IMG/VR virus record: IMGVR_UViG_2923286960_000002
Length of the DNA stretch: 12,475 nt
Direction: 5' to 3' (one strand)
DNA from: a virus
Taxonomy: Duplodnaviria; Heunggongvirae; Uroviricota; Caudoviricetes
Shown here: positions 1-12,475 of the stretch, in pieces
How positions within the stretch are numbered: the first letter of the stretch is position 1
Layout of the letters: every line of letters begins with the position of its first letter
The notes under the pieces: model-generated
What the model was told of the DNA's origin: nothing
What the model saw: the letters and a program-made list of their open reading frames with translations, nothing else
Database searches by the model: none
Program-made: the position numbers and the translations under genes

Positions 1-1230
1 ATGAGCAGAGCACTTAACAAACTGAGCGATACACAGCTGAGGAAAATCAACGGCACACCCGCCCAAAAAACAGCCTTTCTTAATGACGGTGGAAACCTGA
101 GCGTCAGGCATTCAACCAGCGGCCTTTTAACCTGGTATTTCACCTACAGGGCCGGAACGGGAAGGGGAGCACGACCGGAACGGATTAAGCTGGGAAATTA
201 TCCTGATCTGAGTCTGAAAGCTGCCAGGGAAAAAGCGGCACAGTGTCGCGCTTGGCTTGCTGAGGGGAAAAATCCACGTCATGAGATGAATTACACCGTA
301 CAGAAAGCGTTAAAGCCCGTAACGGTTGGCGATGCGCTTACCTACTGGCTTGAGTCTTACGTAAAGGAAAACCGCGTGGATTATGCCGCCCTGAAAAAGC
401 GCCTTAATAATCACGTAATACAGCACATTGGTGCTATGCCGCTGGATAAATGCGAGCTACGGCACTGGCTGGCCTGTTTTGACCAGGTGGCAAAGCGAAC
501 GCCTGTTACTGCCGGATTCTTGCTACAGACGTGCAAACAGGCGCTTAAGTTCTGCCGGAGGCGGCGCTATGCAATCAGCAACGTTCTTGATGATATGAGT
601 GTGGCAGACGTTGGGAAAAAACCGGATATAAGCGAGCGTGTCTTAAGCACCAAAGAACTTGGCGAATTATTGCAGGCACTGGACAAAAAAATATTTTCCC
701 CTTACTACGTCGCACTAATCCGCCTCCTGATTGTTTTCGGATGCCGGACGGTAGAACTGAGGTTATCGGAGATCAGCGAGTGGGATTTTACCGAAATGCT
801 CTGGACCGTGCCGAAAGAACACAGCAAAACGAAGGTGGCAATATTCCGGCCCATACCGGAAGCAATACTGCCGTTCGTCACGCAGCTGGTGGAGCAGAAC
901 AGGCACACGGGCTTATTGCTGGGGGAAGTGAAACAGGAAACAAGCGTGTCGCAGTACGGTAGATTAGCGCACAGGAGGCTAAAACACCCTCACTGGTCAC
1001 TGCATGACATCCGGCGCACCTTTACAACGATGCTGAACGATTTAGGCGTGGATCCTCACGTCGTGGAGCAGCTTACAGGTCATCAGATGCCAGGGATGCA
1101 ACGAGTCTATAACCATTCCCGTTATCTGGATGCGAAACGTGACGCGCTGGATATGTGGACGGAGCGGTTAGGGATACTGGCGGGAACACATGAAAACGTA
1201 ACCACATTGCCAATAGCCAGAGAAATATAA
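1..1230 (+). CDS. int: Tyrosine recombinase/integrase, P4 (CP4-57 IntA-like) family
   Basis: 409 aa ORF; C-terminal catalytic region HDIRRTFTTML...LTGHQ...RVYNHSRY matches the R/H-x-x-R/H/Y pattern of P4-type integrases; N-terminal arm-binding-like region. Window starts at its ATG. Confidence 0.93.
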   Translation: MSRALNKLSDTQLRKINGTPAQKTAFLNDGGNLSVRHSTSGLLTWYFTYRAGTGRGARPERIKLGNYPDLSLKAAREKAAQCRAWLAEGKNPRHEMNYTVQKALKPVTVGDALTYWLESYVKENRVDYAALKKRLNNHVIQHIGAMPLDKCELRHWLACFDQVAKRTPVTAGFLLQTCKQALKFCRRRRYAISNVLDDMSVADVGKKPDISERVLSTKELGELLQALDKKIFSPYYVALIRLLIVFGCRTVELRLSEISEWDFTEMLWTVPKEHSKTKVAIFRPIPEAILPFVTQLVEQNRHTGLLLGEVKQETSVSQYGRLAHRRLKHPHWSLHDIRRTFTTMLNDLGVDPHVVEQLTGHQMPGMQRVYNHSRYLDAKRDALDMWTERLGILAGTHENVTTLPIAREI

Positions 1231-1253
1231 TTTTTTTTGCGATTTTTCAGGAT

Positions 1254-1313
1254 GCGGACAACGTGAAACAACGAGACACAACGACGAACAACAAGGAACA
1301 AAATGGAACAACG
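1254..1313. repeat. Six tandem 10-bp units with ACAAC(G) core, one helical turn apart
   Basis: ggacaACG tgaaACAACG agacACAACG acgaACAACA aggaACAAAA tggaACAACG, directly after the int stop codon. Confidence 0.6.
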
Positions 1314-1595
1314 GGTTAAAAATCAGCCATCGTAATAACCATTTGATTTTTATAGGTGTACTGTTTTTTTATACACTGGCGAATCACTCTTAAAAATATG
1401 TAAAAAAGGCGTAAAAGTAAAATTTTATGCCTTTGCATCATAATGAATTAAAAGAGTTTTTATTCTCATTCCCCCTGCTTCTGTAAAACGACCGCCGCCA
1501 GTGTTTGCCATTCCACAAACACCCTGACACAATCCGACACAACCCAACCCAATAATCCACCCAATGACTCTTTAAGAAACAACAAAGGGGGAATT

Positions 1596-1784
1596 GTGTT
1601 AAGCACAGATCGCTTTATACGTGAAAAAGAATGTCAGCAACTTACAGGCCTGAGCCGCTCATGTCGGTACCGCCTGGAAAAAGCCGGACAATTCCCATCA
1701 CGGCGTAAGCTGGGCGGTCGTTCCGTTGGCTGGTCTTTATCCGAAGTTCTGGCATGGAAGGACAGCTGCGAGGCAGTTCACTAA
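1596..1784 (+). CDS. alpA: AlpA-family (excisionase-like) HTH regulator
   Basis: 62 aa, GTG start preceded by AAAGGGGG SD; motif LTGLSRSCRYRLEKAGQFP...KLGGRSVGW typical of the prophage AlpA/Xis-like family; sits just downstream of int as in CP4-57/PICI layouts. Confidence 0.85.
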   Translation: MLSTDRFIREKECQQLTGLSRSCRYRLEKAGQFPSRRKLGGRSVGWSLSEVLAWKDSCEAVH

Positions 1785-1836
1785 TCAGGCTGGCGGCACA
1801 CAGCCGCCACCCATCCACTAATACAGAGATCTAACC

Positions 1837-3129
1837 ATGAATACTGGATATTCTCCCGAACAAGGGCGGGGCTTCGTTCGTCCTGAAAAACAGAATCTGC
1901 AAAATTTTGCCGAAAGTATTCCGGTTATTTCCGGCCTTACTGGCGGGAGTGAAACCAATATTGTTAACGCCAGAGCGTTGCAGATGTTTGATGATAAAAA
2001 GGGAGTAAATTTAACTTACACCCCTGACGGCAATCAGAATATGAGCATTATCTCTGAGTCAGGTTTCTACAAACTAATAAAAACAAAAAGCGCCCCGTTG
2101 CCGGAGCGCCTTTGTGAACAATTAACCTACTGCGCAAAAAATGAATCTGAGCAGTGGGATTATATCAACCATGTGGAGAAGCGCCACAATTGCCGAATAA
2201 CGGGCAAAACAAAGGCCACCCGCTACGGTGGCCCCTCGACACAAGCTACACGTTATCCCCAACGCATGAGCATTGCCAACAATGCCACATTTGCGGCTGG
2301 TGGGCAATGCAATCAGTCTGGTTCAGTTCGTTGCCATACCTGCAATGAGCGCTTTTCCCTGTACTCTTTAAGGAATTGCTCAAGGGCAAAAGCACATGGC
2401 GCGAATCTTTCTGATTCATGCTCTATCTTTCTGCGCCGTCTTTTCCGTGCCGGTGATAATGTTTTGGTCAATTCTTTATCGGTCATTGTGTTGTCCTGCA
2501 TAGCAATGCGCCGTAATACCTTACACCACGGCGCTGATGGTGATTACTCTGGTTCTTTGGCCTTGCGGCGCTGGCGATATTCAACTTCTCGTTTTAATGC
2601 CGCAGTAACAAATTGCCCCGTACTTTCGCCAGGCATTTTTACCGCCTCAACATTGTTCATAACTTCATGCGGAACCCTTGCCGCAACGGTTTGTGATTTT
2701 GCGTTTACTGCTTTTGTCGCCATGTGGTGTACCCCTCATAAAAAACAAATGCAGTATGCAGGAAAAAAAATAAGTGTTCAACACTTGACGTGTTTAACAC
2801 CTGGGTTTAAATTGGTGTTCAACACCTTGTTGGCGCAAGGTGCAGAAACGACGAAACCCGGCAGTGCGCTAACACTAACCGGGCTTCTAACCACCAACGA
2901 TAGCGAAAGTATCGAGGTAGCTATGCGAAATCATACCACACACCCGCAAGGGCGGGACTCGCACAACCTGAATAAATACATCTGGCGTTTTATCGCCCTG
3001 AGCACGGCACAACCGCGCGTGATTACCATTGAGGCCACCAGCGAACAGGAAGCACGCCAGCAATCTCCGGCTGGCTGCGTGATGGTATTCGCTGCCCGTA
3101 TTCGTCAGGAGGTGTGCCATGTGCAATAA
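1837..3129 (+). CDS. Bro-N-like domain ORF (antirepressor-like N-terminus); 3' two-thirds of the frame doubtful, possibly degraded
   Basis: N-terminal ~110 aa resemble the Bro-N domain (NLQNF..., DDKKGV..TPDGNQNMSIISESGFYKLIKTKSAP). From about aa 120 the frame is Cys/Ser/Thr/Arg-rich and poor in Asp/Glu/Lys, and it is antisense to a well-supported RHH gene. No clear SD before the ATG. Confidence 0.4.
   Translation: MNTGYSPEQGRGFVRPEKQNLQNFAESIPVISGLTGGSETNIVNARALQMFDDKKGVNLTYTPDGNQNMSIISESGFYKLIKTKSAPLPERLCEQLTYCAKNESEQWDYINHVEKRHNCRITGKTKATRYGGPSTQATRYPQRMSIANNATFAAGGQCNQSGSVRCHTCNERFSLYSLRNCSRAKAHGANLSDSCSIFLRRLFRAGDNVLVNSLSVIVLSCIAMRRNTLHHGADGDYSGSLALRRWRYSTSRFNAAVTNCPVLSPGIFTASTLFITSCGTLAATVCDFAFTAFVAMWCTPHKKQMQYAGKKISVQHLTCLTPGFKLVFNTLLAQGAETTKPGSALTLTGLLTTNDSESIEVAMRNHTTHPQGRDSHNLNKYIWRFIALSTAQPRVITIEATSEQEARQQSPAGCVMVFAARIRQEVCHVQ
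2313..2501 (-). CDS. Hypothetical small basic protein, second gene of the leftward RHH operon
   Basis: 62 aa, highly charged (KRRRRK), 42 nt downstream of the RHH gene on the same strand; no recognisable fold by eye. Confidence 0.3.
   Translation of the reverse strand: MQDNTMTDKELTKTLSPARKRRRRKIEHESERFAPCAFALEQFLKEYREKRSLQVWQRTEPD
2544..2723 (-). CDS. Ribbon-helix-helix (Arc/CopG/MetJ-like) DNA-binding protein, putative island repressor
   Basis: 59 aa ORF below the track's length cutoff: MATKAVNAKSQTVAARVPHEVMNNVEAVKMPGESTGQFVTAALKREVEYRQRRKAKEPE. Beta-strand/helix/G-x-S-T helix pattern of RHH proteins; GAGGGG SD ~9 nt upstream of ATG; three palindromic operators immediately upstream. Confidence 0.55.
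   Translation of the reverse strand: MATKAVNAKSQTVAARVPHEVMNNVEAVKMPGESTGQFVTAALKREVEYRQRRKAKEPE
2753..2826. promoter_or_regulatory. Divergent promoter/operator switch with three GTGTT-N-AACAC palindromes
   Basis: O1 2774-2784 gtgttcaacac, O2 2790-2800 gtgtttaacac, O3 2815-2825 gtgttcaacac. Rightward promoter TTGACG (2785-2790), 17 nt spacer, TAAATT (2808-2813). Leftward promoter TTGAAC (complement of 2776-2781), 17 nt, CATACT (complement of 2753-2758). O1 overlaps the leftward -35, O2 lies in the rightward spacer, O3 just after the rightward -10. Confidence 0.55.
2923..3129 (+). CDS. Hypothetical 68 aa protein; alternative first gene of the rightward operon (same frame as the 3' end of the 1837 ORF)
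   Basis: ATG at 2923 preceded by GAGGT; lies ~100 nt downstream of the rightward promoter; its stop overlaps the next start (ATGTGCAATAA). Confidence 0.3.
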   Translation: MRNHTTHPQGRDSHNLNKYIWRFIALSTAQPRVITIEATSEQEARQQSPAGCVMVFAARIRQEVCHVQ

Positions 3130-3358
3130 CATCCGTCCGGACGCAGCCGCCGAAGCCATCATAACGCTAATGCACGCGCTGATTGATATTTCTGTTATCG
3201 CAGACATGGCGCATAAGCACGCCACCAGTGAAACAGAATATGCCGGGGCTTTCGTTCCTCATTCGCTGGCGGTTATGCAACTTAGTGCGGATATGGCGCT
3301 GAATGAGGCCAAAGCCATCCTGATTGCTGATTGTGAAAATGGGGGGGGTTATGCGTGA
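3119..3358 (+). CDS. Hypothetical protein (79 aa)
   Basis: ORF translationally coupled to its neighbours; acidic, helical-looking composition; no recognisable family by eye. Confidence 0.5.
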   Translation: MCNNIRPDAAAEAIITLMHALIDISVIADMAHKHATSETEYAGAFVPHSLAVMQLSADMALNEAKAILIADCENGGGYA

Positions 3359-3584
3359 TGATCGTTTTAATTCCCTGAAACAGGAATTTTCCGGCGTTCC
3401 TGATGATGCGGCTGATGCGCTTTCGTCAATGCCAGAACTTATTAGAGCGGCTTTTTTCTTACTTTCCACGAGAGAATATAAATCAACGGGGCTTGATGTA
3501 CTGAATATCGCCGCCGATTATGCGGAATATGTGGCAGAGGCGCGTTACAGAAGAAAATTTCCTGAGGATGTAAGCCATGCGTGA
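3351..3584 (+). CDS. Hypothetical protein (77 aa; start chosen at the ATG behind a G-rich SD)
   Basis: Track ORF begins at 3324, but GGGGGGG at 3341-3347 precedes the ATG at 3351; start overlaps the upstream stop (ATGcgTGA). Confidence 0.5.
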   Translation: MRDDRFNSLKQEFSGVPDDAADALSSMPELIRAAFFLLSTREYKSTGLDVLNIAADYAEYVAEARYRRKFPEDVSHA

Positions 3585-3810
3585 TATTTACCACGAAACA
3601 ATAGACCGCGCATTTCTTGCACTTTCTCACAGTGAAAACATGCTGGAAATATTGCGCATATGGCTTGAAACACTTGGCGACAATGAACGCGACAAACAAA
3701 AATCAAGAATTGCCACGGCATTAATAACGCTTCTTGAGCCTGTAATAATGGAACTGCAAGAAATAGATCTATTGCACGACAGATATAAAGAACAGCACAC
3801 CGGAGAATAA
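3577..3810 (+). CDS. Hypothetical protein (77 aa)
   Basis: Start overlaps the stop of the upstream gene (ATGcgTGA at 3577-3584); protein-like composition. Confidence 0.5.
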   Translation: MRDIYHETIDRAFLALSHSENMLEILRIWLETLGDNERDKQKSRIATALITLLEPVIMELQEIDLLHDRYKEQHTGE

Positions 3811-3815
3811 AAATA

Positions 3816-4115
3816 ATGAAACTTAAATATTCTGGCTTAACTGCCAGTGGCAACACTCACCCTAAATTTACGCGCGGTGATATTTACCGCGACCAGTACG
3901 GCGGCACGGTAATGATTAAGGGCGTGGAAGAACGGCGTGTAACCTACCGCCGTGAAGGTTACGAATATGATTGCGTGATGCCTGTTTATCAGTTCCGGCG
4001 TGATTTTTCTCTGGTACAGACCGCGCCGCATAACGTGCCCACCAGCAACGCCAGGGCACGGGCAAACATCCAGAAGCTGAAAACCATGATTAACGGATTC
4101 AGGGGTAAAAAATGA
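3816..4115 (+). CDS. Hypothetical protein (99 aa), possibly a conserved enterobacterial prophage small protein
   Basis: Motif GDIYRDQYGGTVMIKGVEERRVTYRREGYEYDC; stop overlaps the start of the replication gene (ATGA at 4112-4115). Confidence 0.5.
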   Translation: MKLKYSGLTASGNTHPKFTRGDIYRDQYGGTVMIKGVEERRVTYRREGYEYDCVMPVYQFRRDFSLVQTAPHNVPTSNARARANIQKLKTMINGFRGKK

Positions 4116-5866
4116 AACTGGCACCGAACGTAAAACAGCAGTCACGCGGCATAAAACACAAAGGAACAGAAGTCATTATTTTTGCGGGTAGTGATGCCTG
4201 GGCACACGCGAAACAATGGCAGGAACATGATGCGCGTATGGCCGGAGATAATGAGCCTCCTGTGTGGCTTGGGGAGCAGCAGTTATCAGAACTGGATAAG
4301 CTGCAAATTGTGCCGGAAGGCAGAAAATCCGTGCGCATATTCAGGGCCGGATATCTTGCGCCAGTAATGATAAAGGCGATTGGCCAGAAGCTGGCGGCGG
4401 CAGGCGTACAGGATGCAAATTTTTACCCTGATGGTATGCACGGTCAGAAGGTGGAGAACTGGCGCGAATATCTGGCCCGTGAGCGCCAGAATCTTTCTGA
4501 TGGTCTGGTCATTGAGCTTCCGGTAAAGCAAAAGGCGCAACTTTCGCAGATGGCGGACAGTGAGCGCGCGCAGCTGCTTGCCGATCGCTTTGATGGCGTT
4601 TGCGTACATCCTGAAAGTGAAATCGTTCACGTATGGCGCGGCGGGGTATGGTGTCCGGTCAGCACAATGGAGCTTAGCCGCGAAATGGTGGCGATCTATT
4701 CAGAGCACAGGGCCACTTTCAGCAAGCGCGTAATCAATAACGCCGTGGAAGCGTTAAAAGTTATTGCCGAACCAATGGGCGAGCCGTCCGGCGATTTGCT
4801 GCCGTTCGCCAATGGTGCGCTTGACCTGAAAACGGGGGAATTTTCCCCGCACACGCCGGAGAACTGGATCACCACGCACAACGGCATTGAGTACACGCCA
4901 CCAGCACCCGGGGAGAACATCCGCGATAACGCGCCAAACTTTCATAAATGGCTTGAGCACGCAGCCGGAAAAGACCCGCGCAAGATGATGCGTATATGTG
5001 CCGCGCTGTACATGATTATGGCGAACCGGTACGACTGGCAGATGTTTATTGAGGCCACCGGAGACGGCGGGAGCGGTAAAAGTACATTCACACACATAGC
5101 CAGCCTTCTGGCAGGGAAACAGAACACGGTAAGCGCTGAAATGACATCGCTTGATGATGCTGGTGGACGTGCGCAGGTTGTCGGGAGTCGTCTTATCGTC
5201 CTGGCTGACCAGCCGAAATATACAGGCGAAGGAACGGGCATCAAGAAAATCACAGGCGGCGACCCCGTGGAAGTTAACCCGAAATATGAAAAGCGTTTCA
5301 CGGCGGTAATCAGGGCGGTGGTGCTGGCGACCAACAACAACCCGATGATATTCACCGAACGGGCCGGAGGTGTGGCACGTCGTCGCGTGATTTTCCGTTT
5401 CGACAATATCGTCAGTGAGGCCGACAAAGACAGGGAGCTACCGGAAAAGATTGCGGCTGAAATCCCTGTGATTATCCGCCGATTACTGGCGAACTTTTCC
5501 GCCCCTGAAAAGGCACGGGCTTTACTCATTGAACAGCGTGACGGTGATGAAGCACTGGCGATAAAGCAGCAAACGGATCCGGTTATTGAGTTTTGCCAGT
5601 TCCTGAATTTTCTGGAGGAAGCGCGCGGCCTGATGATGGGGGGCGGTGGCGATTCAGTGAAGTACACGACCAGGAACAGCCTTTACCGCGTCTATCTGGC
5701 GTTTATGGCATACGCAGGCAGGAGCAAACCGCTAAACGTAAATGACTTTGGCAAGGCTATGAAGCCAGCCGCGAAAGTTTACGGACATGAATATATTACG
5801 CGGAAAGTTAAGGGAGTAACGCAGACTAACGCAATAACAACAGACGATTGCGACGCGTTTTTATAA
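4112..5866 (+). CDS. Replication initiator/helicase, P4 alpha C-terminal-like (D5_N + SF3 helicase); PICI Pri-Rep-like
   Basis: 584 aa; Walker A GDGGSGKST near aa 315 followed by a hydrophobic strand ending LIVLAD; overall resemblance to the phage/plasmid primase P4-family C-terminal domain. No TOPRIM or AEP primase motif recognised by eye in the N-terminal 300 aa. Confidence 0.88.
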   Translation: MKLAPNVKQQSRGIKHKGTEVIIFAGSDAWAHAKQWQEHDARMAGDNEPPVWLGEQQLSELDKLQIVPEGRKSVRIFRAGYLAPVMIKAIGQKLAAAGVQDANFYPDGMHGQKVENWREYLARERQNLSDGLVIELPVKQKAQLSQMADSERAQLLADRFDGVCVHPESEIVHVWRGGVWCPVSTMELSREMVAIYSEHRATFSKRVINNAVEALKVIAEPMGEPSGDLLPFANGALDLKTGEFSPHTPENWITTHNGIEYTPPAPGENIRDNAPNFHKWLEHAAGKDPRKMMRICAALYMIMANRYDWQMFIEATGDGGSGKSTFTHIASLLAGKQNTVSAEMTSLDDAGGRAQVVGSRLIVLADQPKYTGEGTGIKKITGGDPVEVNPKYEKRFTAVIRAVVLATNNNPMIFTERAGGVARRRVIFRFDNIVSEADKDRELPEKIAAEIPVIIRRLLANFSAPEKARALLIEQRDGDEALAIKQQTDPVIEFCQFLNFLEEARGLMMGGGGDSVKYTTRNSLYRVYLAFMAYAGRSKPLNVNDFGKAMKPAAKVYGHEYITRKVKGVTQTNAITTDDCDAFL

Positions 5867-5880
5867 TTTTTTGCAATGGC

Positions 5881-6104
5881 TGTCTACCCTGTCTACCTGA
5901 GTAAAGAAAAATACATTTAATTCAGTATATTAACTTAGGTAGACAGCCTTTTTTCACTGTCTACCTACTATCTACCCTCTCTACCTGATTTTACCTGAAT
6001 CAGACAGGGAGGTAGATACGGGGTAGATAGTGGATAAAAGCACTCTACCCCGCTGAAAGCCGCGCCATTACTGGCATGAGAGCCAGTAAGGTAGATAAGG
6101 TAGA
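5881..6104. repeat. Replication origin: about 11 iterons with TCTACC core in both orientations flanking an AT-rich spacer
   Basis: tgTCTACCc (5883), tgTCTACCt (5893), GGTAGAca (5939), TCTACC (5960, 5971, 5980), GGTAGA (6011, 6022), TCTACC (6044), GGTAGA (6090, 6099); AT-rich 5905-5935. Directly downstream of the replication gene, as in SaPI/PICI origins. Confidence 0.75.
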
Positions 6105-6154
6105 CAAGGGGAGGCACAACTCAAAACTTTTTAAACGAGGGGGTAAAAATAAAA

Positions 6155-6412
6155 ATGCGCACATCAGGAAAACTTAATAATCAGAAGAAGCAGCATAACC
6201 GCGCCATTGACCTTACAGAGCACTGGCTGAGAGTGGCGATAAAAATCATCGACCGCAACACGGGGGAAGGATACGCGAAAGCACATCCCGACCTGATAAG
6301 CGCATTCATGACCACGGCGGCGGCAAACTTTGCCACGCTGACAGAACGGGAGATTGCCGAAGCGGAACAGGTAACAACCATCAACGTTAAAACCGGAGAG
6401 GTGGAATCATGA
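6155..6412 (+). CDS. Hypothetical protein (85 aa)
   Basis: Strong SD GAGGGGG upstream; stop overlaps the SSB-like start (ATGA at 6409-6412). Confidence 0.5.
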   Translation: MRTSGKLNNQKKQHNRAIDLTEHWLRVAIKIIDRNTGEGYAKAHPDLISAFMTTAAANFATLTEREIAEAEQVTTINVKTGEVES

Positions 6413-6831
6413 CAGCACAGATAGCAGCTTACGGGCGGCTGGTGGACGACCCGCAGGTAAAACAGACCAGCAAGGGCACACCAATGACGCTGGCACGTAT
6501 GGCGGTCCCCCTTCCGTGCAGCCAGGCAGATGACGGAACGGCGACGATGTGGTTATCCGTCCTGGCATTTGGCAGACAGGCCGAAGCACTGGAAAGGCAC
6601 CGCAAGGGTGAACTCCTGAGCGTGGCGGGTAACATGCAGATCAGCCAGTGGACTGGGCAGAACTGAGAAACGCGGCAGGGCTGGCAGGTTATCGCAGACA
6701 GTGTAATCAGTGCGCGAACGGCGCGACTGGGCGGCAAAAAAGGTCAACAGGGCCAGGCTACTGACGCGCTGAACAGGGCAAAACAACAGGCGGGGAATGA
6801 TGATCCGTACGGGGATAACATACCGTTTTAA
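6409..6831 (+). pseudogene. ssb: SSB-like OB-fold protein interrupted by a single in-frame TGA (6664-6666); nonsense mutation, readthrough or sequencing error
   Basis: N-terminal 85 aa align to the SSB OB fold (YGRLVDDPQVKQTSKG...WLSVLAFGRQAEALERHRKGELLSVAGNMQISQWTGQN). The same frame continues after the TGA for 54 codons and ends in the SSB acidic tip ...DDPYGDNIPF. The TGA sits where SSB has a conserved Gly codon. Confidence 0.7.
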
Positions 6832-6846
6832 GCGACGAGTGACAGA

Positions 6847-6869
6847 AGCCGGAGCAATCCGGCTTTTTT
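6847..6869 (+). terminator. Rho-independent terminator
   Basis: Stem agccgga/tccggct, loop gcaa, followed by a T run. Confidence 0.6.
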
Positions 6870-6917
6870 ACGGGTCCTCCTGGCGGGGTGGGCCTGAACA
6901 CGGGGCGGGAGGCGCGG
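6869..6917 (+). other. Degenerate cos-like sequence, paralogous to the cos at 9311-9360
   Basis: tacgggtcctcctgg...acggggcgggaggcgcgg parallels tacgggtcctttccgg...acggggcggcgacctcgcgg, but the cohesive-end core is altered. Confidence 0.45.
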
Positions 6918-7044
6918 AAAAAAGCGCATTTTTGTGATTTTATCGTCATCATCATCATGAGCGTAATTTATTGTTTTTAATTGTTTTGATGCAAAAAAGA
7001 TGATGGTTATGGTTAATTTTTGTTCGACATCTTTGCAGGCAGAT

Positions 7045-7085
7045 AAAAAAGCCCGATAAGGTCAGAGGTGGCTTATCGGGCTTTT
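7045..7085. terminator. Bidirectional hairpin terminator
   Basis: Perfect 10-bp stem gcccgataag/cttatcgggc with 11-nt loop, A run upstream and T run downstream. Confidence 0.5.
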
Positions 7086-7161
7086 GCATATGAGGCTTTT
7101 TGGTGCACTGACACACATGATCGGGATAATCATTTCATAATTTGCAACACAACTCAATATC

Positions 7162-7211
7162 ATTGCACAAAATGCAATCATGATTATAATCAGAGCTGGA
7201 TGAACATCCAG
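7162..7211 (+). promoter_or_regulatory. Head-operon promoter with overlapping palindromes
   Basis: -35 TTGCAC (7163-7168), 16 nt spacer, perfect -10 TATAAT (7185-7190); palindrome ATTGCAcaaaaTGCAAT (7162-7178) over the -35 and perfect 16-bp palindrome CTGGATGAACATCCAG (7196-7211) near +1. Confidence 0.5.
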
Positions 7212-7246
7212 TTATGATTTTTTAAGTCGAAGAGGAATTTCTTACT

Positions 7247-7453
7247 ATGGCTGAAGAGAAAAAAGGCGGTGTTTCGGTGTACATAAGCCCCGAAATCGTG
7301 GAGGTGCTCAAGCAGCGCCACAAAAAAAACTATGAGGCTGGCGTGGCGGCTGGACTGGATCCGCTGATGACGCCGGAGCCGTCGATAGGTTCACTTGTAC
7401 GCTCTTATTTACTTGCGGCGCTTGGGATGCATAAAAATTATGGGGGTGAATAA
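7247..7453 (+). CDS. Hypothetical protein (68 aa), first gene of the head operon
   Basis: SD GAGGA upstream; stop overlaps the capsid gene start (TAATG); no recognisable family by eye. Confidence 0.5.
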   Translation: MAEEKKGGVSVYISPEIVEVLKQRHKKNYEAGVAAGLDPLMTPEPSIGSLVRSYLLAALGMHKNYGGE

Positions 7454-8508
7454 TGGCAGGAAAAGCAACGGCACTTAACACTAACCAGCTTTTCATGTAC
7501 CTGAATCGCGGGGATATTGCGGATTTTAAATTCAGCCCTCTGTTTACCACGCTGTTTTTCCCGAACGTGGCGACATTCAGCACGCAAAACATCATGCTGG
7601 ATACCCTGGACATTGAAGAAGTCACCATGTCGGCGTTTTGTTCGCCTATGGTGGGTAGCCAGGTTCAGCGCGATAAAGGGTACGAAACCAGCACGATTAA
7701 ACCTGGCTACATGAAGCCAAAGCACGAAATCGATCCAACGAAAACCATCATGCGCATGGCTGGAGAAGATCCGGCACAGCTTAACGACCCTACCTATCGC
7801 CGTATGCGCCTGATTACTGGCAATATGCGCCGCCAGATAAACGCCATAAAAGCGCGCGTGGAATGGCTGGCGGTAAATGCGGTAACGACCGGAAAAAACA
7901 TCATTGAGGGCGAAGGCATAGAGCGCTATGAAATCGACTGGAAGATCCCAAGTAAAAATATCGCCAGACAGGGACATGGCAAAAAGTGGTCAGAGGCAGA
8001 TAAGGAAACACACGATCCAATCTATGACATTGAGCTATACGCAGATCAGGCAGGTTGCCCCGCAAACGTCATGATTATGGGCGTTGATGTATGGCGCATG
8101 TTACGCAGCTTTAAAAAATTCCGTGAACTGTACGATCTCTCCCGTGGTTCAGAATCCGCCGCAGAGCTGGCATGTAAAAACCTGGGCGAAGTGGTGAGCT
8201 TTAAAGGCTATCTTGGTGATCTGGCCCTTATCGTCTATTCCGGCAAATACACTGACAGCGACGGCACAGAAAAATATTTCCTTGAGCCTGATTTGCTTGT
8301 CCTGGGCAACACCAACAATAAAGGGCTGGTGGCCTATGGTGCGATTATGGATCAGGACGCAGTAAGAACGGGGGCAACGCAAAACATGTACTACCCGAAA
8401 AACTGGATTGAGGACGGAGATCCGGCGATTGAGTACGTGCAGACGCACAGCGCACCGCAGCCGGTTCCGGCAGATATTCGCAAATTTGTTACTGTCAAAA
8501 TTGCTTAA
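7453..8508 (+). CDS. Major capsid protein, lambda gpE family
   Basis: 351 aa; conserved blocks shared with lambda gpE as recalled: FKFSPLF..LFF, PGYMKPKHE, EDPAQLNDPTYRR, WSEADKETHDP, VSFKGYLGD.A.IVYSG.Y, LVLGNT, YPKNW...GDPA, SAP. Confidence 0.92.
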   Translation: MAGKATALNTNQLFMYLNRGDIADFKFSPLFTTLFFPNVATFSTQNIMLDTLDIEEVTMSAFCSPMVGSQVQRDKGYETSTIKPGYMKPKHEIDPTKTIMRMAGEDPAQLNDPTYRRMRLITGNMRRQINAIKARVEWLAVNAVTTGKNIIEGEGIERYEIDWKIPSKNIARQGHGKKWSEADKETHDPIYDIELYADQAGCPANVMIMGVDVWRMLRSFKKFRELYDLSRGSESAAELACKNLGEVVSFKGYLGDLALIVYSGKYTDSDGTEKYFLEPDLLVLGNTNNKGLVAYGAIMDQDAVRTGATQNMYYPKNWIEDGDPAIEYVQTHSAPQPVPADIRKFVTVKIA

Positions 8509-8519
8509 CGGGGGATTCT

Positions 8520-8855
8520 ATGGACACTCCATACATTGAGTTATTTGCAGGCAGTCAGCAGGTCGCCACGACGCTGGTACATTTTGCCGCTGATGCTGGC
8601 GTTATTCAGGAATTTACCCCGCTGATGCTGGCGGACAATGGCGAGTTTAAGCCGTGGGATGGTCAGGAATCTGGCAAGGCTGTTTATCTGACTTCGTATC
8701 CTGTGGACACGTCAAAGCAGAAATCAGCACAGTGTTACAAGACGGGGATATTCAATATTGCCGCCGTTAACTGGCCTGAGAGCGTCGACACCGATGCGAA
8801 AAAATGCGCCGCCTTTGCGGGTTCCGGCGTATCCGTTCAGCCGCTGGCCCGATAA
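8520..8855 (+). CDS. Head decoration protein, lambda gpD-like
   Basis: 111 aa; TPLMLADNGEFKPWDG..., YKTGIFNIAAVNWPESVDTDAKKCAAFAGSGVSV parallels lambda gpD TPLMLDTSSRKLVAWDG..., YKSGTF.YEDVLWPEA..DETKKRTAFAGTAISIV. Confidence 0.85.
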   Translation: MDTPYIELFAGSQQVATTLVHFAADAGVIQEFTPLMLADNGEFKPWDGQESGKAVYLTSYPVDTSKQKSAQCYKTGIFNIAAVNWPESVDTDAKKCAAFAGSGVSVQPLAR

Positions 8856-8867
8856 GCAGGGGGAACG

Positions 8868-9281
8868 ATGGCAACGAATGAAAGCATCATGACGCTACCG
8901 CTGGCGAGTAAATTTAAAGCCGAAGCGCGGGCAATGGCTGACAGAGGTTTATCAACCTATGAGGCCGTATATCAACTAAACAAACTGGAAGAGCAGGACA
9001 AGCCGCGCGCTGATGCGATTATGGCGCTTCATGAGCATAAAGACTATCAGCCGCTGTTACGTGCAATGGCAAACGTGCCATGTATTAGCGTCGATAATGC
9101 TCGTGAAATCCTGAACATGACCATAGAGCAGGAGCGCCCAAAGGTTGCACCAGAGCTTACCGCAGCCTTTGAAAACTTTATGGACATGCACAGCCCGCAA
9201 GCCGTATCAGCTGGCATGGCATACGATGGCAGAAACCAGGGCGATGACGGCGACATCGATCGCATACTGAAAACCATCTGA
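8868..9281 (+). CDS. Hypothetical protein (137 aa), last gene of the head operon
   Basis: Good SD and protein-like composition; position analogous to lambda FI but no similarity recognised by eye. Confidence 0.5.
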   Translation: MATNESIMTLPLASKFKAEARAMADRGLSTYEAVYQLNKLEEQDKPRADAIMALHEHKDYQPLLRAMANVPCISVDNAREILNMTIEQERPKVAPELTAAFENFMDMHSPQAVSAGMAYDGRNQGDDGDIDRILKTI

Positions 9282-9286
9282 GACAA

Positions 9287-9311
9287 GGCCGGAGAAATCC
9301 GGCTTTTTTTT
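9287..9311 (+). terminator. Rho-independent terminator
   Basis: Stem gccgga/tccggc with gaaa loop followed by T8; near-identical to the hairpin at 6847-6869. Confidence 0.6.
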
Positions 9312-9392
9312 ACGGGTCCTTTCCGGCATATGGACCCGTTACGGGGCGGCGACCTCGCGGGTTTTCGCTATTTATGACGTTTTTCCGTGAAG
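9311..9392 (+). other. Lambda-type cos site (cos1): cosQ/cosN plus a short cosB-like segment
   Basis: tacgggtcctttccgg...ccgttacg | GGGCGGCGACCT (9344-9355) CGCGGGTTTTCGCTATTTATGA matches the lambda right-end/left-end junction as recalled, with the 12-nt cohesive end identical; followed by an R3-like cgtttttccgtg. Lies ~90 bp upstream of the Nu1-like gene. Confidence 0.85.
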
Positions 9393-9444
9393 GTGACACC
9401 ACCACCACTTGATTAATATTTAACCATGCAGTTAAGGTAACATT

Positions 9445-9885
9445 ATGATTGATAAAGCTTGTTTTGTAAGTCAGCAGGAAATAGCTGAACATTTCAAGGT
9501 TAACAGAACCACTATTCGCGCATGGACCAAACAGGGGATGCCGTATCTTAATGCGGATCGCGGAAAGTCTGGCGGTTATCACATCGGGCATACATTGCTT
9601 TGGTCTTCAGGTAAAAGCCGTCTTGAGGCCATCAGATATCACGTAGAAACCAGTGTGCTGGAAAAAATTATGTTTGCCAGGCTGCTTTCATCTGAGCGTG
9701 ACGAGTACTCCAGTGAAGAAACAGAACATAGATTTGATGAAGGTTTACAGATTTACGGCTACTCACCGGAAGAAGTGAGCAAAGCGCGAAATAAAATGGC
9801 CGGCTTTCTGGCTGGGTGGCGTCATGCCGTAAGCGTTCGCCGTGCCAGCATGGAACAATCAGTCGTTACAGAACAGCAAAGTTAA
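9445..9885 (+). CDS. Nu1-like HTH protein: small terminase subunit or TerS-mimicking packaging redirector (Rpp-like)
   Basis: 146 aa; N-terminus FVSQQEIAEHFKVNRTTIRAWTKQGMPYL..GKSGGYHIGHTLLW resembles the lambda Nu1 winged-HTH DNA-binding domain (QLADIFGASIRTIQNWQEQGMPVL...); SD AAGGT upstream. Confidence 0.75.
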   Translation: MIDKACFVSQQEIAEHFKVNRTTIRAWTKQGMPYLNADRGKSGGYHIGHTLLWSSGKSRLEAIRYHVETSVLEKIMFARLLSSERDEYSSEETEHRFDEGLQIYGYSPEEVSKARNKMAGFLAGWRHAVSVRRASMEQSVVTEQQS

Positions 9886-9914
9886 AAATCACTTTCTGTT
9901 ACGCCATCAAATAC

Positions 9915-10011
9915 GCAATACAACAACCACGTATTTTTTTAAAACTATTTGATTCAATTAGCATTTTTTTATTTTTAGCATCAAAAAAACACTATCAGGT
10001 TGTTGTATTGC
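9915..10011. repeat. 14-bp perfect inverted repeat flanking a 69-bp AT-rich segment (candidate cosB with TerS R-sites and a bend site)
   Basis: GCAATACAACAACC at 9915-9928 and GGTTGTTGTATTGC at 9998-10011; the intervening sequence is AT-rich with an IHF-like aATCAAatagTTt on the bottom strand. Confidence 0.5.
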
Positions 10012-10079
10012 TCTTTATTTTTACTTAGTTATCAAATGGATATGACAAACAATTAAACAACAACCTCCCTCTAAAAAAG

Positions 10080-10150
10080 CTCATAAATAGCGAAAAACCG
10101 CGAGGTCGCCGCCCCGTAACGGGCCATAATTCCAGGAAGGACCCGACGAC
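10080..10150 (-). other. Second lambda-type cos site (cos2), inverted relative to cos1
   Basis: Reverse complement reads cgggtccttcctgg...ggcccgttacg GGGCGGCGACCT CGCGGTTTTTCGCTATTTATGAG (12-mer at complement of 10103-10114), near-identical to cos1 over ~45 bp. Confidence 0.8.
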
Positions 10151-10178
10151 ACCAGACTATCAGAACGATGGGGGCACA

Positions 10179-10460
10179 ATGACAGAAGCCGAAATACTGC
10201 GATTAATCCGCCGCGTTGCCGGAATCAGCCAGCAGGCCGACGAACAGACCACGCAGCCGGACAGCGTGACCGCCGAAAATTATGTTCGTGTGGTTGCTGA
10301 GATGATTCGCCGTAATGGTATCCAGCTTAATGATGTGGATATGCGCAACATACGGATCCGCGTTCTTGAAATGCTGGCCTACAATCGCCGCGTGGCACTG
10401 TATCGGGAAACGGAGAAAATTACGTACCACTGGAAGAAGCCGGAGCGGTTGCGGCGGTAA
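10179..10460 (+). CDS. Hypothetical protein (93 aa)
   Basis: ATG preceded by GGGGG SD; charged, helical-looking composition; no family recognised by eye. Confidence 0.45.
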   Translation: MTEAEILRLIRRVAGISQQADEQTTQPDSVTAENYVRVVAEMIRRNGIQLNDVDMRNIRIRVLEMLAYNRRVALYRETEKITYHWKKPERLRR

Positions 10461-10628
10461 CTGGTTGATATTTTCGAAATTCGCCAGCGGCGAACATCGG
10501 GGAAACCAGCCTAACCCGTTGATATTTTCGGGAACCTCAAATTGAGGAGGTCGGAAACATAACCCGTCATATTCTGGATGCTGATAATTACCACGCAGCC
10601 CATTAAGGCCTAACCCGTTGATTCTTCC
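10458..10628. repeat. Four direct repeats with TAACCCGTTGAT-like core at ~50-bp spacing
   Basis: taactggttgatattttcg (10458), taacccgttgatattttcg (10512), taacccgtcatattctgg (10560), taacccgttgattcttcc (10611). Confidence 0.55.
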
Positions 10629-10633
10629 ACAAT

Positions 10634-10798
10634 CCCCCATTGGGGGAGGCTGGGCGGCCTGCTGTGGGCTTTTCCACCATTGGTGGAAAGGCGCACATCT
10701 GGATCATCATTACGGTGATCAAGGGTATGTAAAACCCACCAGCCTGATTGACATTTAACCGGAAAAAAGCCAGGTAGCCCCATTATGGGGATCCCCAT
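10634..10798. repeat. Cluster of short GC-rich palindromes
   Basis: CCCCCATTGGGGG (10634-10646), TTCCACCATTGGTGGAA (10672-10688), CCCCATTATGGGG (10778-10790), ATGGGGATCCCCAT (10785-10798). Confidence 0.4.
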
Positions 10799-11014
10799 AT
10801 CGACATTAACGCCCCTCATGAATTGGCGCGCTTCCCCCTGGAAAGATGACCCGCCTGTATATTTCTTGTGTCTATTTGTTCCACGTTGTTTCATACAGTG
10901 CAACGATCGGTGTAGTTAATGGTGTAGTCAATTTGCGATTTTTAGCACTTTTTGCAGTGCGAATCATTTAATTAAATCAATGGCTTGCCTTGATGTAGTG
11001 ATAAAAGGGCATAT

Positions 11015-12475
11015 TTATTCATCTTTCGGCGCAGAATGCTGGCGACCAAAAATCACCTCCATCCGCGCACCGCCCAGCATGCTCTCTCCGGCGACGATTT
11101 TACCCTCATATTGCTCGGTGATTTCGCGGGCTACCGCCAGCCCTACACCTTGCCCAGGGCGTAAAGTATCAACCCGTTGACCACGGTCGAAAATGACCTC
11201 TCGCTTGCTTAATGGAATACCGGGGCCATCATCCTCGACCACAATATAGAGATGCTCGTCGGTTTGCCTTGCAGAAATTTCGACAAACTCGAGGCAATAT
11301 TTACAGGCATTATCCAGCACGTTGCCCATCACCTCGACAAAATCGTTCTGCTCACCGACAAAGCTGATCTCTGGCGAAATATCGAGAGAGATATTGACCC
11401 CTTTGCGTTGATACACTTTGTTCAGCGCTGAGGTGAGATTGTCCAGCAGTGGGGCGACCGGATGCAGCTCGCGGCTGAGCAATGTCCCGCCGCGCATACT
11501 GGCACGATGCAGGTAGTAGCCAATTTGCTGTGAAATGCGGCTGATTTGCTCCAGCATTACCGGCTCAGCATCACTGACGCTCATCTTTTCACTACGCAGA
11601 GAACGCAGCGTACTTTGCAGCACCGCCAGTGGCGTTTTCAGACTATGGGTCAGGTCGGTGAGCGTCGTACGGTATTTGTCGTAACGTTCGCGTTCACTTT
11701 TTAACAATCGGTTCAGGTTTCGTACCAGACTGGTCAGTTCTCGCGTTGTGGCTGGATTGAGCAATTCGCGGTTATGTTCTTCCAGTTCGCGGACTTCTTT
11801 TGCCAGGGCTTCGATGGGGCGTAAACTCCACCAGGCGGCGACCCACAGCAGCGGGATCACTAACAGCAGATTGGCTGAGAGCACATAGATAAACCAGCTC
11901 CAGACCATATAGGAACTTTTTAGCTCCACCGGAATGGTATCCACCACCACAATGGTTAATTTTGGCATCCGCGATGTTGCCGGGTAGACGTTTACTGCCA
12001 CCGAGTGGGTCATCTCCGCGTCGTCATCATCTTCCCGCACTTCCTGCAACTGTTGCTGTATCGAATGATCTCCACTCAGCAAGAGGCTGGTATCGTTAAC
12101 ATCCGCTTCAATTTCATGAAAACCATTCGATTTCAGCCAGTCAGGCTGGATCATCTTCATCAGCCAGGGCACGTCACGTTGCGCCCATAAAAGCTGCCCG
12201 TTCTCATCATAAATTAGCGTCATGGTGGGGCTTTGCTTGTCGATATTTTCGGGTAACTCGACATGCAACTTATTGTTTTCCCACTTCGCAAGGGTATAGA
12301 ACAGATTGCTCTCGCCACGTAACAGCCGAAACGTAGTTTTATCGAAACTGACGCTATAACCGATCAGCGCGACCATTCCGTAGGCAAGCGAAAGCACCAG
12401 TACTACCGCTGCCGTTGCCAACAGAAAACGTACCCGCAGCGAGAGCGGGAAAAAAAGACGCAGTAATTTTTTCAT
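11015..12475 (-). CDS. phoQ: Sensor histidine kinase PhoQ (chromosomal, Escherichia/Shigella-type)
   Basis: 486 aa full-length ORF; N-terminus [33 protein letters not shown], periplasmic acidic patch [12 protein letters not shown]-box [12 protein letters not shown], and G-box/ATP-lid motifs DDGPGIP and GQGVGLAV. Window ends at its ATG. Confidence 0.95.

Follow-up and report, generated by a model that had tools for sequence, protein, structure and literature searches.

EcCICFT073 is the prototype of the Gram-negative phage-inducible chromosomal islands (PICIs) and was described by Fillol-Salom et al. (2018, ISME J, PMC6092414; 2019, Mol Cell, PMC6739421). It is listed at AE014075.1, positions 1377749-1389210 (11.4 kb), with ycfD-phoQ as attachment gene and GGACATATTT as core, and the same site and core are given for EcCIRM12579 (PMC6092414, Table S1). 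In total, eight PICI attC sites were reported in E. coli (PMC6092414). Excision, replication, packaging, interference and induction by a helper phage were shown experimentally for EcCICFT073 (PMC6092414), whose family is that of the classical, cos-packaged, Rpp-type Gram-negative PICIs.

Two further systems are close enough to be compared. The EcCIEDL933-type capsid-forming PICI of O157:H7 (Alqurainy et al., bioRxiv 10.1101/2022.09.08.507074) occupies the same roxA-phoQ site and has the GGACATATTT core at both ends. It differs from the island studied here by its length of about 15.5 kb, its DUF927-type replication protein and its complete HK97-type head and terminase module, and it is without the rpp/cos1 arrangement. 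Satellite P4 is similar in size (11.6 kb), and it has the genes sid, psu, delta and epsilon, a plasmid mode, and P2-type helpers and cos. P4 integrates in a tRNA-Leu gene.

Identity of the island

The window, which is the whole stretch of 12,475 nucleotides that we analysed, holds nearly all of an 11,187-bp PICI of the EcCICFT073 family integrated between roxA (ycfD) and phoQ. We give this reading a probability of about 95%. The window is identical (100%) to the chromosomes of E. coli B-2207 and NCTC86 and collinear with E. coli CFT073, with 92% coverage and 96.5% identity. In the source genome as well as in CFT073, roxA lies to the left and phoQ to the right. The attachment site, the gene order throughout, the iteron origin and the pair of cos sites are shared with EcCICFT073. 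Int (WP_000085269.1) and AlpA have the same protein accessions in both islands, and the identities of the other compared proteins are given in Table 1. An earlier note on this DNA had proposed a phage-inducible chromosomal island, which is borne out by the gene content and by the near-identity to EcCICFT073.

Several of the features used to define Gram-negative PICIs agree with this assignment. The length from core to core lies inside the size range of about 11-15 kb, and int, alpA, pri-rep and the iterons follow each other on the plus strand in the conserved PICI order. As in the Rpp/cos-type E. coli PICIs, a lambda-type cosN with a non-phage cosB immediately precedes the Rpp gene. Portal, terminase, tail and lysis genes were absent among the island genes, whereas lambda E-like and D-like head genes were present (Pfam); the lambda-type head genes c1499 and c1500 are the same exception in the accepted prototype (PMC6092414).

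There are also differences from EcCICFT073. The core is GGGCATATTT at both ends here and GGACATATTT at both ends there, and the nucleotide divergence is about 3.5%, with a few short replaced segments and with small indels at 2576-2836, 3113-3297 and 9881-10081. In the present island RppA is 2 aa longer, ssb is interrupted by a nonsense codon and there is no perC.

Both the element and its non-tRNA target site were already known. Work published in 2018-2019 on a copy with 96.5% identity at this locus had described and tested the element, its att site, replication origin and cos sites, and the packaging-redirection protein. The present result serves to file the window as an EcCICFT073-family PICI with exact boundaries.

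Table 1. Features of the island and its flank, with positions in the window
Feature	Position	Strand	Evidence
attL core GGGCATATTT	171-180 bp left of position 1, outside the window		matching genome record (L001 5820-5829)
int, tyrosine recombinase with N-terminal arm-binding domain	1-1230	+	Pfam: Arm-DNA-bind_3 9.5e-19, Phage_int_M, Phage_integrase 5.4e-17
Six ACAAC-type motifs, 10 bp apart, between int and alpA	1258-1312	+	pattern search
alpA	1596-1784	+	Pfam: Phage_AlpA (PF05930), E 3e-18
BRO-N/anti-repressor gene fragment (pseudogene)	2041-2548	+	RefSeq incomplete; weak PHROG Ant matches, residues 49-84
YlcI/YnfO-family small protein	2544-2723	-	RefSeq; phrog_949, 8.6e-22
Icd-like protein	2923-3129	+	RefSeq; phrog_6196, 1.6e-46
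Three small overlapping ORFs (3119-3358, 3351-3584, 3577-3810)	3119-3810	+	hypothetical proteins; PHROG families of unknown function
DUF4222 protein, c1493 homologue	3816-4115	+	Pfam: DUF4222, 1.6e-24
pri-rep, primase-family/SF3 helicase replication initiator, c1495 homologue	4112-5866	+	Pfam: D5_N, DUF5906, Pox_D5; 99% identical to CFT073 protein
Iteron origin	5880-6107		nine YTVTCTACC copies, all within the interval, 0.24 expected
85-aa hypothetical protein	6155-6412	+	phrog_1231, 2.5e-48; without Pfam match
ssb pseudogene	6409-6831	+	in-frame TGA 6664-6666; RefSeq 'internal stop'; Pfam SSB on N-terminal 85 aa
68-aa protein, c1498 homologue	7247-7453	+	phrog_3255, 8.5e-46
Lambda gpE-like major capsid protein, c1499 homologue	7453-8508	+	Pfam: Phage_cap_E, 4.6e-50; 95% identical to CFT073 protein
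Lambda gpD-like head decoration protein, c1500 homologue	8520-8855	+	Pfam: HDPD, 1.3e-17; phrog_49
137-aa protein like the C-terminal (scaffold-like) end of head maturation proteases	8868-9281	+	phrog_1999, 3.7e-65; phrog_53
cos1 (cosQ/cosN; cosN 9344-9365), directly upstream of rppA	9313-9384	+	exact lambda-type cosN GGGCGGCGACCTCGCGGGTTTT
rppA, redirecting phage packaging protein	9445-9885	+	97% identical to 144-aa CFT073 protein
cos2, orientation opposite to cos1	10074-10145	-	cosN on minus strand, 1 mismatch
Conserved 93-aa terminal ORF	10179-10460	+	99% identical to CFT073 protein; phrog_1561, a PHROG of unknown function
Right att arm	10859-10933	+	75-nt repeat common to the int-proximal arm (repeat family D1), 79% identity, 35-nt identical core
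attR core GGGCATATTT	11007-11016		alignment of empty site and junction
phoQ, chromosomal flank outside the island	11015-12475	-	RefSeq; WP_000735412.1 with and without the island

Attachment site and boundaries

The flanks were aligned with island-free E. coli, a check that the earlier note had proposed. In the empty site (L003) roxA and phoQ are 75 bp apart, and alignment with both junctions defines attL, attR and a 10-bp direct repeat that flanks a clean 11,187-bp insertion. The insertion is thus in the short stretch downstream of phoQ, as had been suspected. The attL core and the int-proximal arm were read from the matching genome record and not from the window. The extent of 1-10950 that had been given for the island is approximate, as the right end lies at 11006/11016 and the left end, with the attL core and the int-proximal arm, is outside the window, which opens at the int ATG. 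That the window is conserved core sequence is contradicted by the empty site and by most of the E. coli genomes surveyed.

phoQ is convergent and full length, as the earlier note had read it, and its last codon shares 2 nt with the island boundary: the phoQ stop codon (11015-11017) includes the last two bases of the attR core. The supposed absence of roxA turned out to be an effect of the window start position only. The source genome has roxA on the other side of the island, to which it was moved, with its start 248 bp upstream of int.

ARAGORN found neither a tRNA nor a tmRNA gene in the window, in line with the earlier note. The idea that the target is an unusual one does not hold, since ycfD-phoQ is a listed att site (PMC6092414, Table S1) and 599 of the 5,426 complete E. 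coli genomes searched (about 11%) have the roxA-attL-int junction. The two copies of GGACATATTT in the CFT073 locus sit at exactly the record coordinates of Table S1. All inspected occupants of the roxA-phoQ site (source genome, CFT073 and O157) are PICIs, and an integrase homologue with more than 50% identity was found in no phage record. With the O157 element the island shares an int-alpA region of 96% identity, DUF4222, ssb, the terminal ORF and the right att arm. The roxA-phoQ gap is a common PICI landing site, which takes classical and capsid-forming islands with one shared integrase.

The right arm contains tandem 12-mers (GGTGTAGTTAAT/GGTGTAGTCAAT) at 10909-10932, and the int-proximal arm carries its repeats outside the window, 22-45 bp before position 1 (L001 5955-5978). 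The matching genome region has four of these 12-mers against 0.14 expected; all of them are in the two att arms, at distances of 74 and 125 bp from the core. The attP of P4 (NC_001609) has annotated tandem 12-bp arm repeats in the same layout, on both sides of the core and at unequal distances. By this likeness, the GGTGTAGTTAAT 12-mers, arranged in tandem in each arm, are candidate Int arm-type sites. Another reading that we considered was that the actual att core is the 35-nt identical repeat near both ends and that the outer 75-125 bp were left by another element. This was rejected because the empty site joins at GGGCATATTT, the published core corresponds to the same 10-mer, and the repeat has the position and the tandem 12-mer form of P4 arm sites. 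In the reconstructed attP, 8-bp inverted repeats (TGATAAAA/TTTTATCA) flank GGGCATA, and the junction predicted after excision is TGATAAAAGGGCATATTTTATCA. Strand exchange in attP would probably take place within the 7-bp GGGCATA between the inverted TGATAAAA/TTTTATCA.

Because the site of crossover reaches into the phoQ stop codon, all sequence 3' of phoQ is exchanged on insertion, and 11.2 kb come to lie between phoPQ and roxA. In the roughly 11% of E. coli with an island at this place, this might change how the phoPQ transcript terminates, how stable it is, or how far transcription reads through into roxA, although we consider this rather unlikely. We are as doubtful about a separate idea, in which the 10-bp-phased ACAAC repeats of both att arms and ahead of alpA would serve as one common set of operators and link excision to the autoregulation of AlpA. 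Neither altered phoPQ/roxA expression nor a shared ACAAC operator is addressed in the literature consulted.

Control and replication genes

The features named in the earlier note (integrase, AlpA, SF3 helicase and iteron origin) are all present according to Pfam and motif counts. AlpA was shown in EcCICFT073 to activate the island genes and to be needed for induction (PMC6092414). The pattern ACAAC-N5-ACAAC-N5-ACAAC has eight overlapping matches in the matching genome region, compared with 0.06 expected. These matches fall at 1258-1312, at 1519-1543 beside a promoter-like site that precedes alpA, and in the two att arms, where the motif is on the other strand. From their 10-bp phasing and position, the ACAAC repeats are candidate binding sites of AlpA or Int.

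Pri-Rep has a visible Walker A motif (GDGGSGKS), and its residues 141-573 are 41% identical to residues 324-756 of P4 alpha, which are the helicase and ori-binding part. The alignment showed that the N-terminal primase part of P4 alpha is absent from Pri-Rep, so the island has no full-length alpha. The iterons are positioned on both sides of an AT-rich stretch. This layout matches Fig. 2a of PMC6092414, where the rep-ori was shown to drive replication.

Capsid homologues, cos sites and packaging

The earlier note did not mention the E/D capsid homologues, the pair of cos sites or Rpp, the parts that would determine how the island is packaged. The exact match to the lambda-type cosN (GGGCGGCGACCTCGCGGGTTTT) is not expected by chance at all, and the cos1 sequence is that of 'CFT073 cos.1' in Fig. 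S5 of PMC6092414. cos1 and cos2 form a 72-nt inverted repeat with 86% complementarity. RppA matches RppC (PDB: 6HLK/6HN7) with an E-value of 3.3e-31, and its N-terminal HTH matches the TerS family phrog_57. Function and mechanism of Rpp were shown in PMC6739421. The 137-aa protein aligns with positions 495-567 of the 583 positions of the phrog_53 profile, 'head maturation protease' (1.7e-10). Together, the capsid E/D-like genes, the two cos sites and RppA would account for packaging of the island by lambdoid helpers.

Alternative assignments

The likeness to P4 extends to the size, the AlpA/Vis-type regulator, an Icd-like protein, the alpha-like helicase domain and the integrase, which the earlier note had called P4-type. 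That label is right for the domain architecture with its arm-binding domain, but the identity to P4 Int is only 23%. A P4-like satellite with a P2-type helper would moreover be expected to look different elsewhere: homologues of Sid, Psu, Delta and Epsilon are absent (all ORFs scanned, Pfam and PHROGs), Pri-Rep is without the primase part of alpha, and the island has lambda-type cos sites as well as an Rpp gene. PMC6092414 also explicitly sets these islands apart from P4, and we regard this assignment as very improbable. The same holds for a capsid-forming PICI that builds its own heads. Major capsid, decoration and scaffold-like proteins are encoded, and a true capsid-forming PICI with a nearly identical int lies at the same site in O157, but genes for portal, protease, head-tail connectors, HNH and terminase (TerS/TerL) are absent, so that the head and packaging module is incomplete, and its capsid gene belongs to the lambda E type, the O157 element having one of the HK97 type. 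In EcCICFT073, all packaged DNA was phage-sized, and deletion of c1499 or c1500 had no effect (PMC6092414). That the element continues beyond the window as a larger prophage or genomic island is refuted. The window stops at the int ATG with nothing visible leftward, yet in the source genome roxA starts next to int with the attL core in between, the empty site joins exactly there, and roxA and phoQ bracket the island directly.

The family may be right and this allele nevertheless a decayed, immobile copy, a fixed remnant. The ssb nonsense codon, the absence of perC and the BRO-N fragment fit such a copy, but the BRO-N fragment is also present in the mobile CFT073 element, and the genes reported to be required (PMC6092414) include neither ssb nor perC. 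int, alpA, pri-rep, the origin, cos1 and rppA, all of which were shown to be needed for EcCICFT073 transfer, are intact and 97-100% identical to the prototype. The island also has a perfect att core at either end and conserved arm repeats. Decay is therefore an unlikely description of this copy, although a less remote one than the three others. Given the premature stop in ssb, the loss of perC and the small indels, mobility of the present allele is a prediction from the prototype.

Proposed life cycle

As an EcCICFT073-family PICI, the present island would probably be induced by a helper, be packaged and interfere with the helper, to judge from its Int, AlpA, Pri-Rep and RppA proteins (97-100% identical) and the conserved cos1. 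The steps involving the helper, AlpA, Int, Pri-Rep, RppA and packaging were shown in the literature for EcCICFT073 and are carried over here through proteins with 95-100% identity. A lambdoid helper phage would switch alpA on, and AlpA would activate the rightward operon; induction and uncontrolled replication would then need int and pri. Int would recombine the two GGGCATATTT cores and Pri-Rep would fire the iteron origin. By pairing with the helper small terminase, RppA would block recognition of the phage cos and redirect the terminase to the island cos1/cosB, and full-size helper capsids would be filled with island concatemers. Integration restores the phoQ stop codon, and roxA keeps its own 77-bp upstream region.

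Small genes and minor features

Rfam gave nothing at gathering score in the whole window (E <= 1). A symR-like match at 2850-2922 on the minus strand reached 33 bits against a threshold of 61, and matches to mir-3927 were discarded, as they are merely the palindromic iteron region. In the gene-free right end (550 bp), folding of 10455-10860 on both strands (z of -1.95 and -0.95) gave no convincing structured RNA, and promoter and terminator scans were at or below shuffle expectation.

A mechanical ORF of 430 aa (1837-3129) has no Pfam match and was rejected as a gene, because its frame simply runs on through the BRO-N fragment into the Icd-like gene, and a real opposite-strand gene lies inside it. 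This YlcI/YnfO-family gene is the sole leftward gene of the island. By translation, the stop in ssb falls at Gly86 of the CFT073 protein. perC, which follows ssb in CFT073, is absent, and 6713-7045 has no match. Among the EcCICFT073 counterparts, c1493 is a DUF4222 protein of 99 aa and c1498 has 68 aa (PMC6092414, Table S2). In the O157 capsid-forming PICI, which occupies this site as well, the 93-aa terminal ORF is likewise kept in last position.

Identity of the island

The E. coli B-2207 and NCTC86 chromosomes match the window at 100% identity, and CFT073 aligns with 92% of it at 96.5% identity. Strain CFT073 harbours the phage-inducible chromosomal island (PICI) EcCICFT073, which is listed in Table S1 of Fillol-Salom et al. 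2018 (PMC6092414) at AE014075.1 1377749-1389210 (11.4 kb) with the att core GGACATATTT, the att gene ycfD-phoQ (ycfD is roxA) and the accessory genes rdgR and perC. EcCIRM12579 uses the same att site (PMC6092414). We found GGACATATTT twice in the CFT073 locus (L002 3820 and 15281), exactly at the Table S1 coordinates. The window ORFs agree with the published genes c1493 DUF4222 (99 aa), c1495 pri (584 aa) and c1498 (68 aa), and the c1499 capsid and c1500 head decoration genes have counterparts as well. Because the att site, the gene list and the protein identities agree, the island is an allele of EcCICFT073. The window allele differs in an in-frame TGA in ssb (6664-6666) where CFT073 has Gly86, in the missing perC, in short segments at 2576-2836, 3113-3297, 6713-7045 and 9881-10081, and in a G instead of an A at the third base of the att core at both ends. 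None of these differences touches a function reported as needed for transfer.

The gene order and size are those of Gram-negative PICIs; the capsid (E) and decoration (D) homologues bend the rule that such islands have no structural genes, exactly as in the prototype EcCICFT073. A P4-like satellite does not fit, as sid, psu and delta are missing and the alpha-like replication protein is truncated. Neither does a capsid-forming PICI (cf-PICI), for which portal, protease and terminase are missing. The element type and insertion point had been called correctly in the earlier note.

Features of the island and their identity to CFT073
Feature	Position	Strand	Identity to CFT073	Basis or remark
int, tyrosine integrase with N-terminal arm-binding domain	1-1230		identical accession	Pfam/PHROG; ATG at position 1
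ACAAC array, 3' of int	1258-1312	+		
ACAAC array beside promoter-like site before alpA	1519-1543	+		
AlpA	1596-1784		identical accession	Pfam/PHROG
Replication protein (Pri-Rep), 584 aa	4112-5866		99%	Pfam/PHROG; D5_N/DUF5906/Pox_D5
ssb	6409-6831			TGA-interrupted
Major capsid gene, lambda gpE-like	7453-8508		95%	Pfam/PHROG
Decoration gene, gpD-like	8520-8855			Pfam/PHROG
137-aa protein, like scaffold-like C-terminus of head proteases	8868-9281			Pfam/PHROG
cos inverted-repeat arms	9313-9384 / 10074-10145	+ / -		72 nt, 86% complementary
Lambda-type cosN, first copy	9344-9365	+		sequence match
RppA, 146-aa HTH protein	9445-9885		97%	directly after first cos
Lambda-type cosN, second copy	10093-10114	-		one mismatch
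Terminal 93-aa ORF	10179-10460		99%	phrog_1561
ACAAC array, right att arm	10865-10889	opposite		
ACAAC array, left att arm	L001 5911-5945	opposite		outside window

Integration site and att structure

The window spans from the integrase ATG (position 1) to the phoQ ATG (12475, minus strand), and ARAGORN detected neither tRNA nor tmRNA in it, which bears out the reported absence of a tRNA gene. B-2207 and CFT073 have the same gene order, potABCD, pepT, roxA, island, phoQ, phoP and purB. The earlier note held that roxA is absent; its start lies 248 bp left of the int ATG in B-2207, outside the window, and it was only seemingly missing because the window begins at int. In the island-free locus L003 the gap between roxA and phoQ is 75 bp.

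The att core was defined by aligning the empty site with both island junctions. This yielded the 10-bp direct repeat GGGCATATTT, found in the source-genome locus at L001 5820-5829 (window -180 to -171, left of position 1) and at window 11007-11016, and confirms the insertion next to phoQ. The core-to-core length is 11,187 bp. The right core ends in two bases that also begin the complement of the phoQ stop codon (11015-11017), and integration takes place at the extreme 3' end of phoQ, which is regenerated. Strains with the island and those lacking it share one PhoQ protein accession, so phoQ is indeed intact. The third core base varies, with GGGCATATTT in B-2207 and the empty-site strain and GGACATATTT in CFT073 and the O157 strain, and both ends of any given island carry the same variant (L001/window, L002 and the O157 locus L005).

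The reconstructed attP, TGATAAAA-GGGCATA-TTTTATCA, has a 7-bp centre flanked by 8-bp perfect inverted repeats, which looks like a typical core site for a tyrosine recombinase. A pair of tandem 12-mers (GGTGTAGTTAAT/GGTGTAGT(T/C)AAT) occurs just twice in 24 kb, at a distance from the core of 125 bp on the int side and 74 bp on the opposite side, both within a 75-nt repeat common to the two att arms. We regard the 12-mers as candidate Int arm-type sites because the annotated P4 attP shares this design, with tandem 12-bp arm repeats flanking the core and the int side more distant. The island Int has only 23% identity to P4 Int, and no integrase relative with more than 50% identity was found among 50,697 phage records.

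Of 5,426 complete E. coli genomes, 599 match at least 80% of a 601-nt probe that covers the roxA 5' end, attL and the initial 171 nt of island sequence; the others mostly match up to the core and no further, like empty sites. Strain AR-0429 (O157) has, at this roxA-phoQ site, an island of ~15.5 kb, 96% identical in the int-alpA region, with a complete HK97-type head and terminase module. It is an EcCIEDL933-type cf-PICI (bioRxiv 10.1101/2022.09.08.507074). Eight PICI attC sites are described in E. coli (PMC6092414), and for this integrase lineage a non-tRNA target is documented and no surprise. The description of the target as unusual overstates its novelty, since ycfD-phoQ is a published att site and the junction is present in those 599 genomes; element and target were already known.

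Replication, head and packaging genes

The Pfam and PHROG scans recovered the tyrosine integrase, AlpA and helicase-type replication gene that had been named. The head genes, the cos pair and the RppC-like protein were missing from that list. Residues 141-573 of the replication protein share 41% identity with P4 alpha in its helicase/ori-binding part; the N-terminal primase domain of alpha is missing here. The previously proposed iteron origin is real, because nine copies of YTVTCTACC, on both strands and flanking an AT-rich stretch directly 3' of the replication gene, all lie inside 5880-6107, against 0.24 expected by chance.

The 137-aa protein, encoded 3' of the decoration gene, matches the 'head maturation protease' profile phrog_53 at its C-terminal end (positions 495-567 of 583), a match that points to a scaffold like lambda Nu3. 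The E-like, D-like and scaffold-like genes make up a trio of head genes without a known role in EcCICFT073-type islands. The 146-aa HTH protein matches the solved RppC structure (PDB 6HLK/6HN7) with an E-value of 3e-31. Each cosN is placed inside one arm of the 72-nt inverted repeat, in opposite orientations, and the repeat brackets rppA, so that both cos sites face inwards. Deletion of cos2 in EcCICFT073 raises lambda-mediated transfer (PMC6092414), which the opposed cos sites might explain.

In EcCICFT073, alpA is induced independently of SOS by the lambdoid helpers CFT073 phage 4, lambda and phi80, and AlpA switches on the alpA promoter as well as the genes downstream (PMC6092414). AlpA over-expression alone leads to induction and uncontrolled replication, with int and pri needed; recA hosts support integration of a plasmid that carries the int-attP segment, and rep-ori sustains plasmid replication (PMC6092414). 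Packaging requires the helper TerS and the island cos1, the packaged DNA is phage-sized and deleting the homologues of the capsid and decoration genes is without effect (PMC6092414). RppA binds phage TerS, stops phage packaging and steers the complex to the island cosB in cos1 (PMC6739421). Given the near-identity, a lambdoid helper would likewise induce alpA in the window island, and AlpA would then activate the alpA promoter and the genes that follow. Int and attP would mediate integration, rep-ori would drive replication, and RppA would redirect TerS to cos1 for phage-sized packaging.

Repeats and the right end

ACAAC-type pentamers at exact 10-bp spacing form arrays in four places. The pattern ACAAC-N5-ACAAC-N5-ACAAC has eight overlapping matches against 0.06 expected, and we found no description of such arrays in the PICI literature cited here. 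They could be shared candidate AlpA or Int sites, coupling excision to alpA autoregulation.

The 93-aa ORF is the last gene before attR in both the window island and the O157 cf-PICI, despite their completely different packaging modules. Because it travels with the int/att ends, it may be part of the integration/excision module. The gene-free right end (10461-10860) is only partly common to the O157 cf-PICI, and its folding z-scores are unremarkable. It contains three (GCCTAA)CCCGTTGAT(A/T)T-type motifs (at about 10461, 10509 and 10608) and several short perfect palindromes (CCCCCATTGGGGG, CCACCATTGGTGG and CCCCATTATGGGG).

One weak symR-like Rfam match (2850-2922, minus strand) sits in the divergent region between a leftward ylcI/ynfO-family gene and an Icd-like gene; it scores 33 bits (E 0.004), where the gathering score is 61, and is probably due to chance.

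Follow-up and report, generated by a model that had tools for sequence, protein, structure and literature searches.

Which protein reads the run of short tandem repeats between the integrase gene and alpA of this island, and what does the run control? The window, by which we mean the whole 12,475-nucleotide stretch analysed, covers most of an Escherichia coli capsid-forming PICI of the EcCIEDL933 type that is inserted at the 3' end of phoQ; the host gene lies downstream of the island on the opposite strand, and the left end of the island is just beyond the window edge. The int gene (1-1230, + strand) encodes a P4-type tyrosine integrase with an N-terminal arm-binding domain (Pfam PF13356, Arm-DNA-bind_3, and PF00589, Phage_integrase), and alpA (1596-1784, + strand) encodes a 62-aa winged-helix protein (PF05930, Phage_AlpA, E = 3e-18), which we propose as the ligand of the repeats. 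Other products of the island include a D5-type primase (gene at 4112-5866), a DUF4222 protein, a lambda-E-like capsid protein and a head-decoration protein. AlpA has been described as the master switch of Gram-negative PICIs, cf-PICIs included (PMC6092414; PMC11773190; 10.1101/2022.09.08.507074). Its over-expression leads to PICI excision and replication, and in EcCICFT073 it activates its own promoter and not Pint (PMC6092414; PMC11773190). The cf-PICI EcCIEDL933 requires alpA and is induced by HK106 and HK446 (10.1101/2022.09.08.507074), and helper phages raise PICI alpA transcription through a factor that was left unidentified in that report (PMC6092414). We found no report of an AlpA binding site or operator in Gram-negative PICIs in the literature searched.

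The distal array consists of six head-to-tail 10-bp units at 1255-1314 on the + strand (CGGACAACGT GAAACAACGA GACACAACGA CGAACAACAA GGAACAAAAT GGAACAACGG) with PWM scores of 9.4-13.7 bits; the letters at 1254-1313 are gcGGACAACGT followed by GAAACAACGA, GACACAACGA, CGAACAACAA, GGAACAAAAT and GGAACAACGG. The starts of ACAA fall at 1258, 1268, 1278, 1288, 1298 and 1308, a period of exactly 10 bp over six units, and the consensus unit of the array is G-R-A-ACAA-C-G-N. The original prediction had placed six 10-bp units sharing an ACAAC(G) core between int and alpA. The location, the number of units and the exact period are borne out, but the core was overstated: ACAAC is present in five of the six units, the fifth reads ACAAA, and the invariant core is ACAA. 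Tandem Repeats Finder likewise reports period 10, with a score of 46 for 1258-1301 and of 38 for 1286-1311. The base content of the array is 50% A, with C equal to G (14 each).

Chance seldom produces such phasing. When the whole island was shuffled 2000 times, chains of at least three ACAA words at period 10 arose in 2 of the shuffles; with 20000 shuffles each, the count was 5 for the intergenic region and 9 for the A-rich 70 bp, and a chain of six arose zero times across all shuffles. Unrelated control DNA amounting to ~84 kb, drawn from part of HK106, from a CFT073 prophage and from P4, had no phased ACAA chain of at least three. A scan of viral contigs for AACAA repeated four times at period 10 gave more than 120 matches, mostly unrelated low-complexity DNA, with only 4 related islands among them, so the bare pattern is not diagnostic outside the int-alpA context.

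Of 5426 complete E. coli genomes, 858 contain a homologue of the int-alpA spacer, usually with a nucleotide identity of just 75%, which puts the array in about one sixth of these genomes, O157:H7 islands included. Strain 2017C-4173W12, for example, has a near-identical int-alpA module at a site between roxA and phoQ. A search of genome contigs with the 62-aa AlpA gave at least three loci, one of them relevant. Of 57 distinct upstream regions drawn from genomes and IMG/VR contigs, 48 have five or six exactly phased cores, placed some 300-350 bp 5' of alpA. The original prediction was to be given up if related islands lacked the array, and they do not. Aligning 52 distinct spacers gives a conservation profile with a period of 10 bp: conservation is 90-100% at the cores of units 3-6 and 13-33% at most spacer positions. 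One island has undergone a whole-unit duplication with the phase kept. The array is therefore under selection for a short word and its spacing. Two other origins were considered: a simple slippage remnant is ruled out since the cores are conserved but the spacers have diverged, and a minus-strand coding repeat is rejected since the ORFs at 1122-1301 and 1168-1311 are mechanical and conservation has period 10, not 3. More distant PICIs have an extra ORF between int and alpA and no long distal array; they have just two phased units, which lie inside a hairpin upstream of alpA, so the six-unit block is lineage-specific.

One sister island has a 100% identical int-alpA module, att arms (the P arm included) that are 99% identical, and a different replication module. 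The array is kept despite this swap of the replication module, which implies that its ligand is encoded in, or acts on, the int-alpA module. An iteron function was rejected: the iteron-like repeats of the island, CTGTCTACC and TAAGGTAGA, are located at 5880-6109, just after the primase gene, and are unrelated in sequence.

Comparison with the empty site of K-12 placed the att core, CATATTT(T)AT, and with it made both attP arms readable. The right copy, CATATTTAT (11010-11018), overlaps the phoQ stop codon, and the left copy, which falls outside the window, precedes the int ATG by ~180 bp; the sequence of the left (P') arm was taken from sister island L001, whose int is identical. Each arm contains a block of the phased unit in the orientation opposite to the int-alpA array. 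The P arm has three units on the - strand at 10863-10892, reading TTGTgtctat TTGTTCCacg TTGTTTCata on the plus strand, and the P' arm has four inverted units in the int promoter region (L001, about 1767-1806), reading TTGTTCCagc TTGTTTCacg TTGTagccct TTGTgcaacg. These arm blocks are the only other period-10 ACAA chains of at least three in the 12.7-kb island. Likewise, the nine PWM sites of at least 10 bits in the island are confined to the three blocks and one site in the alpA leader (1576-1585). Array units 1-3 are identical to the inverted P-arm triple at 21 of 24 positions, and a string within them matches the P' arm 14/14.

Each arm block directly abuts a tandem pair of 12-mers (GGTGTAGTTAAT GGTGTAGTYAAT). 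The P-arm pair, GGTGTAGTTAAT GGTGTAGTCAAT at 10909-10932 on the + strand, is a likely pair of Int arm-type sites, and the P'-arm pair (L001, 1807-1830) is located just upstream of int. When up to two mismatches are allowed, GGTGTAGTYAAT occurs only at 10909-10932 and in two chance-level intragenic matches, and none is found within 1231-1595. Between the P-arm 12-mers and the att core there is an exact match to the IHF consensus (10975-10987, + strand). The P' module is kept regardless of the integration site (roxA, tqsA and others). New here are the inverted copies of the unit in both attP arms, abutting pairs of Int-type 12-mers. A second island class, class B, found for example in NZ_CP018948.1, has TTGTTCG three times at the corresponding place in the P arm, TTGTTCG/TTGTTTG in the P' arm and CGAAC three times at period 10 in the int-alpA spacer.

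The GenBank record of P4 lists the attP arm repeats as 12-bp tandem pairs on either side of the core, one pair being just upstream of int. The tandem GGTGTAGTYAAT layout of the island is the same, and four such sites match an Int tetramer. Given this P4-type layout and the lack of 12-mers in the int-alpA spacer, we take the 12-mers to be sites of the Int arm domain and suppose that another protein reads the 10-bp units.

Module swaps among related islands bear on the same assignment. Relative to the window type, L202 has an AlpA at 59% identity and units changed to TTGTTCG in both arms and to CGAAC, three times at period 10, in the int-alpA spacer, with an Int N-terminus at 80% and unchanged 12-mers. 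Relative to L202, L203 and L273 have an AlpA at 92-95% and unchanged units (TTGTTCG/TTGTTTG), with an Int N-terminus at 60% and 12-mers changed to TGTGTGGTCAGT. Relative to the window type, L004 has an AlpA at 94% and unchanged units, with an Int N-terminus at 81% and 12-mers changed to GGTGTAGTCACT. In all three swaps the change goes in the direction predicted if AlpA reads the unit, and contrary to that predicted if Int or a host factor reads it. With moderate confidence, given three swaps in a small sample, the 10-bp unit appears to track the AlpA type and the 12-mer the Int N-terminal domain. The recognition-helix region reads SRSCRYR in one AlpA class and CRTTRYE in the other. The differences in specificity are modest, since the classes have similar units (TTGTTY...) and since CGAACAA and CGGACAA, two units out of the six in the array, resemble the class B form.

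It is unlikely that the N-terminal domain of the P4-type Int reads the units as extra arm-type sites, with the array as an Int sink or autoregulatory site. Int does have an Arm-DNA-bind_3 domain, the units are present on both attP arms, and arm-type sites may be closely spaced direct repeats, as are P'1-P'3 of lambda. [quoted passage not shown] Against this, the arm repeats of P4 are 12-bp tandem pairs, as are the two GGTGTAGTYAAT-type sites here, and the spacer with the array has no 12-mers. It is also the 12-mers, not the units, that change with the Int N-terminus (L004, and L203 relative to L202), and 1.4 kb separate the array from the closest core, where arm sites would be expected within a few hundred bp.

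The properties of AlpA agree with those of a protein that reads tandem sites. An AF2 model (pLDDT 88.5) has the beta-alpha-alpha-beta-beta-alpha order of a winged helix, and the best solved match in both sequence and fold is the GIsul2 excisionase (PDB 8c3t; E = 2.6e-6, TM 0.79). AlpA also matches RdfS, TorI and BldC. RdfS and BldC are described as forming head-to-tail oligomers, which BldC builds on direct repeats spaced by about one turn of DNA (PMC11963761), and RDF operators in general are direct repeats about one helical turn apart that are bound cooperatively with bending (PMC7498355; PMC11963761). In keeping with such an operator, the array has six direct repeats in the same orientation at exactly 10 bp, where at least three with a spacing of 10-11 bp would be expected, the island encodes a small winged-helix protein of the RDF family in AlpA, and the unit is present in the att site beside Int arm-type sites, an arrangement replicated in the second island class.

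The array is probably a multi-site operator for AlpA, the RDF-family winged-helix protein of the island. AlpA monomers would sit head-to-tail, one per G-R-A-ACAA-C-G-N unit, on a single face of the helix. Cooperative filling of the six strong sites, possibly assisted by IHF, would yield a short nucleoprotein filament and bend the DNA. Cooperative filaments and bending are known for lambda Xis, 186 Apl, P2 Cox and P4 Vis. The three phased blocks, with three units in the P arm, four in the P' arm and six in the int-alpA spacer, may then serve different ends. The arm blocks beside the Int arm-type sites would direct excision by re-shaping the intasome, and AlpA bound to the P' arm may also modulate Pint, in the way that P4 Vis does. 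The six-unit block, together with weaker in-phase units at 1526-1545 and 1576-1585, would serve in cis as the site where AlpA controls the operon that encodes it. Excision and transcriptional induction would in this way be coupled to one AlpA threshold.

The original prediction saw in the array a binding platform either for an Xis/AlpA-like protein that polymerises along DNA or for the integrase arm domain. The first option is supported by the copies on both arms, the co-variation with AlpA and the excisionase fold; the second is not, given the missing 12-mers and the co-variation of the 12-mers with Int. Of the two roles that it suggested, control of excision or of int/alpA expression, the first is not supported either. 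With the left att core ~1.4 kb away and the right one 9.7 kb away, the array is unlikely to be the excision site itself, and it is the arm copies that fit excision. The array copy is more likely a transcriptional operator than an excision site.

The rest of the spacer contains further elements. Directly after the int stop codon is a T8-GCGA-T5 block of two phased T-tracts (1231-1250) in which most positions are 98-100% conserved and three are variable. A 12-mer of this block, TTTGCGATTTTT, recurs at 10932-10943 in the P arm, beside the P-arm 12-mers (12/12 identical); the block may be an intrinsic bend or an accessory site. An exact IHF consensus, AATCAAATGGTTA, is located on the - strand at 1336-1348, 22 bp downstream of the array, one of 6 exact matches in the window where 0.57 are expected. 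Its TAA and TGATTTT parts are conserved in relatives, and IHF may bind there. Between this site and a hairpin there is a further conserved block. The hairpin (1405-1434) is a stable, terminator-like 12-bp stem between the array and the alpA promoter, with the better T-run on the minus strand and with folding energies of -16.6 kcal/mol (z -5.5) on the + strand and -10.1 kcal/mol (z -3.2) on the - strand. Compensatory changes occur in its stem among relatives (GGCGT/ATGCC, GGCGT/ACGCC and GGCAT/ATGCC).

The candidate alpA promoter at 1505-1533 (+ strand; TTGCCA, 17 nt, TG-extended CACAAT) is the sole sigma-70-like match in 1100-1900, and its TTTGCCA is invariant in relatives. The promoter scan, whose assignments are weak, found no sigma-70-like promoter beside the array, or upstream of int at the threshold of the tool. 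Two phased units, GACACAATCC GACACAACCC (1526-1545, + strand), overlap the candidate -10/+1 region. One of them contains GACACAA, identical to a P-arm unit, and relatives keep 2-4 units there. A single strong unit of 12.3 bits, GAAACAACAA (1576-1585, + strand), is found just upstream of the alpA RBS, 40 bp or four periods from the unit at 1536. The array is about 225-285 bp upstream of the sole predicted promoter, which is far for direct activation. At that distance direct activation would require looping, and bending by IHF and the T-tracts might let the array communicate with the promoter-proximal units. The position of the proximal units over the predicted -10/+1 would predict repression, contrary to the activation reported for EcCICFT073. 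AlpA at the array may act as an activator, or as a repressor or roadblock.

Helper phages could provide the ligand in place of AlpA. The array would then be a receptor for a helper-phage DNA-binding protein, either an RDF of the Xis, Cox or AlpA-like kind or another early protein, that switches on alpA. We consider this quite unlikely, and hold equally doubtful a combined course in which a helper RDF, together with IHF, would fire the first alpA burst at the array before AlpA takes over the array and the att-arm copies. Helper phages do induce alpA (PMC6092414), and cross-talk has been shown among excisionases of the AlpA family from a PICI, from an ICE and from a helper phage (PMC11773190). 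P2 Cox offers a precedent, with three 10-bp-phased Cox boxes upstream of P4 vis, where three 10-bp repeats are annotated (9176-9205); a later paper cites Saha 1989 for a site on P4 at which Cox acts (PMC7498355). The Xis sites of lambda and HK106 (TATGTTGTGTTTT) are also loosely like the unit. However, the units are on the island's own att arms and track its own AlpA type, and no phased ACAA chain turned up in 23.5 kb of HK106 that cover its early and att regions. The xis and attP of HK106 are of the lambda/HK022 type, so that helper specificity is not obviously explained by Xis.

Binding of the array by a host nucleoid protein, or a role merely as curved or flexible DNA, is very unlikely. The array is 50% A and helically phased, and it is flanked by the T-tracts at 1231-1247 and the IHF consensus at 1336-1348. 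Against a host ligand, the unit is class-specific in a shared host (ACAA or CGAAC) and tracks the AlpA type. ACAA is also no A-tract, and what is conserved is a specific 4-7-bp word, not composition.

An RNA-level element in the int 3' UTR or alpA leader, as a CA-rich unstructured tract, whether for Rho loading, for an Hfq/CsrA-type protein or for translational control, is highly improbable: the transcribed region would be unusually unstructured, since nearly all shuffles fold better on both strands (z +1.7 and +1.9), the stable hairpin at 1405-1434 lies downstream and a 2006 study by Piazzolla is said to have found that P4 Vis binds RNA too, but a strict 10-bp phase has no obvious meaning for single-stranded RNA, the unit recurs inverted in both att arms, of which one is at the far end of the island, as fits recognition of double-stranded DNA and not of one RNA strand, and no Rfam match was obtained at the array at E up to 1. 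A rut site was rejected with C equal to G in the array, there being no tract with C in excess of G. Weak Rfam matches to SymR and mir-3927 elsewhere are probably spurious or unrelated.

Under the AlpA operator reading, G-R-A-ACAA-C-G-N with a 10-bp phase becomes a candidate operator word. All its copies are mapped, in the distal array, the promoter-proximal units and both att arms, and Int arm-type sites, IHF sites and the att core are each assigned separately. This makes testable whether AlpA is both excisionase and activator, how excision and transcription are coupled, and whether helper factors act through the array. If helper and satellite do make contact at the array, this would provide the long-sought induction mechanism and a basis for helper specificity in Gram-negative PICIs and cf-PICIs.

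Among known systems, the array most likely joins the RDF operator arrays of the lambda Xis, 186 Apl, P2 Cox and P4 Vis kind. Apl of 186 and Cox of P2 and HP1 resemble the proposed arrangement in having direct repeats one turn apart, a small winged-helix or HTH protein and cooperative bending. In 186, Apl has five repeats at att and seven at the pR-pL switch (PMC7498355), that is, an att block and a larger regulatory block, as the six units here are at the regulatory region. The differences are that Apl and Cox do not belong to the sequence family of AlpA (PF05930) and that their promoter block, placed between lytic and lysogenic promoters that face each other, represses, while activation is what is reported for the AlpA of PICIs. 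The island also has units on both att arms, unlike the Apl and Cox systems.

P4 Vis and CP4-57 AlpA are closer, with the same protein and integrase families and the same plan of 12-bp tandem arm sites as the island (TAGGCCCA twice in CP4-57). Both P4 and CP4-57 have three to four short units (TCC(G)) phased at 10 bp on the core side of the P' 12-mer pair, and the P4 TCCG units are a lead as the counterpart of the island units. Vis is cited as promoting excision and regulating promoters, Pint included (PMC7286903). P4 and CP4-57 differ from the island in the word itself, which is of the TCCG type and not GRAACAA, and P4 has no six-unit block directly after int.

The AlpA antiterminator of P. 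aeruginosa belongs to the same Pfam family, and a terminator-like hairpin is found downstream of the island array. [quoted passage not shown] The island array, in contrast, is multi-copy and phased and overlaps no promoter, and of the features of a P. aeruginosa-type ABE only the downstream hairpin is present.

The X1-X1.5-X2 sites of lambda Xis resemble the island in their head-to-tail winged helices and in tandem sites about one turn apart beside an Int arm site and an IHF/Fis site. The lambda Xis site, TATGTTGTGTTTT, is T/G-rich and loosely like the island unit. Lambda differs from the island in having three sites on one arm only and no separate operator block, and in the Pfam family of Xis. 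Relative to lambda, RDF sites on both att arms are unusual.

The att core, CATATTT(T)AT, lies at 11010-11018 in the window, at about 1672-1681 in the sister island L001 and at about 1808-1825 in the empty site of K-12 (L201). In the window the core overlaps the stop codon of phoQ; the island is therefore integrated at the 3' end of phoQ, which it regenerates. The placement of the core sets the limits of the island from about 180 bp upstream of base 1 of the window to about 11018. A direct repeat of some 20 bp that resembles TAACCnGTTGATATTTTCG occurs three times in the island's last kilobase, before the P arm is reached (10455-10475, 10509-10530 and 10606-10626), and in each copy the minus strand contains an exact match to the IHF consensus. 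A listed ORF covers part of this kilobase. The repeats could be a site of the capsid-forming PICI for packaging, either cos/pac or one recognised by the small terminase.

The 12-mer TTTGCGATTTTT is present in identical form at 1236-1247, where it adjoins the distal array of phased units, and at 10932-10943, where it adjoins the 12-mers of the P arm that are putative integrase sites. Each copy sits inside a pair of phased T-tracts, and the two may have a common role, as a bend or as a site for an accessory factor. The spacer between int and alpA also contains a stable 12-bp hairpin at 1405-1434 (dG -16.6, z -5.5), in which relatives show compensatory substitutions. The minus strand offers the better T-run, which suggests that the hairpin terminates a transcript running leftward, or transcripts from both directions.

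Short TCC(G) units in 10-bp phase, three to four in number, are also found in P4 (L283 3966-4005, minus strand) and CP4-57 (L285, about 150-190), in both cases on the core side of the pair of 12-mer arm repeats in P'. The order of phased units, 12-mer pair and int may thus be a general plan for AlpA/Vis proteins with P4-type integrases. The control architecture upstream of alpA is a different one in four more distant PICIs. These islands carry an additional ORF between int and alpA, and the alpA start is immediately preceded by a GC-stem hairpin whose loop encloses two units (GTTCG or TGAAC) in 10-bp phase (L203, about 2355-2400; L273, about 2950-3000; L280 and L281, directly before alpA). A T-run follows the hairpin in three of the four, and GTGATATCAC palindromes lie further upstream in 3/4 (L203, L280 and L281).

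The sister island matches the window with 100% identity in the int-alpA module and 99% identity in the att arms. Opposite 1785-5866 of the window, however, it has (L001 3636-6501 and L290) a RepA-helicase replication module in place of the D5 primase, and its accessory genes differ. This pattern shows modular exchange downstream of alpA. Directly after the primase gene of the window, iteron-like repeats CTGTCTACC and TAAGGTAGA lie in a region (5880-6109) that is probably the replication origin of the island. A long inverted repeat within it, at 5945-6042, produced a spurious Rfam match to mir-3927. On the minus strand at 2850-2922, antisense inside the 430-aa ORF, there is a weak Rfam match resembling the SymR antitoxin, with E 0.004 and 33 bits, a score that falls short of the gathering score; it could be an antisense RNA, an immunity RNA or a chance match.

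Follow-up and report, generated by a model that had tools for sequence, protein, structure and literature searches.

A predicted ribbon-helix-helix repressor, its candidate operators, and a SymR-like antisense RNA in the control region of an EcCICFT073-type island

The P22 immI region encodes two ribbon-helix-helix (RHH) repressors, Mnt and Arc, and contains the divergent promoters Pmnt and Pant together with the sar antisense RNA. P1 immI is composed of c4 RNA, icd, and ant. In P4, as Forti et al. reportedly described in 1999, translation of a long form from an upstream promoter permits transcriptional read-through. For Gram-negative phage-inducible chromosomal islands (PICIs), induction of EcCICFT073 requires AlpA, the activator known for these islands, and overexpression of AlpA alone is sufficient for excision and replication (PMC6092414). 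The authors of that work found only this activator and considered a global repressor in Gram-negative PICIs “unclear” (PMC6092414). The reported repressor of EcCIMP1 is a PerC-like protein, unrelated to the 59–amino acid (aa) protein considered here.

We analyzed a 12,475-nt stretch of DNA, hereafter the window. An island was counted as EcCICFT073-type if it had, in order, int, alpA, a module for priming and replication (primase), and the late (capsid) genes, all within ~10 kb at a fixed chromosomal site. The window carries an allele of EcCICFT073, the prototype Gram-negative PICI: it has the roxA/phoQ site, its Int and AlpA proteins are identical to those of EcCICFT073 (AlpA is WP_000953274.1), and its gene order is that of CFT073 positions 1377930-1388654. 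A scan of the window for tRNA and tmRNA genes found none, and no Rfam family matched in the window at gathering score. The activator gene is located as follows:

1596-1784, plus strand: alpA (Pfam Phage_AlpA, 3e-18), co-oriented with the long open reading frame (ORF) and the replication operon described below

The results presented below make it likely that a 59-aa protein, most plausibly an RHH dimer of the YlcI/YnfO family, binds operators and is the immunity repressor of EcCICFT073-type PICIs. The protein and three sites near its gene are probably the “missing” repressor system that keeps such islands silent. A conserved repressor/operator pair of the prototype island, situated on the replication promoter, is a concrete and cheap-to-test candidate for the silencing of Gram-negative PICIs.

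The locus resembles P22 immI in that small RHH repressors act there on operators overlapping back-to-back promoters and autoregulate, a short antisense RNA covers a ribosome-binding site in the repressed operon, and that operon belongs to the antirepressor/Bro world. In contrast to P22, we find one predicted repressor gene instead of two and three separate 11-bp sites; the 59-aa protein has no significant sequence similarity to Arc or Mnt; and the operon concerned is a satellite replication operon, with the repressor gene lying antisense within a long open frame. As in P1 immI, an icd-type cell-division inhibitor is the first translated gene of the putative immunity-controlled operon, and a small RNA would control it at the ribosome-binding site. 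However, c4 is a sense-strand, trans-acting processed RNA, and no C4, isrK, or CI immunity RNA was found in the window at gathering score or in 2200-3200 at E ≤ 10. The likeness to P4 consists of an alpA/vis homologue followed by a long Bro-network ORF that ends in a small toxic or cell-division protein with an internal promoter, the downstream genes being a primase operon. P4 has a sense-strand processed CI RNA and no protein repressor, whereas the island has an antisense-encoded putative protein repressor and a cis-antisense RNA; neither this repressor nor the 430-aa ORF showed sequence similarity to P4, including Eta.

The earlier note on this DNA compared the 59-aa gene to Stl of SaPIs and saw in it a candidate master switch of the island. 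This reading is only partly supported. As with Stl and Rpr of Gram-positive PICIs, a repressor that would hold the island silent is encoded divergently from the operon for excision and replication (PMC6092414). Unlike the 59-aa protein, Stl proteins are larger helix-turn-helix proteins that have a helper-sensing domain, are encoded in the same orientation as int, and are inactivated by binding of a helper protein. The 59-aa protein is predicted by AlphaFold2 (AF2) to form a single small domain, with no second domain for sensing, and its gene is convergent with int and alpA. Since AlpA overexpression alone induces the sister island EcCICFT073 (PMC6092414), the 59-aa protein is not the sole switch.

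The 59-aa gene, its candidate operators, and the divergent promoters

The elements of the control region are the following:

2544-2723, minus strand: 59-aa YlcI/YnfO-family protein, predicted RHH repressor, ATG start
2737-2732, minus strand: Shine-Dalgarno sequence GAGGGG of the repressor gene, 8 nt 5′ of the ATG, read from the sequence
2753-2781, minus strand: leftward repressor promoter, with −35 TTGAAC at 2781-2776, a 17-nt spacer, and −10 CATACT at 2758-2753, identified by eye
2774-2784: operator site 3, GTGTTCAACAC, over the repressor’s own −35 and abutting the rightward −35
2785-2813, plus strand: rightward promoter TTGACG (2785-2790)–17–TAAATT (2808-2813), found by promoter scan, serving the icd-like–to–primase operon
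2790-2800: operator site 2, GTGTTTAACAC, filling the spacer of the rightward promoter and starting 1 nt past its −35
2815-2825: operator site 1, GTGTTCAACAC, over the rightward transcription start and beginning 2 nt past the −10

The minus-strand ORF with its Shine-Dalgarno sequence is present where the earlier note had placed it. The gene is not unannotated as claimed there, because RefSeq already lists the protein as WP_000201461.1, “YlcI/YnfO family protein,” with no function assigned. The protein matches NCBIfam model NF041551 (YlcI/YnfO) over all 42 profile positions (1-42) with 59.7 bits (cutoff 30) and E = 2.1e-16. It is under purifying selection, with 15 alignment columns invariant and 8 nearly so among genera, and a G32-E33-S34 turn is invariant in 35 sequences. 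A search for papers on a function of YlcI, YnfO, or DUF3950, or on a link between RHH proteins and PICIs, returned none from literature outside subscription.

We considered as RHH-like a β-strand, a helix, a G-x-S/T/N turn, and a second helix inside ~45 residues. The AF2 model has an extended N terminus and helices at residues 19-28 and 35-56 (core pLDDT of 90); the predicted layout is a strand at residues ~10-17, the first helix, the G-E-S turn, and the second helix, which is the strand-helix-turn-helix order of Arc, MetJ, and CopG. Distant family members match RHH_1 (4.5e-4) and PSK_trans_fac (2.9e-4). In contrast, the window protein matched no RHH family in Pfam at E ≤ 1; Pfam searches with this protein and 35 relatives gave noise only (for example, Med10), as did a PDB sequence search with the family profile, and Foldseek found no match in the PDB. 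Alignment with hhalign to Arc and Mnt placed the strand in the expected register with a nonsignificant probability of 1.1%. The RHH assignment made in the earlier note holds for the predicted architecture and the invariant turn, and not for sequence matches of the window protein to known RHH families in Pfam and the PDB; we consider the fold weakly supported. Relatives of the protein occur in other contexts as well, for example, YlcI of K-12.

The three palindromes noted earlier over the repressor’s own −35 and over the rightward spacer and start are indeed exact copies of GTGTTNAACAC, located at 2774-2784, 2790-2800, and 2815-2825 and grouped by a repeat finder as one family. When one mismatch was allowed, the only further match in 12.5 kb was at position 1596. 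The number of matches expected by chance is 0.38, and four or more were obtained in 0 of 200 shuffled sequences. The spacings of 16, 25, and 45 bp do not correspond to helical repeats. The leftward −35 lies within the palindrome at 2774-2784, and the rightward promoter elements beneath the sites were found independently, by the scan. The operon downstream consists of tightly overlapping genes and runs into the primase gene.

Operator geometry and protein/site co-variation in related islands

We compared ~25 related islands of many Enterobacterales genera, found in E. coli, Edwardsiella, Pectobacterium, Kosakonia, Dryocola, Yokenella, Limnobaculum, Serratia, Enterobacter, Xenorhabdus, Proteus, and Tenebrionibacter. 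The order int-alpA-(cargo)-repressor, with the icd-like gene to primase operon diverging from the repressor gene, is conserved. The three-site geometry recurs in the ~25 islands, at −77, about −100, and either −32 or −61 relative to the repressor ATG, while each 6-kb locus contains just 0 to 1 copies elsewhere. Site 2 is at −77 in almost all relatives, site 1 is at −99 to −103 and overlaps the end of the −10, and the third site is in most relatives at −32, where it is fused with the repressor’s own −10. This −10, TATACT or CATACT, is found at −36/−35 from the ATG in nearly all relatives, and the repressor promoter and Shine-Dalgarno sequence are conserved. The rightward promoter, TTGA(C/A)N–17±1–TAnnnT, is kept in 20 loci, with site 2 one nucleotide past the −35 and site 1 on the −10/+1.

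The inner operator bases change together with the predicted DNA-reading strand (residues 11-17), defining at least nine specificity classes. The following pairings represent part of the classes; others exist:

Strand SQT[VLI]AAR: operator GTGTTGAACAC
Strand SQ[AS]LK[AS]R: operator GTGTGGCCCAC, CFT073-type
Strand S[KR]KLEAR: operator GTGTCAGCCAC
Strand SQK[LV]Q[AT]RA: operator GTGGACTCCAC
Strand SQKMSAR: operator CTGGCACCCAG
Strand SQSVTAR: operator GTGTCTTACAC

Many classes are only pseudo-palindromic, for example, GTGTCAGCCAC. Pairs of loci sharing an operator (n = 13) differ in at most 2 of the 7 strand residues (mean of 1.0) and elsewhere at a mean of 8 of 34, whereas pairs with different operators (n = 140) differ at a mean of 3.9 of 7, these counts being not fully independent as the loci are phylogenetically related. 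The observed value of a partial Mantel test was attained by 100 of 20,000 permutations. Among E. coli islands, some whose Int and AlpA proteins are identical have different repressor/operator cassettes. When a phage collection was searched by tblastn, the family of the 59-aa protein was almost absent, with one 16.5-kb induced element.

Given the conserved positions of the sites on both promoters and their co-variation with the N-terminal strand, autoregulation combined with repression of the replication promoter is the best reading. The earlier proposal of an autoregulated repressor facing the replication operon is thus borne out at the level of comparative sequence evidence, which strongly supports a predicted operator-binding autorepressor of that operon. 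We infer that repressor dimers would bind the three 11-bp GTG-N5-CAC sites within a 200-bp divergent control region. Binding in the rightward spacer and at the start point would keep the icd-like–to–primase operon off, and occupation of the third site, over the repressor’s own promoter, would limit synthesis of the repressor itself. Residues 11-17, the predicted β-strand, may read the inner bases of the sites; we propose that islands therefore carry different, mutually orthogonal repressor/operator pairs. The co-variation of these residues with the operator core gives indirect support to an RHH-type dimer whose paired strands would enter the major groove. At least nine such predicted pairs of a 59-aa repressor and an 11-bp operator would offer a natural read-out of an RHH recognition code and could also supply parts for synthetic circuits.

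An antisense RNA and a stop-free frame across the control region

Two further elements overlap the control region and the first gene of the rightward operon:

2923-3129, plus strand: gene of a 68-aa Icd-like protein, heading the rightward operon and forming the kil-like nested end of the long frame (NF033153, 69.8 bits; RefSeq WP_001403026.1)
2845-2922, minus strand: putative antisense RNA of ~78 nt, conserved, structured, and SymR-like, with two hairpins and a U-rich tail
2930-2938, minus strand: candidate extended −10 TGgTATGAT of the antisense RNA, within the first icd-like codons
1837-3129, plus strand: 430-aa stop-free frame (eta-like), with a degenerate Bro-N fragment at aa 44-90

The antisense RNA is complementary to the 5′ leader and Shine-Dalgarno sequence of the icd-like gene. 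In the window, it matches the Rfam SymR model (RF01809) with 33.3 bits and E = 3e-4, below the gathering score of 61, and SymR matches are found at the same place and strand in related loci (L009, with 45.6 bits, L008, L010, and L004). Over the window and relatives, scores range from 28 to 46 bits, all below gathering. The matches extend over the whole model and, together with shared motifs, suggest that the RNA is a distant homologue of SymR. An alignment of 23 loci contains 15 compensatory pairs, and pairing is 96% versus 81%, with 88 G·U versus 2 A·C cells; the folding z score is −4.45 for the minus strand versus −1.35 for the plus strand. A structured leader acting on the sense strand was rejected on the basis of the 88:2 asymmetry. 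In all 23 loci, a TAnnnT motif precedes the conserved 5′-terminal AGC by 7 nt, and its position is held although the icd-like start codon differs in place in window-type alleles.

Like SymR of K-12, this is a cis-antisense RNA (~77 nt in K-12) that starts at the start codon of its target, forms two hairpins, and has its promoter within the target’s first codons; alignment to K-12 symR also revealed that the two share the linker GUGGUUAG and that their second loops, GUGUU(A/G)GCGCAC, are almost identical. In contrast to the SymE/SymR pair, the target is a satellite Icd-like gene and not symE, and upstream control would be exerted through RHH operators and not a LexA box. By covering the ribosome-binding site of the first gene, the RNA may add a further layer of control to the replication operon, and it would extend the SymR family to mobile elements.

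The 430-aa frame runs antisense through orf57 and the repressor gene, crosses the operators and the leader, and ends in-frame as the Icd-like protein, which is the nested arrangement of P4 eta/kil. It is open for 366 to 367 codons upstream of the icd ATG in six E. coli loci with three different repressor/operator alleles and in 15 of 24 genus-level relatives, while the other two frames contain 2 to 12 stops in the intergenic segment. The earlier note held that an intact 430-aa protein expressed across the region would speak against the repressor. The ORF is stop-free in the window and in most relatives, but the repressor is not thereby refuted, since the long ORF mirrors P4 eta/kil, where both the long form and the nested gene are used (PMC10111431). 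In P4, translating the long form from an upstream promoter lets transcription read through (PMC10111431).

The frame starts just after alpA and extends across all of the control region. From the parallel with eta/kil of P4, we infer that AlpA-driven transcripts would be translated straight through and so escape the repressor, the antisense RNA, and Rho-dependent termination, which would be the way in which induction overrides repression. A tentative and rather doubtful extension of this idea is that the model Gram-negative PICI has an overlooked three-layer switch made up of an allele-specific RHH repressor encoded antisense within a translated eta-like ORF, a SymR-family antisense RNA on the leading gene of the replication operon, and AlpA-driven, translation-coupled read-through. 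Such read-through, passing head-on through the repressor gene, would silence it, prevail over the operators and the antisense RNA alike, and switch the island on. If so, SymR of K-12 would be a domesticated relic of a satellite module. A stop-free frame antisense through a real gene would also be a rare and testable case of selection for translation as such.

Other readings of the 59-aa gene and its sites

Downstream of the repressor gene, the following elements were identified:

2313-2486, minus strand: orf57, small basic protein, accessory (phrog_21027, 1.6e-15), co-transcribed with the repressor gene
2208-2239, minus strand: terminator-like hairpin and UUUGUUUU, downstream of orf57; a weak isrD-like Rfam match covers the hairpin only
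2086-2113, minus strand: second, strong intrinsic terminator, 12 pairs followed by a T-run (z = −4.99)

The predicted protein may be a true repressor that serves only immunity of one satellite against another or control of the toxic Icd-like protein, with the on/off decision left entirely to AlpA. This is possible, though not what we favor. AlpA is necessary for EcCICFT073 induction and sufficient when overexpressed (PMC6092414), the orthogonal specificity classes are many with up to six related places per E. coli genome, and the repressed operon begins with the gene of a putative cell-division inhibitor that is opposed by an antisense RNA, an arrangement known from type I toxin-antitoxin systems. 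On the other hand, the promoter concerned heads an operon that runs into primase, so that repression would necessarily affect replication unless another promoter feeds it, and this reading differs from the preferred one in emphasis alone. A nontranscriptional role of the protein at the repeats, in packaging (cos/pac recognition), partition, or origin function, is very unlikely. Some RHH proteins, ParG and omega, are centromere binders, and in lambdoid prophages YlcI/YnfO members have cos and the gene of the small terminase as neighbors; ylcI of K-12 diverges from nohD, next to where cos is expected. However, K-12 YlcI is just 22% identical to the window protein, the packaging-related genes of the window island are 4-6 kb away from the repressor region, and in every relative the positions of the sites are tied to the −35 spacer, to the −10/+1, and to the repressor’s own −10 or −35, which is the geometry of promoter occlusion. 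It is hardly credible that the plus-strand eta-like ORF is the real gene and the 59-aa ORF its nonfunctional shadow, with another factor, such as AlpA or a helper protein, binding the repeats. The plus frame is intact, it has stayed open in relatives more than chance would predict, and PGAP has annotated long plus-strand forms over the region, but the 59-aa protein has the cross-genus invariance described above, a curated NCBIfam model dedicated to its family, a promoter and a Shine-Dalgarno sequence that are both conserved, and relatives elsewhere, such as K-12 YlcI. The repeats, moreover, co-vary with its residues 11-17, and AlpA cannot be their reader since it is identical between islands with different repeats.

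The earlier note also suggested a 62-aa downstream ORF as a partner or toxin. This ORF is present at 2313-2501 on the minus strand; in sister strains, it is annotated as 57 aa, starting at Met6 of the longer form (WP_000130015.1 in CFT073 and others). A type II antitoxin paired with this basic protein, whose palindromes would be the pair’s autoregulatory operator unrelated to island control, is extremely unlikely. Genes for RHH antitoxins are usually followed by that of a small toxin and are autoregulated, and orf57 looks like a genuine conserved small gene (its alignment has a conserved core and in-frame indels) that shares the transcription unit of the repressor gene, ending at the terminators at 2239-2208 and 2113-2086. 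Against this, searches of Pfam and NCBIfam gave no toxin family for orf57, two of the three sites are on the opposite promoter and not the pair’s own, and orf57 is confined to E. coli and Shigella. Genus-level relatives fetched from other genera have no orf57 beside the repressor gene and keep the full three-site architecture. The type II reading was therefore rejected, as a partner conserved and co-inherited with the gene is not found.

The weak isrD-like match and other low-scoring Rfam matches represent terminator hairpins or chance.

Gene order of the island

E. coli NCTC86 is 100% identical to the window, in which an island of ~10 kb is inserted between roxA and phoQ. In CFT073, this island occupies an identical chromosomal site and encodes Int and AlpA proteins identical to those of the window, which is therefore one allele of EcCICFT073, the prototype of the phage-inducible chromosomal islands (PICIs) of Gram-negative bacteria. 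The features are as follows.

1-10900: island (CFT073 counterpart, locus L034: NC_004431.1, 1377930-1388654)
1-1230: int
1596-1784: alpA
after alpA: Bro-N remnant
after the Bro-N remnant, minus strand: two small genes
2239-2208 and 2113-2086, minus strand: terminators closing the repressor-orf57 unit
2845-2922, minus strand: putative antisense RNA (promoter at about 2930-2938, minus strand)
2923-3129, plus strand: Icd-like gene, first of an operon continuing through small ORFs and DUF4222 to the D5_N primase gene (4112-5866)
after the primase gene: ssb (a pseudogene in the window), lambda-E-like capsid gene, decoration gene

The window differs from CFT073 in that ssb is interrupted by an internal stop and is not followed by an annotated PerC-family regulator gene. 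In the gap separating int from alpA (1265-1313, plus strand), about five tandem 10-bp units contain ACAAC (GAAACAACGA, GACACAACGA, CGAACAACAA, GGAACAAAAT, and GGAACAACGG), with RAACAACR at 1266, 1286, and 1306, in exact 20-bp steps; these candidate sites may be bound by Int (arm-type) or AlpA. The Rfam "int-alpA RNA" (RF02996) scored above the gathering threshold between the same genes in two relatives (L003 5853-5921 and L005 5893-5961 (-)), and an Rfam scan of the window gave no match to it.

The predicted repressor and its operators

The earlier note had described a 59-aa ORF with a strong Shine-Dalgarno sequence at 2544-2723 of the minus strand, and the ORF is indeed there, preceded by GAGGGG, 8 nt ahead of its ATG. 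It is not unannotated, as had been stated, since RefSeq lists it as WP_000201461.1, "YlcI/YnfO family protein," a family to which no paper in the searchable literature assigns a function. The protein scored 59.7 bits against NF041551 and has 74 homologues in Enterobacterales; a 35-sequence alignment contains 15 invariant columns. The family is narrow, because an exhaustive profile search of 1.8 billion proteins recovered just 81 clusters at 50% identity. The AF2 model (pLDDT 78) comprises an extended N-terminus, a helix at residues 19-28, an invariant G-E-S turn, and a helix at 35-56. RHH sequence-model tests of the window protein failed, and distant family members matched RHH_1 and PSK_trans_fac at about 3-5e-4; the predicted RHH fold is likely but not proven. 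The family namesake, YlcI of prophage DLP12 (K-12 ylcI, L039 6252-6446), is divergent from nohD, a small-terminase homologue, and adjoins the region expected to hold cos. No obvious triple repeat was seen upstream of K-12 ylcI, and lambdoid-prophage members may have a different target.

The three palindromes reported upstream are exact copies of GTGTTNAACAC at 2774-2784 (site 3), 2790-2800 (site 2), and 2815-2825 (site 1); 0.38 hits are expected by chance, and the observed count was reached in 0 of 200 shuffles. Both proposed promoters were also recovered: TTGACG-17-TAAATT facing rightward (2785-2813) and the repressor's own, TTGAAC-17-CATACT, facing leftward (2781-2753, read from sequence).

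For comparison, we used 31 loci with a homologue, taken from one genome per species. The order int-alpA-(variable cargo)-repressor<->icd-like...primase is kept. In ~25 loci, one 11-mer is repeated within the 200-bp divergent region, with copies at -77 and about -100 from the repressor ATG and a third at -32, fused to the TATACT -10 element of the repressor gene (at -61 in the window type); elsewhere in each 6-kb locus, it occurs 0-1 times. The opposite-strand promoter, TTGA(C/A)N-17+/-1-TAnnnT, is conserved, site 2 beginning one nucleotide past its -35 element and site 1 overlapping -10/+1. These are the positions of promoter occlusion. Directly beside site 1, the hairpin CACCTTG...CAAGGTG (2823-2846) has a counterpart of different sequence at this position in relatives; it could act as a 5′ stabilizing stem in the rightward mRNA or provide the antisense RNA with a second terminator.

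Among loci, the outer GTG...CAC (or CTG...CAG) of the operator is kept, and its variable inner bases track residues 11-17 of the protein.

Protein strand and operator pairings (part of the set; further classes exist)
QT[VLI]AAR: inner bases TTGAA
Q[AS]LK[AS]R: inner bases TGGCC
[KR]KLEAR: inner bases TCAGC
QK[LV]Q[AT]RA: inner bases GACTC
QKMSAR: CTGGCACCCAG

Loci sharing an operator differ at no more than 2 of 7 of these residues, versus a mean of 8 of 34 elsewhere in the protein; when the operators differ, the mean for these residues is 3.9 of 7. Of 20,000 permutations in a partial Mantel test, 100 reached the observed value. Three different repressor/operator cassettes occur among E. coli islands whose Int and AlpA are identical. 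Judged from sequence, such co-variation marks a protein that reads the sites, and the protein would bind and repress there.

The 62-aa ORF that had been proposed as a partner or toxin-like cargo is 57 aa long in a sister-strain annotation (orf57) and has a conserved core with in-frame indels. It is confined to E. coli/Shigella and missing in the other genera examined, which argues against a partner; orf57 is accessory cargo.

A putative SymR-like antisense RNA

Rfam SymR matched below threshold in the segment that separates the operators from the Icd-like start (2922-2850, minus strand; 33 bits, E=3e-4). Relatives give an equivalent match at the corresponding position and on the same strand, up to 45.6 bits; scores in five loci span 28-46 bits. 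A 23-locus alignment yielded a two-hairpin fold with compensatory changes at 15 pairs. The structure belongs to the minus strand, since G.U cells outnumber A.C cells 88 to 2 and 96% of cells are paired versus 81% on the other strand. Folding of the window sequence gave -35.1 kcal/mol (z=-4.45) for the minus strand and -20.5 (z=-1.35) for the plus strand. An invariant TAnnnT -10 element lies 7 nt ahead of a conserved AGC 5′ end, and its position holds even in the window type, whose icd-like start codon is placed differently. The Shine-Dalgarno sequence of the Icd-like gene is complementary to the RNA, as is the start codon in most relatives. On alignment, K-12 symR has the start, linker, and loop in common with it, and SymR may belong to a larger family carried by satellites.

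The long open frame and a proposed circuit

The plus-strand frame whose last part encodes the Icd-like protein has no stop back to 1822. Its 430-aa ORF (1837-3129) starts just after alpA, lies antisense first to orf57 and then to the repressor gene, continues over the promoters and operators, and enters the Icd-like gene. The frame is equally open in six E. coli loci, which between them carry three different cassettes, and in 15 of 24 genus-level relatives, all 15 belonging to the 16 with a spacer length of 1 mod 3. In the intergenic part, the other two frames contain 2-12 stops. When the repressor gene was resampled synonymously, the value for an open antisense frame was only 0.3-0.6 per locus. 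In P4, Kil is the end of Eta, which starts upstream beside an alpA homologue and whose translation prevents termination (PMC10111431). The long ORF is alike in architecture, and no sequence similarity to P4 itself was found. Forti 1999 is also reported to describe the effect of Eta translation on termination. Expression of the Bro-N ORF as an intact 430-aa protein had been named as evidence against the repressor; the ORF is intact, but given the P4-like nesting, it does not refute the repressor, and by analogy both genes are probably used. In the E. coli sister islands L035 (2423-2830) and L036 (1739-2240), PGAP annotates a 136-aa "Icd-like protein" whose start coincides with the start codon of the repressor and whose extent includes the operators, together with a pseudogene, likewise called "Icd-like," lying upstream of the repressor gene; the long open frame accounts for this inconsistent annotation.

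In the resting state, the repressor would occupy sites 1 and 2 and block the replication promoter, while its binding at site 3 would limit its own synthesis; the antisense RNA would block translation of any leaky icd-like message. The suggested analogy to Stl is not supported, since a protein of 59 aa is too small to include a sensor domain and the published activator of EcCICFT073 is AlpA, which is helper-induced and necessary, and whose overexpression suffices for excision and replication (PMC6092414). Upon helper infection, AlpA activates its own promoter, a step already published. The resulting transcript, translated as the eta-like ORF, would run head-on through the repressor gene, over the operators and the RNA target, and into the replication operon.

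Nested eta/kil genes are already known from P4. RHH autorepressors on divergent promoters plus an antisense RNA are known from P22 immI. What is new is the combination, namely, the place in a model Gram-negative PICI, orthogonal specificity classes, a repressor gene antisense within a long frame, and the SymR link; no prior description was found in the searchable, non-subscription literature. The sole phage-collection record with the repressor/icd-like module is LR881103.1 (8988-9525; Escherichia phage vB_KppS-Ant, "induced prophage"), whose size, 16.5 kb, suggests a satellite deposited as a phage.

What the first reader, a model, noticed from the sequence alone, without database searches (positions are those of the whole stretch)
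1837..3129. Bro-N-like ORF with a compositionally abnormal 3' two-thirds overlapping antisense genes
Only the first ~110 aa look like a real Bro-N domain. The rest of the 430-aa frame is Cys/Ser/Thr/Arg-rich and runs antisense across the RHH operon and the operator region, yet stays open for ~900 bp. Either this is a genuine overlapping-gene arrangement, or the Bro-N gene is a remnant and the open frame is maintained by the opposite-strand genes. A plausible 68-aa ORF (2923..3129) shares its last codons.
Basis: seen in the sequence. Interest (0 to 1): 0.55.

Follow-up and report, generated by a model that had tools for sequence, protein, structure and literature searches.

The report
P4 eta-like read-through ORF in satellite
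The 430-codon frame is neither a working Bro-N gene nor a chance ORF: related phage-satellite islands keep it open, apparently so that ribosomes can follow helper-induced transcripts across a backwards-facing repressor cassette, as the eta/kil nested genes do in phage P4.

Summary
The ORF 1837-3129 is real and runs antisense over YlcI/YnfO (2544-2723) and a 62-codon ORF. Its last 68 codons are an Icd-like gene of the same NCBIfam family as P4 Kil.

The "Bro-N" head is a mosaic remnant. Codons 1-46 are the start of an AntA gene and codons 47-81 are an internal Bro-N piece. The rest matches sequence that lies downstream of those genes' stop codons in relatives.

The frame is nevertheless under selection.
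- I sampled loci by the Icd domain alone. In 84 of 93 sequence clusters the in-frame stop-free run upstream of Icd is at least 130 codons (median 272, against 1-43 in the other five frames).
- The YlcI-Icd promoter spacer has 9 lengths (103-931 nt), all equal to 1 mod 3.
- Its 18 sequence families carry 0 in-frame stops, against 96 and 109 in the other two forward frames.
- YlcI codon choice avoids antisense stops.
- Spacer diversity is flat across codon positions, so selection acts on openness, not on the protein sequence.

Best reading: this is a P4 eta-like translated leader, coupled to alpA or a Bro gene, that lets upstream transcripts pass an immunity module. That module comprises a small repressor, an operator-flanked promoter and a newly seen covarying antisense sRNA over the Icd start. 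The mechanism is inferred and was not tested. I class it as a new variant of a known kind.

The parts
1505..1533 (+). Promoter-like site upstream of alpA; candidate helper- or AlpA-activated promoter, the counterpart of P4 PLL
   Evidence: Consensus scan only: TTGCCA-17-CACAAT with TG. AlpA autoactivation and helper induction of PalpA were shown for EcCICFT073 in PMC6092414.
1596..1784 (+). alpA (Vis-like regulator/excisionase family)
   Evidence: Pfam Phage_AlpA, E 3e-18. PGAP annotates it as a helix-turn-helix regulator.
1837..3129 (+). Long eta-like ORF (430 codons) whose last 68 codons are the nested Icd-like/kil gene
   Evidence: the ORF. Conserved openness. Long forms of 300-550 aa are widely deposited as 'Icd-like protein'.
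1837..1982 (+). Remnant: first ~46-48 codons of an antA/AntB antirepressor gene
   Evidence: 94% identical to L004 1501-1983; the intact 266-aa AntA gene of L004 starts at the equivalent ATG.
1975..2079 (+). Remnant: internal fragment of a Bro-N gene, fused in frame
   Evidence: 91% identical to L002 2501-2608, which lies inside the intact 192-aa Bro-N gene at 2315-2893. Pfam Bro-N is below its cut-off in the window.
2086..2113 (-). Intrinsic terminator on the minus strand; read on the + strand it gives the recurring 'KTKSAP' peptide
   Evidence: Terminator scan: 12-bp stem followed by a T-run. Weak Rfam sau-6072-type hairpin.
2208..2239 (-). Second minus-strand terminator-like hairpin, downstream of orf62
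   Evidence: GGCCACCGtagcGGGTGGCC followed by TTTGTT; weak isrD-type match.
2313..2501 (-). orf62, a probable small gene downstream of YlcI, antisense to the long ORF with wobble positions coinciding
   Evidence: phrog_21027, E 1.6e-15. Intact in 42 of 44 clusters and always in phase 0. Only weakly constrained.
2544..2723 (-). YlcI/YnfO family protein (59 aa), candidate repressor, embedded antisense in the long ORF
   Evidence: NF041551, 59.7 bits. Coding signature lies on the minus frame. Phase 0 in 68 of 68 long-frame clusters.
2774..2827 (.). Three copies of the palindrome GTGTT(C/T)AACAC, putative operators
   Evidence: the repeat finder family D1 at 2774, 2790 and 2815. A different palindrome accompanies a different YlcI allele in L002/L062.
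2785..2813 (+). Internal sigma-70-like promoter for the Icd-like gene, the counterpart of P4 PLE
   Evidence: TTGACG-17-TAAATT, consensus scan only.
2844..2922 (-). Conserved cis-antisense small RNA covering the 5' UTR, Shine-Dalgarno (ribosome-binding) sequence and AUG of the Icd-like gene. Its extended -10 box TGGTATGAT is the reverse complement of 2930-2938.
   Evidence: Weak symR-like Rfam match, 33 bits. In 75 distinct sequences, 98.6% of cells are paired, 13 of 18 pairs show compensatory changes, and 0 of 500 shuffles reach this. The T-run and the G-U pairs are on the minus strand only.
2923..3129 (+). Icd-like/Kil-family gene nested in the 3' end of the long ORF
   Evidence: NF033153, 69.8 bits. 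P4 Kil hits the same model at 76 bits.
3119..5866 (+). Downstream chain of translationally coupled ORFs ending in the primase
   Evidence: ORFs 3119-3358, 3351-3584, 3577-3810, 3816-4115 and 4112-5866 overlap by 11, 8 and 8 nt, then a gap of 5, then an overlap of 4.

Best explanation
The window is a P4/PICI-type phage satellite. Its order is int, alpA, a Bro zone, primase, then capsid genes. The 430-codon frame is the counterpart of phage P4's eta gene, a long ORF that begins next to the alpA/vis gene and has the small toxic kil/Icd-like gene as its terminal part.

Proposed mechanism, with shown and inferred steps marked.

(1) Resting state (inferred). The only transcripts entering the Icd-like gene would start at the internal promoter 2785-2813. 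That promoter sits among three palindromic operators next to a divergently encoded small YlcI/YnfO protein, the inferred repressor. A conserved cis-antisense sRNA (2922->2844) covers the ribosome-binding site and start codon of Icd, so it would block Icd translation. By analogy with c4/icd in P1 and CI/kil in P4, that block would cause polarity on the downstream replication genes.

(2) Helper induction. That transcription starts upstream of alpA is shown only for the related island EcCICFT073. That ribosomes load at the ATG 52 nt after the alpA stop is inferred. In relatives, the start of the long ORF overlaps the stop of an intact AntA or Bro gene by 4-17 nt (shown).

(3) Read-through (inferred). 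Ribosomes translate straight through the terminators, orf62, YlcI, the operators, the sRNA gene and Icd. From there they pass into the tightly coupled chain of ORFs that ends in the primase. Continuous translation would keep the roughly 1.1 kb of otherwise antisense, untranslated RNA from being terminated. It would also make these transcripts insensitive to the antisense-RNA block.

(4) Selection (shown). Selection acts on the frame being open, not on the peptide it encodes. The AntA/Bro-N head in this window is a leftover of deletions that happened to keep, or were selected to keep, the frame.
For: Homology and layout:
- The nested gene belongs to the Kil/Icd family: 69.8 bits for the window, 76 bits for P4 Kil.
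- P4 eta is an open frame of 217 codons that overlaps the vis stop and contains the immunity RNAs.
- PMC10111431, summarising Forti 1999, says that eta is coupled to the alpA homologue, has an internal constitutive promoter, has Kil as its truncated form, and that 'Eta translation prevents termination'.

Selection for openness, using loci sampled by the Icd domain only:
- About 135 of 158 loci have at least 199 open codons.
- 84 of 93 clusters have at least 130 codons upstream of the Icd start. The median is 272, against 1-43 in the five control frames.
- This holds across genera: 8 of 12 species-level loci, in Escherichia, Enterobacter, Rahnella, Rosenbergiella, Superficieibacter, Intestinirhabdus and Acerihabitans.
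- The YlcI and Icd frames are in the same phase in 68 of 68 long-frame clusters.
- The spacer takes 9 lengths from 103 to 931 nt, all equal to 1 mod 3. The four broken clusters that carry YlcI have 197 or 198 nt.
- 18 spacer families share less than 80% identity. They carry 0 in-frame stops against 96 and 109 in the other two + frames. The product of shuffle probabilities is 1e-32.
- In YlcI genes the codon before His or Gln ends in T in 2 of 315 cases, against a 20% background. A T there would create an antisense TGA.

Selection is not on the peptide:
- Spacer pi is flat across codon positions, 0.32/0.30/0.34.
- The N-terminal domain is swapped, deleted or mosaic among relatives.

Coupling:
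- The first ATG overlaps the upstream gene's stop by 8, 4 or 17 nt, or lies 8-57 nt after the alpA stop.
- The downstream ORFs overlap by 4-11 nt.

Positive control: 69 of 72 unique P4-like loci keep eta open for 189-225 codons. That broken fraction, about 4%, is of the same order as the roughly 10% seen here.

Module equivalence: loci without a YlcI hit carry a different small Arc-like gene antisense in the same phase.

Upstream promoter logic: AlpA activates its own promoter and downstream genes, and helper phages induce alpA (PMC6092414).
Against: - There is no direct evidence here of translation, of Rho-dependent termination, or of any promoter's activity. The promoters rest on consensus matches only, and the scan found fewer sites than in shuffled sequence.
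- The C/G ratio of the + strand is only mildly above 1, so there is no clear Rho-loading signature.
- The defining P4 immunity RNAs (Rfam C4 and isrK) are absent from the window even at E<=10.
- The ATG at 1837 has only a weak Shine-Dalgarno sequence and lies 52 nt from the alpA stop, so coupling in this particular window is less obvious than in relatives.
- About 10% of lineages, including one common one (L062, 10 loci), carry a frameshifted long frame.
- In five clusters there is a 135-nt gap between the Bro-N stop and the opening of the frame.
- The loci share mosaic segments, so they are not fully independent.
- In the orf62 segment, discordant substitutions slightly favour the + frame. 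Some peptide-level constraint on part of the long ORF therefore cannot be excluded.
Confidence: 0.62

Rival explanations
1. Spurious ORF. The frame is a decayed Bro-N pseudogene followed by a frame that happens to be open because it lies antisense to real genes. This is the view implied by PGAP's pseudogene call at 2041-2548.
For: - The Bro-N match is below its cut-off and partial, and the head is a deletion mosaic.
- PGAP marks 2041-2548 as an incomplete Bro-N pseudogene.
- Composition is abnormal.
- Given the YlcI protein, random synonymous codons leave the antisense frame open 23% of the time; for orf62 the figure is 88%.
Against: - Openness extends through non-coding spacers in 18 diverged families with 0 in-frame stops against about 100 in each other + frame.
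- Spacer lengths are all equal to 1 mod 3.
- The phase is identical in 68 of 68 clusters.
- The same feature appears in other genera with unrelated antisense genes.
- The PGAP pseudogene call probably comes from alignment to a reference protein that is itself a long-ORF variant with an intact Bro-N head, such as P0013, 447 aa (my inference).
Confidence: 0.03
2. A genuine overlapping protein-coding gene. The whole 430-aa product, or at least its middle part, is a functional protein whose sequence matters. It would be encoded antisense to YlcI and orf62 in the wobble-sharing phase.
For: - The frame is conserved and is widely annotated as a 300-550 aa protein.
- P4 Eta has a real N-terminal Phage_ASH domain.
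- Some relatives carry an intact Bro-N or ASH domain fused in frame.
- In the orf62 segment, discordant substitutions favour the + frame, 172 against 95.
Against: - Spacer diversity is flat across codon positions.
- In the YlcI overlap both the position pattern and the discordant changes favour YlcI, 158 against 71.
- The N-terminal domain is interchangeable, absent (L003 type) or fragmentary (this window).
- The middle matches no family and is Cys/Ser/Thr-rich.
Confidence: 0.1
3. Translation through the region is selected, but for a reason other than preventing Rho termination. Options:
- to strip or outcompete the antisense sRNA and the convergent YlcI mRNA, avoiding duplex formation and RNase III cleavage or transcriptional interference;
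- to deliver ribosomes to the Icd codons when Icd's own start is blocked, producing an N-terminally extended Kil as the active form during induction.
For: - The sRNA covers the Icd ribosome-binding site and start, so the short form should be silenced.
- The long ORF reads through that site in frame.
- There is no strong Rho-loading composition.
- All the openness evidence fits this reading equally well.
Against: The two characterised relatives of this gene family use translation-dependent escape from Rho termination. For P4 kil/eta this is reported in PMC10111431. For P1 c4-icd-ant it rests on my own recollection of Biere et al. 1992 and Riedel et al. 1993. A 360-residue unconstrained N-terminal extension on a 68-aa division inhibitor is an odd way to make an active protein.
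Confidence: 0.2

Closest known systems
Phage P4 eta/kil nested genes (Forti et al. 1999, J Bacteriol 181:5225; as summarised in PMC10111431)
   Same: - The small Kil/Icd-family gene is the terminal part of a long ORF in the same frame.
- The ORF starts at the end of the alpA/vis gene.
- An internal promoter and the immunity determinants lie inside it.
- The frame is kept open in relatives (69 of 72 P4-like loci).
- The downstream genes lead to the primase.
   Different: - There is no CI/seqA RNA; Rfam C4 and isrK are absent.
- Instead, the ORF runs antisense through a protein-coding cassette (YlcI/YnfO plus orf62, with their terminators) in a fixed wobble-sharing phase, and over a true cis-antisense sRNA gene.
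- It is twice as long: 430 against about 199 codons.
- There is no ASH domain; the head is an AntA/Bro-N remnant.
- The anti-termination role is inferred here and was not shown.
Phage P1/P7 immI operon c4-icd-ant (Citron & Schuster 1990; Riedel et al. 1993; the Rho-polarity mechanism is from my own knowledge of Biere et al. 1992)
   Same: - A small Icd-family ORF serves as the translated leader.
- An antisense-type RNA blocks its start.
- It is associated with anti-repressor (Ant/Bro-network) genes.
- Icd is a cell-division inhibitor that targets FtsZ (PMC11897509).
   Different: - In P1 the RNA acts in trans from the same strand and the ant gene lies downstream of icd.
- P1 has no long upstream ORF that bypasses the control.
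SymE/SymR of E. coli (PMC1891008; Rfam RF01809)
   Same: A cis-antisense RNA of about 77-79 nt overlaps the 5' end of a gene whose product is toxic. Its promoter sits inside the start of that gene. There is a full-length but weak match to the covariance model (33 bits, E 6e-4).
   Different: - The score is far below Rfam's gathering score of 61.
- The target protein is unrelated to SymE.
- The setting is a satellite, not an SOS gene.
Gifsy-1 isrK-orf45-anrP (PMC4825925)
   Same: Translation of a small leader ORF, gated by an RNA element related to P4 seqA, decides whether downstream prophage genes are expressed.
   Different: There is no isrK match in the window, no nested long ORF and no antisense protein gene.

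Membership tests
P4-type eta/kil nested-gene arrangement | The terminal nested gene belongs to the Kil/Icd-like family | tested here: met
   NF033153: window 69.8 bits, P4 Kil 76.1 bits, cut-off 25.
P4-type eta/kil nested-gene arrangement | A long ORF in the same frame, beginning at or next to the end of the alpA/vis gene and conserved as open | tested here: met
   The window ATG lies 52 nt after the alpA stop. In relatives the frame opens between 155 nt before and 37 nt after the alpA stop, or overlaps an intervening Bro gene. 84 of 93 clusters are open.
P4-type eta/kil nested-gene arrangement | An internal promoter inside the long ORF that drives the short gene | tested here: inconclusive
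   TTGACG-17-TAAATT at 2785-2813, a consensus match only.
P4-type eta/kil nested-gene arrangement | CI immunity RNA and seqA target inside the ORF (Rfam C4 and isrK) | tested here: not met
   Both are found in P4. Neither is found in window 1500-3500 at E<=10.
P4-type eta/kil nested-gene arrangement | Translation of the long ORF prevents Rho-dependent termination of upstream-initiated transcripts | not testable with these tools
   Needs nonsense mutants and Rho inhibition. Composition gives no clear Rho-loading signal.
P4-type eta/kil nested-gene arrangement | Phage_ASH domain in the N-terminal part of Eta | tested here: not met
   P4 Eta matches PF10554 at E 3.7e-23. The window ORF has no ASH hit.
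Bro-N domain proteins (Pfam PF02498) | A full domain match above the gathering score | tested here: not met
   14.2-16.9 bits against 25.6, covering profile positions 36-85 of 96 only. It is a fragment of an L002-type gene.
YlcI/YnfO family (NCBIfam NF041551) | Model match above the cut-off for the 59-aa antisense gene | tested here: met
   59.7 bits against 30; phrog_949 at E 8.6e-22.
Ribbon-helix-helix (Arc/MetJ/CopG) repressors | Beta-alpha-alpha fold and sequence-profile membership for the 59-aa protein | tested here: inconclusive
   No Pfam RHH hit. The AlphaFold2 monomer has pLDDT 75, with an extended N-terminus and two helices. No Foldseek PDB match. Only the alternative allele gives weak Arc hits, E 0.006.
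SymR antitoxin RNA (Rfam RF01809) | Covariance-model score at or above the gathering score | tested here: not met
   33.3 bits against 61. The RNA's own structure is nevertheless strongly supported.
Gram-negative PICI four-zone organisation (PMC10111431) | The order Integration (int, alpA), Bro zone, Replication (primase, SSB), Late (capsid genes), all co-oriented | tested here: met
   PGAP annotation of the identical E. coli B-2207 locus, between roxA and phoQ.

The most novel reading that the evidence does not exclude
A widespread class of enterobacterial satellites carries an ORF of 200-600 codons that is selected only for being translatable. It would act as a 'ribosome bridge' laid antisense, in a fixed wobble-sharing phase, over a complete immunity module: a repressor gene, its terminators, its operators and an undescribed antisense sRNA that gates a Kil/Icd toxin. 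Helper-induced transcripts would then override both the protein-based and the RNA-based immunity. This would supply the missing repressor/immunity logic of Gram-negative PICIs. It would also be a clean natural case of a coding frame under selection for openness alone, one that constrains the synonymous codons of the gene on the other strand.
Probability: 0.45. Interest if true: 0.72.

Novelty: new variant of a known kind. Interest (0 to 1): 0.6.

Why it matters
- It explains a frequent annotation problem. The same stretch is called an 'Icd-like protein' of 300-550 aa, a Bro-N pseudogene, or left blank, depending on the genome.
- It extends the P4 eta/kil principle, translation of a nested long ORF as an immunity bypass, to PICI-type islands. 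Some part of the 1.9-kb query region around the ORF matches in 1841 of 5426 complete E. coli genomes. P4 and PICIs were said to share only Int, AlpA and Pri (PMC6092414).
- It offers a tractable natural example of selection on frame openness that measurably shapes codon choice in an antisense gene.
- The predictions can be tested directly with one nonsense mutation and a Rho inhibitor.

Tried and rejected
- **Rfam, whole window at gathering thresholds:** nothing. In E-value mode on 1500-3500 there was no C4 or isrK, only a weak symR hit and chance-level hits.
- **tblastn of the Icd-like protein against the phage collection:** one weak hit, and P4 itself was missed. The link to P4 Kil came from NCBIfam instead.
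- **Forti et al. 1999:** not held under its DOI or PMC id. I relied on the summary in PMC10111431 and on my memory of the abstract.
- **A 4-sequence Icd/Kil alignment that included P4 Kil:** too diverse for the search for related loci. I used 3 sequences.
- **Equal-length 'alignment' of orf62 alleles and Icd ends:** gave nonsense diversity of about 0.5 from misregistration. I replaced it with a MAFFT alignment.
- **PDB sequence search with YlcI and Icd:** nothing meaningful.
- **AlphaFold2 monomer of YlcI plus Foldseek against PDB:** no support for or against an RHH fold.
- **Literature searches for YlcI/YnfO/DUF3950 and for a described antisense RNA at Icd-like genes:** nothing relevant.
- **C/G ratio as a signature of Rho loading sites:** uninformative.
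- **The EcCIMP1 paper (PMC11773190):** contained nothing on this region.
- **Explanation considered and rejected:** the frame might be an N-terminal extension of YlcI on the minus strand. All three minus frames have stops in 2724-2922.
Full report
**Where the window comes from.** The window is 100% identical to the chromosome of E. coli B-2207. It lies between roxA and phoQ and is a satellite-type island: integrase, alpA, a variable 'Bro zone', DUF4222, primase, an SSB pseudogene, major capsid and head-decoration genes. This is the four-zone organisation described for Gram-negative PICIs (PMC10111431).

**The observation.**
- ORF 1837-3129 (+) is 430 codons, and its frame has no stop from 1819 to 3127.
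- On the minus strand lie a 59-aa YlcI/YnfO family gene at 2544-2723 (NF041551, 59.7 bits) and a 62-codon ORF at 2313-2501 (phrog_21027).
- The last 68 codons (2923-3129) are an Icd-like protein (NF033153, 69.8 bits).
- Residues 83-362 are Cys/Ser/Thr-rich and poor in acidic residues.
Pfam gives 14-17 bits against a cut-off of 25.6, and only the C-terminal half of the profile is matched.

**The head is a mosaic remnant.**
- 1500-1982 matches L004 at 94%. There the same ATG starts an intact 266-aa AntA/AntB gene.
- 1975-2079 matches, at 91%, the inside of an intact 192-aa Bro-N gene in L002.
- From 2079 on, the window matches sequence that lies after the stop codons of those genes in L004 and L002.
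- The joints are in frame, so the AntA ATG now opens a frame that runs to the Icd stop.
- PGAP calls 2041-2548 an incomplete Bro-N pseudogene. I infer that the call comes from alignment to a reference such as P0013, which is itself a long-ORF variant with an intact Bro-N head.

**The frame is conserved.**
- In the first four loci examined (the window, L002, L003, L004; down to about 72% identity) a + frame ending at or running through the Icd gene is open for more than 1 kb.
- The protein database holds about 2000 relatives. Long forms of 300-550 aa are deposited as 'Icd-like protein' and share 61-90% identity over full length.
- That sample is biased towards ORFs that gene callers called. I therefore sampled loci by the Icd domain alone: 13 species-level genomes, 80 viral contigs and 80 metagenome contigs.
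- Of 158 loci with complete upstream sequence, about 135 have at least 199 open codons.
- After clustering at 97% identity there are 93 clusters. In 84 of them the in-frame stop-free run upstream of the Icd start is at least 130 codons. The median is 272, against medians of 1-43 in the other five frames.
- Among different genera, 8 of 12 loci have 284-418 open codons even though the peptide is unrecognisably different.

**The opposite-strand genes do not explain it.**
- In all 68 long-frame clusters that carry a YlcI homologue, the YlcI frame and the Icd frame have the same phase, with third codon positions coinciding.
- The spacer between the two start codons takes nine lengths (103, 187, 190, 193, 196, 199, 205, 331, 931 nt). 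All equal 1 mod 3.
- The four broken clusters that have YlcI have spacers of 197 or 198 nt. One of them (L019) is an A8-to-A7 slip. Another (L062) is a 7-nt difference at a recombination joint.
- The spacers fall into 18 families with less than 80% identity. Together they contain 0 stops in the Icd frame, against 96 and 109 in the other two + frames. For each family a shuffled sequence is open with probability 0.002-0.18, and the product is 1e-32. This product overstates independence but is decisive.
- Inside YlcI genes, the codon that precedes a His or Gln codon ends in T in 2 of 315 cases, against a 20% background. A T there would make TGA on the + strand.

**What is selected is openness, not sequence.**
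- Nucleotide diversity by + codon position is flat in the spacer (0.32/0.30/0.34).
- In the YlcI overlap it is 0.15/0.27/0.42. That is the order expected for positions 2, 1 and 3 of the minus-strand gene.
- In Icd the order is that of a + strand gene.
- Substitutions that are synonymous on one strand only favour YlcI in its segment (158 against 71) and Icd in its segment (258 against 68).
- Codon-usage scores agree.
- The orf62 segment is ambiguous and nearly unconstrained.

**Link to P4.**
- P4 Kil hits the same NCBIfam model, at 76 bits. P4 Eta is a Phage_ASH domain plus the Kil domain.
- In P4 the frame is open for 217 codons, overlaps the vis (alpA-family) stop, and contains the CI RNA and seqA (Rfam C4 and isrK).
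- PMC10111431 summarises Forti et al. 1999. [quoted passage not shown]
- As a control for my method, 69 of 72 unique P4-like loci keep eta open (189-225 codons). The frame typically opens 58 nt before the vis stop.
- In the window family the long ORF's first ATG overlaps the stop of an intact AntA or Bro gene by 8, 4 or 17 nt, or lies 8-57 nt after the alpA stop.
- Downstream of Icd, the ORFs up to the primase overlap by 4-11 nt. The long ORF thus fills the only large + strand stretch between alpA and the primase that has no conventional gene.
- For the related island EcCICFT073, AlpA activates its own promoter and downstream genes, and helper phages induce alpA (PMC6092414).

**What differs from P4.**
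- No C4 or isrK RNA is present.
- Instead the ORF is laid over a divergent cassette: YlcI/YnfO and orf62 with two minus-strand terminators (2113-2086 and 2239-2208), three GTGTT(C/T)AACAC palindromes around a TTGACG-17-TAAATT promoter, and a conserved cis-antisense small RNA.
- In loci without a YlcI hit, an Arc-like small gene takes YlcI's place in the same phase.

**The antisense small RNA.**
- It first appeared as a weak symR-like hit (33 bits).
- It has an extended -10 box (TGGTATGAT) made of Icd codons 3-5, two hairpins, and a T-run on the minus strand.
- In 75 distinct sequences, 98.6% of cells pair, 13 of 18 pairs show compensatory changes, and no shuffle or slid register comes close.
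- About 10% of paired cells are G-U. These would be mismatches on the + strand, so the fold belongs to the minus-strand RNA.
- It covers the Shine-Dalgarno sequence and AUG of Icd.

**Mechanism.** Steps shown are the anatomy, the family memberships, the selection for an open frame, the coupling geometry and the RNA structure. Steps inferred are listed below.
- The internal promoter, YlcI and the sRNA form an immunity module that keeps Icd and the replication genes silent.
- Transcripts from the alpA promoter are translated continuously through the long ORF.
- That translation protects them from termination and from the antisense block, as in P4. My own recollection is that the P1 c4-icd-ant operon works in a similar way.

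Nothing here measures translation, Rho dependence or promoter activity. About 10% of lineages carry a broken frame.

**Verdict.** The finding is real and more interesting than a pseudogene, but its principle has a precedent from 1999. I rate it a new variant of a known kind. The novelty lies in the antisense protein-coding cassette inside the bridge ORF, the fixed phase and codon-level footprint, and the previously undescribed antisense sRNA.

Noticed in passing
window 2844-2922 (-), promoter box 2930-2938: A conserved cis-antisense small RNA of about 79 nt lies over the 5' UTR, Shine-Dalgarno sequence and AUG of the Icd-like gene. It has two hairpins and a T-run. 13 of 18 pairs show compensatory changes in 75 distinct sequences. 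It is only a weak symR-like Rfam match (33 bits against 61) and PGAP does not annotate it.
   Followed up: yes
window 2763-2770; L019 intergenic: An A8 homopolymer lies inside the long ORF in the promoter spacer. L019 has A7, which frameshifts and breaks the long frame while its three cluster mates keep it. This could be a sequencing error or a slippage-prone switch.
   Followed up: partly
window 2313-2501 (-): orf62 is intact in 42 of 44 clusters and has a PHROG family. Yet it evolves almost without constraint (both-synonymous 209 against both-nonsynonymous 440). One-strand-only synonymous changes favour the + frame (172 against 95), the reverse of YlcI.
   Followed up: partly
window 2774-2827; L002 and L062 intergenic: The operator-like palindromes change together with the YlcI allele. 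The window has GTGTT(C/T)AACAC three times; loci with the 101-aa YlcI allele have GTGTGTTTCATG...CATGAAACACAC. This is what exchangeable immunity specificities would look like.
   Followed up: partly
window 6409-6831 (+): PGAP annotates the single-stranded DNA-binding protein gene of the island as a pseudogene with an internal stop. The ORF list shows the break after 6409-6666.
   Followed up: no
window 1792-1808 (+): A perfect hairpin, GGCGGC-acaca-GCCGCC, lies 8 nt after the alpA stop and before the long ORF's ATG. There is no T-run. Its function is unknown.
   Followed up: no
L008 1153-1218, L061 1236-1302, L077 784-851, L158 609-676, L174 1418-1484: The Rfam int-alpA RNA (RF02996) is present between int and alpA in several related islands. 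It is not detected in the window, whose int-alpA spacer (1231-1595) is AT-rich.
   Followed up: no
L009 3735-3923 (Escherichia albertii): A P4-style pair of isrK (seqA) and C4 (CI) RNAs lies directly upstream of an Icd-like gene, but the in-frame open run is only 87 codons. Either the eta frame is broken here or the arrangement differs.
   Followed up: no
window 2086-2113 and 2208-2239; same motif in L002, L004, L012, L014-L016: Minus-strand terminators read on the + strand give a recurring 'KTKA/KTKSAP' peptide in the long ORF of many loci. This looks like protein conservation but is RNA-hairpin conservation.
   Followed up: partly
P0005, P0008, P0053 (540-550 aa); records with 'Icd-like protein (x2)': Some islands carry a tandem arrangement: a window-type Icd N-terminus, then a Phage_ASH domain and a second L002-type Icd domain, all in one open frame.
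   Followed up: no

Follow-up and report, generated by a model that had tools for sequence, protein, structure and literature searches.

The small-gene operon upstream of the primase gene in an EcCICFT073-type phage satellite: a Kil/Icd-family first gene with a predicted cis-antisense RNA at its leader

The stretch of DNA analysed here (12,475 nucleotides; IMG/VR record IMGVR_UViG_2923286960_000002), hereafter termed the window, is an E. coli phage satellite, namely a PICI of the EcCICFT073 type. This assignment is based on the insertion of the island between roxA and phoQ, which is the chromosomal site of EcCICFT073, and on the near-identity of its proteins to those of CFT073 (int 100%, AlpA 100%, Pri 99%, RppA 97%, capsid homologue 95%, decoration homologue 99%), and it puts a name to what a sequence-only reading had recognised as a satellite. 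The region of interest comprises the following features.

1596..1784, plus strand: alpA, the upstream activator gene of the PICI, encoding an AlpA/Vis-type regulator (Pfam Phage_AlpA, E 3e-18)
1837..3129, plus strand: eta-like 'Bro-network' ORF of 430 codons, taken from the ORF list, with orf1 nested in its 3' end
2313..2501, minus strand: 62-aa ORF, second gene of a divergent unit (phrog_21027, E 1.6e-15)
2544..2723, minus strand: divergent 59-aa gene of the YlcI/YnfO family (NCBIfam NF041551, E 2.1e-16)
2774-2784, 2790-2800 and 2815-2825, no strand assigned: three operator-like GTGTTYAACAC palindromes bracketing the candidate promoter
2785..2813, plus strand: sigma-70-like TTGACG-17-TAAATT, candidate promoter of orf1-pri, inside the long ORF (9/12 consensus positions)
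2840..2925, minus strand: predicted cis-antisense sRNA of about 75-85 nt, complementary to the orf1 5'UTR, Shine-Dalgarno sequence and start codon
2930..2938, minus strand: extended -10 element TGgTATGAT for the predicted antisense RNA, found by eye, without a -35 element, inside orf1 codons 3-6
2923-3129, plus strand: orf1, 68 aa, Kil/Icd family
3119-3358, plus strand: orf2, 79 aa
3351-3584, plus strand: orf3, 77 aa
3577-3810, plus strand: orf4, 77 aa
3816-4115, plus strand: orf5, 99 aa, DUF4222
4112-5866, plus strand: pri, primase-helicase/replication initiator, 584 aa, last of the coupled series

The five small genes at 2923-4115 have exactly the sizes and coordinates previously given for them, and they do lie upstream of the replication gene, to which orf5 is coupled by an ATGA overlap; the operon, however, extends past 4115 and continues without break into pri. 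Overlapping stop and start codons, which had been claimed for the whole series, are present at orf1/orf2 (11 nt in common, ATGTGCAATAA) as well as at orf2/orf3 and orf3/orf4 (8 nt in common each, ATGCGTGA), but not between orf4 and orf5, which are separated by a 5-nt gap (AAATA). In addition, a Shine-Dalgarno-like motif precedes every start codon of the series by 5-10 nt. This arrangement is a property of the whole family: of the 502 junctions in 120 related satellite loci, 345 (69%) are overlaps and another 115 are spaced by 0-10 nt, while the order is constant throughout, comprising an Icd-like gene, one to five small genes, DUF4222, ATGA and the primase. The architecture is modular, with a fixed gene 1, one to five interchangeable acidic genes, and a fixed DUF4222 gene that is ATGA-coupled to any of four primase types. 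By analogy to P4, protection of the transcript from Rho-dependent polarity may be an equally good reason for this coupling as the stoichiometric co-expression proposed earlier.

Contrary to the view that none of the genes could be assigned, gene 5 belongs to DUF4222 and gene 1 to the Kil/Icd family. The small, basic product of orf1 (pI 9.5; dN/dS 0.20) matches NCBIfam NF033153 with 69.8 bits at a cut-off of 25, P4 Kil matches the same model with 76.1 bits, and phrog_1743 is common to both; by sequence, orf1 and P4 Kil are members of one curated family. N15 gp32 and PY54 icd, which reside in secondary-immunity/antirepressor regions, are likewise detectable relatives of P4 Kil, while tblastn detected no similarity between orf1 and P1-type Icd. 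The 430-codon frame around orf1 features a BRO-N remnant at its N-terminus, annotated in this frame by PGAP as a BRO-N pseudogene, and an Icd-like domain at its C-terminus (NF033153 match at residues 381-424). In related loci this long eta-like frame is shown to be kept open: in 95 unique loci, the median length of open frame ahead of the orf1 ATG is 798 nt, compared to 3-21 nt for the other two frames. Neither this nesting nor the regulatory elements at the operon head had been noticed in the sequence-only reading. In the sister loci L015 and L026, isrK and C4 RNAs are located inside a long version of orf1 (Icd-like forms of 178-184 aa), thereby combining both designs.

A structured RNA is shown to be encoded on the strand opposite the gene-1 leader. 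The minus strand folds with -36.5 kcal/mol (z -6.2; plus strand z -1.7) and is more stable than the plus strand in 80 of 80 unique sequences; compensatory changes occur at 10 of 22 consensus pairs and 96.7% of cells are paired, values that were reached by none of 500 shuffles. The predicted sRNA comprises a 5' hairpin with an anti-Shine-Dalgarno CCUC and a GC-rich, terminator-like 3' hairpin followed by a U-tract. R1, a covariance model built from the PICI RNAs, scores 95.7 bits in the window and matches 100 of 100 loci as well as four other genera. Moreover, the putative promoter of this RNA coincides with a constrained part of the coding sequence, where 75 unique sequences show no third-position change in orf1 codons 3-11 and 14-18, whereas codons 25-61 vary synonymously.

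A close known design is that of SymR (RF01809), from the type I toxin-antitoxin pair SymR/symE of E. coli K-12, an RNA of about 77 nt whose promoter lies inside the 5' end of its target ORF, symE, and which extends across start codon and Shine-Dalgarno sequence. Both RNAs consist of two hairpins, the second being a terminator, and in both the -10 box is followed, after 7 nt, by the same A (TAGAAT-N7-A for symR, TATGAT-N7-A in the window). The match of the predicted sRNA to the Rfam SymR model is below the gathering score of 61 (33.3 bits, E 1.5e-4); conversely, the best match of R1 in a 4-kb K-12 stretch falls exactly on symR, though weakly (19 bits) and missed with default filters. The targets differ, being Kil/Icd-like in the window and SymE, a protein of AbrB fold, in K-12, and the window holds no evidence of a LexA box. 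Judged by sequence, a SymR-like cis-antisense sRNA at the head of this operon appears to be previously unreported.

The divergent 59-aa protein is a candidate ribbon-helix-helix (RHH) repressor of the operon. The RHH label derives from its sequence pattern and from sub-threshold Pfam matches (Arc, HicB and PSK_trans_fac, all of RHH type) of same-position proteins in other loci, the window allele itself having no Pfam match. The CFT073 allele shares only 59% identity with it, as opposed to 97-100% for the flanking genes, and across loci the alleles of this small gene co-vary with the intergenic palindromes: other putative repressor alleles are accompanied by other repeats, namely GTGAATACC (three copies), GGTGTACACC (two copies) and GGTAATTACC (two copies). 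The 62-aa ORF, second in the divergent unit, matches an annotated CFT073 protein with 100% identity over 57 aa and is succeeded by a terminator-like hairpin on the minus strand (2113-2086). The candidate promoter bracketed by the palindromes is to be read against a consensus scan in which sigma-70-like sites were as frequent in the region as chance predicts. Such a repressor-like gene with allele-matched palindromes likewise seems not to have been reported before; for Gram-negative PICIs no master repressor is known, and EcCICFT073 genes are activated by AlpA (PMC6092414).

With respect to EcCICFT073 itself, the small-gene series upstream of pri is common to both islands (orf1 97%, orf3 90%, orf4 90% and orf5 94% identical), although EcCICFT073 (Fillol-Salom et al. 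2018, 2019) has six small genes, the additional one (76 aa) lying between the Icd-like gene and orf2. The terminator hairpin of its antisense RNA shows compensatory changes relative to that of the window; furthermore, ssb is interrupted and perC is missing in the window.

A broader counterpart is the left operon of P4, ordered vis, eta/kil (with CI RNA), epsilon, orf151, orf106 and alpha, in which eta has to be translated against premature termination, an anti-termination logic of eta/kil (PMC10111431). In both P4 and the window, the first gene encodes an AlpA/Vis regulator (47% identity between window AlpA and P4 Vis), a long 'Bro-network' ORF contains a nested Kil-family ORF, the small genes are joined by 8-nt stop/start overlaps (GTGcgTAA in P4), and a primase-helicase gene comes last. 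Neither the C4/CI RNA and isrK/seqA elements of P4 nor homologues of its epsilon, orf151 and orf106 were found in the window, which instead of the P4 RNA elements harbours the antisense RNA and the divergent repressor-like gene, both inside the long ORF on the opposite strand.

An Icd-family ORF also heads the P1 immI operon (c4 RNA, icd, ant) and the secondary-immunity operons of N15 and PY54. In P1 immI, a small RNA reportedly blocks the icd ribosome-binding site, and the downstream genes are said to need icd translation. The RNA of the P1/N15 systems acts in trans, belongs to the C4 type and is processed out of the same transcript, and the downstream genes encode antirepressors; in contrast, the window features a cis-antisense RNA, and small proteins followed by a primase downstream.

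Taken together, the five ORFs probably make up the promoter-proximal part of the early (replication) operon in an EcCICFT073-type island, the counterpart of the P4 left operon. The operon is of a known kind in a known element, and the novelty resides in the regulation at its head, where, from the sequence features described, an antisense RNA and a small repressor with allele specificity appear to silence a Kil/Icd-type gene 1. While the island rests, its internal promoter would be repressed by the divergent RHH-like protein, and an sRNA of about 80 nt, made constitutively in cis-antisense orientation, would pair with the ribosome-binding site of gene 1, as SymR does on symE, so that the Kil-type toxin would stay unexpressed and, by polarity, so would the downstream genes and pri. 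With AlpA raised by a helper phage, transcription would enter from upstream, across the oppositely oriented genes. Head-to-tail translation of the long eta-like frame and of the tightly coupled small genes would then keep Rho off the transcript and deliver Pri, and in this way the island would replicate. Out of this context, gene 1 would arrest or kill the cell, as suggested by Kil, Icd and the module of E. coli ECOR61 discussed below; genes 2-4 may encode accessory proteins peculiar to satellites and directed against targets in the host or helper, and gene 5 may act as a nucleic-acid- or polymerase-binding adaptor serving the replication gene.

Among the alternatives, it is conceivable, if rather unlikely, that abortive infection or superinfection exclusion is the main task of the operon, which would be derepressed by a signal of the incoming phage and would protect the clonal population rather than serve replication; the Icd/Kil-like protein, the small proteins and the primase would then stop division or kill the cell. 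A precedent is provided by the 'prophage' locus of ECOR61, whose six linked genes include an Icd-like protein and a DNA primase and which mediates programmed cell death upon expression of the phage accessory gene orf24, an effect that is lost without the Icd-like gene; similarly, a P4 prophage kills cells upon expression of P22 Abc1, possibly via kil (Silas et al., bioRxiv 10.1101/2023.04.06.535777). The latter bears on the window through the curated family shared by orf1 and P4 Kil, and the layout of a toxin with an antisense RNA resembles a type I toxin-antitoxin pair. On the other hand, the described likeness of the ECOR61 locus to the window lies in the Icd-like protein and the primase, and its Icd-like protein bears a long N-terminal extension, comparable to the L015/L026 forms or to the 430-codon ORF of the window. 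Furthermore, none of the five proteins corresponds to a PADLOC defence-system model, and the module is joined to the island's own replication gene in every locus. The ability of EcCICFT073 to interfere with lambda was traced to rppA (c1503) and not to the operon region, in experiments that covered only genes after ori. Since replication and transfer of EcCICFT073 require pri and AlpA (PMC6092414), the replication role is certain and any role in defence would be additional. The earlier statement that this position often holds interference, derepression or anti-phage cargo is in line with P4, where kil and the helper-derepression gene epsilon occupy it, and with the ECOR61 module, but neither a PADLOC match nor an epsilon homologue was found in the window.

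The early-operon reading also has to be weighed against the unlikely proposal that genes 2-4 encode helper-manipulating proteins such as antirepressors or derepression factors, with which the island would wake or reprogramme a resident helper prophage and which would play the part of P4 epsilon, P1 Ant and N15 AntA-C. The genes of P1 Ant and N15 AntA-C lie directly downstream of icd/kil, the N15 and PY54 relatives of P4 Kil occupy corresponding antirepressor regions, and P4 epsilon overlaps the kil stop codon exactly as orf2 overlaps that of orf1. Moreover, the products of genes 2-4 are acidic and diversify quickly, and the genes are cassette-like and occur only in E. coli satellites, as would be expected for proteins tracking helper targets. 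The orf2 product (pI 4.6; phrog_5146, E 1.9e-31; dN/dS 0.24) is helical, also in an AF2 model of low confidence (pLDDT 58.5), and is the most variable of the set, being 50% identical to its CFT073 counterpart. That of orf3 is likewise helical (dN/dS 0.21); its 122 homologues derive from E. coli or Shigella only, and no match was found among 50,697 phage records. The orf4 gene (phrog_2196, E 8.4e-42; dN/dS 0.24) is the commonest variable gene and always stands directly upstream of DUF4222; it has 528 homologues, the named entries among the 120 matches listed being all from E. coli, and none in phages. Its family of 64 proteins across related loci occurs alongside all four primase clusters, and for orf2-orf4 no informative homologue was found. 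A weak BLASTP similarity between orf2 and epsilon (26% over 66 aa, E 0.003, in a search of seven sequences) is offset by the lack of a match of orf2 to Pfam PF25738 (Derepression), which P4 epsilon matches at E 9e-51, and epsilon gave no match when run by phmmer against the proteins encoded in the 120 loci. In addition, there is no report of EcCICFT073 inducing its lambdoid helpers, and the cassette genes assort independently of primase type.

Separately, orf2 and orf3 meet at a G8 homopolymer (3341..3348, plus strand), which across loci comprises G7 (10 loci), G8 (8), G9 (3) or G10 (1). Its length decides between separate and fused products, and fused orf2-orf3 proteins of 150-154 aa are present in databases and in phrog_2512.

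It is also improbable that all five proteins are replication accessories of Pri-Rep, such as an origin-binding protein, a helicase loader or an inhibitor of host replication, whose ratio to Pri is fixed by the coupling. The evidence in favour concerns gene 5 and pri: DUF4222 occurs with all four primase clusters and is ATGA-coupled to pri in nearly all loci, and its very basic product (pI 10.2) is predicted to fold into a five-strand Tudor/SH3-like barrel, with a helix after it at the C-terminus; the barrel resembles the helicase-appended Tudor domains of UvrD and PcrA, although this fold match is generic. Pri itself (D5_N, DUF5906 and Pox_D5 domains; TIGR01613) is 40% identical to residues 324-756 of P4 alpha and, unlike the latter, is devoid of the region aligning to the N-terminal third of alpha. 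By contrast, islands with the same primase type differ in how many middle genes they carry (1-5) and in the families of these genes, which argues against an obligatory replication role, and the gene 1 family is known for cell killing or division arrest rather than for replication.

Finally, the notion that the five ORFs are chance open frames in a long primase leader, devoid of protein expression, can be dismissed: although the ORFs are short and three of the five lack a Pfam or NCBIfam family, RefSeq/PGAP annotation covers all five in identical E. coli genomes, each matches a PHROG family (E 1e-31 to 1e-49), the Shine-Dalgarno motif is found at each gene and stop/start overlaps are kept in hundreds of junctions, which is more than a chance arrangement would yield, and dN/dS values of 0.20-0.38 across family members show all five families to be under purifying selection.

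The stretch at 2923-4115 holds five small genes, orf1 to orf5, which lead into the primase-helicase gene pri. The genes and their junctions are arranged as follows.

2923-3129, plus strand: orf1, 68 aa
3119-3358, plus strand: orf2, 79 aa
3351-3584, plus strand: orf3, 77 aa
3577-3810, plus strand: orf4, 77 aa
3816-4115, plus strand: orf5, 99 aa
4112-5866, plus strand: pri, 584-aa primase-helicase
orf1/orf2 junction: 11-nt overlap, ATGTGCAATAA
orf2/orf3 junction: overlap, ATGCGTGA
orf3/orf4 junction: overlap, ATGCGTGA
orf4/orf5 junction: 5-nt spacer AAATA, non-overlapping
orf5/pri junction: ATGA overlap

The five ORFs proposed in the sequence-only reading are matched exactly in position and size, and the overlapping start and stop codons it described are present at orf1/orf2, orf2/orf3, orf3/orf4 and orf5/pri but not at orf4/orf5, which are set apart by a 5-nt gap. 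An SD-like motif lies 5-10 nt upstream of every start codon. Since all five ORFs are annotated by RefSeq in E. coli genomes showing 100% identity across the same stretch, each matches a PHROG family (E 1e-31 to 1e-49) and pairwise dN/dS within each of the five families amounts to 0.20-0.38, they are, judged by their sequences, real genes. The same reading held that no gene could be assigned, which stands for orf2, orf3 and orf4, without a Pfam or NCBIfam family match, but not for orf1 (Icd-like) and orf5 (DUF4222). A search of PADLOC-DB 2.0 gave no match at E<=1 for orf1-orf5 or for the 59-aa and 62-aa proteins encoded divergently upstream. Paralogy among the small ORFs was considered and discarded, as pairwise Smith-Waterman comparison with shuffles gave no signal and the sole positive pair is explained by a chimeric deletion variant. 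Five hypothetical genes in such a position are ordinary for a satellite.

By sequence comparison, the element in the window is a phage-inducible chromosomal island (PICI) of the type of EcCICFT073, the prototype of E. coli CFT073. The island spans ~11 kb, within the ~10-15 kb expected of PICIs, and sits between roxA and phoQ, the insertion site of EcCICFT073. It carries its own pri-rep gene but neither phage tail nor lysis genes, and its annotated late-type genes are limited to capsid and decoration homologues. The int gene (1-1230) at the left end and the co-oriented alpA gene (1596-1784) are each 100% identical to those of CFT073, while Pri is 99%, RppA 97%, the capsid homologue 95% and the decoration homologue 99% identical. 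The RppA homologue, encoded at 9445-9885 and corresponding to c1503, is a predicted packaging redirector acting on the small terminase subunit of the helper; its weak PADLOC match to mad1 (E 7e-5, residues 8-33) probably reflects merely a shared helix-turn-helix motif. The five small genes have CFT073 counterparts (97, 50, 90, 90 and 94% identity for orf1 to orf5, respectively), and CFT073 has an extra 76-aa gene after the first small gene that is absent from the window. Furthermore, ssb (6409-6666) is an annotated pseudogene with an internal stop, encoding 85 aa in the window versus 136 aa in CFT073, and CFT073 has a PerC-family gene that the region after ssb lacks. Given the ssb stop and the loss of perC, the copy in the window may be partly decayed.

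EcCICFT073 is the model Gram-negative PICI and is now being engineered as a delivery vehicle. Its induction by helpers and its high-frequency transfer have been demonstrated with lambda and phi80, AlpA being the activator required for induction, and Pri and int being required for replication (PMC6092414). The existence of a master repressor in Gram-negative PICIs has been called unclear (PMC6092414). Moreover, the screen of EcCICFT073 for interference took in only the genes after ori (PMC6739421), and therefore the operon from alpA to pri is uncharacterised even in the model island. Parts of the module are nevertheless common: some portion of 2700-4300 is matched in 1896 of 5426 complete E. 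coli genomes, about a third, and in 352 of these 5426 the match covers at least 80% of that stretch. A megablast search with 2700-4300 against 50,697 phage records gave no match.

The operon is of the same kind as the left operon of P4, which runs vis, the 'cI' ORF (eta/kil), epsilon, orf151, orf106 and alpha, and in the window, too, an AlpA/Vis-type regulator stands upstream. AlpA is 47% identical to P4 Vis, and Pri is 40% identical to residues 324-756 of P4 alpha (E 3e-111). The kil/epsilon and epsilon/orf151 pairs of P4 each overlap by 8 nt, the overlap reading GTGCGTAA in P4 as against ATGCGTGA in the window. The set of small genes differs from that of P4. Epsilon matches PF25738 (Derepression) at E 9e-51, whereas none of orf1-orf5 does, a phmmer search with epsilon against the proteins of 120 related loci returned nothing, and orf151 and orf106 (DUF5375) have no detectable counterpart in the window. 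Two candidate homologies were rejected, that of orf2 to epsilon (E 0.003), unconfirmed by Pfam and phmmer, and that of orf5 to the N-terminus of orf151 (E 0.06), unconfirmed by profiles, each consisting of a weak collinear BLASTP match only.

The likeness to P4 extends to the first gene. Orf1 passes the NCBIfam model of Icd-like host cell division inhibitors (NF033153) with 69.8 bits against a cut-off of 25, over residues 19-62, and P4 Kil, as read from the P4 sequence, passes it with 76.1 bits. Both proteins match phrog_1743, the label of which, 'transcriptional repressor', goes back to the way the P4 cI region was formerly annotated at the protein level. The secondary-immunity regions of N15 and PY54 contain detectable relatives of P4 Kil, whose match to a P1-like phage is very weak (E 9). 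P1 Icd and P4 Kil inhibit host cell division or kill the cell when expressed. A role of orf1 as a toxin, which we suggest by analogy, has experimental precedent in two systems: in the ECOR61 'prophage', a six-gene module that encodes an Icd-like protein and a DNA primase along with linked genes mediates programmed cell death upon expression of a phage accessory gene, the Icd-like gene being required, and the P4 prophage kills cells upon expression of P22 Abc1, possibly via kil (bioRxiv 10.1101/2023.04.06.535777).

In addition, orf1 constitutes the last 68 of the 430 codons of a long plus-strand ORF at 1837-3129, whose first codon lies 52 nt beyond alpA and which includes a BRO-N remnant. On its way it crosses the promoter region and, in antisense orientation, two minus-strand genes. 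In 95 unique loci the open length of this frame ahead of the orf1 ATG has a median of 798 nt and reaches at least 300 nt in 80 of them, as compared with medians of 3 and 21 nt in the other two frames. Such openness of the orf1 frame, which spans leader, promoter region and opposed genes, is far beyond chance. In a search of representative proteins, many matches to orf1 were 200-640 aa long and bore the Icd-like domain at their very C-terminal end, with a Phage_ASH domain ahead of it in some. The nesting of orf1 in a long ORF downstream of alpA reproduces the eta/kil arrangement of P4. According to PMC10111431, which cites Forti et al. 1999, Kil is a truncated form of Eta, and transcripts from a constitutive promoter inside eta end early by means of the CI RNA. 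[quoted passage not shown]

The CI/C4 immunity RNA and its seqA/isrK target, which are present in P4 and in the related satellite loci L015 and L026, are absent from the window: no Rfam model matches at its gathering score anywhere in it, and the C4 and isrK RNAs gave no match at E<=5 in 1200-4300. Unlike P4, the window instead contains, in place of the CI/C4 RNA and epsilon, a predicted antisense RNA and a divergent, allele-specific repressor-like gene, with the following features.

2544-2723, minus strand: 59-aa gene of the YlcI/YnfO family, facing a 200-nt intergenic region
2774-2784, 2790-2800 and 2815-2825: three GTGTTYAACAC palindromes bracketing the promoter
2785-2813: sigma-70-like promoter, TTGACG-17-TAAATT
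2840-2925, minus strand: predicted cis-antisense sRNA of ~80 nt, facing the orf1 leader, SD and start codon (ATG at 2923)
2930-2938, minus strand: extended -10 element TGgTATGAT inside orf1, 7 nt ahead of where the RNA model begins

It is this pair at the head of the operon that is new here, the kind of operon being already known. The literature that could be searched contains no prior description of an antisense RNA in PICIs, nor of SymR in connection with satellites.

The RNA was predicted from a permissive Rfam search, in which SymR (RF01809) aligned over its full length at 2850-2922 on the minus strand, abutting the orf1 ATG, with a score below the cut-off (33.3 bits versus a gathering score of 61; E 1.5e-4 to 9e-4); sister loci scored 32.8-35.9 bits. 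Folding of the minus strand gives a two-hairpin structure at -36.5 kcal/mol (z -6.2), as opposed to a z of -1.7 for the plus strand, and the minus strand is the more stable one in all 80 unique family sequences, the means being -37.9 versus -24.1 kcal/mol. RNAalifold analysis of 30 diverse sequences yielded 22 pairs, of which 10 show compensatory changes. Of the cells, 96.7% are paired; none of 500 shuffles reached the observed values, and slid registers gave 33-60% paired. Moreover, three stem positions are G-U in 30, 27 and 20 of the 30 sequences, which on the plus strand would be A-C mismatches. The conserved hairpin 1 carries CCUC, which is complementary to the SD of orf1, while hairpin 2 is variable in sequence but always GC-rich and followed by a U-tract, resembling an intrinsic terminator.

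Third positions of orf1 codons 3-11 and 14-18 are invariant in 75 unique sequences, although the search pattern by which the loci were collected permitted any synonymous codon in codons 3-12, and codons 25-61 vary. Because these third positions never vary, the first 54 nt of orf1 are constrained at the nucleotide level, as expected of an embedded promoter. The geometry of the TGgTATGAT element is that of the K-12 symR promoter (TAGAAT-N7-A). A covariance model built from the PICI RNAs found one copy beside the leader in 100 of 100 loci and also matched genomes of Edwardsiella, Klebsiella, Citrobacter and Pantoea. Run unfiltered over a 4-kb stretch of K-12, its best match fell exactly on symR, at 19 bits; with default filters K-12 symR was missed.

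Taken together, these features make it very likely that the orf1 leader harbours a gene for a cis-antisense sRNA of SymR-like design. With SymR it would share the two-hairpin fold antisense to an SD and start codon, the promoter within the target ORF and the terminator end. The targets differ, that of SymR belonging to the SymE family (AbrB-like) and that of the window being the Icd/Kil-like orf1, which does not resemble SymE outside the overlapped leader. An assignment of the RNA to the SymR family proper was not retained, the score being under the gathering threshold and the reciprocal match weak. Second, more divergent copies of the antisense element (~50 bits) occur in three related satellite loci, at 10474-10553 in L015, 2328-2413 in L033 and 4486-4572 in L056. 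The loci L015 and L026 unite both designs, as they combine the SymR-like element at the leader with isrK and C4 RNAs, which lie inside a 178-184-aa version of orf1 that has a second, kil-like internal start.

The divergent 59-aa gene varies across loci, where its alleles or families are each paired with their own repeats, namely GTGAATACC in three copies, repeats of the GTGTAAGAC type, GGTGTACACC in two copies and GGTAATTACC in two copies. To all appearances this pairing is a signature of co-evolution between repressor and operators. Because each allele brings its own repeats, the 59-aa protein is a candidate for the missing repressor of Gram-negative PICIs, which would bind the palindromes and repress the promoter between them. 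Several proteins at this position have sub-threshold matches to the RHH-type families Arc, HicB and PSK_trans_fac; the allele of the window matches none of the RHH-type families. A strong terminator-like hairpin (12 pairs followed by a T-run) at 2086-2113 on the minus strand, downstream of the 62-aa ORF and inside the long ORF, probably ends the divergent transcription unit.

We tentatively propose, as a plausible rather than a probable reading, that the operon head constitutes the missing repression system of Gram-negative PICIs, combining the repressor and its operators with a gate formed by the SymR-like antisense RNA and the Kil/Icd-type gene. The first layer would be the allele-specific small repressor, acting through its own operators on the operon promoter, and the second a constitutive cis-antisense sRNA, either a distant relative of SymR or a convergent copy, which together with the Kil/Icd-type first gene would form a gate akin to a type I toxin-antitoxin pair. 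Both layers would stand in for the C4/CI immunity RNA of P4. In the mechanism considered most likely, the internal promoter would be repressed at rest, and the antisense RNA would inactivate residual transcripts by acting on the ribosome-binding site of orf1, so that the Kil-type protein and, via polarity, all genes down to pri would be silenced. Upon helper-driven expression of AlpA, transcription would enter from upstream, the long frame and the coupled small genes would be translated in succession, and the transcript would escape Rho, allowing Pri to be made. The overlaps, which the sequence-only reading had taken to indicate stoichiometric co-expression, would then contribute to processive translation no less than to stoichiometry.

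If the two-layer proposal holds, it would explain how very common islands are kept silent without an Stl-like master repressor, with AlpA-driven read-through across the repressor gene flipping the switch. The interchangeable acidic genes that follow the gate would then supply effectors, specific to satellites, that act against proteins of the helper or the host. The P4 eta/kil framework makes the silencing and switching-on of the island directly testable, and it also addresses the harm to the host from uncontrolled induction as well as the small proteins possibly targeting helpers. A Kil-type gate further matters for engineered PICIs, in which leaky expression would be toxic.

The organisation of the operon was compared across loci retrieved from IMG/VR by a degenerate DNA pattern that covers codons 3-12 of orf1; the scan yielded 120 contigs, mostly of 7-14 kb and thus of satellite size; a profile scan of genome contigs with an Icd-like alignment gave four loci only. 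In the recurring order, the Icd-like gene (66-68 aa) comes first, followed by one to five small genes, a DUF4222 gene of ~99 aa and the primase-helicase gene. The DUF4222 gene is preceded by a 4-6-nt gap and followed by an ATGA overlap into the primase-helicase, of which four clusters occur, and it is present with all of them (31/31, 27/27, 20/20 and 13/13). Overlaps characterise 345 of 502 junctions, the commonest being -8 (164), -4 (104) and -11 (63), and gaps of 0-10 nt another 115. The middle genes are drawn from about ten interchangeable families, and those of orf3 and orf4 are found with all four primase clusters. Because DUF4222 is constant and the orf3 and orf4 families do not occur in every locus, the operon is, as far as these loci tell, one of fixed ends and a mosaic middle.

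At the fixed downstream end, orf5 matches DUF4222 (PF13973) over residues 16-68 with 85.7 bits against a gathering threshold of 27, and is very basic (pI 10.2). AlphaFold2 predicts a five-strand Tudor/SH3-like barrel (pLDDT 81-89) followed by a C-terminal helix; the modelled barrel is a generic fold, and its matches in BFVD were uncharacterised proteins and DUF1653 barrels only. In phages, the barrel domain alone is matched (45% identity), never the full-length protein. A sequence search of the PDB with orf1 and orf5 returned no match.

The middle genes orf2, orf3 and orf4 encode acidic proteins (pI 4.6-5.0), of which orf2 and orf3 are predicted to be helical in a low-confidence AlphaFold2 model of a fused natural variant (pLDDT 58.5). 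Homologues of orf3 were found in E. coli and Shigella only; among the 120 homologues of orf4 listed, every named one is from E. coli, and all are at least 92% identical, too close to be of use in predicting a structure. Neither orf3 nor orf4 was matched in the phage collection. For orf2-orf4 together, acidic products, behaviour as cassettes, confinement to satellites and a position like that of epsilon in P4 suggest proteins that bind helper or host targets.

The junctions between these genes may act as recombination joints for the shuffling of cassettes, because a junction sequence recurs and deletion chimeras join neighbouring genes. The cassette CATGCGTGA is repeated at several boundaries, for instance at 3351-3359 and 3577-3585; in the junction C ATG CGT GA, one gene ends in H-A-stop and the next begins with M-R-D. 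Natural deletion chimeras join orf1 to orf2, orf1 to orf3 and orf3 to orf4. Besides the window, these observations concern the related satellite locus L060 and the proteins P0041 and P0078. The apparent 'Rosetta-stone' fusion of orf2 and orf3 (phrog_2512, 154 aa) is of another nature, being due to the length of a G-run and not to a stable gene fusion. A G8 homopolymer lies at the orf2/orf3 junction (3341-3348), and across related loci the run comprises G7 (10 loci), G8 (8), G9 (3) or G10 (1), G7 and G10 fusing the two genes into a single protein of ~150-154 aa. These differences in length represent either phase variation or homopolymer sequencing error.

Follow-up and report, generated by a model that had tools for sequence, protein, structure and literature searches.

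An EcCICFT073-type replicon with a P4-like initiator-helicase lacking a recognisable primase domain

The 12,475-nt stretch of DNA analysed here (the window) probably carries an EcCICFT073-type origin served by a self-loading initiator-helicase that is not itself a primase, with priming provided by the host. The origin and the initiator form an ordinary replicon, already published and tested by experiment for the 99%-identical CFT073 allele, and add no new kind of system. What matters is that, in the EcCICFT073 lineage, no primase domain can be recognised in the gene called "pri" or "primase"; the primer source for a satellite with a 3′→5′ SF3 helicase is therefore a testable question.

The island and its origin

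Gene content and insertion site identify the locus as an allele of EcCICFT073, which serves as the model for phage-inducible chromosomal islands (PICIs) of Gram-negative bacteria. The island in the window lies in the Escherichia coli chromosome between roxA and phoQ, and EcCICFT073 occupies the identical site in strain CFT073. The gene order also matches that of CFT073 (int, AlpA-like gene, small ORFs, DUF4222 gene, rep, ori, 85-aa gene, ssb, capsid, decoration), with lambda E-like capsid and D-like decoration genes following ssb in both; the capsid and decoration genes of EcCICFT073 are mentioned in the published work (PMC6092414). Rep is identical to CFT073 WP_000761835, annotated there as "DNA primase family protein", at 578 of 584 residues, and the gap holding the origin matches that of EcCICFT073 at 99% identity, with 11 of 11 hexamers unchanged. 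A 2.7 kb stretch (3800-6500) is 100% identical in strain NCTC86 and others, and the origin was found in 563 of 5426 complete E. coli genomes. Gram-negative PICIs were defined by int, an alpA-type regulator and pri/rep in co-orientation on a site-specific island of roughly 10 kb. In the window, int, an alpA-type regulator and rep share one orientation at a specific chromosomal site, and the ori follows rep directly on its 3′ side, its iteron sets placed around an AT-rich stretch. The main genes are as follows.

1-1230: int
1596-1784: AlpA-like ORF (phrog_2790)
3816-4115, + strand: DUF4222 gene (Pfam PF13973), whose stop overlaps the rep start (ATGA)
4112-5866, + strand: rep ("pri-rep"), 584 aa, initiator-helicase of the island (Pfam D5_N, DUF5906, Pox_D5; NCBIfam TIGR01613)
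6155-6412, + strand: conserved 85-aa gene just after the ori, overlapping the ssb start (phrog_1231)
6409-6831, + strand: island ssb (Pfam SSB), a pseudogene here, with an in-frame TGA at 6664-6666

The window allele differs from EcCICFT073 by the nonsense codon in ssb and by an extra 430-aa Ant/repressor-like ORF. The ssb translation reads GQN*ETRQG in the window versus GQNGETRQG in CFT073, and the NCTC86 annotation also gives an ssb with an internal stop. The 85-aa gene was present in CFT073 and in all alleles fetched. No defence-system match was returned by PADLOC for Rep or the 430-aa ORF, and no RNA family by Rfam across the window.

The replicon of EcCICFT073 has been examined in plasmid assays. 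Its rep and ori kept a temperature-sensitive plasmid alive in DH5alpha at the restrictive temperature, without helper infection; deletion of rep gave zero colonies and deletion of ori significantly fewer (Fillol-Salom et al., 2018, ISME J; PMC6092414). Given that the CFT073 replicon is near-identical, the cloning test of rep and ori that had been proposed in the preliminary description of this DNA is already done (PMC6092414).

An exact search of both strands found 14 TCTACC hexamers in the whole window, 11 of them inside 5883-6104. Shuffles of the 12.5 kb gave 2.63 ± 1.63, and none of 200 reached 14. The array begins 17 nt past the stop of the 584-aa ORF, in a 288-bp non-coding gap (5867-6154) overlapped by no ORF of at least 50 aa. 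Six iterons lie on the + strand (starting at 5883, 5892, 5960, 5971, 5980 and 6044) and five on the - strand (5938, 6011, 6022, 6090 and 6099), with the extended consensus yT(G/A)TCTACC(y). Taken together, the sites form an imperfect palindrome around a centre at 5993/5994, with start-to-start gaps of 9, 46, 22, 11, 9, 31, 11, 22, 46 and 9 and with the inverted repeats I1 (5938-5976/6011-6049) and I2 (5881-5898/6089-6106). The origin features are listed below.

5881-6106 (226 bp), unstranded: ori, 11 iterons in the palindromic string >><>>><<><<, 99% identical to the EcCICFT073 origin
5883-5888 and 5892-5897, + strand: iterons 1-2, direct (exact search)
5898-5937, unstranded: AT-rich spacer, presumed DNA-unwinding element (from composition and likeness to P4 ori; melting role presumed)
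5938-5943, - strand: iteron 3, inverted (exact search)
5960-5985, + strand: iterons 4-6, direct (exact search)
6002-6007, - strand: degenerate twelfth site AGACAG, mirroring iteron 6 (inverted repeat I10)
6011-6027, - strand: iterons 7-8, inverted (exact search)
6044-6049, + strand: iteron 9, direct (exact search)
6054-6075, unstranded: non-iteron block TGAAAGCCGCGCCATTACTGGC in the right spacer, conserved in alleles
6090-6104, - strand: iterons 10-11, inverted (exact search)

The AT-rich segment has 17% G+C, versus 49% for the window. The preliminary description had about 11 iterons flanking this segment in a satellite-type origin right after the replication gene. The origin type and its place hold, the array starting just past the rep stop with a layout that matches EcCICFT073, P4 and SaPI, and the 11 exact hexamers and the low G+C were found; the flanking is uneven, with two iterons on the left and nine on the right.

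The layout strongly supports the view that this origin is a P4-ori-type module joined to its own mirror image. In P4 ori, with alpha as the reading direction, the annotated type-1 repeats form the string >><>>> with gaps of 10, 43, 22, 11 and 10; the left half of the window origin forms the same string with gaps of 9, 46, 22, 11 and 9, and the right half mirrors the left. As in the window, P4 ori has its AT-rich spacer, of 43-46 bp, after the first iteron pair. The iteron octamers are related (TGTCTACC in the window, TGTTCACC in phage P4). In phage P4 the iteron cluster directly 3′ of the alpha gene is crr, and the window cluster likewise lies directly 3′ of rep. The P4 ori and crr are 4.5 kb apart, whereas in the window the two mirror modules are fused in one 226-bp palindrome. 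The full string >><>>><<><< recurs in two relatives with TCTACC iterons (L004 and L023) and in one with TTCACC (L009); three others (L008, L012 and L010) have close variants in which one or two sites are absent at zero mismatches. Relatives using TTCACC or GTTCAC have the identical string or close variants of it.

The SaPI Rep/ori systems are alike in having the origin immediately 3′ of rep and iterons in both orientations around an AT-rich stretch, the AT-rich region being bordered on either side by two or more iterons that point in opposite directions (PMC9371898). In the window, the + sites at 5883 and 5892 lie to the left of the spacer, and the - site at 5938 and eight more sites to the right. 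The host phylum and the iteron sequences differ from those of the SaPIs.

Constraint on the array was visible in diverged alleles. Among E. coli alleles that are 72-77% identical over the whole origin, iteron columns were 88.6% identical versus 59.3% for other columns. The layout and the sites are constrained while the letters of the sites change with the protein (see below), which is the behaviour of an initiator-binding array. The block TGAAAGCCGCGCCATTACTGGC was kept in 7 of 7 aligned E. coli/Shigella alleles, while the surrounding spacer diverges.

Other candidate elements were rejected. Near-consensus DnaA boxes at the mirror positions 5950-5958 and 6029-6037 were not retained as an origin element: one-mismatch boxes occur at chance in the window (32 found versus 25 expected), the left box is lost in CFT073, and no box is conserved in the origins of relatives. 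A hairpin TTACTGGC/GCCAGTAA at 6068-6089 was dismissed as a structural element, the second arm not being conserved in diverged E. coli alleles, where only the left part, belonging to the block at 6054-6075, is conserved; it was dismissed as a terminator too, no T-run following it.

The Rep helicase and the domain that reads the iterons

The domain search of the 584-aa protein that had been suggested earlier returned no standard primase domain in Pfam, NCBIfam or PDB. The SF3 helicase with Walker A and D5_N features described at that time was confirmed. The statement that primase motifs are missing from the N-terminal 300 residues stands as to the missing domain; the unassigned stretch is only about 140 residues, not 300. 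The domains of Rep are as follows.

4112-4516, + strand: N-domain, aa 1-135, alpha/beta, in the position of a primase domain
4568-4957, + strand: D5_N collar domain, aa 153-282 (Pfam PF08706, E 1e-15)
5057-5362, + strand: SF3 ATPase core (DUF5906), aa 316-417 (Pfam PF19263; PDB 7ola/7om0)
5060-5086, + strand: Walker A GDGGSGKST, aa 317-325
5570-5839, + strand: C-terminal winged-helix origin-binding domain, aa 487-576 (Pfam Pox_D5; PDB 1ka8)

Rep residues 141-573 are 41% identical to residues 324-756 of P4 alpha (434 aa, E 2e-111). PDB 1ka8, the origin-binding domain of P4 alpha, matches aa 488-576 (E 1.1e-6), and PDB 7ola/7om0 match aa 194-432 (E 2.8e-15). We take the latter to be the SaPI5 PriRep5 cryo-EM entries of Qiao et al. 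(2022); PDB names the molecule only "DNA primase". These matches strongly support a D5_N plus SF3 ATPase body of the P4 alpha/SaPI5 PriRep5 type. A search for homologues with full Rep gave matches that were all at least 99% identical.

Three features of the P4 alpha type were found in the window, namely the D5_N plus SF3 body, the winged-helix C-terminus and octamer iterons arranged as >><>>> around an AT-rich spacer. P4 alpha carries Zn_Ribbon_Prim (PF08273) at aa 30-66 and Toprim_3 (PF13362) at aa 210-299, both within its first 323 residues; this N-terminal zinc ribbon plus Toprim primase is missing from the window Rep, which has 140 different residues in place of the 323. The window Rep shares its plan with SaPI5 PriRep5, a self-loading initiator-helicase of the SF3 class: the NTD forms a collar, the ATPase a tier, and the iterons are read by a winged-helix CTD. 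PriRep5 has about 320 N-terminal residues, a putative primase according to its authors, whereas the window Rep has only the 135-aa N-domain (PMC9371898). The SCCmec helicase Cch2 and related D5_N helicases have no primase domain and have been mis-annotated as primases, like the window Rep (Bebel et al., 2020; PMC10061031). SCCmec elements bring a primase of their own, an unconventional one consisting of an A-family polymerase and an SSB-like partner (PMC10061031), whereas only ssb was found in the window island.

The name "primase" was given to Rep because of a match to TIGR01613 ("phage/plasmid primase, P4 family"; NCBIfam), a model that covers the helicase part and matches aa 229-496. Rice and co-workers have pointed out that helicases with D5_N or "primase C_term" are commonly mis-annotated as primases (PMC10061031). 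The application of this point to Gram-negative PICIs was not found in the PICI literature searched, and the PICI literature examined calls the gene pri or primase without domain analysis. SatelliteFinder-style marker sets also name the gene "pri" or "primase".

Natural swaps among relatives could be compared for the domain that reads the iterons. The comparisons drew on 16 full-length relatives of other species together with four diverged alleles of E. coli. In most relatives, a short repeat occurred 7-12 times in the 400 bp past the stop codon; two DUF927-type loci (L005 and L017) had weak repeats only. The repeats by helicase type are as follows.

D5_N type, window, L004 and L011: TCTACC
D5_N type, L020: GTAGACA
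D5_N type, L008, L009 and L012: GGTGAACA (P4 iteron TGTTCACC)
D5_N type, L010 and L016: GTGAACA
D5_N type, L014: ATGAACAC
DUF927 type, L013, L015, L007 and L018: TGAACCAAC, GTGGGTTA, TGGGATAA and TGGGACAA, respectively
AAA_25 (RepA-like) type, L006: TGCCGCA

Between the Reps of L020 and L008, identity was 94% for the N-domain, 96% for D5_N and 100% for the ATPase core (aa 291-470); it fell to 84% over aa 471-550 and to 53% over the last 34 residues (aa 551-584), and the iterons of the two loci differ. The Rep of L023 was 41% identical to the window in the N-domain, 96% in the middle and 84% in the C-domain, with eleven TCTACC iterons in an unchanged layout. In L004, the N-domain was 70% identical to the window and the iterons were unchanged. 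These natural swaps place iteron specificity in the C-terminal domain of Rep, probably towards its end, and point to the last ~35-115 residues as the specificity determinant. Lineages with P4 iterons had C-domains 49-53% identical to the P4 origin-binding domain, versus 36-44% for the others; among these, sister lineages with equally similar helicase bodies had 41-44% and the window 36%. Together with the homology to 1ka8, the comparisons strongly support recognition of 8-9 bp sites, yT(G/A)TCTACC, by the C-terminal winged helix of Rep. The mirror fusion of P4-ori modules and the natural C-terminal swaps offer a ready-made design for orthogonal rep/ori pairs.

The same comparisons bear on two other readings of the array. 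The N-terminus had earlier been considered as a possible novel origin-binding domain, and an N-domain that reads the TCTACC iterons, alone or as a second binder, would fit a domain with no assigned function and a near-neutral to basic pI of 8.0. This is very unlikely, as the iterons were kept in L023 and L004 on diverged N-domains and differed between L020 and L008 on nearly identical ones. Moreover, the family sits on helicases whose repeats are unrelated (TGAACCAAC, GTGGGTTA, TGGGATAA and TGCCGCA), and it is the C-terminal 90 residues that are homologous to a solved origin-binding domain and that the swaps track, so the earlier suggestion is not upheld. Alternatively, the main role of the hexamer array could be that of a packaging site, or of an operator/promoter serving the operon downstream, and not that of an origin, given that it lies in the 288-bp gap ahead of the genes starting at 6155 and that initiators often autoregulate via iterons. 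The evidence leaves this reading hardly credible: deletion of the region in 99%-identical EcCICFT073 impairs plasmid replication (PMC6092414), the array layout equals that of P4 ori, the repeat type tracks the Rep C-domain across lineages, and promoter-like and terminator-like sites occur at chance (1 found versus 0.8 and 0.6 expected).

The N-domain

The first 140 residues of Rep gave zero Pfam matches even at E ≤ 5, and NCBIfam and PDB sequence searches showed no primase domain in Rep. A search with aa 1-157 against 1.8 billion cluster representatives gave 80 matches at E ≤ 0.001, nearly all of which begin at or near the protein N-terminus. The members come from Escherichia, Shigella, Klebsiella, Serratia and Citrobacter, the loci adding Erwinia, Pantoea, Kluyvera and others, and more distant members from Mannheimia; on these matches, the N-domain is confined to Enterobacterales and Pasteurellaceae. 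It precedes four helicase modules, namely D5_N/SF3, DUF927, AAA_25 ("helicase RepA family") and VapE. In L004 and L023, identity to the window was 10-60% over much of aa 1-140 and then 95-100% from about aa 141, indicating that the N-domain behaves as a cassette within E. coli. The presence of a small, narrow-taxon cassette on four helicase families, with recombination at a sharp junction, suggests that it meets a need common to all four. The PHROG families matched by the N-domain are labelled "DNA primase", a label that probably derives from the same family annotation. Of 21 related loci, 14 have a DUF4222 homologue as the gene just upstream of rep, and DUF4222 was rejected as an obligate partner of the N-domain on that count.

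An AlphaFold2 model built with 24 homologues (pLDDT 86.5, pTM 0.77) predicted an alternating beta-alpha, doubly wound domain of 135 aa, followed by a putatively disordered linker (aa 139-146). With this model, Foldseek gave no significant match in PDB and one uncharacterised phage protein in BFVD (E 1.8e-4), so a Toprim-like fold is a lead and not a result. The N-domain profile gave only noise against PDB sequences (Cas2 at E 0.11), and hhalign of the N-domain family with the N-terminus of P4 alpha gave a probability of 1%, with no relationship.

These observations must be set against the possibility that the N-domain is an active, very reduced and unrecognised primase, perhaps Toprim-derived, which would make Rep a true primase-helicase. 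We regard this as unlikely. The N-domain does replace the zinc ribbon and Toprim of P4 alpha at the same junction, it is always N-terminal, its fusion to four helicase families is the pattern expected of a primase module, and rep and ori are all that the replicon requires in E. coli (PMC6092414). However, aa 1-152 contain no cysteine, so a zinc ribbon is impossible and the zinc-binding domain with which DnaG/Toprim primases recognise the template is absent. A Toprim domain has a conserved Glu at the end of strand 1 and a DxD after strand 3, and the 24-sequence alignment has no invariant acidic residue at either place: with the strand order as read from the model, the family shows FAG(s)DAW and R(I/V)(Y/F)xAG in the places of EGxxD and DxD. 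Most positions that are invariant or nearly so hold A, G, P, L or I; among the 24 homologues, charged residues come close to invariance only at E20 and E115, a conservation pattern that argues against an enzyme. An RRM-like core of the AEP/Prim-Pol kind gave no match in Pfam, NCBIfam or PDB. No HMM, PDB-sequence or hhalign link leads to any primase, and 135 aa is far below the size of any known primase catalytic unit. In the form of a novel primase, a minimal cassette swapped among SF3/D5_N, DUF927, RepA-like and VapE helicases in Enterobacterales and Pasteurellaceae satellites, this alternative is equally doubtful. No other primase-like or polymerase-like gene was found in the island.

Opening and priming of the origin

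In the favoured reading, a non-primase initiator-helicase primed by the host, replication would proceed by analogy with P4, the SaPIs and viral SF3 helicases. Rep hexamers would assemble on the two mirror halves of the origin, melt the 17% G+C spacer at 5898-5937 and then, again by analogy, unwind in the 3′→5′ direction. For the SaPI Reps, ATP-independent binding and melting of the origin and translocation on the leading strand have been described (Qiao et al., 2022; PMC9371898). Rep itself would not act as a primase, the zinc ribbon and Toprim of P4 alpha being replaced by a cysteine-free alpha/beta domain that appears to lack conserved catalytic acids. On this view the N-domain would have no catalytic role and would be an exchangeable part of the protein, for example an adaptor, a collar or a tier that binds ssDNA. 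It may be a dedicated adaptor that recruits DnaG to helicases unable to bind DnaG as DnaB does.

As no primase was recognised, the host is the presumed source of the primers; most likely DnaG would gain access to the unwound, SSB-coated DNA, either through the SSB C-terminal tail or through a PriA/DnaB primosome. The SSB C-terminal tail binds DnaG and PriA. The island ssb would encode the C-terminal tail DDPYGDNIPF, but the in-frame TGA interrupts the gene in the window allele. The preliminary description left priming to the host or to a helper. Host-dependent priming is the most plausible consequence of the missing primase domain. The helper part fares less well: lambdoid helpers are not known to carry a primase and rely on host DnaG, so a helper is unlikely as the primer source, and the published plasmid assay worked without helper infection. 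DH5alpha carries a defective phi80 prophage, and the assay was therefore not strictly free of phage genes.

A possible parallel is metazoan Twinkle, whose inactive primase-like N-terminus is comparable to the modelled N-domain by a weak structural match only; the Twinkle helicase belongs to class SF4. Against a non-primase role, the N-domain sits exactly where primases are fused in P4 alpha, SaPI5 PriRep5 and T7 gp4.

The N-terminal domain of Rep and its junction

The 584-aa initiator-helicase Rep was compared with the proteins of the related loci L004 and L022–L025, which showed an abrupt mosaic junction near residue 140 (N-terminal stretch aa 1-140, window 4112-4540). Among the E. coli alleles, the N-domains were 41-96% identical, whereas the remainder of Rep was 84-99% identical. 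The sharp junction, together with this difference in identity, indicates that the N-domain is swapped by recombination as a cassette. The representative search with the Rep N-domain also returned P0176, a protein of 310 aa in which a single predicted ORF joins an N-domain fragment (about aa 42-103) to an HK97-type capsid domain. A faulty assembly, a frameshift error or a rearrangement of the island probably accounts for this fusion.

Iterons in relatives and the comparison with phage P4

The iteron of phage P4, TGTTCACC, was used exactly by L008, L009 and L012, islands of Kluyvera, Raoultella and Pluralibacter, within the 400 bp after rep. The layout there was the same as in the window (>><>>><<><<), being complete in L009 and with sites missing in L008 and L012. 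While P4 carries a primase in alpha, the proteins of these three islands have the N-domain in its place. In L011, a locus of Escherichia ruysiae, the TCTACC core of the window was found within the 330 bp after rep, but the layout differed (<<>><<><<). Given that the Rep C-domain of L011 was only 38% identical to that of the window, the core may have been acquired or retained independently.

Replication of P4 needs crr in cis. In P4 (locus L021), crr follows immediately 3′ of alpha (4291-4590), and the PICI ori occupies the equivalent place relative to rep (window 5881-6106). However, the P4 ori is 4.5 kb distant, unlike the PICI ori, which is directly 3′ of rep. The PICI palindrome may unite the functions of P4 ori and crr. 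The right spacer of the PICI ori holds a 22-bp G+C-rich block, TGAAAGCCGCGCCATTACTGGC (window 6054-6075), whose position mirrors that of the AT-rich spacer. This block was kept across all E. coli/Shigella alleles, whereas the remaining spacer DNA was ~59% identical.

Genes around rep and other island ORFs

The following features accompany rep and ori in the window.

1837-3129, 430-aa ORF
3816-4115, DUF4222 gene
6409-6831, ssb
9445-9885, 146-aa ORF

The DUF4222 gene and rep share an ATGA (4112-4115), in which the stop codon of the former overlaps the start codon of the latter. Of the 21 related loci, 14 had a DUF4222 gene immediately upstream of rep, irrespective of helicase type. In ssb, an in-frame TGA was found at 6664-6666 (translation GQN*ETRQG versus GQNGETRQG in CFT073), thus cutting the OB fold. 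The C-terminal tail ...DDPYGDNIPF, which is similar to the protein-interaction tip of E. coli SSB, is also lost through this codon, and ssb is annotated as a pseudogene in E. coli NCTC86. The 430-aa ORF contains an Ant/Bro-like segment near its N-terminus, and its C-terminus matches phrog_6196, a family of phage proteins labelled ‘transcriptional repressor’ (E 2.5e-55). At the corresponding place NCTC86 has a truncated BRO-N pseudogene, and CFT073 lacks the region. The 146-aa ORF showed a weak N-terminal small-terminase/Nu1-like helix-turn-helix (phrog_57, E 3.6e-8; Pfam Phage_Nu1, E 0.026), and it may be the counterpart of the packaging-redirection protein described for EcCICFT073.

Follow-up and report, generated by a model that had tools for sequence, protein, structure and literature searches.

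EcCICFT073, the prototype Gram-negative PICI, is mobilized by lambda and phi80, and in PICIs the origin directly follows pri-rep on its 3' side (PMC6092414). The ssb gene of EcCICFT073-type islands is not mentioned in PMC6092414 or PMC6739421, and our literature search found no study of this gene. The sequence analyzed here, a stretch of 12,475 nt referred to below as the window, is an island of this type located between roxA and phoQ of NCTC 86 / NRRL B-2207; NCTC 86 is the E. coli strain of Escherich from 1885, and its genome has been described (PMC5382810). The accessory ssb gene of this island is interrupted by an in-frame TGA. The mutation is real and single, it is confined to one strain, and it arose from an intact allele that is very common. 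We consider it very probable that this is a recent loss-of-function allele, that is, a unitary pseudogene in one strain, the function lost being itself presumed. The pseudogene status as such is already known, the gene being listed as pseudo in RefSeq and as a "fragment" in GenBank.

Island context and the replication module

The island of CFT073, at the same roxA-phoQ site, aligns with the window at 92% coverage and 96.5% identity. Compared against the PICI features described in PMC6092414 and PMC6739421, the window was found to hold an Int gene (1-1230), an AlpA-type HTH gene, a D5_N primase, iterons, genes for Phage_cap_E and HDPD proteins, and one for a TerS-like HTH (Rpp-type) protein of 146 aa. 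Homologues of c1499 (capsid-like) and c1500 (decoration) are encoded in the island, together with an Icd-like gene and small ORFs. The replication module runs in the order primase, putative iteron origin, small 85-aa ORF, ssb, and terminator-like hairpin, with the following features:

4112-5866, plus strand: primase/helicase gene pri-rep, with D5_N, DUF5906, and Pox_D5 domains
5881-6106, both orientations: ten iterons of the TGTCTACC type, directly 3' of the primase gene
6155-6412, plus strand: 85-aa ORF 5' of ssb, phrog_1231, function unknown, its stop overlapping the SSB start (ATGA)
6395-6401, plus strand: Shine-Dalgarno sequence GGAGAGG, 7 nt 5' of the SSB ATG (read from the sequence)
6409-6831, plus strand: SSB pseudogene of 140 codons with an internal stop at codon 86 (PF00436, TIGR00621, RefSeq annotation)
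6409-6666, plus strand: truncated ORF of 85 aa, comprising OB strands 1-4 and the helix and ending in a hairpin turn
6664-6666, plus strand: premature TGA, with T6664 in place of the G of the ancestral GGA (Gly86) (GmF052 comparison, 61-mers)
6667-6831, plus strand: untranslated remainder past the stop, comprising the last OB strand (88-101), a disordered linker (104-135), the DNIPF tip, and TAA
6846-6869, plus strand: terminator-like hairpin, AAGCCGGA-GCAA-TCCGGCTT followed by a T run (read from the sequence)

Iterons of the TGTCTACC type, allowing at most one mismatch, occur 14 times in the window against 5.5 expected, and the ten within 5881-6106 form a long imperfect palindrome. This region is the probable replication origin of the island. 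An Rfam match to a miRNA precursor on both strands of 5945-6042 was discarded as a spurious product of the iteron palindrome. On the other side of ssb lies a non-coding stretch of 415 nt (6832-7246), where EcCICFT073 has a PerC-family gene.

Elsewhere in the window, a 430-aa ORF opening with ATG (1837-3129) is split by PGAP into three features, namely a partial BRO-N pseudogene, an opposite-strand YlcI/YnfO (2544-2723), and a 68-aa Icd-like gene. Matches to this ORF were confined to its last 90 residues (phrog_6196) and to a short part of the N-terminus that resembles Ant, and what survives here seems to be part of a former immI-type (ant/icd) module. On the minus strand, the segment 2850-2922, immediately upstream of the Icd-like gene, was weakly matched in Rfam by the antitoxin RNA SymR (33.3 bits, E = 0.004); the score is below the gathering threshold of 61, and the match may be due to chance. 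A G8 homopolymer (3341-3348) sits at the junction of ORFs 3119-3358 and 3351-3584. The same run is G9 in the nearest island, that of GmF052 (NZ_CM183655), and in one Logan contig, giving an upstream ORF of 86 aa, and G7 in three Logan contigs, where the ORFs are fused (154 aa); these differences in length could reflect slippage-driven variation or sequencing error in noisy assemblies. SNPs relative to GmF052 are densely clustered at 9656-10549, across the Rpp-like gene (9445-9885) and the next ORF (10179-10460), which indicates a putative recombination patch in the packaging-redirection module.

An in-frame TGA at codon 86 of ssb

Translation of the plus strand from the ATG at 6409 gives 85 aa, a stop at codon 86 (TGA, 6664-6666), and then 54 further codons to ...NDDPYGDNIPF and the TAA at 6829-6831. 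An earlier reading made from the sequence alone (hereafter, the sequence-only reading) had described an SSB homologue split by one TGA with its DNIPF end preserved downstream, and its ATG, TGA, 54-codon continuation, and DNIPF end are all correct. Taken alone, the 54 open codons carry no significance, as 11% of shuffles of the same 162 nt stay open. The 165 nt downstream of the TGA are identical to the intact alleles of ATCC 25922 and GmF052, and 6409-6831 is thus one gene.

The ATGA overlap between the upstream 85-aa ORF and ssb suggests that the two may be translationally coupled. The hairpin at 6846-6869, which was not among the results of a terminator consensus scan, begins 15 nt past the SSB TAA, and ssb is predicted to be the last gene in its transcription unit. 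With a terminator at this place, no polar effect of the premature stop on downstream genes would be expected.

The stop is genuine and private to one strain

Four complete RefSeq chromosomes, assembled independently, contain the window at 100% identity, one from B-2207 (NZ_CP117959) and three from NCTC 86 (NZ_LR217818, NZ_LT601384, NZ_OZ489144.2). In all four, PGAP/RefSeq annotates 6409-6831 as 'single-stranded DNA-binding protein', pseudo, with 'internal stop', and the GenBank protein SCA71246.1 (NCTC86EC) is the exact 85-aa product, named 'Single-stranded DNA-binding protein (fragment)'. The T is also carried by two further GenBank drafts and many Logan assemblies of separate runs, and the exact 85-aa product was found on 52 contigs (76 index blocks) of a public assembly collection. 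The sequence-only reading had allowed for a sequencing error at 6664, a suggestion that does not survive the finding of T in four independent complete assemblies and in dozens of public read-set assemblies. That the true base is G, and the T a fault of sequencing or assembly, is extremely improbable: complete assemblies from different projects, drafts, and Logan runs agree, the change is a substitution rather than a homopolymer indel, and a single erroneous reference cannot account for de novo assemblies.

The many "metagenome" contigs bearing the exact 85-aa product suggested that the TGA allele circulates in natural populations. This idea was rejected, as all such contigs inspected are at least 99.88% identical to the island, with differences that are mostly homopolymer indels, and B-2207 is a strain of the ZymoBIOMICS Gut Microbiome Standard; the contigs likely represent resequencing of that standard. 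B-2207 is identical to NCTC 86 over the 12.5-kb window, private TGA included, and both names probably denote one strain kept in different collections.

The ancestral state of the codon is clear from its homologues. Codon 86 reads GGA in three strains (ATCC 25922, Nissle, GmF052) and GGC in a fourth, strain 143, and at least 90% of 72 family members have Gly at this position. Both facts uphold the proposal that a single substitution changed GGA to TGA at a conserved Gly codon. The primase, capsid, and upstream proteins of the GmF052 island are the same as those of the window. The two islands differ at seven positions over 1-9430, and within ssb at 6664 alone, where GmF052 has G. A 61-mer centered on codon 86 and carrying TGA was matched exactly by four of 1007 matching genomes, all NCTC 86 / B-2207, while its GGA counterpart was matched exactly by 144 complete genomes. 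The corresponding identity bands, 4/147/813/43 for TGA and 144/68/795/0 for GGA, fit every other genome being one mismatch nearer to GGA. The exact repaired 140-aa protein occurs on at least 1000 public contigs.

The allele thus has one disabling change, a background of intact alleles, and a restricted distribution, as is expected of a recent unitary pseudogene. Since nothing has changed downstream of the stop, the mutation must be very recent. Very recent inactivation was among the possibilities raised from the sequence alone, and it is the one that a single G-to-T change in one strain only, free of downstream decay, speaks for.

Family membership of the intact protein

When Gly is put back at codon 86, the resulting protein of 140 aa scored 55.9 bits against the Pfam SSB family PF00436 (cutoff 26) and 59.4 bits against TIGR00621 (cutoff 53.95), and it also matched solved bacterial SSBs, the best being 1z9f (E = 4e-11). 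Its structure was assessed on an AF2 model of an intact relative (P0001) that is 99% identical (M47T). The model has a mean pLDDT of 72.5, with 77-91 in the folded part, and comprises strands at residues 2-11, 16-19, 25-36, 44-54, 69-82, and 88-101, a helix at 55-62, and disorder from residue 104 to the end (pLDDT below 50 for 104-120 and 125-140). The top 50 PDB matches returned by Foldseek were all SSB OB domains, with E-values down to 3e-9 and alignments covering about 100-110 residues. The model shows a five-stranded OB-fold barrel with one helix, followed by a disordered linker and an IPF tip; in the window, linker and tip both lie 3' of the stop, the last barrel strand is missing from the product, and the full-length frame is interrupted by the TGA at codon 86.

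Conservation across the family extends to the part beyond the stop. Among 72 members, I138, P139, and F140 of the tip are conserved in at least 90% and D136 is invariant; members range from 117 to 149 aa, with linkers that vary in length. Purifying selection acts on the intact alleles, with dN/dS at 0.14 over the whole gene and 0.04 over codons 87-140, and DNA-level matches to the family were found in 1720 of 5426 complete E. coli genomes. Among PHROGs, the SSB falls in phrog_44. A phage origin of ssb was considered and not adopted, as a tblastn search of 50,697 INPHARED phage records gave nothing at 1e-10, although phrog_44 does contain the protein.

Some further observations concern how copies of this gene appear in databases. 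The 71-aa phrog_28350, of unknown function, corresponds to residues 71-140 of the SSB (window positions ~6619-6831; E = 8e-45), and it seems that some (pro)phage records list split or 5'-truncated ssb copies as proteins in their own right. Most short "partial" proteins of the SSB cluster are artefacts of contigs that end in a repeated gene. The 3' part of ssb that encodes linker and tip (6713-6831) is a mosaic junction, and many E. coli homologues lose their match at ~6713, 6737, 6791, or 6831.

The stop falls inside the OB domain

In E. coli SSB, the residue that aligns with Gly86 is the Gly of 'WTDQSGQDR', in the L45 hairpin, and codon 86 sits in the turn that joins the last two OB strands of the model. 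The OB fold had been taken to end at the TGA, but the domain runs to about residue 101 and the stop precedes its last strand (88-101). According to the model, the 85-aa product lacks this last strand of 14 residues, the disordered linker, and the IPF tip. Such a fragment is probably unstable, and it would be unable to close the OB barrel, to form an SSB tetramer, or to bind partners.

It had also been suggested that an OB-fold protein without its tail could disturb the replication of host or helper. The premise fails, given that the TGA interrupts the OB domain itself and leaves a broken domain deprived of its last strand, and interference of the 85-aa product with host or helper replication appears unlikely from the model. 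In its strongest form, in which the fragment acts as a dominant-negative subunit that poisons the SSB tetramers of host or helper phage, the idea can draw on the start codon, the Shine-Dalgarno sequence, and the coupling to the upstream ORF, all of which are retained, and on the presence in the fragment of equivalents of W54, F60, and W88 of E. coli SSB. We nonetheless regard an active fragment of this kind as having a very small probability. The dominant-negative SSBs that are known have lost nothing but the tip and retain an entire OB core, while here the final strand of the barrel is absent and the fragment alone scores 38.5 bits against TIGR00621, under the cutoff of 53.95. In addition, an identity of 29% to the host SSB makes mixed tetramers unlikely, and the allele is private to one strain with no indication of selection.

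Readthrough, recoding, and re-initiation

A second route by which the interrupted gene might retain a role is suppression of the stop itself. The 81 nt around and after the UGA have a minimum free energy of -22.8 kcal/mol, which is unexceptional against shuffles (z = 0.56), and an Rfam scan returned nothing in the region of the UGA. The base at +4 is G, which is not among the weak RF2 contexts. Nor is the stop conserved, as programmed readthrough would lead one to expect: the four genomes with TGA, out of 1007, all belong to one strain, in a family with Gly in at least 90% of members. Low-level readthrough, which had been put forward as one possibility, thus finds no feature in its favor in the UGA, its +4 base, or the surrounding structure. 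Separate expression of the tail by re-initiation was ruled out, as no in-frame ATG, GTG, or TTG occurs downstream of the stop.

UGA is the leakiest stop codon of E. coli, with readthrough in a K-12 reporter of ~2% at 37 C and ~4% at 25 C (PMC10570021). A background leak of a few percent at most, giving traces of full-length G86W protein, is possible. That insertion of Trp by tRNA-Trp yields, besides the 85-aa fragment, enough SSB(G86W) to be functionally relevant is quite unlikely, even though the downstream frame is fully intact and the model places position 86 in a hairpin turn at the surface, a site that might accept Trp. The recency of the mutation explains the intact frame, with zero substitutions relative to GmF052 and ATCC 25922, and the rarity of the UGA and the lack of downstream structure count against any relevant leak. 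The reporter values, moreover, come from K-12, whose RF2 terminates unusually poorly, and SSB is a high-copy tetramer, of which a few percent of monomers would yield very little functional protein.

A broader proposal, in which readthrough sets a condition-dependent mixture of truncated and full-length forms (with more of the latter at low temperature or under stress) or the 85-aa product acts against helper-phage replication, is in our judgment very unlikely. Programmed recoding of the UGA as selenocysteine is vanishingly improbable; the codon is indeed an in-frame UGA, but there is no stable hairpin at the required downstream position and no Rfam match, and homologues carry Gly (GGA/GGC) at this place, neither Cys nor UGA.

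A probable natural ssb-null island

In the explanation that we favor, recent loss of function, a G-to-T transversion has converted Gly86 (GGA) into a UGA stop in an accessory SSB gene of an EcCICFT073-type PICI, and translation would now give an 85-aa fragment that is probably degraded. The intact SSB would coat single-stranded DNA during replication of the island from the adjacent iteron origin, its IPF tip presumably recruiting host replication and repair proteins, as for E. coli SSB. Loss of such a protein may be tolerated in two ways: host SSB could coat the island DNA, and a silent integrated island would be free of selection between inductions.

A single nonsense mutation in one culture-collection strain is by itself of low interest. 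If the explanation is correct, however, the strain is a natural knockout, which would imply that the satellite SSB is dispensable for keeping the island; this version of the finding is weaker but more likely than those that invoke readthrough or activity of the fragment. NCTC 86 would then provide a natural ssb-null EcCICFT073-type island, with GmF052 as its near-isogenic intact counterpart. The satellite SSB family is widespread and so far unstudied, and for it the comparison of NCTC 86 with GmF052 is ready-made. T6664 is, in addition, a convenient strain marker, as NCTC 86 / B-2207 is both a reference strain and a widely used mock-community member.

Comparison with known systems

One of the systems considered here is the chromosomal SSB of E. 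coli (1EYG, 1EQQ), which shares with the window SSB the OB fold, the Gly of the L45 hairpin, a disordered linker, and a C-terminal IPF. W54, F60, and W88 of the E. coli protein have equivalents in the window SSB, whereas W40 has none. The two are 29% identical, and the window SSB is shorter (140 against 178 aa), has a much shorter linker, and is encoded, in interrupted form, on a satellite island. The sequence-only reading had called the C-terminus a canonical acidic tip; the IPF-type end is there, but DDPYGDNIPF is less acidic than the MDFDDDIPF of E. coli SSB (DNIPF against DDDIPF at the very end).

The tail-less E. coli proteins SSB-deltaC8 and ssb-113 resemble the 85-aa fragment in having no functional C-terminal tip. 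They possess a complete OB core and still form tetramers, and are dominant for that reason; unlike them, the fragment loses part of the core.

The SSB of EcCICFT073 (WP_000126698.1) has the same position in the island, the same chromosomal site, the same OB domain, and the same DDPYGD-x-IPF tip. It differs in being intact, in its length of 136 aa and its divergent linker, and in being followed by the PerC-family gene that is absent from the window. An intact allele of the window gene encodes WP_000126681.1, the SSB of ATCC 25922, Nissle 1917, and GmF052, the last of these on an island of the same type at the same roxA-phoQ site. All residues of this protein are identical to those encoded in the window except at codon 86, which is GGA for Gly in these strains and TGA in the window.

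Follow-up and report, generated by a model that had tools for sequence, protein, structure and literature searches.

The packaging of Gram-negative cos-type phage-inducible chromosomal islands (PICIs) is best described for EcCICFT073, an Escherichia coli island with two lambda-type sites, cos1 and cos2, in which cosQ and cosN are lambda-like and cosB is of a non-phage kind (Fillol-Salom 2018, PMC6092414; Fillol-Salom 2019, PMC6739421). RppA (c1503) forms a heterodimer with the TerS of the helper phage, redirecting TerS to the cosB of cos1, and transfer by lambda and phi80 is lost once both cos sites are deleted (PMC6092414, PMC6739421). The same papers leave open how DNA of phage size is cut from an island of ~12 kb, and neither of these two EcCICFT073 packaging papers mentions a third cos site (PMC6739421, PMC6092414). 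A different strategy is followed by SaPIbov5 (PMC6092414) and 11capE (PMC10111431), in which a copy of the helper cos (~90% identical) is read directly by the helper TerS; in 11capE, a helper-embedded PICI, island and helper cos are ~90% identical (PMC10111431).

The locus described here resembles the second strategy in that it contains a copy of a phage cos, but it differs from SaPIbov5 and 11capE in that its phage-native cos is accompanied, on the same island, by an Rpp-dependent cos from another lineage. A helper-phage cos on a PICI is of a known kind; what is notable is the coexistence of the two, in a variant of the island that is commoner than the model island itself.

Results

An EcCICFT073-family island with a third cos-like site

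The DNA analyzed here (12,475 nucleotides, hereafter the window) is an EcCICFT073-family PICI in E. coli and adjoins phoQ. Its sequence matches E. coli B-2207 and NCTC86 at 100% identity and CFT073 at 96.5% (92% coverage). RefSeq annotation and Pfam give the gene order integrase, AlpA-like HTH protein, Icd-like protein, primase, ssb, capsid, decoration protein, and several small ORFs (Table 1); ssb is interrupted by an internal stop in the strain of the window. Rfam and tRNA scans were empty. The lambda-type cos1, cos2, and the rpp gene are the elements already known for this island family. Here, cos1 and cos2 form a 72-nt inverted repeat that is 86% complementary, and the N terminus of Rpp matches the TerS family phrog_57.

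The original prediction had placed a degenerate third cos-like site upstream of the head operon. We found a third cos-like site (site A, 6870-7034), oriented as cos1 and directly upstream of the head-gene module. The core string at 6900-6917 is ACGGGGCGGGAGGCGCGG, made up of the left half-site ACG/GGGCGG, which is the same in lambda and cos1, and a CGCGG right flank (slashes mark the predicted nick positions). The frame ACG/.../CGCGG is common to lambda, Eeyore, mEp460, 606R10, and the Stx phages. From the cosQ heptamer to the first G of the core there are 31 nt, compared to 30 in both cos1 and lambda. To the right, the two cosB repeats flank an AT-rich center carrying a weak IHF-like match; across the window, the IHF consensus is matched with one mismatch at best, and the number of such matches is not above chance. 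At each of the terminators that enclose the site (6844-6869 and 7045-7085), a GC-rich stem-loop is followed by a T-run. We also considered that the block might be kept as a promoter for the head genes, and dropped this idea, as a promoter scan found nothing inside the block.

Table 1. Coordinates of site A, the published packaging elements, and flanking genes in the window
Feature	Position	Strand	Details
Tyrosine integrase	1-1230		One end of window
Terminator 1	6844-6869	+	Hairpin GCCGGAGCAATCCGGC (6848-6863) plus T6 (6864-6869); ends replication/ssb module; fold -18.6 kcal/mol, z = -4.8
cosQ-like element ACGGGTCCT	6870-6878	+	Heptamer GGGTCCT at 6872-6878; same as lambda and cos1 cosQ
cosQ-cosN spacer CCTGGCGGGGTGGGCCTGAAC	6879-6899	+	Long-tailed Stx phage type, unlike lambda/cos1 spacer; from alignments
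cosN-like core ACG/GGGCGGGAGG/CGCGG	6900-6917	+	Nick positions predicted by analogy with lambda
cosB-like region, "subtype 1"	6918-7034	+	~90% identity to phage cos regions directly upstream of terS
cosB left repeat ATCGTCATCATCATCAT	6942-6958	+	From inverted-repeat analysis
Weak IHF-like match	6964-6976	-	One mismatch; not significant alone
cosB inverted right repeat GATGATGGTTATGG	6999-7012	+	From inverted-repeat analysis
Conserved cosB end block TTTTTGTTCGACATCTTT	7017-7034	+	Phage homology stops here
Terminator 2, bidirectional-looking hairpin AAAAAAGCCCGATAAGG...CTTATCGGGCTTTT	7045-7085	+	Closes cassette; fold -25.6 kcal/mol, z = -4.0
Head-gene module	7247-9281	+	Between site A and cos1: 68-aa ORF, capsid, decoration protein, 137-aa ORF; RefSeq annotation
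Lambda E-like major capsid	7453-8508	+	Pfam Phage_cap_E, 4.6e-50
Lambda D-like decoration protein	8520-8855	+	Pfam HDPD, 1.3e-17
cos1 (published)	9285-9444	+	Hairpin 9288-9303, T8, cosQ 9314-9320, cohesive end GGGCGGCGACCT 9344-9355, Rpp-dependent cosB
rpp (redirecting phage packaging; RppA/RppC homologue)	9445-9885	+	Between cos1 and cos2; PDB 6HLK RppC, E = 3.3e-31
cos2 (published)	10074-10145	-	Inverted relative to cos1; cosN 10103-10114 and cosQ 10138-10144 on minus strand
phoQ	11015-12475	-	Other end of window

Resemblance between site A and cos1

Site A had been described as parallel to cos1 almost position for position over ~70 bp, with a changed cohesive-end core. The strings behind this description are where they were said to be (ggcgggaggcgcgg at 6904-6917, ggcggcgacctcgcgg at 9345-9360), and the likeness is not confined to the hairpin, yet it is layered. 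The hairpins themselves, GCCGGAGCAATCCGGC (6848-6863) and GCCGGAGAAATCCGGC (9288-9303), are near-identical, with the pattern GCCGGAG[C/A]AATCCGGC, and each folds into a strong stem-loop with a U-run after it (site A, -18.6 kcal/mol, z = -4.8; cos1, -17.0 kcal/mol, z = -3.9). In a pairwise alignment, hairpin, T-run, and ACGGGTCCT are identical at 30/36 positions (6847-6880 versus 9287-9322); further on, the 9-mer ACGGGGCGG is common to site A (6900-6908) and cos1 (9341-9349). Past the T-run, the alignment scores 14, against 8.5 +/- 1.5 for shuffled sequences, of which 13 in 2,000 reach that score. Past cosQ alone, the alignment is not significant (267/2,000 shuffles reach the score), and downstream of the core it is at chance level (1,835/2,000; 52% global identity). 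Thus, the terminator and cosQ part is a close repeat, as proposed, but the sequence to the right of the core is unrelated to cos1, and an Rpp-dependent cosB like that of cos1 is absent from site A. The lambda/phi80-type cohesive end GGGCGGCGACCT, allowing up to 3 mismatches, was found only at 9344-9361 (plus strand) and 10097-10114 (minus strand), and not at site A.

Two things account for the likeness to cos1. At both sites, cosQ is directly preceded by an island terminator hairpin, the two hairpins being paralogues, and cos sites of the gpA type all have the cosQ GGGTCCT, a spacer of ~30 bp, and the half-site ACG/GGGCGG. The shared left half of cosN reflects this family-level conservation of cos architecture. 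A direct duplication with cos1 over the whole repeat was rejected, since only 6847-6880 versus 9287-9322 exceeds the conservation expected within the family. A deletion by recombination between the two copies of hairpin and cosQ, which had also been predicted, was seen in 0 of 5,426 complete genomes.

Given that ACGGGTCCT and ACG/GGGCGG are the same as in lambda and the spacing is almost so (31 versus 30 nt), one can envision that site A serves lambda-type helpers as an extra termination site. A terminase that had started at cos1 would cut at site A, which has the same orientation and lies 2.44 kb upstream, when the head is full, and the packaged lengths would not be whole multiples of the island. 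Such a role would bear on the cutting of phage-sized DNA from a ~12-kb island, the point left open in the published papers. However, the core is unlike that of lambda in its right half and in length, so that the ends would not be complementary to those of cos1; EcCICFT073 transfers well without the block; and the argument for this role is one of arithmetic and analogy. We consider it a minor and very improbable reading.

The block matches the cos region of long-tailed Stx phages

When the whole window was searched against a phage collection, the short matches fell into two classes: cos1 matched lambda-like phages, and 6865-7034 matched Stx-converting phages. In that collection, the matches of the latter segment were confined to the Rz-terS intergenic region of Stx phages, at 87-91% identity over ~170 bp. 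Within it, the block of 165 bp at 6870-7034 shares 90.4% identity with Stx2_112808 (LC567830) and 87.3% with VT1-Sakai (AP000400), compared to 57% for cos1. The homology starts right after the T-run, spans cosQ, spacer, core, and ~117 bp rightwards, and stops at TTTTTGTTCGACATCTTT. In lambdoid phages, cos sits in the gap between Rz and the small terminase gene, and the counterpart of the block in the Stx phages is an unannotated gap between these same genes. The matching phages, the "lambda-like long-tailed" Stx phages of the literature, encode a TerL of the gpA family (ATPase and nuclease domains, E ~1e-82) and a TerS of the DUF1441/phrog_141 family; the DUF1441 TerS has no sequence-detectable relative in the PDB.

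This comparison disposes of the primary reading in the original prediction, that site A arose as a copy of the lambda-type cos1 of the island and has since decayed. Although the hairpin, T-run, and cosQ (30/36) and ACGGGGCGG are indeed held in common, the sequence to the right of cosQ is 90% identical to the cos of another lineage and at chance level against cos1, the spacer and core match the Stx lineage, and in CFT073 the hairpin is present without any cos after it. We regard decay from cos1, or from lambda cos, as refuted.

To place site A among its relatives, related copies were gathered from IMG/VR by three anchors and classed by what comes next; the phage-context set comprised 69 copies with a DUF1441 terS directly after. 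The heptamer GGGTCCT is invariant in this set (69/69), and the cores vary in their center: GGGCGGGCGGCGCGG, GGGCGGGCGGGCGCGG, GGGCGGGTCGGCGCGG, GGGCGGACGGCGCGG, and GGGCGGGCGCGG. The core types of the phage lineage can also be written as GGGCGGGCGG(G)CGCGG, GGGCGGGTCGGCGCGG, or GGGCGGACGGCGCGG. Two cosB subtypes occur in the phages, and they covary perfectly with two variants of TerS (26/26 and 22/22); cosB subtype and TerS variant therefore behave as specificity pairs.

In the phage collection, no record starts or ends at the site A core, so that these records give no termini evidence on the nicks. In full-text literature searches, we found no mapped nick positions or cohesive ends for the long-tailed Stx lineage and no third PICI cos. 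A scan of genome contigs with a loose cosQ...cosN pattern gave, among the matches listed, only chance matches in high-GC genomes.

Sequence conservation at site A

Compared with the subtype 1 phage consensus, the majority sequence of site A differs at 23 of the 65 columns that vary among phages and at 0 of the 118 that are invariant (Fisher 2e-12). Its identity to the phages has a mean of 0.87 and a maximum of 0.91, with phage-phage values ranging from 0.82 to 1.0. The core that had been called changed does differ from that of cos1, but it is the core of another phage lineage. The exact core GGGCGGGAGGCGCGG, with A at position 8, occurs in island contexts only (17/17, versus 0/69 terS-linked copies); an A at position 8 is also found in isolated phages, namely, mEp460 (GGGCGGGAGCGG/CGCGG) and 606R10 and PhiR40_1 (GGGCGGGAGCGT/CGCGG). 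In length, the core matches those of Stx phages, and in its A at position 8 it matches mEp460-type cores. By these measures, site A is not decayed. The 0/118 pattern could, however, also arise without selection in the island, if the block came in recently from an unsampled phage.

Variation within the islands can be set beside this. Point mutations in cosQ were present in 3 of 17 to 18 window-type copies (GGGTTCT twice, GGGGCCT once, representing two independent events), compared to 0 of ~65 phage and site B copies (see below for site B), and private variants within the window-type lineage also fall on phage-invariant positions. Between 6690 and 7275, the island copies vary little throughout; as the flanks share this low diversity with the block, it provides no evidence of site-specific constraint, and selection and a recent sweep are inseparable here. 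One IMG/VR contig (L085) starts 6 nt upstream of the predicted nick; we judged this to be an assembly break at a mosaic junction rather than cleavage.

Distribution of the block among E. coli genomes

The island of CFT073 shows what the locus looks like when the block is missing. There, the same hairpin is followed by GCGCCCA (7 nt) and then by terminator 2, so that the block is a cassette that an island may have or lack between the two terminators. The CFT073 hairpin comes after a perC gene, which is absent from the window. Since EcCICFT073 does not have the block, the published deletion of both cos sites is uninformative with regard to site A. Among 5,426 complete E. coli genomes, the window-type configuration was found in 167 and the empty CFT073-type configuration in 30; Nissle 1917 and IHE3034 are among the strains in which the block is present. 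Most genomes with the island have a single copy of this cos type (a median of 1 place per genome), and hence most of them have no resident matching prophage.

Sister islands with two Stx-type cos sites

Six IMG/VR loci (L017, L028, L035, L053, L071, and L076) have two Stx-type cos sites in direct orientation, 2.54 kb apart. Such a sister island is near-identical to the window from ssb through the site A core. Past the core, its cosB is of subtype 2 and is followed by a 75-aa ORF and by a ClpP-capsid fusion like that of Stx phages (50% identity). Where the window has cos1, the sister island has a fully phage-like subtype 1 cos ("site B"), and it lacks rpp. The two sequences become homologous again ~13 nt ahead of the 93-aa ORF (window position 10179). 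One of the sister islands adjoins a 3' terL fragment that is 72% identical to residues 335 to 707 of the Stx-phage TerL, a terL-abutting layout that corresponds to the "helper-embedded PICI" arrangement (PMC10111431). From these mosaic structures, it follows that the island family is tied to the long-tailed Stx phage lineage and that cos is a breakpoint at which head modules are exchanged. The original prediction had suggested that the head operon is a cassette bounded by cos-like repeats, and this gains partial support, in that the two lineages are alike up to the core and then carry different cosB and head modules.

At the site A slot of the sister islands, cosQ often reads AGGTACT, and spacer and core are altered along with it; cosB stays ~95% phage-like, and changes are also seen in the two arms of its candidate inverted repeat. 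The pattern suggests that selection on the elements for cleavage and termination is relaxed, or of another kind, at this slot.

A phage-like cosB next to altered cleavage elements brings to mind a decoy for terminase, a reading that the original prediction also offered, in which a cosB of the phage type would bind the helper TerS, cosN would be cut poorly, and the replicating island would titrate terminase and so interfere with phages of the lineage. That cosB is kept while cosQ, spacer, and core diverge in the sister islands, and that the exact core of the window is never next to terS, would fit such a role. Against this, cosQ, spacer, and the left half-site are intact in the window, an A at position 8 occurs in viable phages, and the cosB inverted-repeat arms are themselves changed in the sister islands. 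We know of no precedent for a DNA decoy of this kind and consider it, like the extra termination site, a minor alternative, improbable if somewhat less so.

The main rival, and a serious one, is that site A is a vestigial module junction, left over from the swapping of late genes. Recombination in the cosQ-cosN segment or at terminase-cut ends would have brought site A in with a captured or ancestral head module, and it would now be uncut and unused. Such a history would account for the two island lineages being near-identical from ssb to the cosN core and then wholly different until just before the 93-aa gene, and for the mutations that we see: those in cosQ in some window-type copies, the private window-type variants at phage-invariant positions, and the cosQ and core changes at the slot in sister islands. 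Also in its favor, the CFT073 island without the block still transfers with lambda and phi80. On the other hand, the majority sequence is unchanged at all 118 phage-invariant columns despite ~10 to 13% divergence from the sampled phages, although here again a recent transfer from an unsampled phage could be the explanation, without selection. The same homology boundaries are found in three independent island contexts (site A with subtype 1, site A with subtype 2, and site B with subtype 1), and at these three slots the block is trimmed exactly to the functional unit of a cos. The block is also ~5 times commoner than the empty variant. On balance, we consider a vestigial junction less likely than not, while giving it more weight than any other alternative.

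Discussion

The homology, anatomy, distribution, and mosaic structure of site A are direct observations, and they lead us to conclude that 6870-7034 is very probably a discrete, captured heterologous cos cassette of ~165 bp, comprising cosQ, cosN, and cosB, which lies between two island terminators and comes from the long-tailed Stx/O157 "Sp" lambdoid lineage. Helpers of the long-tailed Stx/Sp lineage may still be able to package from the cassette, and we give this close to an even chance; for the statement as a whole, cassette origin together with predicted function, the balance is an even one. Weighing against function are the cosQ mutations in window-type copies, the altered cosQ, spacer, and core at this slot in sister islands, the absence of the exact core from terS-linked copies, and the lack of a resident matching prophage in most genomes with the island.

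We infer TerS binding, cleavage, and packaging along the following lines. A helper of the Stx/Sp lineage with a matching "MDGELKNMK..." TerS would replicate in a cell in which the island is induced. The helper's own TerS would bind the native-type cosB repeats (6942-6958 and 6999-7012) and place TerL on the core at 6900-6917, where TerL would nick. Packaging would run rightwards, in the same direction as from cos1, and, once the head is full, would end at the downstream copy of site A (cosQ plus cosN) in the island concatemer. Because the cosB of site A is phage-like, Rpp should not be required there. The island would in this way have a second helper range, besides the lambda/phi80-type route via cos1 and Rpp.

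More broadly, it is possible that islands of the EcCICFT073 family hold modular cos "keys" from different helper lineages, with an Stx/Sp-type cos alongside the Rpp-dependent cos1 giving two terminase specificities, and with Stx-type phages moving the island among commensal, probiotic, and pathogenic E. coli. We put this forward tentatively, with somewhat less confidence than the function of the cassette itself. The current picture of packaging in Gram-negative cos-PICIs was built on EcCICFT073, an island without the block, and the commoner variant has an extra cos. If that cos is functional, the helper range would be wider than the model suggests, as would the routes by which these islands reach other lineages of E. 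coli, among them Nissle 1917 and STEC, and some islands would join Rpp-dependent and Rpp-independent routes of hijacking. If our proposal is true, it would partly answer the published question why certain PICIs contain two or more cos sites (PMC6739421), and that question would become directly testable. Even if site A is nonfunctional, it marks cos as a breakpoint for the exchange of head modules between islands and phages.

At the level of sequence, site A has the marks of a gpA-type cos in its cosQ, spacing, and half-site and, by homology, in its cosB. It is useful to compare site A with the three kinds of cos that it most resembles. With cos1 and cos2 of EcCICFT073, it shares the island family, the orientation of cos1, the type of upstream hairpin, cosQ, and the left half-site of cosN; unlike them, its core is not GGGCGGCGACCT, its cosB is phage-native rather than Rpp specific, and it is absent from EcCICFT073 itself. 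The order of elements in lambda cos is also seen here, with GGGTCCT ~30 bp upstream of ACG/GGGCGG, followed by CGCGG and then by cosB inverted repeats around an AT-rich, IHF-like center, and the layout of the repeats parallels R3-I1-R2 within the R3-I1-R2-R1 of lambda cosB. However, site A has 10 nt between ACG and CGCGG where lambda has 12, its cosB is unrelated in sequence, and the TerS expected to partner it belongs to a different family (DUF1441).

The closest likeness is to the cos of Stx/O157 Sp-type phages, with the same cosQ, spacer, core type, cosB repeats, and end block. The differences are that no terS and terL come after site A, that the core has A at position 8 where the Stx phages have C or TC, and that a GC-rich island terminator stands before site A where the phages have an AT-rich GATAACCATTATC hairpin. 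That island terminator is a paralogue of the hairpin preceding cos1; the cos1 hairpin was flagged by a simple terminator scanner, and the one at 6844-6869 was passed over by the same scanner.

Variation around the cos block

The window and EcCICFT073, the island of strain CFT073 (L236), differ by two indels flanking one terminator, the hairpin at 6844-6869. On one side of this hairpin, the CFT073 island carries a gene for a PerC-family regulator between ssb and the hairpin (L236 7230-7478), and this gene is missing from the window at the corresponding position, ~6832-6846. On the other side, the window carries the Stx-phage-type cos block (site A), which is not found in the CFT073 island. The annotation of the window lists ssb as a pseudogene, broken by an internal stop into a shorter ORF and a remainder; the gene is intact in CFT073 and Nissle 1917.

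A terminator-like hairpin followed by a T-run lies immediately 5′ of a 68-aa ORF, the first ORF of the head-gene module (see table). Counting this hairpin as the third, three terminators separate ssb from the capsid genes, and thus expression of the head genes probably depends on antitermination or on an undetected promoter.

In the sister islands, a variant of site A recurs (L015, L018, L023, L027, L045, L055, L231, and L235). Here, cosQ is changed from GGGTCCT to AGGTACT, the spacer ends in GGCCTGTCC, and the core reads GGGCGGAGGGGCGCGG, while cosB subtype 2 is retained. This variant looks like a stable lineage and not the product of random decay. A terL 3′ fragment adjoins the sister island in L028 (1289-2401, minus strand) and in L023; it encodes the gpA nuclease domain only (370 aa, 72% identity to Stx-phage TerL). 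This arrangement fits a helper-embedded PICI that sits within the large terminase gene of its helper.

Elements in and around the cos sites

An 11-nt inverted repeat encloses cosQ and cosN of site A, its arms being the T-run 5′ of cosQ and the A-run 3′ of the core. The cos regions of Stx-lineage phages have an analogous pair, TTTTTGC...GGAAAAAGGC. One metagenomic viral contig, IMGVR_UViG_3300029623_000330 (L085), starts 3 nt before ACGGGGCGGGAGG; with lambda as the model, the predicted nick lies 6 nt downstream of this start. The start is probably an assembly break at the mosaic junction; it could also, with lower probability, be a physical DNA end.

The Rpp-dependent cosB of cos1, the published lambda-type cos of the island, contains a run resembling that of the Stx-phage-type cosB subtypes, in which the run lies one helical turn nearer to cosN. 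The resemblance is a hint at descent: the cosB of cos1, described as "non-phage", may have arisen from the cosB of the Stx-phage lineage.

Features of the window and their coordinates
Feature	Coordinates	Sequence	Remark
Iteron-like direct repeats	5880-5988, 6084-6106	CTGTCTACC / GGTAGACA	Immediately 3′ of primase gene
ssb	6409-6831		Shorter ORF, 6409-6666
Inverted repeat	6862-6872, 6915-6925	GCTTTTTTACG / CGGAAAAAAGC	
Terminator-like hairpin	7194-7223		
Stx-phage-type cosB run	compare 6947-6958	CATCATCATCAT or CACCATCACCACC	~43-44 nt from first G of cosN
cos1 cosB run	9398-9409	CACCACCACCAC	53 nt from first G of cosN
Perfect IHF-consensus matches	10458-10470, 10512-10524, 10611-10623	TATCAACNNGTTA-like	
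Direct repeats, ~40 nt	10509-10550, 10608-10649		Contain IHF matches

Other repeats

Between the 93-aa ORF and phoQ, three perfect IHF-consensus matches and the ~40-nt direct repeats probably represent attachment-site arm elements of the island. The iteron-like repeats downstream of the primase gene occupy the position where a PICI replication origin is expected.

Follow-up and report, generated by a model that had tools for sequence, protein, structure and literature searches.

Background

Operon I of the SaPIs is reportedly controlled by LexA, a result ascribed to Ubeda and coworkers in 2007. In ExPEC, LexA directly represses prophage endolysin promoters. The described element closest to the DNA analyzed in this study is EcCICFT073, a phage-inducible chromosomal island (PICI) in which c1499 encodes the capsid protein, c1500 the decoration protein, and c1503 rppA, and which carries two cos sites. 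In published work, AlpA is the helper-induced activator of this island, alpA does not respond to SOS alone, and the deletion of c1499 or c1500 produced no phenotype. The EcCICFT073 literature describes the AlpA switch but no regulation of c1498-c1501, and our search of the literature on LexA control of E. coli PICI genes, and on the box sequences reported below, found no publication. Searches for ChIP or gel-shift results on the predicted LexA site, and for 5'-end mapping of its promoter, likewise gave none.

Results

The window is an allele of an EcCICFT073-type island

The window, that is, the whole 12,475-nt stretch of DNA analyzed in this study, is an allele of an EcCICFT073-type PICI at the roxA/phoQ site. 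It carries int, alpA, a primase-helicase gene, cos sites, and a specific att site in an island of approximately 10-11 kb, in which no tail or lysis genes were found. The flanking genes, roxA and phoQ, are those of c1483-c1505 in CFT073. The window and EcCICFT073 share this chromosomal site, the presence of two cos sites, and the order of int, alpA, primase, SSB, the c1498-c1501 homologues, and an Rpp-like gene; in the window allele, one cos site is phage-like right up to 7034. Genome-contig scans queried with the capsid protein and then with its alignment returned no match. The island features are as follows:

1-1230: integrase
1596-1784: AlpA-like regulator
4112-5866: D5_N primase-helicase
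6409-6666: SSB-like gene, truncated to 85 aa
6866-7034, plus strand: cos site, homologous to cos of Stx/VT1-Sakai-type lambdoid phages
7046-7085, plus strand: strong hairpin followed by a T-run (-25.6 kcal/mol, z -4.7)
7247-7453, plus strand: 68-aa ORF, c1498 homologue, gene 1 of the operon, possible RHH DNA-binding protein
7453-8508, plus strand: lambda-E-like major capsid protein, c1499 homologue (PF03864, E 4.6e-50)
8520-8855, plus strand: lambda-D-like head decoration protein, c1500 homologue (PF02924, E 1.3e-17)
8868-9281, plus strand: 137-aa ORF, c1501 homologue (phrog_1999; phrog_53 positions 495-567 of 583)
9285-9306, plus strand: terminator-like hairpin with T-run, end of the four-gene operon
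9445-9885: TerS-like HTH protein, probably Rpp

By its profile matches, the 137-aa ORF resembles the Nu3-like part at the C-terminus of head maturation proteases. The SSB-like gene encodes 127-145 aa in relatives, and its NCTC86 equivalent is a RefSeq pseudogene with an internal stop. A 430-aa ORF at 1837-3129 exhibited short anti-repressor (Ant/BRO-like) matches near its N-terminus and a strong match of residues 339-429 to phage "transcriptional repressor" families; the NCTC86 annotation divides its equivalent into several genes, small or partial. Directly 3' of the integrase stop, at 1255-1320, short direct repeats of the GAACAA/CAACG type (gacaacgtgaaacaacgagacacaacgacgaacaacaaggaacaaaatggaacaacg) are also kept in relatives; they may represent arm-type sites or binding sites for AlpA/Xis. 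Near the phoQ-proximal island end, at 10784-10800, a 7-N2-7 inverted repeat, ccATTATGGGGATCCCCATATcg, encloses a 12-bp palindromic core of the GGGGATCCCCAT type; it may act as a terminator or be close to the att site.

The region upstream of the head promoter contains a cos site and a hairpin

The stretch 6950-7034 was 81-86% identical by BLAST to a stretch located approximately 70 bp upstream of phage terS. Visual inspection extended the similarity to phage cos back to approximately 6866, with a GGGCGGG-type cosN region included and an end at 7034. A second cos site lies at 10060-10140 on the minus strand, opposite to the first, between the Rpp-like gene and the ORF at 10179-10460; it contains the lambda cosN sequence GGGCGGCGACCT within ACGGGGCGGCGACCTCGCGGTTTTTCGCTATTTATGA.

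The hairpin at 7046-7085 is a probable terminator that shields the head promoter from upstream transcription; Salmonella islands and a third island lineage have a hairpin of another sequence at its place. The segment between SSB and this hairpin (approximately 6670-7040) is exchanged among islands (L008, L009, and L092-L094), its equivalents containing a PerC-family regulator gene in some islands and a phage-like cos in others, including this window. The database protein P0023 is a hybrid of PerC and the 68-aa ORF.

A probable dedicated promoter precedes the head operon

The first-pass annotation had placed a head-operon promoter at 7162-7211, with a perfect TATAAT and with ATTGCA-N5-TGCAAT at the -35. 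Direct reading found both motifs exactly, the former at 7185-7190 and the latter as ATTGCA at 7162-7167 and TGCAAT at 7173-7178. The elements of the region are as follows:

7132-7148, plus strand: O1, a degenerate copy of the -35 dyad (ATTTCAtaattTGCAAC, 2 mismatches), 30 bp upstream of that dyad
7162-7178, plus strand: -35 dyad (IR1/O2), ATTGCA-N5-TGCAAT, half-sites 11 bp apart, overlapping the -35
7163-7168, plus strand: -35 hexamer TTGCAC, 3/6 to consensus
7185-7190, plus strand: -10 hexamer TATAAT, 6/6 to consensus, inside the palindrome TGATTATAATCA
7189-7223, plus strand: extended quasi-palindrome with T-run, ATCAGAGCTGGAT-GAAC-ATCCAGTTATGAT-TTTTT, its 5' arm starting inside the -10
7194-7213, no strand assigned: predicted LexA (SOS) box AGCTGGATGAACATCCAGTT, with a CTG-N10-CAG 16-mer at 7196-7211, over the predicted start

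The 16-bp spacer between TTGCAC and TATAAT conforms to sigma-70 spacing, and the combination TTG-N19-TATAAT occurs only once in the window, where 0.14 is expected. The promoter had also been described as strong, which was not established, as the -35 matches TTGACA at only 3/6 positions and the -10 has no TGn extension. Because of these two properties, the pair was not listed by a consensus promoter scan with a threshold of 4/6 per hexamer; the weak -35 also suggests that the promoter may be activator-dependent. Transcription is predicted to start at approximately 7196-7198. The -10 lies inside a 12-bp palindrome (7181-7192) that the earlier reading had not remarked and that is extended to 14 bp, ATGATTATAATCAT, in most relatives. 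The -10 itself is unchanged in the E. coli sequences but for one TGTAAT variant, and it reads TAAAAT in the third lineage.

That the promoter is dedicated to the head operon is supported by the retention of the -35/-10 pair in three island lineages, by its position 3' of the strong hairpin, and by expression in CFT073, where c1498-c1501 change as one block apart from c1497 and c1503. In CFT073 RNA-seq data for a shift from 23 to 37 C, the log2 fold changes of c1498-c1501 were 2.24, 2.05, 1.45, and 1.17, whereas the neighbors c1497 (0.24) and c1503 (rppA; 0.33) did not rise (PMC12890032, supplementary table). This block matches the unit bounded by the head promoter and the hairpin at 9285-9306. 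In the same data, alpA was 2.26 log2 units higher at 37 C than at 23 C, the replication genes between alpA and c1498 did not rise, and sulA was unchanged while c1498-c1501 rose (PMC12890032). This rise without a sulA response means that the head promoter receives at least one non-SOS input. The joint rise of alpA and c1498-c1501 suggests a shared temperature-linked non-SOS input, for example relief of H-NS-type silencing or AlpA acting at the head promoter.

The leader at 7214-7225, ATGATTTTTTAA, contains a three-codon mini-ORF (Met-Ile-Phe-stop), the ATG of which is in frame with the small ORF in Salmonella islands. The ATGAT in this leader doubles as the outer 3' arm of the extended palindrome, and the mini-ORF is probably incidental. 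A Q-antitermination or attenuator arrangement starting from a weaker upstream TTCATA-18-TATCAT was considered and set aside, because its -10 shows little conservation and no similarity to phage late regions was found.

The promoter elements are conserved across three island lineages

Of 5426 complete E. coli genomes, 601 (approximately 11%) contained the 6950-7460 region. The loci compared comprised 8 from E. coli, 80 from IMG/VR, 40 from metagenomes, and 7 found through homologues of the 68-aa ORF, and they fell into an E. coli type, a Salmonella type, and a third type. In the Salmonella type, the small ORF is 53-55% and the capsid protein 67% identical, and the hairpin and leader sequences are unrelated; in the third type, the capsid protein is 63-70% identical. 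Three elements are common to all lineages, namely TTTCAT(A/G)ATTT(G/A)CAAC, (A/G)TTGC-N7-GCAA(T/C), and TA(T/A)AAT inside ATGATT..AATCAT. Their spacing is equal across the lineages, whereas the upstream hairpin, leader, and flanks differ.

The palindromes by themselves are not significant, and the weight rests on their conservation and position. The window contains three 6-N5-6 repeats (3.4 expected), two 7-N2-7 repeats (0.73 expected), and five 12-bp palindromes (3.4 expected), and three dyad centers fell within 50 bp in 7 of 60 shuffles. The 16-bp palindrome claimed for 7196-7211, CTGGATGAACATCCAG, is present but is not perfect: its reverse complement is CTGGATGTTCATCCAG, and it consists of a 7-bp inverted repeat around a non-symmetric AA center (7+2+7). 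Across relatives, CTGGAT-N4-ATCCAG is the sole part of this start-site dyad that is kept.

The -35 dyad is the most deeply conserved operator-like element of the region. Its core, TTGC-N7-GCAA, is kept in nearly all variants; the dyad reads GTTGCG-N5-TGCAAC in Salmonella and is a perfect ATTGCAAAAAATGCAAT in the third lineage. The O1 copy, which had escaped the first-pass annotation, sits in a block, TCATTTCATAATTTGCAA, that is invariant among 52 distinct E. coli sequences, and it is recognizable in the Salmonella islands and the third lineage.

As a tentative candidate for the protein binding the -35 dyad, a reasonable guess is the operon's own 68-aa product, which would act as an autoregulatory RHH protein. 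In this product, a conserved strand-like segment at the N-terminus precedes Pro-x-Glu and a helix, and the AF2 model of the protein (pLDDT 73) exhibits an extended N-terminus and two helices. A PDB sequence search and a fold search with the 68-aa protein returned no significant match; the best Foldseek match, the TraM DNA-binding domain, had an E of 0.73, which is not significant. Against Pfam, homologues of the protein gave weak matches to BrnA_antitoxin (4 of 16 members, E 0.017) and RHH_1 (3 of 16, E 0.15).

AlpA was also considered as the binder of the -35 dyad. The joint rise of alpA and c1498-c1501 at 37 C in CFT073 is in its favor, but AlpA is disfavored by the lack of a dyad copy near alpA and by the spread of the two regions, the head-promoter module occurring in 601 genomes and this alpA region in 162. 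Sigma-54, CRP, Fur, the MarA box, IHF, and lambda CII (TTGC-N6-TTGC) were compared with the dyads by eye through their consensus sequences, and each misfitted in spacing or core bases. We rejected the possibility that an Rpp-TerS complex uses the -35 dyad and O1 as cosB "R" sites, as the phage-homologous cos stops at 7034; it is also countered by the O157-type islands L006 and L010, which have the promoter module without cos upstream.

The start-site dyad matches the LexA box

E. coli SOS boxes share the core CTG-N10-CAG. We scored the window with a symmetrized LexA matrix built from 18 published E. coli boxes (table in PMC3009722). The results revealed that 7194-7213 is the top match in the window, at 18.6 bits, compared with 18.45 bits for ruvA and with 6.5-27.4 bits for the known boxes (n = 18, leave-one-out); CTGGATGAACATCCAG, as a 16-bp CTG-N10-CAG dyad with an A/T-rich center, thus scores within the range of the proven boxes. 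Our own analogue of the heterology index was 8.1-8.7 for the dyad and 0.3-9.3 for the known boxes. The nominal per-position p of the match is 2.8e-7, with 0.0034 such matches expected per window, but because a symmetric matrix counts the halves of any palindrome of the right geometry twice, the fair chance level is nearer 1e-3 than 3e-7. The predicted box begins 6 bp 3' of the conserved TATAAT and overlaps the predicted start.

Across 37 distinct promoter sequences, neither CTG nor CAG varies, and the natural variants of the site score 18.6-21.5 bits. The variants CTGGATAAACATCCAG, CTGGATGAAAATCCAG, and CTGGATG(AA/TT)CATACAG reach 20.0-21.5 bits; in the CATACAG variant, the palindrome is broken, yet the site is closer to the LexA consensus ACAG. 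The Salmonella islands have the box CTGGATGAAAATCCAG (20.0 bits) at the same place, where it is the top match of each locus, the next best being at most 8.8 bits. In nearly all related loci, the dyad pattern occurs once, at a fixed distance from the capsid gene. No LexA box was found in the third island lineage, in which the remaining promoter is kept; LexA control is therefore not essential or universal in this family.

A second LexA-like 20-mer, TACTGTTTTTTTATACACTG, lies between int and alpA at 1359-1378 (17.9 bits) and is probably no LexA box, its right half reading CAC here and CAT in four relatives and never CAG. This 20-mer is part of a conserved block, ACTGKTTTTTTRTACAYTGGCGAATCA.

A longer palindrome encloses the start-site dyad

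A 30-bp palindrome next to a T-run, ATCATAACTGGAT-GAAC-ATCCAGTTATGAT, which the earlier reading had also not remarked, has the start-site dyad at its core in most relatives. The 13-bp arms are perfect in many relatives and are directly followed by TTTTTT, whereas the window allele has two mismatches in these arms, with GAG where relatives have TAA. The element at 7189-7223 may form an RNA hairpin or serve as an insulating terminator. For the inner hairpin, the folding energy is -9.4 to -9.8 kcal/mol (z approximately -3.5), and the inner stem alone leaves a gap of 6 nt before the T-run.

Among relatives, the 7193/7214 pair occurs as T-A, C-G, G-C, and T-G and is unpaired in nearly half of the sequences; in one allele, a change from TTA to TCC opposite GGA regains a perfect palindrome. 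Overall, 93.8% of cells pair, compared with approximately 30% when the partner is slid. The covariation is nevertheless modest to weak, with 2 of 13 pairs altered on both sides and the observed measures reached in 10-15 of 500 shuffles. A 1-bp insertion variant leaves the hairpin intact and abolishes the LexA spacing; the upstream hairpin of that island is also damaged. Both the box and the hairpin are missing from the third lineage, in which the T-run and Shine-Dalgarno region are nevertheless kept. Because the T-run occurs there without a hairpin, it is not terminator-specific; it is a feature of the 5' UTR and no proof of a terminator.

Discussion

These elements, their conservation and position, and the matrix score are best explained by a head-operon regulatory region at 7132-7213 that would comprise a sigma-70 promoter, a LexA operator over the start, and a second operator system at and upstream of the -35. 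We give an even chance of being correct to this reading, in which LexA binding and repression, the position of the start, and the second regulator's identity are inferred. In undamaged cells, LexA on the start site would hold the head operon down. On DNA damage, active RecA would cause lambdoid helper repressors to cleave themselves and LexA to be cleaved as well, and production of the capsid, decoration, and scaffold-like proteins would then coincide with helper induction. A second input would come from the -35 dyad together with the degenerate copy located 30 bp upstream of it, an operator system more deeply conserved than the LexA box.

The earlier suggestion of tight repression or activator dependence is thus upheld by conservation as far as operator-type control is concerned, but the start-site dyad is better read as a site for host LexA than for an island or helper factor. 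The suggested tie to helper infection is replaced by another link: on the LexA reading, expression would follow the SOS signal by which helper prophages are induced, rather than infection as such.

Counting against a pure LexA reading, the longer palindrome around the box and the T-run beside it are left unexplained by LexA, and some compensatory change has occurred in this palindrome. In the main rival explanation, the start-site dyad would act as RNA, its likeness to a LexA box being incidental, either as a 5'-terminal stem-loop that stabilizes the head mRNA or, in the extended form (7189-7218 with the T-run), as an intrinsic terminator of incoming upstream transcripts. Such a terminator could not act on transcripts of the overlapping promoter, because its 5' arm would be untranscribed. 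The stability of the inner hairpin, the perfect 13-bp arms with TTTTTT in many relatives, the changes at 7193/7214 with the TTA to TCC restoration and 93.8% pairing, and the insertion variant that retains the hairpin at the expense of LexA spacing are what this explanation has to offer. However, the covariation is of a degree that shuffled sequences reach, nearly half of the sequences are unpaired at 7193/7214, and template switching can yield multi-base "corrections" of quasi-palindromes without selection. A C-to-A variant places an uncompensated G-A mismatch in mid-stem and lowers the fold to -5.9 kcal/mol; a T-run 6 nt past the inner stem is non-canonical, and the T-run and Shine-Dalgarno region persist in the hairpin-less third lineage. 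Moreover, a strong hairpin already stands 100 bp upstream, and the island of the insertion variant has damage in that hairpin as well. We therefore consider an RNA role in place of LexA binding unlikely, although the LexA and RNA-hairpin readings are not mutually exclusive.

Two further explanations dispense with LexA. The dyad could be the operator of another repressor, from the island or a helper phage, that binds CTGGAT/ATCCAG, as the first-pass annotation had suggested; it is conserved at the start site, and the island encodes small DNA-binding candidates in AlpA, the 68-aa ORF, and the TerS-like HTH protein. Island and phage repressors usually have several operators, whereas the window contains no second copy of the dyad, and the variants drift toward the LexA consensus rather than hold strict symmetry. 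The site is also common to E. coli and Salmonella islands with differing regulatory and replication modules, which points to a shared host factor, and a dedicated non-LexA repressor appears quite improbable to us. The promoter could, alternatively, be constitutive or silenced only by nucleoid proteins, the palindromes being AT-rich by-products without a dedicated binder. Each palindrome type occurs at approximately chance frequency in the window, the CFT073 operon is expressed and thermoregulated without deliberate induction, and the c1499 and c1500 deletions had no phenotype, all of which would fit. Nevertheless, the three dyads and O1 are conserved amid varying surroundings in lineages at 53-70% protein identity, and the LexA score is far above that of other sites in every locus examined; we regard the absence of any binder as very improbable.

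On the reading with a LexA operator over the start, a broader proposal can be made, which we hold tentatively and at somewhat less than even chance. In the cos-type PICIs of E. coli and Salmonella, the capsid/decoration/scaffold operon may be wired directly to LexA, apart from the helper-induced AlpA switch, an arrangement that would have arisen in Gram-negative hosts by convergence with SaPI operon I. Together with an island-specific second operator, possibly served by the operon's own small protein, the result would be a late promoter with two inputs, set within a terminator that stops only transcription arriving from upstream. If this is true, a simple and testable rule would state when the c1498-c1501 proteins are made, and Gram-negative satellites, like SaPIs, would read the host SOS state directly, beyond the helper cue alone. 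A LexA site at this position would bear on the antibiotic-induced (SOS) spread of EcCICFT073-type islands, and the deeply conserved -35 dyad marks a second regulator worth finding.

Comparison with known systems

Among E. coli LexA boxes, those of ruvAB and cho (ydjQ) have similarly unusual arms, CTGGAT...(A/T)(A/C)CCAG, with G for T at position 4. In both ruvA (CTGGATATCTATCCAG) and cho (CTGGATAGATAACCAG), the box has the CTGG...CCAG arms of the island dyad. The center of the island dyad, ATGAACAT, is nearly identical to that of recA, ATGAGCAT, and differs from those of ruvA and cho; unlike these two boxes, the dyad belongs to a mobile island and has a longer palindrome around it.

The -35 dyad resembles the RHH operators of Arc and Mnt (phage P22 immI) in having two 6-bp half-sites 11 bp apart center to center that overlap a promoter, and, by our own reading, the small gene adjoining it has the strand-Pro-x-Glu-helix pattern. 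The two differ on the side of the protein, the RHH fold of the 68-aa product being tentative, with Pfam matches of E 0.017-0.15 in a minority of homologues and a Foldseek match of E 0.73.

The lambda PR'-qut-tR' region also combines a late-gene promoter with a hairpin and T-run close behind it, here in an element that depends on lambdoid phages. However, the window promoter has no sequence similarity to any phage late-promoter region, the 5' arm of its hairpin overlaps the -10 and is hence absent from the promoter's own transcript, and the known helpers have differing Q types. A Q model of this kind was considered and is not favored.

A functional parallel is SaPI operon I, in which a phage satellite likewise has a packaging or capsid-morphogenesis operon with its own promoter and a host LexA site, the latter being predicted in the window. 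In both, expression would track the SOS signal and not the main induction switch of the satellite. The two differ in that the host of the window island is Gram-negative, the box is of the E. coli type CTG-N10-CAG, and the genes, which are lambda E-, D-, and Nu3-like, are unrelated.

Follow-up and report, generated by a model that had tools for sequence, protein, structure and literature searches.

A coat, decoration and scaffold-like gene cassette in the late operon of an EcCICFT073-type PICI at the roxA-phoQ site of Escherichia coli NCTC86

The viral record IMGVR_UViG_2923286960_000002 contains a stretch of 12,475 nucleotides (the window) with an operon at 7247-9281 that was read in the initial annotation, from the letters alone, as the head operon of an island encoding a lambda gpE-like coat protein and a gpD-like decoration protein without portal, protease or large terminase. 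The locus raises the question of what such a partial head module does for the element that carries it. The answer proposed at that stage was capsid protein substitution, i.e. island-specific small capsids assembled around the portal, protease and terminase of a helper phage. Here, we re-examined the identity of the element, the relationships of its late proteins, the inheritance of their genes and the published genetics of its closest relative.

The window is 100% identical to the chromosome of E. coli NCTC86, where the element forms an island of 10,954 bp bounded by an exact 31-bp direct repeat. One copy of the repeat, the attR core, lies at 10898-10928 on the plus strand, and the identical 31 bp of attL are situated 27 bp upstream of the window start. 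Head genes of the same element just outside the window would have been expected for an ordinary prophage; what adjoins the island are the chromosomal genes roxA and phoQ, and with only 10,954 bp between the att repeats an ordinary lambdoid prophage was rejected. Among the ORFs and annotations of the 10,954-bp island, there is no gene for a portal, a protease or a large terminase and none for tail or lysis functions, and in Pfam and PHROG scans none of the ten ORFs between 3816 and 10460 matched a portal, head protease, head-tail connector or large terminase. The lack of portal, protease and large terminase stated earlier is thus borne out by ORFs, annotations and att boundaries alike. At its left end, the island encodes a tyrosine integrase (1-1230; PF00589 and Arm-DNA-bind_3), followed by an AlpA-family regulator (1596-1784; PF05930 Phage_AlpA, E 3e-18) and a primase/replicase (4112-5866; D5_N, DUF5906 and Pox_D5; phrog_864 DNA primase, E 4e-175). 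Together with a coat gene downstream of the replication module, Rpp and cos sites, and the small, att-bounded size, these are the features of a phage-inducible chromosomal island (PICI), for which about 10-20 kb, att repeats and the absence of tail and lysis genes were taken as the size criterion. An SSB gene with an internal stop and a BRO-N gene are pseudogenes in the NCTC86 island, and an Rfam scan of the entire window returned zero matches. Sequence comparison identifies the region as the late 'capsid' operon of a Gram-negative PICI of the EcCICFT073 type at the roxA-phoQ site of E. coli NCTC86.

The operon comprises four ORFs on the plus strand, at 7247-7453 (68 aa), 7453-8508 (351 aa), 8520-8855 (111 aa) and 8868-9281 (137 aa). 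Coordinates and gene calls had been given correctly, as had the gene order E then D, which in lambda is Nu3-D-E. Upstream of the operon, a hairpin with flanking A/T runs (7040..7092, plus strand; 21-nt arms, 86% complementary) that is conserved in CFT073 probably acts as a terminator insulating the operon from the replication genes. The promoter proposed at 7163..7190 (plus strand), read from the sequence as TTGCAC-16 nt-TATAAT, stands as far as its perfect -10 element and its conserved surroundings are concerned; its -35 element has only 3/6 matches, which is why the site is missing from the list of a consensus scan. The regulatory block around it holds the dyad ATTGCA-N5-TGCAAT and is conserved in an alignment of islands that share no more than 64-68% identity in their coat proteins. 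Between the -10 element and the ribosome-binding site, the palindrome AGCTGGATG-AA-CATCCAGTT with a T-run (7194..7213, plus strand) was flagged as terminator-like. It is kept in CFT073 and in the related Salmonella island L012, is not found in the related island L007, and could be an operator or an attenuator. The intrinsic terminator proposed at the end of the operon was confirmed (9285..9311, plus strand; 9-bp stem at 9285-9306 with 5 G-C pairs, then a T-run), and its sequence is repeated at 6848-6878.

The 351-aa product of 7453..8508 is a major capsid protein of the lambda gpE family and the homologue of c1499 from EcCICFT073 (95.2% identity). It matches Pfam PF03864 (Phage_cap_E) over its full length (E 4.6e-50, profile positions 16-328/329) as well as phrog_29 (E 6e-107) and shares 44% identity with lambda gpE over 327 aa, in agreement with the gpE-like assignment made before. 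The protein is homologous to gpE over its whole length, and truncations or insertions are not obvious. It retains 31/46 of the columns conserved across the gpE family, and its variability from site to site follows that of phage coats (Spearman 0.48), so that it still looks assembly-competent. Its best match among 50,697 phage records has 46.5% identity. Coats of satellites are 50-100% identical among themselves and reach no more than 47% identity with any coat of a phage, and they have fixed residues of their own at near-invariant positions of the family (C63, Q173, Q336, H332, S69 and L139). They form a separate clade, a lineage confined to satellites, and this observation is new here. The 111-aa product of 8520..8855 is the homologue of c1500 (99.1% identity) and a head decoration (cement) protein of the gpD/SHP family. 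Its assignment as gpD-like likewise held, with a match to PF02924 (lambda head decoration protein D) above the curated cut-off (E 1.3e-17, 64.5 bits vs 29.1), a match to phrog_49 (E 2.6e-27) and identities of 36% to gpD and 44% to SHP of phage 21.

The two remaining proteins of the operon had been put forward as candidates for a scaffold or a size-determination factor, and NCBIfam gave zero matches for all four operon proteins. The candidacy stands for the 137-aa protein (8868..9281), the homologue of c1501 (93% identity), which is homologous to the C-terminal repeats and tail of the scaffold domain in phage 21 gp5/gp6 and lambda C/Nu3. It matches the far end of the head maturation protease profile phrog_53 (positions 495-567/583, E 1.7e-10) and phage 21 gp6, the Nu3 analogue, both in BLASTP (39% identity, E 6e-12) and in hhalign (97% probability, E 2.7e-11). 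With lambda Nu3, hhalign gave a weak match (57% probability, E 1e-4) and direct BLASTP none (E 3.4). The Nu3 relationship is visible only via phage 21 gp6 and profile methods. The internal two-repeat structure is modest in the NCTC86 protein (z 2.8), clear in that of L007 (z 4.4) and absent in that of the related island L013. The AF2 model is all-helical with a pLDDT of 57 and therefore too uncertain for a fold search. The gene stands alone behind the decoration gene instead of in frame within a protease gene, and the island is devoid of an S49 protease. By homology, the 137-aa protein is a short version of the phage 21 gp6/lambda Nu3 scaffold, a 'mini-Nu3', and this identification is new here. 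Its tail, FENFMDMHSPQAV, resembles FEHFMANHSPAAV, the tail common to protease and scaffold of phage 21, a likeness which suggests that a helper protease could be recruited.

Nothing was found that would point to a scaffold role of the 68-aa protein (orf68, 7247..7453, plus strand), whose gene ends in a stop codon overlapping the start codon of the coat gene (TAATG). It belongs to the unknown-function family phrog_3255 (E 8.5e-46) and had no Pfam match. Its AF2 model (pLDDT 71) shows an extended segment and two helices, and a Foldseek search of this model against the PDB returned nothing below E 1.6; a ribbon-helix-helix fold is only a guess. Identity to c1498 is 68%, and orf68 lies outside the co-inherited unit described next, remaining with the island backbone when the capsid genes are swapped.

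This unit emerged from a comparison of L013 with L007. The DNA of the two islands is 98-100% identical as far as the start codon of the coat gene and once more from a point just beyond the scaffold gene, whereas across coat, cement and scaffold it is only 36-75% identical, with protein identities of 62%, 52% and 31%, respectively. Coat, decoration and scaffold genes are thus exchanged between islands as one three-gene cassette, which is likewise a new observation. The cassette type is present in 598/5426 complete E. coli genomes, and in each of the eight additional islands inspected, which come from E. coli, Salmonella, Serratia and a single metagenome contig, both the coat and the decoration gene have their full length. 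The dN/dS values (coat, 0.11-0.15; cement protein, 0.10-0.12; Rpp, 0.15-0.19) point to purifying selection on satellite coats as strong as on Rpp, the role of which is proven; this finding, too, is new. With values far below 1, decay of the cassette was refuted.

These data bear on the idea that the cassette is a spare copy backing up interrupted helper late genes such as E and is baggage or a decaying remnant at chromosomal sites. Close relatives do sit inside lambdoid late genes, L009 in prophage gene E and L013 between Nu1 and W of a lambdoid prophage, a back-up function has been discussed in the literature (PMC10111431), and the SSB and BRO-N pseudogenes of the island would fit a decaying element. 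However, the coat of L013 shares 43% identity with that of the prophage in which it is embedded, the coats of such embedded islands have only 43-47% identity to that of the interrupted prophage and are therefore no recent copies, and excision restores the helper gene anyway. The strong purifying selection, the integrity of coat and decoration genes across several genera and many chromosomal sites, and the rearranged order E-D-scaffold also speak against this idea, and we regard it as very improbable. A recent acquisition of the coat from a helper phage was rejected on the 43-47% identity to the coat of the interrupted prophage and on the 45% identity of the island coat to that of the phage-21-like prophage resident in CFT073.

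Downstream of the operon, the protein encoded at 9445..9885 (plus strand), which had been called Nu1-like, turned out to be Rpp (redirecting phage packaging) of the RppA type. It matches RppC (PDB 6hlk, E 3.3e-31) and is 97.2% identical to c1503/RppA of EcCICFT073, and its identity to the N-terminal HTH of Nu1 is 33%. In a PADLOC scan, the only match was a weak HTH match for Rpp. The gene is flanked by two cos regions, one at 9313..9384 on the plus strand with the exact lambda cosN 12-mer GGGCGGCGACCT at 9344-9355, the other inverted relative to it at 10074..10145 on the minus strand with the exact 12-mer at 10103-10114; 0.04 exact matches are expected by chance. The two regions are the arms of a 72-nt inverted repeat. 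In EcCICFT073, both cos sites are functional (PMC6092414), and Rpp with two lambda-type cos sites next to the operon corresponds to the published packaging-redirection system. Four island units amount to 43.8 kb, which fits the phage-sized packaged DNA reported for that island.

The published genetics of EcCICFT073 addresses much of what was initially proposed. Its capsid genes were reported in 2018 (PMC6092414), and induction, packaging and high-frequency transfer by a helper have been demonstrated by experiment only for EcCICFT073 (PMC6092414). A capsid gene is found in 21/29 reference Gram-negative PICIs (PMC10111431) and is one of the five core components in the PICI model of SatelliteFinder (PMC10085698). 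The premise that classical E. coli PICIs use helper capsid proteins is at odds with EcCICFT073 itself, which carries c1498-c1501 with products of 68, 351, 111 and 137 aa. The coat and decoration genes of the NCTC86 island are real but already known, near-identical genes having been described in 2018; as submitted, the finding re-discovers a published hallmark of a model satellite and adds nothing new.

The same work speaks to the proposal that the island substitutes its own coat for that of the helper and forms small, island-sized capsids around the helper portal, thereby favouring itself and shutting out the helper genome, as for Ccm or PmCI172. A monomer has 10,954 bp, ~23% of the lambda genome, and would fit a far smaller shell, a short stand-alone scaffold is present, and PmCI172, for which small heads were seen, encodes a coat homologue (PMC6092414). 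However, DNA packaged by EcCICFT073, the coat of which is 95% identical, was all phage-sized with no band of island-monomer size (PMC6092414), packaging into normal-size capsids is also stated in the review by Dokland (PMC6893505), and the coat has the full length of a gpE homologue, with neither truncation nor insertion being obvious. Deletion of c1499 or c1500 left transfer by resident CFT073 prophages and interference with lambda unchanged, the island with c1499 replaced by cat was transferred at 1e5-1e6 by phage 4 and phage 80, an island with a tetA marker in c1501 still transferred, and the authors found no phenotype for c1499 (PMC6092414). Literature searches turned up no later functional study of c1499-c1501. 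[quoted passage not shown] For lambda, phage 80 and CFT073 phage 4, the small-capsid reading has in large part been refuted, and we consider it improbable overall.

The cassette might instead serve interference or defence against other phages, either by poisoning or titrating lambdoid assembly (mixed lattices, sequestration of portal, protease or gpD) or as a decoy for capsid sensing. Interference functions are common in this region of PICIs (PMC6739421), replacement of the whole cassette between otherwise identical islands resembles the turnover of a specificity locus, and the residues fixed in the satellite clade at near-invariant positions would suit such a role. On the other hand, c1503 was the only gene that inhibited lambda when single genes were cloned (it blocks lambda and phage 80 but not HK97; PMC6739421), the deletions failed to relieve lambda interference, and none of the four operon proteins matches a PADLOC defence model. 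A poison or decoy would also leave the retention of cognate cement and scaffold genes unexplained. An interference function is therefore doubtful.

The reading that we prefer, to which we assign a probability of about 40%, is that the cassette is a non-essential shell kit owned by the satellite that builds helper-sized proheads on the helper portal and can be dispensed with in laboratory crosses. The action of a cement protein is confined to the expanded, DNA-filled lattice and that of a scaffold to prohead assembly; we infer from the retention of both beside a matching coat that real shells are made. Coat, cement and mini-scaffold would be co-adapted, and upon helper induction they would assemble proheads of helper size, not small ones, on the helper portal. 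The helper protease would mature these proheads, and helper TerS/TerL, retargeted by Rpp, would fill them with concatemers of about four island units. As the kit would run in parallel with the proheads of the helper, it would be dispensable in laboratory crosses, and the benefit may lie in an independent supply of shells or in a better fit to particular helpers. Several observations count against this proposal: deletions of c1499 or c1500, c1499::cat and c1501::tetA were without phenotype, single cloned genes other than c1503 did not inhibit lambda (PMC6739421), and the island contains the SSB and BRO-N pseudogenes. Furthermore, the scaffold-like gene is lacking in L012, and an AlpA-domain gene takes its place in L008-L011.

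A wider form of this idea, which we hold to be possible though unlikely, is that 'classical' Gram-negative PICIs in general are partial capsid-formers which make chimeric heads from satellite coat on a stolen helper portal, the lack of a phenotype in the laboratory resulting from redundancy with helper proheads. Cassette swapping would then reflect matching to helper portal and protease or escape from capsid-sensing immunity. Whichever reading applies, a coat gene that is present in most Gram-negative PICIs (21/29) and under strong purifying selection, yet for which a phenotype was not found, poses a puzzle. It becomes more testable with the recognition of an exchangeable coat-cement-mini-Nu3 unit, a satellite-confined coat lineage and a cement protein with a role only on filled shells.

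Among known systems, the island is closest to EcCICFT073 (Fillol-Salom et al., 2018, ISME J, PMC6092414; Fillol-Salom et al., 2019, Mol Cell, PMC6739421), with which it shares the roxA-phoQ site, the order of the genes c1498-c1503, products of 68, 351, 111 and 137 aa followed by Rpp, and two cos sites. Identities are 95% for the coat, 99% for the cement protein, 93% for the 137-aa protein and 97% for RppA. It differs in orf68 (only 68% identical), in the length of Rpp (146 aa vs 144 aa in EcCICFT073), in the absence of perC and in the presence of the SSB and BRO-N pseudogenes. The likeness to lambda Nu3-D-E and phage 21 gp6-shp-gp7 extends to the coat (44-45%), the cement protein (36-44%) and the C-terminal repeats and tail of the scaffold (39%, gp6). 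In contrast to these phages, the order is reversed to E-D-scaffold, the scaffold is stand-alone and not the in-frame C-terminal product of a protease gene, portal, protease, terminase, W, FI and FII are lacking, and the coat clade is at most 47% identical to phage coats.

Like the capsid-forming PICIs, e.g. EcCIEDL933 (Alqurainy et al., bioRxiv 10.1101/2022.09.08.507074), the island encodes its own coat, and its int, alpA and rep modules are broadly of the type found there, but capsid-forming PICIs encode portal, protease, connectors, HNH, TerS and TerL and make small capsids, and those genes are absent here. Ccm of SaPIbov5 and PmCI172 offer the parallel of a coat homologue in a satellite that otherwise uses the head machinery of its helper. 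Ccm redirects helper capsids to small size, whereas EcCICFT073 DNA is phage-sized and its coat gene has no known phenotype; for PmCI172, an involvement of the coat homologue in the small heads is only suspected (PMC6092414). A cognate cement or Nu3-like scaffold beside the coat gene of Ccm or PmCI172 systems is not mentioned in PMC6092414 or PMC6893505.

Sid and Psu of P4 resemble the products of this operon in being scaffold-like and decoration proteins encoded by a satellite and acting on capsids. Both act on the gpN shells of the helper, and to our knowledge P4 is devoid of a coat gene; the Sid, Psu and Delta families gave no match among the late-operon proteins in Pfam and PHROG. With the helper-embedded PICIs (11capE; Mageeney et al., 2023, PMC10111431), of which L009 and L013 are examples, the NCTC86 island shares both the satellite family and the coat-decoration pair. 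Unlike them, it resides at a chromosomal site and not inside a prophage late gene.

The initial annotation had drawn a late operon (window 7247-9281) of four open reading frames, and gene calling returned all four at the same coordinates, encoding orf68 (68 aa) and proteins of 351, 111 and 137 aa. Its reading of the 351-aa product (window 7453-8508) as a homologue of lambda gpE was borne out, as the protein is a full-length member of that family (PF03864, E 4.6e-50; phrog_29, E 6e-107) with 44% identity to lambda gpE across 327 residues. Likewise, the 111-aa product belongs to the gpD/SHP decoration family (PF02924, E 1.3e-17), with 36% identity to gpD and 44% to SHP of phage 21, and the gene order, E then D, is indeed the opposite of that in lambda. 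The expected terminator was found at 9285-9311. The proposed promoter reads TTGCAC-16 nt-TATAAT, with a perfect -10 and a poor -35 element, and this block is conserved among islands whose coats are only 64-68% identical. The weak -35 element lies within a conserved dyad, ATTGCA-N5-TGCAAT, which suggests that the operon promoter may depend on an activator. The terminator plus the next 15 bases (GCCGGAGnAATCCGGCTTTTTT...TTTTTTACGGGTCCT) is present twice, at 6848-6878 and 9288-9320, and a degenerate cosN-like stretch, ACGGGGCGGGAGGCGCGG, follows the upstream copy. A lost third cos site or a past recombination event may account for this duplication.

The window matches the E. coli NCTC86 chromosome with 100% identity, and in the annotated record the element sits between roxA and phoQ, both chromosomal genes. 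Its ends are marked by an exact direct repeat of 31 bp, of which attL lies 27 bp before the window begins and attR at window 10898-10928, giving an island unit of 10,954 bp. Reading from the left end, the first genes are those for a tyrosine integrase and an AlpA-family regulator. Several small ORFs follow, one of them a truncated BRO-N pseudogene (2041-2568), then genes for a DUF4222 protein and a D5-type primase, an 85-aa ORF, an SSB gene (6409-6831) with an internal TGA stop at 6664-6666, the late operon, rpp between two inverted cos regions and, last, a 93-aa ORF. Between this last ORF and attR lies a 42-nt direct repeat (10509-10550 and 10608-10649; 71% identity, spacing 99 nt). Portal, protease, large terminase, tail and lysis genes are all absent from the island by both the ORF calls and the annotated record, which rules out an ordinary prophage. 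The SSB and BRO-N genes are thus damaged, and no such damage affects the late operon, rpp or either cos site; replication of the NCTC86 island may be partly impaired.

The protein initially described as Nu1-like is instead an Rpp protein, matching the RppC crystal structure with an E value of 3e-31. Its gene is flanked by cos regions at 9313-9384 and 10074-10145, which are 72-nt inverted repeats with 86% complementarity. The two cosN sites, both exact lambda 12-mers (9344-9355, plus strand; 10103-10114, minus strand), are therefore oppositely oriented. For EcCICFT073-type PICIs, the published mechanism is that Rpp and cos redirect packaging.

We found that the 137-aa protein (window 8868-9281), here called the mini-scaffold, is homologous to the scaffold domain common to the lambdoid head protease and scaffold, in a short form with a gene of its own, a relationship added by the present analysis. 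It matches the C-terminal end of a PHROG head-maturation-protease profile (positions 495-567 of 583) and shares 39% identity (E 6e-12) with phage 21 gp6, the Nu3 analogue, over the last 'Tri box' and the tail of gp6. The family profile hit gp6 with 97% probability and, more weakly, the equivalent region of lambda Nu3 (57%, E 1e-4), and relatives in other islands can be aligned, almost end to end, with the C-terminal ~125 residues of a helper S49 protease. Two repeat copies are probably present (self-alignment z-score 2.8 in the window protein and 4.4 in that of the related island L007), and 93-aa alleles (P0084, P0088, P0090; alignment A1), in which residues ~22-65, one repeat unit, are missing, are consistent with recombination between the internal repeats. 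The AF2 model is helical and of low confidence, as is usual for scaffolds. For orf68, AF2 gave an extended segment and two helices, and a fold search with this model returned no match. Hence, of the two small proteins put forward earlier as scaffold candidates, only the 137-aa protein gains support, from its gp6, Nu3 and protease C-terminal homology. The NCBI name of the 137-aa family (P0060-P0097), 'phage head-tail connector protein', seems to have been carried over from 'preconnector', an old label of phage 21 gp5/gp6 (M81255); the proteins are homologous to the scaffold/protease C-terminal domain rather than to a connector.

The satellite coats form a separate clade. The best match to the island coat among 50,697 phage records had 46.5% identity, and among the 1.84 billion cluster representatives of a further library, no more than two full-length clusters exceeded 47% identity. 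All seven homologues of 52-86% identity whose context was inspected lie in PICI-type islands, making nine loci in all, and the inspected islands, from E. coli, Salmonella and Serratia, differ in replication modules, attachment sites and packaging proteins. Satellite coats are mutually 50-100% identical and only 39-47% identical to lambda E, phage 21 gp7, the embedding prophage's coat and the coat of the phage-21-like prophage of CFT073. The dN/dS values (coat 0.11-0.15, decoration 0.10-0.12, Rpp 0.15-0.19) show purifying selection on the coat and decoration genes. The coat keeps 31 of 46 family-conserved columns, and per-site variability in satellite and phage coats is correlated (Spearman 0.48). 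Six residues fixed in the clade, C63, S69, L139, Q173, H332 and Q336, occupy sites normally held by V, G, M, L, Q and L (at least 80% conserved in 108 diverse gpE-family representatives) and are candidate specificity determinants. In a 55%-identity subclade, P0030 (463 aa, on a 3.2-kb contig) has both the PF03864 coat and the PF02924 decoration domain in one ORF, which may be a natural fusion or sequencing read-through.

The most informative result on the evolution of the module came from two related islands, L013 (9500-12100) and L007 (9500-12170). Upstream of the coat start codon, and once more beginning just past the scaffold gene, the two share 98-100% DNA identity; across the coat, decoration and scaffold genes this drops to only 36-75%. 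The three genes have therefore been replaced as one whole cassette, and orf68 is part of the backbone. The window and CFT073 present the converse, a diverged orf68 and a conserved coat. In the more distant subclade L008-L011, the mini-scaffold position holds a 114-145 aa Phage_AlpA/excisionase-domain protein (phrog_2790), and in L012 it holds no gene. The Serratia locus L010 also encodes a lambda-type tail assembly protein (phrog_32). At a Salmonella locus (L011 1-21032, GCA_005980655.1), a PICI encoding a gpE-type coat and a decoration protein lies amid P2-like tail genes, with baseplate J/I and tail fibre genes upstream and tube, gpU, gpX and gpD genes downstream. As a P2-like phage would have a capsid of the gpN type, unrelated to gpE, the helper may be a phage other than the embedding prophage, or the coat may work independently of the helper coat type. 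That the cassette is a spare copy or remnant tied to helper-embedded life is the least probable reading we considered. None of the genes for coat, cement and scaffold is disrupted, and all three are under selection and inherited together.

CFT073 has this island too, at an identical site and with its genes in the same order. Protein identities are 95.2% for the coat (c1499), 99.1% for decoration (c1500), 93.4% for the mini-scaffold (c1501), 67.6% for orf68 (c1498) and 97.2% for Rpp (c1503/RppA). The products of c1498 to c1501 were already listed with 68, 351, 111 and 137 aa, c1499 as a putative capsid protein and c1500 as a head decoration protein (Fillol-Salom et al., 2018, supplement; PMC6092414), and 'capsid morphogenesis' is one of the five core PICI components in SatelliteFinder (PMC10085698). 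It was therefore wrong to assume that classical E. coli PICIs are devoid of genes of this kind. Nor did a required coat forming small capsids find support in this near-identical allele: the c1499::cat island transferred at 1e5 with resident helper phage 4, ~1e6 with phage 80 and ~1e3 with lambda, the tetA marker on which that study relied throughout lies inside c1501, and packaged EcCICFT073 DNA was all phage-sized (PMC6092414). Dokland's review also describes EcCICFT073 as having a coat homologue, yet normal-size capsids (PMC6893505). Small capsids might form with helpers other than those tested, which we consider improbable. Deletion of c1499 or c1500 neither relieved interference with lambda nor affected resident-prophage transfer (PMC6092414), and of the genes downstream of the origin, cloned one by one, only c1503 inhibited lambda (PMC6739421). 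That the cassette acts against other phages by interference or as a decoy is unlikely, if somewhat less so than small capsids. Our literature searches found no later paper giving c1499-c1501 a function.

We consider it most likely, at a probability of about 40%, that the cassette forms helper-complemented, helper-sized shells of island coat that are redundant with helper proheads; the probability left over by all these readings goes to an explanation not yet conceived. Cement proteins function only on an expanded, filled lattice and scaffolds only in prohead assembly. As both are kept beside a matching coat, we infer that shells of island coat would really be made and filled. Portal and protease would be supplied by the helper, because the island has none of its own, and the helper protease might be recruited through the mini-scaffold tail, which resembles the tail common to the phage 21 protease and scaffold. 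Given a full-length gpE homologue, phage-sized packaged DNA of the model island and a total of 43.8 kb for four island units, such shells would most likely be helper-sized, and the absent knock-out phenotype would follow from their redundancy with helper proheads.

A plausible natural helper is the lambdoid prophage beside icd in CFT073 (L015, 1424500-1436000), ~35 kb from the island, which has a phage-21-like head module and the exact cosN 12-mer, with a coat only 45% identical to that of the island. The CFT073 island differs from that of NCTC86 in carrying a perC-family regulator gene between SSB and the operon, where the window has ~300 bp of unrelated sequence (6738-7044). The capsid and decoration genes are confirmed and represent an already known feature, and small island-specific capsids as a new intermediate class are contradicted by the published genetics of EcCICFT073, a near-identical element.

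Follow-up and report, generated by a model that had tools for sequence, protein, structure and literature searches.

Inverted lambda-type cos sites that differ in their cosB flanks in an Escherichia coli island of the EcCICFT073 family

The island and its inverted cos sites

In this study, we analysed a 12,475-nucleotide stretch of DNA (the window) that matches the chromosome of E. coli NCTC86 at 100% identity and that of strain CFT073 at 96.5% identity over 92% of the window length. The island is located between roxA and phoQ. It is small (about 10-12 kb), and its integrase, small regulator and primase/replication module follow one another in the order of a phage-inducible chromosomal island (PICI). 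Judged by these alignments, the window represents a variant form of the model PICI of Gram-negative bacteria, EcCICFT073. The following genes were assigned in the island backbone and at its end:

1-1230, tyrosine integrase
1596-1784, HTH regulator
4112-5866, D5_N/DUF5906 primase
7453-8508, lambda gpE-like major capsid protein
8520-8855, lambda gpD-like decoration protein
right end of the window, phoQ (host gene)

A capsid gene is present in 21 of 29 reference islands and was reported to be dispensable for transfer (PMC10111431). In the NCTC86 annotation, the island ssb gene (6409-6831) is a pseudogene with an internal stop and the BRO-N gene (2041-2568) is a partial pseudogene. A 430-aa ORF at 1837-3129 has no Pfam match.

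The packaging region, here called the cassette, lies between two ORFs of 137 and 93 aa and contains the following features:

8868..9281, + strand, 137-aa ORF bordering the cassette on the left; annotated in some genomes as 'phage head-tail connector protein', no Pfam family
9285..9310, + strand, hairpin resembling a terminator, with a T-run, immediately 5' of the cos1 cosQ
9313..9384, + strand, cos1 arm of the inverted repeat, including the cosQ and cosN region
9314-9320, + strand, cosQ of cos1, GGGTCCT
9344..9355, + strand, cosN 12-mer of cos1, GGGCGGCGACCT
9356..9525, + strand, Rpp-type cosB of cos1
9397-9408, + strand, conserved element CACCACCACCAC, at +54 from cosN, the R3 position
9445..9885, + strand, rppA (redirecting phage packaging protein, 146 aa), product 97% identical to EcCICFT073 RppA (c1503)
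9905..10102, - strand, cos2 cosB of the phage type ('allele A'), homologous to the stretch between cosN and terS in lambdoid prophages
9920-9928, - strand, GGTTGTTGT repeat R1'
9998-10006, inverted, GGTTGTTGT repeat R2'
10057-10065, - strand, GGTTGTTGT repeat R3'
10074..10145, - strand, cos2 arm of the inverted repeat
10103..10114, - strand, cosN 12-mer of cos2
10138-10144, - strand, cosQ of cos2, AGGACCC as read on the + strand
10179..10460, + strand, 93-aa ORF, right flank of the cassette

The exact lambda cohesive-end 12-mer GGGCGGCGACCT is found twice in the window, once on each strand, and is expected only ~0.0015 times per 12.5 kb when both strands are counted. The two copies lie in inverted arms of 72 nt each that are 86% complementary, and each arm consists of a cosQ, the 12-mer and about 30 nt of the cosB side. 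At both sites cosQ is placed ~30 nt upstream of cosN, the lambda-type arrangement. Over about 85 nt, both arms show 82-92% identity to the cos DNA of lambdoid phages, lambda among them. When the alignment is anchored on cosN, the lambda order of cosQ (GGGTCCT), spacer, 12-mer and CGCGG.TTTTCGCTATTTATGA is seen in both arms; beyond CGCGG.TTTTCGCTATTTATGA the flanks of cos1 and cos2 differ from one another and from lambda. A reading made from the sequence alone (the sequence-only reading) had proposed two lambda-type cos sites in inverted orientation, had taken the 12-mer to be that of lambda cosN and had assigned different cosB flanks to the two sites. The exact 12-mers and complementary arms, the base-for-base agreement of both arms with lambda cos and the divergence of the flanks bear out these three proposals. 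Near-matches to the 12-mer at 5254 and 11833 were considered as extra cosN copies and rejected, as each has 2 mismatches and is at chance level.

The further statement of the sequence-only reading that no element with paired inverted cos sites had been described does not hold, since EcCICFT073 was published with functional cos1 and cos2 sites (PMC6092414, PMC6739421). The paired cos sites themselves are thus a rediscovery of the published EcCICFT073 cos1/cos2 packaging module. Two cosN sequences were reported in EcCICFT073 (Fillol-Salom et al., 2018, ISME J, PMC6092414). A plasmid with either EcCICFT073 cos cloned alone is transferable by lambda and phage 80, and in the island deletion of cos1 lowers transfer, deletion of cos2 raises it and the double deletion abolishes it; island replication follows induction (PMC6092414). 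RppA forms a heterodimer with the helper TerS (Fillol-Salom et al., 2019, Mol Cell, PMC6739421). This complex recognises the cosB of cos1 and not that of phages, and this recognition promotes island packaging and blocks the phage (PMC6739421). RppA increases transfer solely of DNA with the cos1 cosB, and the published cosB swaps gave no RppA effect via the cos2 flank (PMC6739421). The authors identified no phage cosB in the island and left open the reason for two cos sites; in their Figure S1A, as in the sequence-only reading, cos1 is the site upstream of rppA and cos2 the other site (PMC6739421). The word 'inverted' is absent from both EcCICFT073 papers (PMC6092414, PMC6739421). Induction, helper packaging and transfer, and phage interference were all demonstrated for EcCICFT073 (PMC6092414, PMC6739421). 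The window has the island gene set, an Rpp protein and a cos site 5' of rpp in which cosQ and cosN are phage-like and cosB is not, all sequence hallmarks of an Rpp-type cos PICI. On this comparison it is a further island of the EcCICFT073 family, which differs in its cos2 allele.

The cosB flanks of cos1 and cos2

The cos1 of the window matches the published EcCICFT073 cos1 almost base for base, and the arm 9313..9384 is identical. The region from about 9381 to 9525 is the counterpart of the piece that was swapped into phage 80 in the published chimera. As proposed before, cos1 is followed by a short R3-like element and then by a Nu1-like gene. The flank has a single conserved element, +54 from the first base of cosN. 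CACCACCACCAC is found about 50 nt from cosN at all Rpp-side cos sites, whatever the cosN type, in E. coli, Klebsiella, Phytobacter and Salmonella, and is a candidate recognition element for the Rpp-TerS complex. A definition of CACCACCACCAC as an element was not found in the published work searched. The Rpp loci of other genera were obtained by exact-protein look-ups, and a species-wide scan of genome contigs for Rpp loci gave no confirmed relative. The Rpp islands of Klebsiella quasipneumoniae, Phytobacter and Salmonella have one cos only.

The 146-aa protein matches the RppC crystal structure (PDB 6hlk, E=3e-31). Its similarity to lambda Nu1 is confined to the N-terminal helix-turn-helix region (33% over 49 aa). 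The hairpin at 9285-9310 lies between the 137-aa ORF and the cos1 cosQ, so rppA may need its own promoter within the cassette; promoter-like matches for rppA are weak only and lie at 9393-9449.

The flank of cos2 is of a different kind. It was found in 299 of 5426 complete E. coli genomes, and copies at 74-79% identity are located in lambdoid prophages, immediately upstream of terS-terL. In an alignment with five prophages, the homology begins at cosQ, spans cosN and stops about 45 nt short of the terS start codon. The earlier suggestion of a distinct cosB at cos2 is upheld by this alignment with prophage cos-terS intervals, and by sequence comparison cos2 is a complete phage-type cos site with cosQ, cosN and a phage cosB. 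Its cosQ/cosN side is identical to that of the published EcCICFT073 cos2, whereas the cosB flank differs.

The allele-A flank carries three copies of GGTTGTTGT, at +50, +109 and +187 from the first base of cosN; lambda R3, R2 and R1 are at +53, +114 and +155. The 9-mer occurs 4 times in the window versus 0.15 expected. Across nine aligned sequences the repeat columns are 99.6% conserved, compared with 75% in the other columns. The 14-bp inverted pair GCAATACAACAACC / GGTTGTTGTATTGC described in the sequence-only reading is present at 9915-9928 / 9998-10011. However, it comprises only the second and third of three GGTTGTTGT copies, and the core copy at 10057-10065 (- strand) had been missed. 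In a search for an IHF site between R3 and R2, matches to the consensus WATCAANNNNTTR were one-mismatch only. The 14-bp inverted repeat folds better than shuffled sequences (z = -3.3), and an RNA hairpin or terminator of rppA was considered. This was rejected, as the arms are kept as sequence in phages without a gene ending upstream and as one prophage (L008) alters one arm (GGTTGTTAT) without a matching change in the other. Putative protein-binding repeats are thus the favoured reading of these conserved motifs.

In the isolated-phage collection, a DNA search for the allele-A cosB gave no match, and no isolated E. coli phage has allele A; a protein search for the corresponding TerS class returned distant relatives only (Pseudomonas ~52%, one Enterobacter phage 65%). 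NCTC86 has no second allele-A cosB copy, and more than one copy was seen in only 2 of the 32 genomes with the island allele of the window. There is thus no sign of a cognate prophage co-resident with the island.

EcCICFT073 itself has another phage-type flank at cos2 (cosB-B), with CCGGACAT three times, at +51, +110 and +140 from the first base of cosN. A second common family of prophages, among them one of O157:H7 EDL933, has cos regions with 84-98% identity to this flank, and the flank is 99.5% identical to the isolated phages PhiR12_1 to _5, just upstream of Nu1. The two cosB alleles go with two TerS classes (examples at L007:1984-2463, L008:1967-2473 and L013:2657-3166), both of which fall in the Phage_Nu1 family. 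The C-terminal halves of the two classes are nearly identical and their N-terminal DNA-binding regions are unrelated. In 8 of 8 prophage loci the cosB allele is paired with its own TerS N-terminal domain. This covariation is the pattern expected of cognate pairs of cosB and TerS and amounts to a mosaic swap of cosB jointly with the TerS DNA-binding domain. With three conserved repeats in lambda-like positions that co-vary with the TerS N-terminal domain, the cos2 flank is a candidate for a cosB with three R elements that would bind the small terminase; cos1 has one conserved element. The idea that cos1 and cos2 differ in cosB specificity fits the published work on cos1 and, for cos2, the present sequence comparison.

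Cassette variants and inversion in related islands

Cassette layouts were compared in island orientation over the interval bounded by the 137-aa and 93-aa ORFs. Six types were distinguished:

Window type (about 35-44 genomes): cos, Rpp element and rppA pointing right; cosB-A and cos pointing left
EcCICFT073 type (38 genomes): window layout with cosB-B
L025/L026 type (15 genomes): EcCICFT073 cassette flipped
L023/L024 type, no rpp (8 genomes): cos and cosB-B pointing right; 25-codon rppA remnant; cosB-A and cos pointing left
L005 type (3 genomes): flip of L023
L006 type (helper-embedded island in terL): arranged as in the window, with a different cosN type at both sites

The sequence-only reading had raised inversion of the segment between the sites. 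Flipped isomers do exist in related genomes, but none was found for the window's own allele among about 44 genomes that carry it. The L025/L026 islands occupy the same phoQ site but have rppA on the other strand, and their 727-bp interior is the identical reverse complement of that of CFT073. Flipped and canonical EcCICFT073-type cassettes occur in 15 versus 38 genomes, and L005 and L023 form a second pair of orientations. Match statistics are the same for all 15 flipped genomes, which may therefore belong to one lineage. L005 is 99.6% identical to flipped L023, with both exchange points inside the ~25-bp identical cosN core, and this pair fits homologous exchange and terminase cut-and-rejoin alike. 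In the left arm of L025 (3160-3215) the cosQ-cosN spacer is now identical to that of the right arm (cos2-type), and the arms thereby share a longer perfect inverted repeat. This spacer change suggests homologous exchange with gene conversion between the arms. Terminase cut-and-rejoin alone was rejected as the origin of the flipped EcCICFT073 isomer, as it does not fit the cos2-type left spacer. No dedicated site-specific invertase was found in the window, either in or beside the cassette.

Both phage cosB alleles, one per cos and convergent, are present in the rpp-less islands of 11 complete genomes. These islands sit next to yejO and thiM and were seen in both orientations; their cassettes (L005:2160-2760; L023:6001-6598; L024:6001-6598) retain a 25-codon 3' remnant of rppA. 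A second cosN type (..CACCGGGGGT....ACGCGCAAAAACGCG) was observed with the same cosQ and an allele-A cosB in a prophage (L008:2600-2750). It was also found in the helper-embedded island (L006:1929-2000, 2672-2730), where both cos sites have switched together, and in the helper prophage of that island (L027 near 16541). The modules cosQ, cosN and cosB thus behave as separate units. The possibility that cos2 is a copy of the cos of a linked helper was rejected for the helper-embedded island of TUM9812, whose helper shares the cosN and has another cosB and a lambda-like Nu1. In the searchable literature, no description was found of PICI cos inversion or of cos2 as a phage cosB.

A proposed packaging model, its rivals and known systems

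We consider it probable that islands of the EcCICFT073 family carry a packaging module in which cos1 serves RppA-helper TerS complexes and cos2 would serve helpers with a cognate TerS. According to this model, cos1 is the island's own packaging site, in which cosQ and cosN are of the lambda type and the cosB after them is not a phage one. Encoded just downstream of cos1, RppA pairs with the helper small terminase, and the hybrid DNA-binding domain reads the cos1 cosB in place of that of the phage. The helper terminase is thereby redirected to the island and phage packaging blocked, as demonstrated for the near-identical EcCICFT073, where this is the main, island-specific route. The cosB of cos2 appears to have been copied from a lambdoid phage family, its three GGTTGTTGT repeats being placed like R3, R2 and R1 of lambda. 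Potentially, helpers whose TerS reads these repeats start island packaging directly from cos2, without Rpp and in the opposite direction, which would broaden the range of usable helpers. The inverted layout may spare rppA from deletion by repeat recombination, since recombination between inverted sites flips the 0.5-0.75 kb segment and does not delete it. Likewise, a terminase that started at one site would be barred from terminating at the other, because termination requires cosQ upstream of cosN. Cuts at both cosN sites would yield a fragment whose two ends carry an identical 5'-GGGCGGCGACCT overhang, and this fragment could rejoin either way. Several observations speak against the model. 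Deletion of cos2 raised transfer with lambda and phage 80, so cos2 is not needed, and is slightly detrimental, with these helpers (PMC6092414). Furthermore, Rpp islands of Klebsiella, Phytobacter and Salmonella have one cos, the linked helper in TUM9812 has a different cosB and there is no sign of a co-resident cognate prophage. Allele A is also missing from the E. coli phages of the isolated-phage collection, and the IHF matches all had one mismatch.

It is tempting to speculate further, though with slightly less than even confidence, that the inverted cosN sites enclose a 'packaging-specificity cassette' that can be both swapped and inverted, and with which the island collects the cosB of different lambdoid TerS classes. 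Native cosB sites would then be present alongside or instead of the Rpp route, and reshuffling would occur by recombination in the ~25-bp cosN core or by terminase cuts at both sites.

Other explanations of the inverted pair have to be weighed against the two-site packaging module. The rise in lambda and phage 80 transfer on deletion of cos2, the single cos of Rpp islands in other genera and the lack of enrichment of cognate prophages in island-carrying genomes would all fit a cos2 that was left behind as a neutral scar when the island once recombined with helper phages at cos, and that is retained only because it does little harm. We regard a scar as rather unlikely, as cos2 is intact in >90 complete genomes, in two alleles and with all three repeats in each, and works as a cos both when tested on plasmids and in the island that lacks cos1. 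Moreover, the rpp-less islands depend on two such sites, and both cosN copies changed type together in L006. That the pair is chiefly an invertible switch, which alters rppA expression or packaging direction, is improbable. Both orientations do occur naturally for two cassette types; however, there is no invertase gene in or beside the cassette, the 15 flipped genomes, with their identical match statistics, may be one lineage, and 0 of about 44 genomes with the window's allele are flipped. Frequent flipping is also unlikely because some pairs have no more than ~25 bp of core in common.

A native phage cosB at cos2, on an island that replicates after induction (PMC6092414), might also act as a multicopy decoy that soaks up helper terminase and aids interference rather than island transfer. 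This is very improbable as a separate function, as a terminase on a full cos would package the island anyway, and the decoy and packaging readings therefore largely coincide. Taken literally, the sequence-only reading would make the 146-aa protein the island's own small terminase, which binds the inverted repeats at 9915-10011; the weak resemblance to Nu1 around the N-terminal helix-turn-helix (33% over 49 aa) speaks for this. This has next to no chance of being correct. The protein is RppA, which acts only as a heterodimer with the helper TerS and on the cos1 cosB, so that binding to these repeats is unlikely, and the published cosB swaps, with no RppA effect via the cos2 flank, already contradict it (PMC6739421). 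The repeats, in turn, track the N-terminal domains of phage TerS and are found in rpp-less phages beside their own terS.

The recognition of cos2 as a phage cos, its three repeats, the two alleles with matched TerS and the natural inversion isomers go beyond published work. If cos2 is a native phage cos matched to TerS classes, its allele could tell which helpers these widespread E. coli islands are able to use. This would suggest concrete helper-island pairs, such as PhiR12 phages (PhiR12_1, PV340549) with EcCICFT073 and allele-A prophages, like those of E. coli VR50 (NZ_CP011134, near 2.348 Mb) and 2015C-3107, with the island of the window, and rpp-less islands could be understood as pure cos mimics. 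A packaging-specificity cassette, if real, would answer the published question why some PICIs have two cos sites, and the comparative results make this question directly testable. As the natural isomers show, short cos sites in inverted orientation are able to rearrange the genomes of satellites.

Among known systems, EcCICFT073 shares with the window the backbone, the chromosomal site, the convergent cos layout, RppA (97%), cos1 and the cosQ/cosN side of cos2; it differs in the cos2 cosB, with CCGGACAT three times there versus GGTTGTTGT three times in the window. The lambda system of cos and gpNu1 has the identical cosN 12-mer and GGGTCCT cosQ core, and the cos2 repeats follow the order and spacing of R3, R2 and R1. 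However, the lambda R repeat is CGTTTCC and the repeats in the window have other sequences, cos1 has one conserved element rather than the three of lambda (R3-I1-R2-R1), and neither cos site of the window has terS or terL after it. With lambdoid prophage and PhiR12-type cos regions the homology runs across cosQ to just before terS, whereas the island has the 3' end of rppA, pointing at cos2, in the place of the phage terS. The helper-embedded PICI 11capE has a 258-bp cos-region sequence in common with its helper 50icd at the same place in the island, but one shared stretch was reported there, and two inverted sites with different cosB were not described (PMC10111431). The cos SaPIs (SaPIbov5, and SaPIbov4 with two putative cos) and satellite P4 also carry the helper's cos for packaging by the helper terminase; their backbones and hosts are unrelated, and they have no Rpp and no documented inverted pair of two specificities. 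The Gin, Hin, Cin and fim switches resemble the cassette in having inverted repeats around a segment seen in both orientations, but the window is without a dedicated recombinase and its repeats are cos sites. The cassette would more likely flip by RecA-dependent exchange or by terminase cut-and-rejoin.
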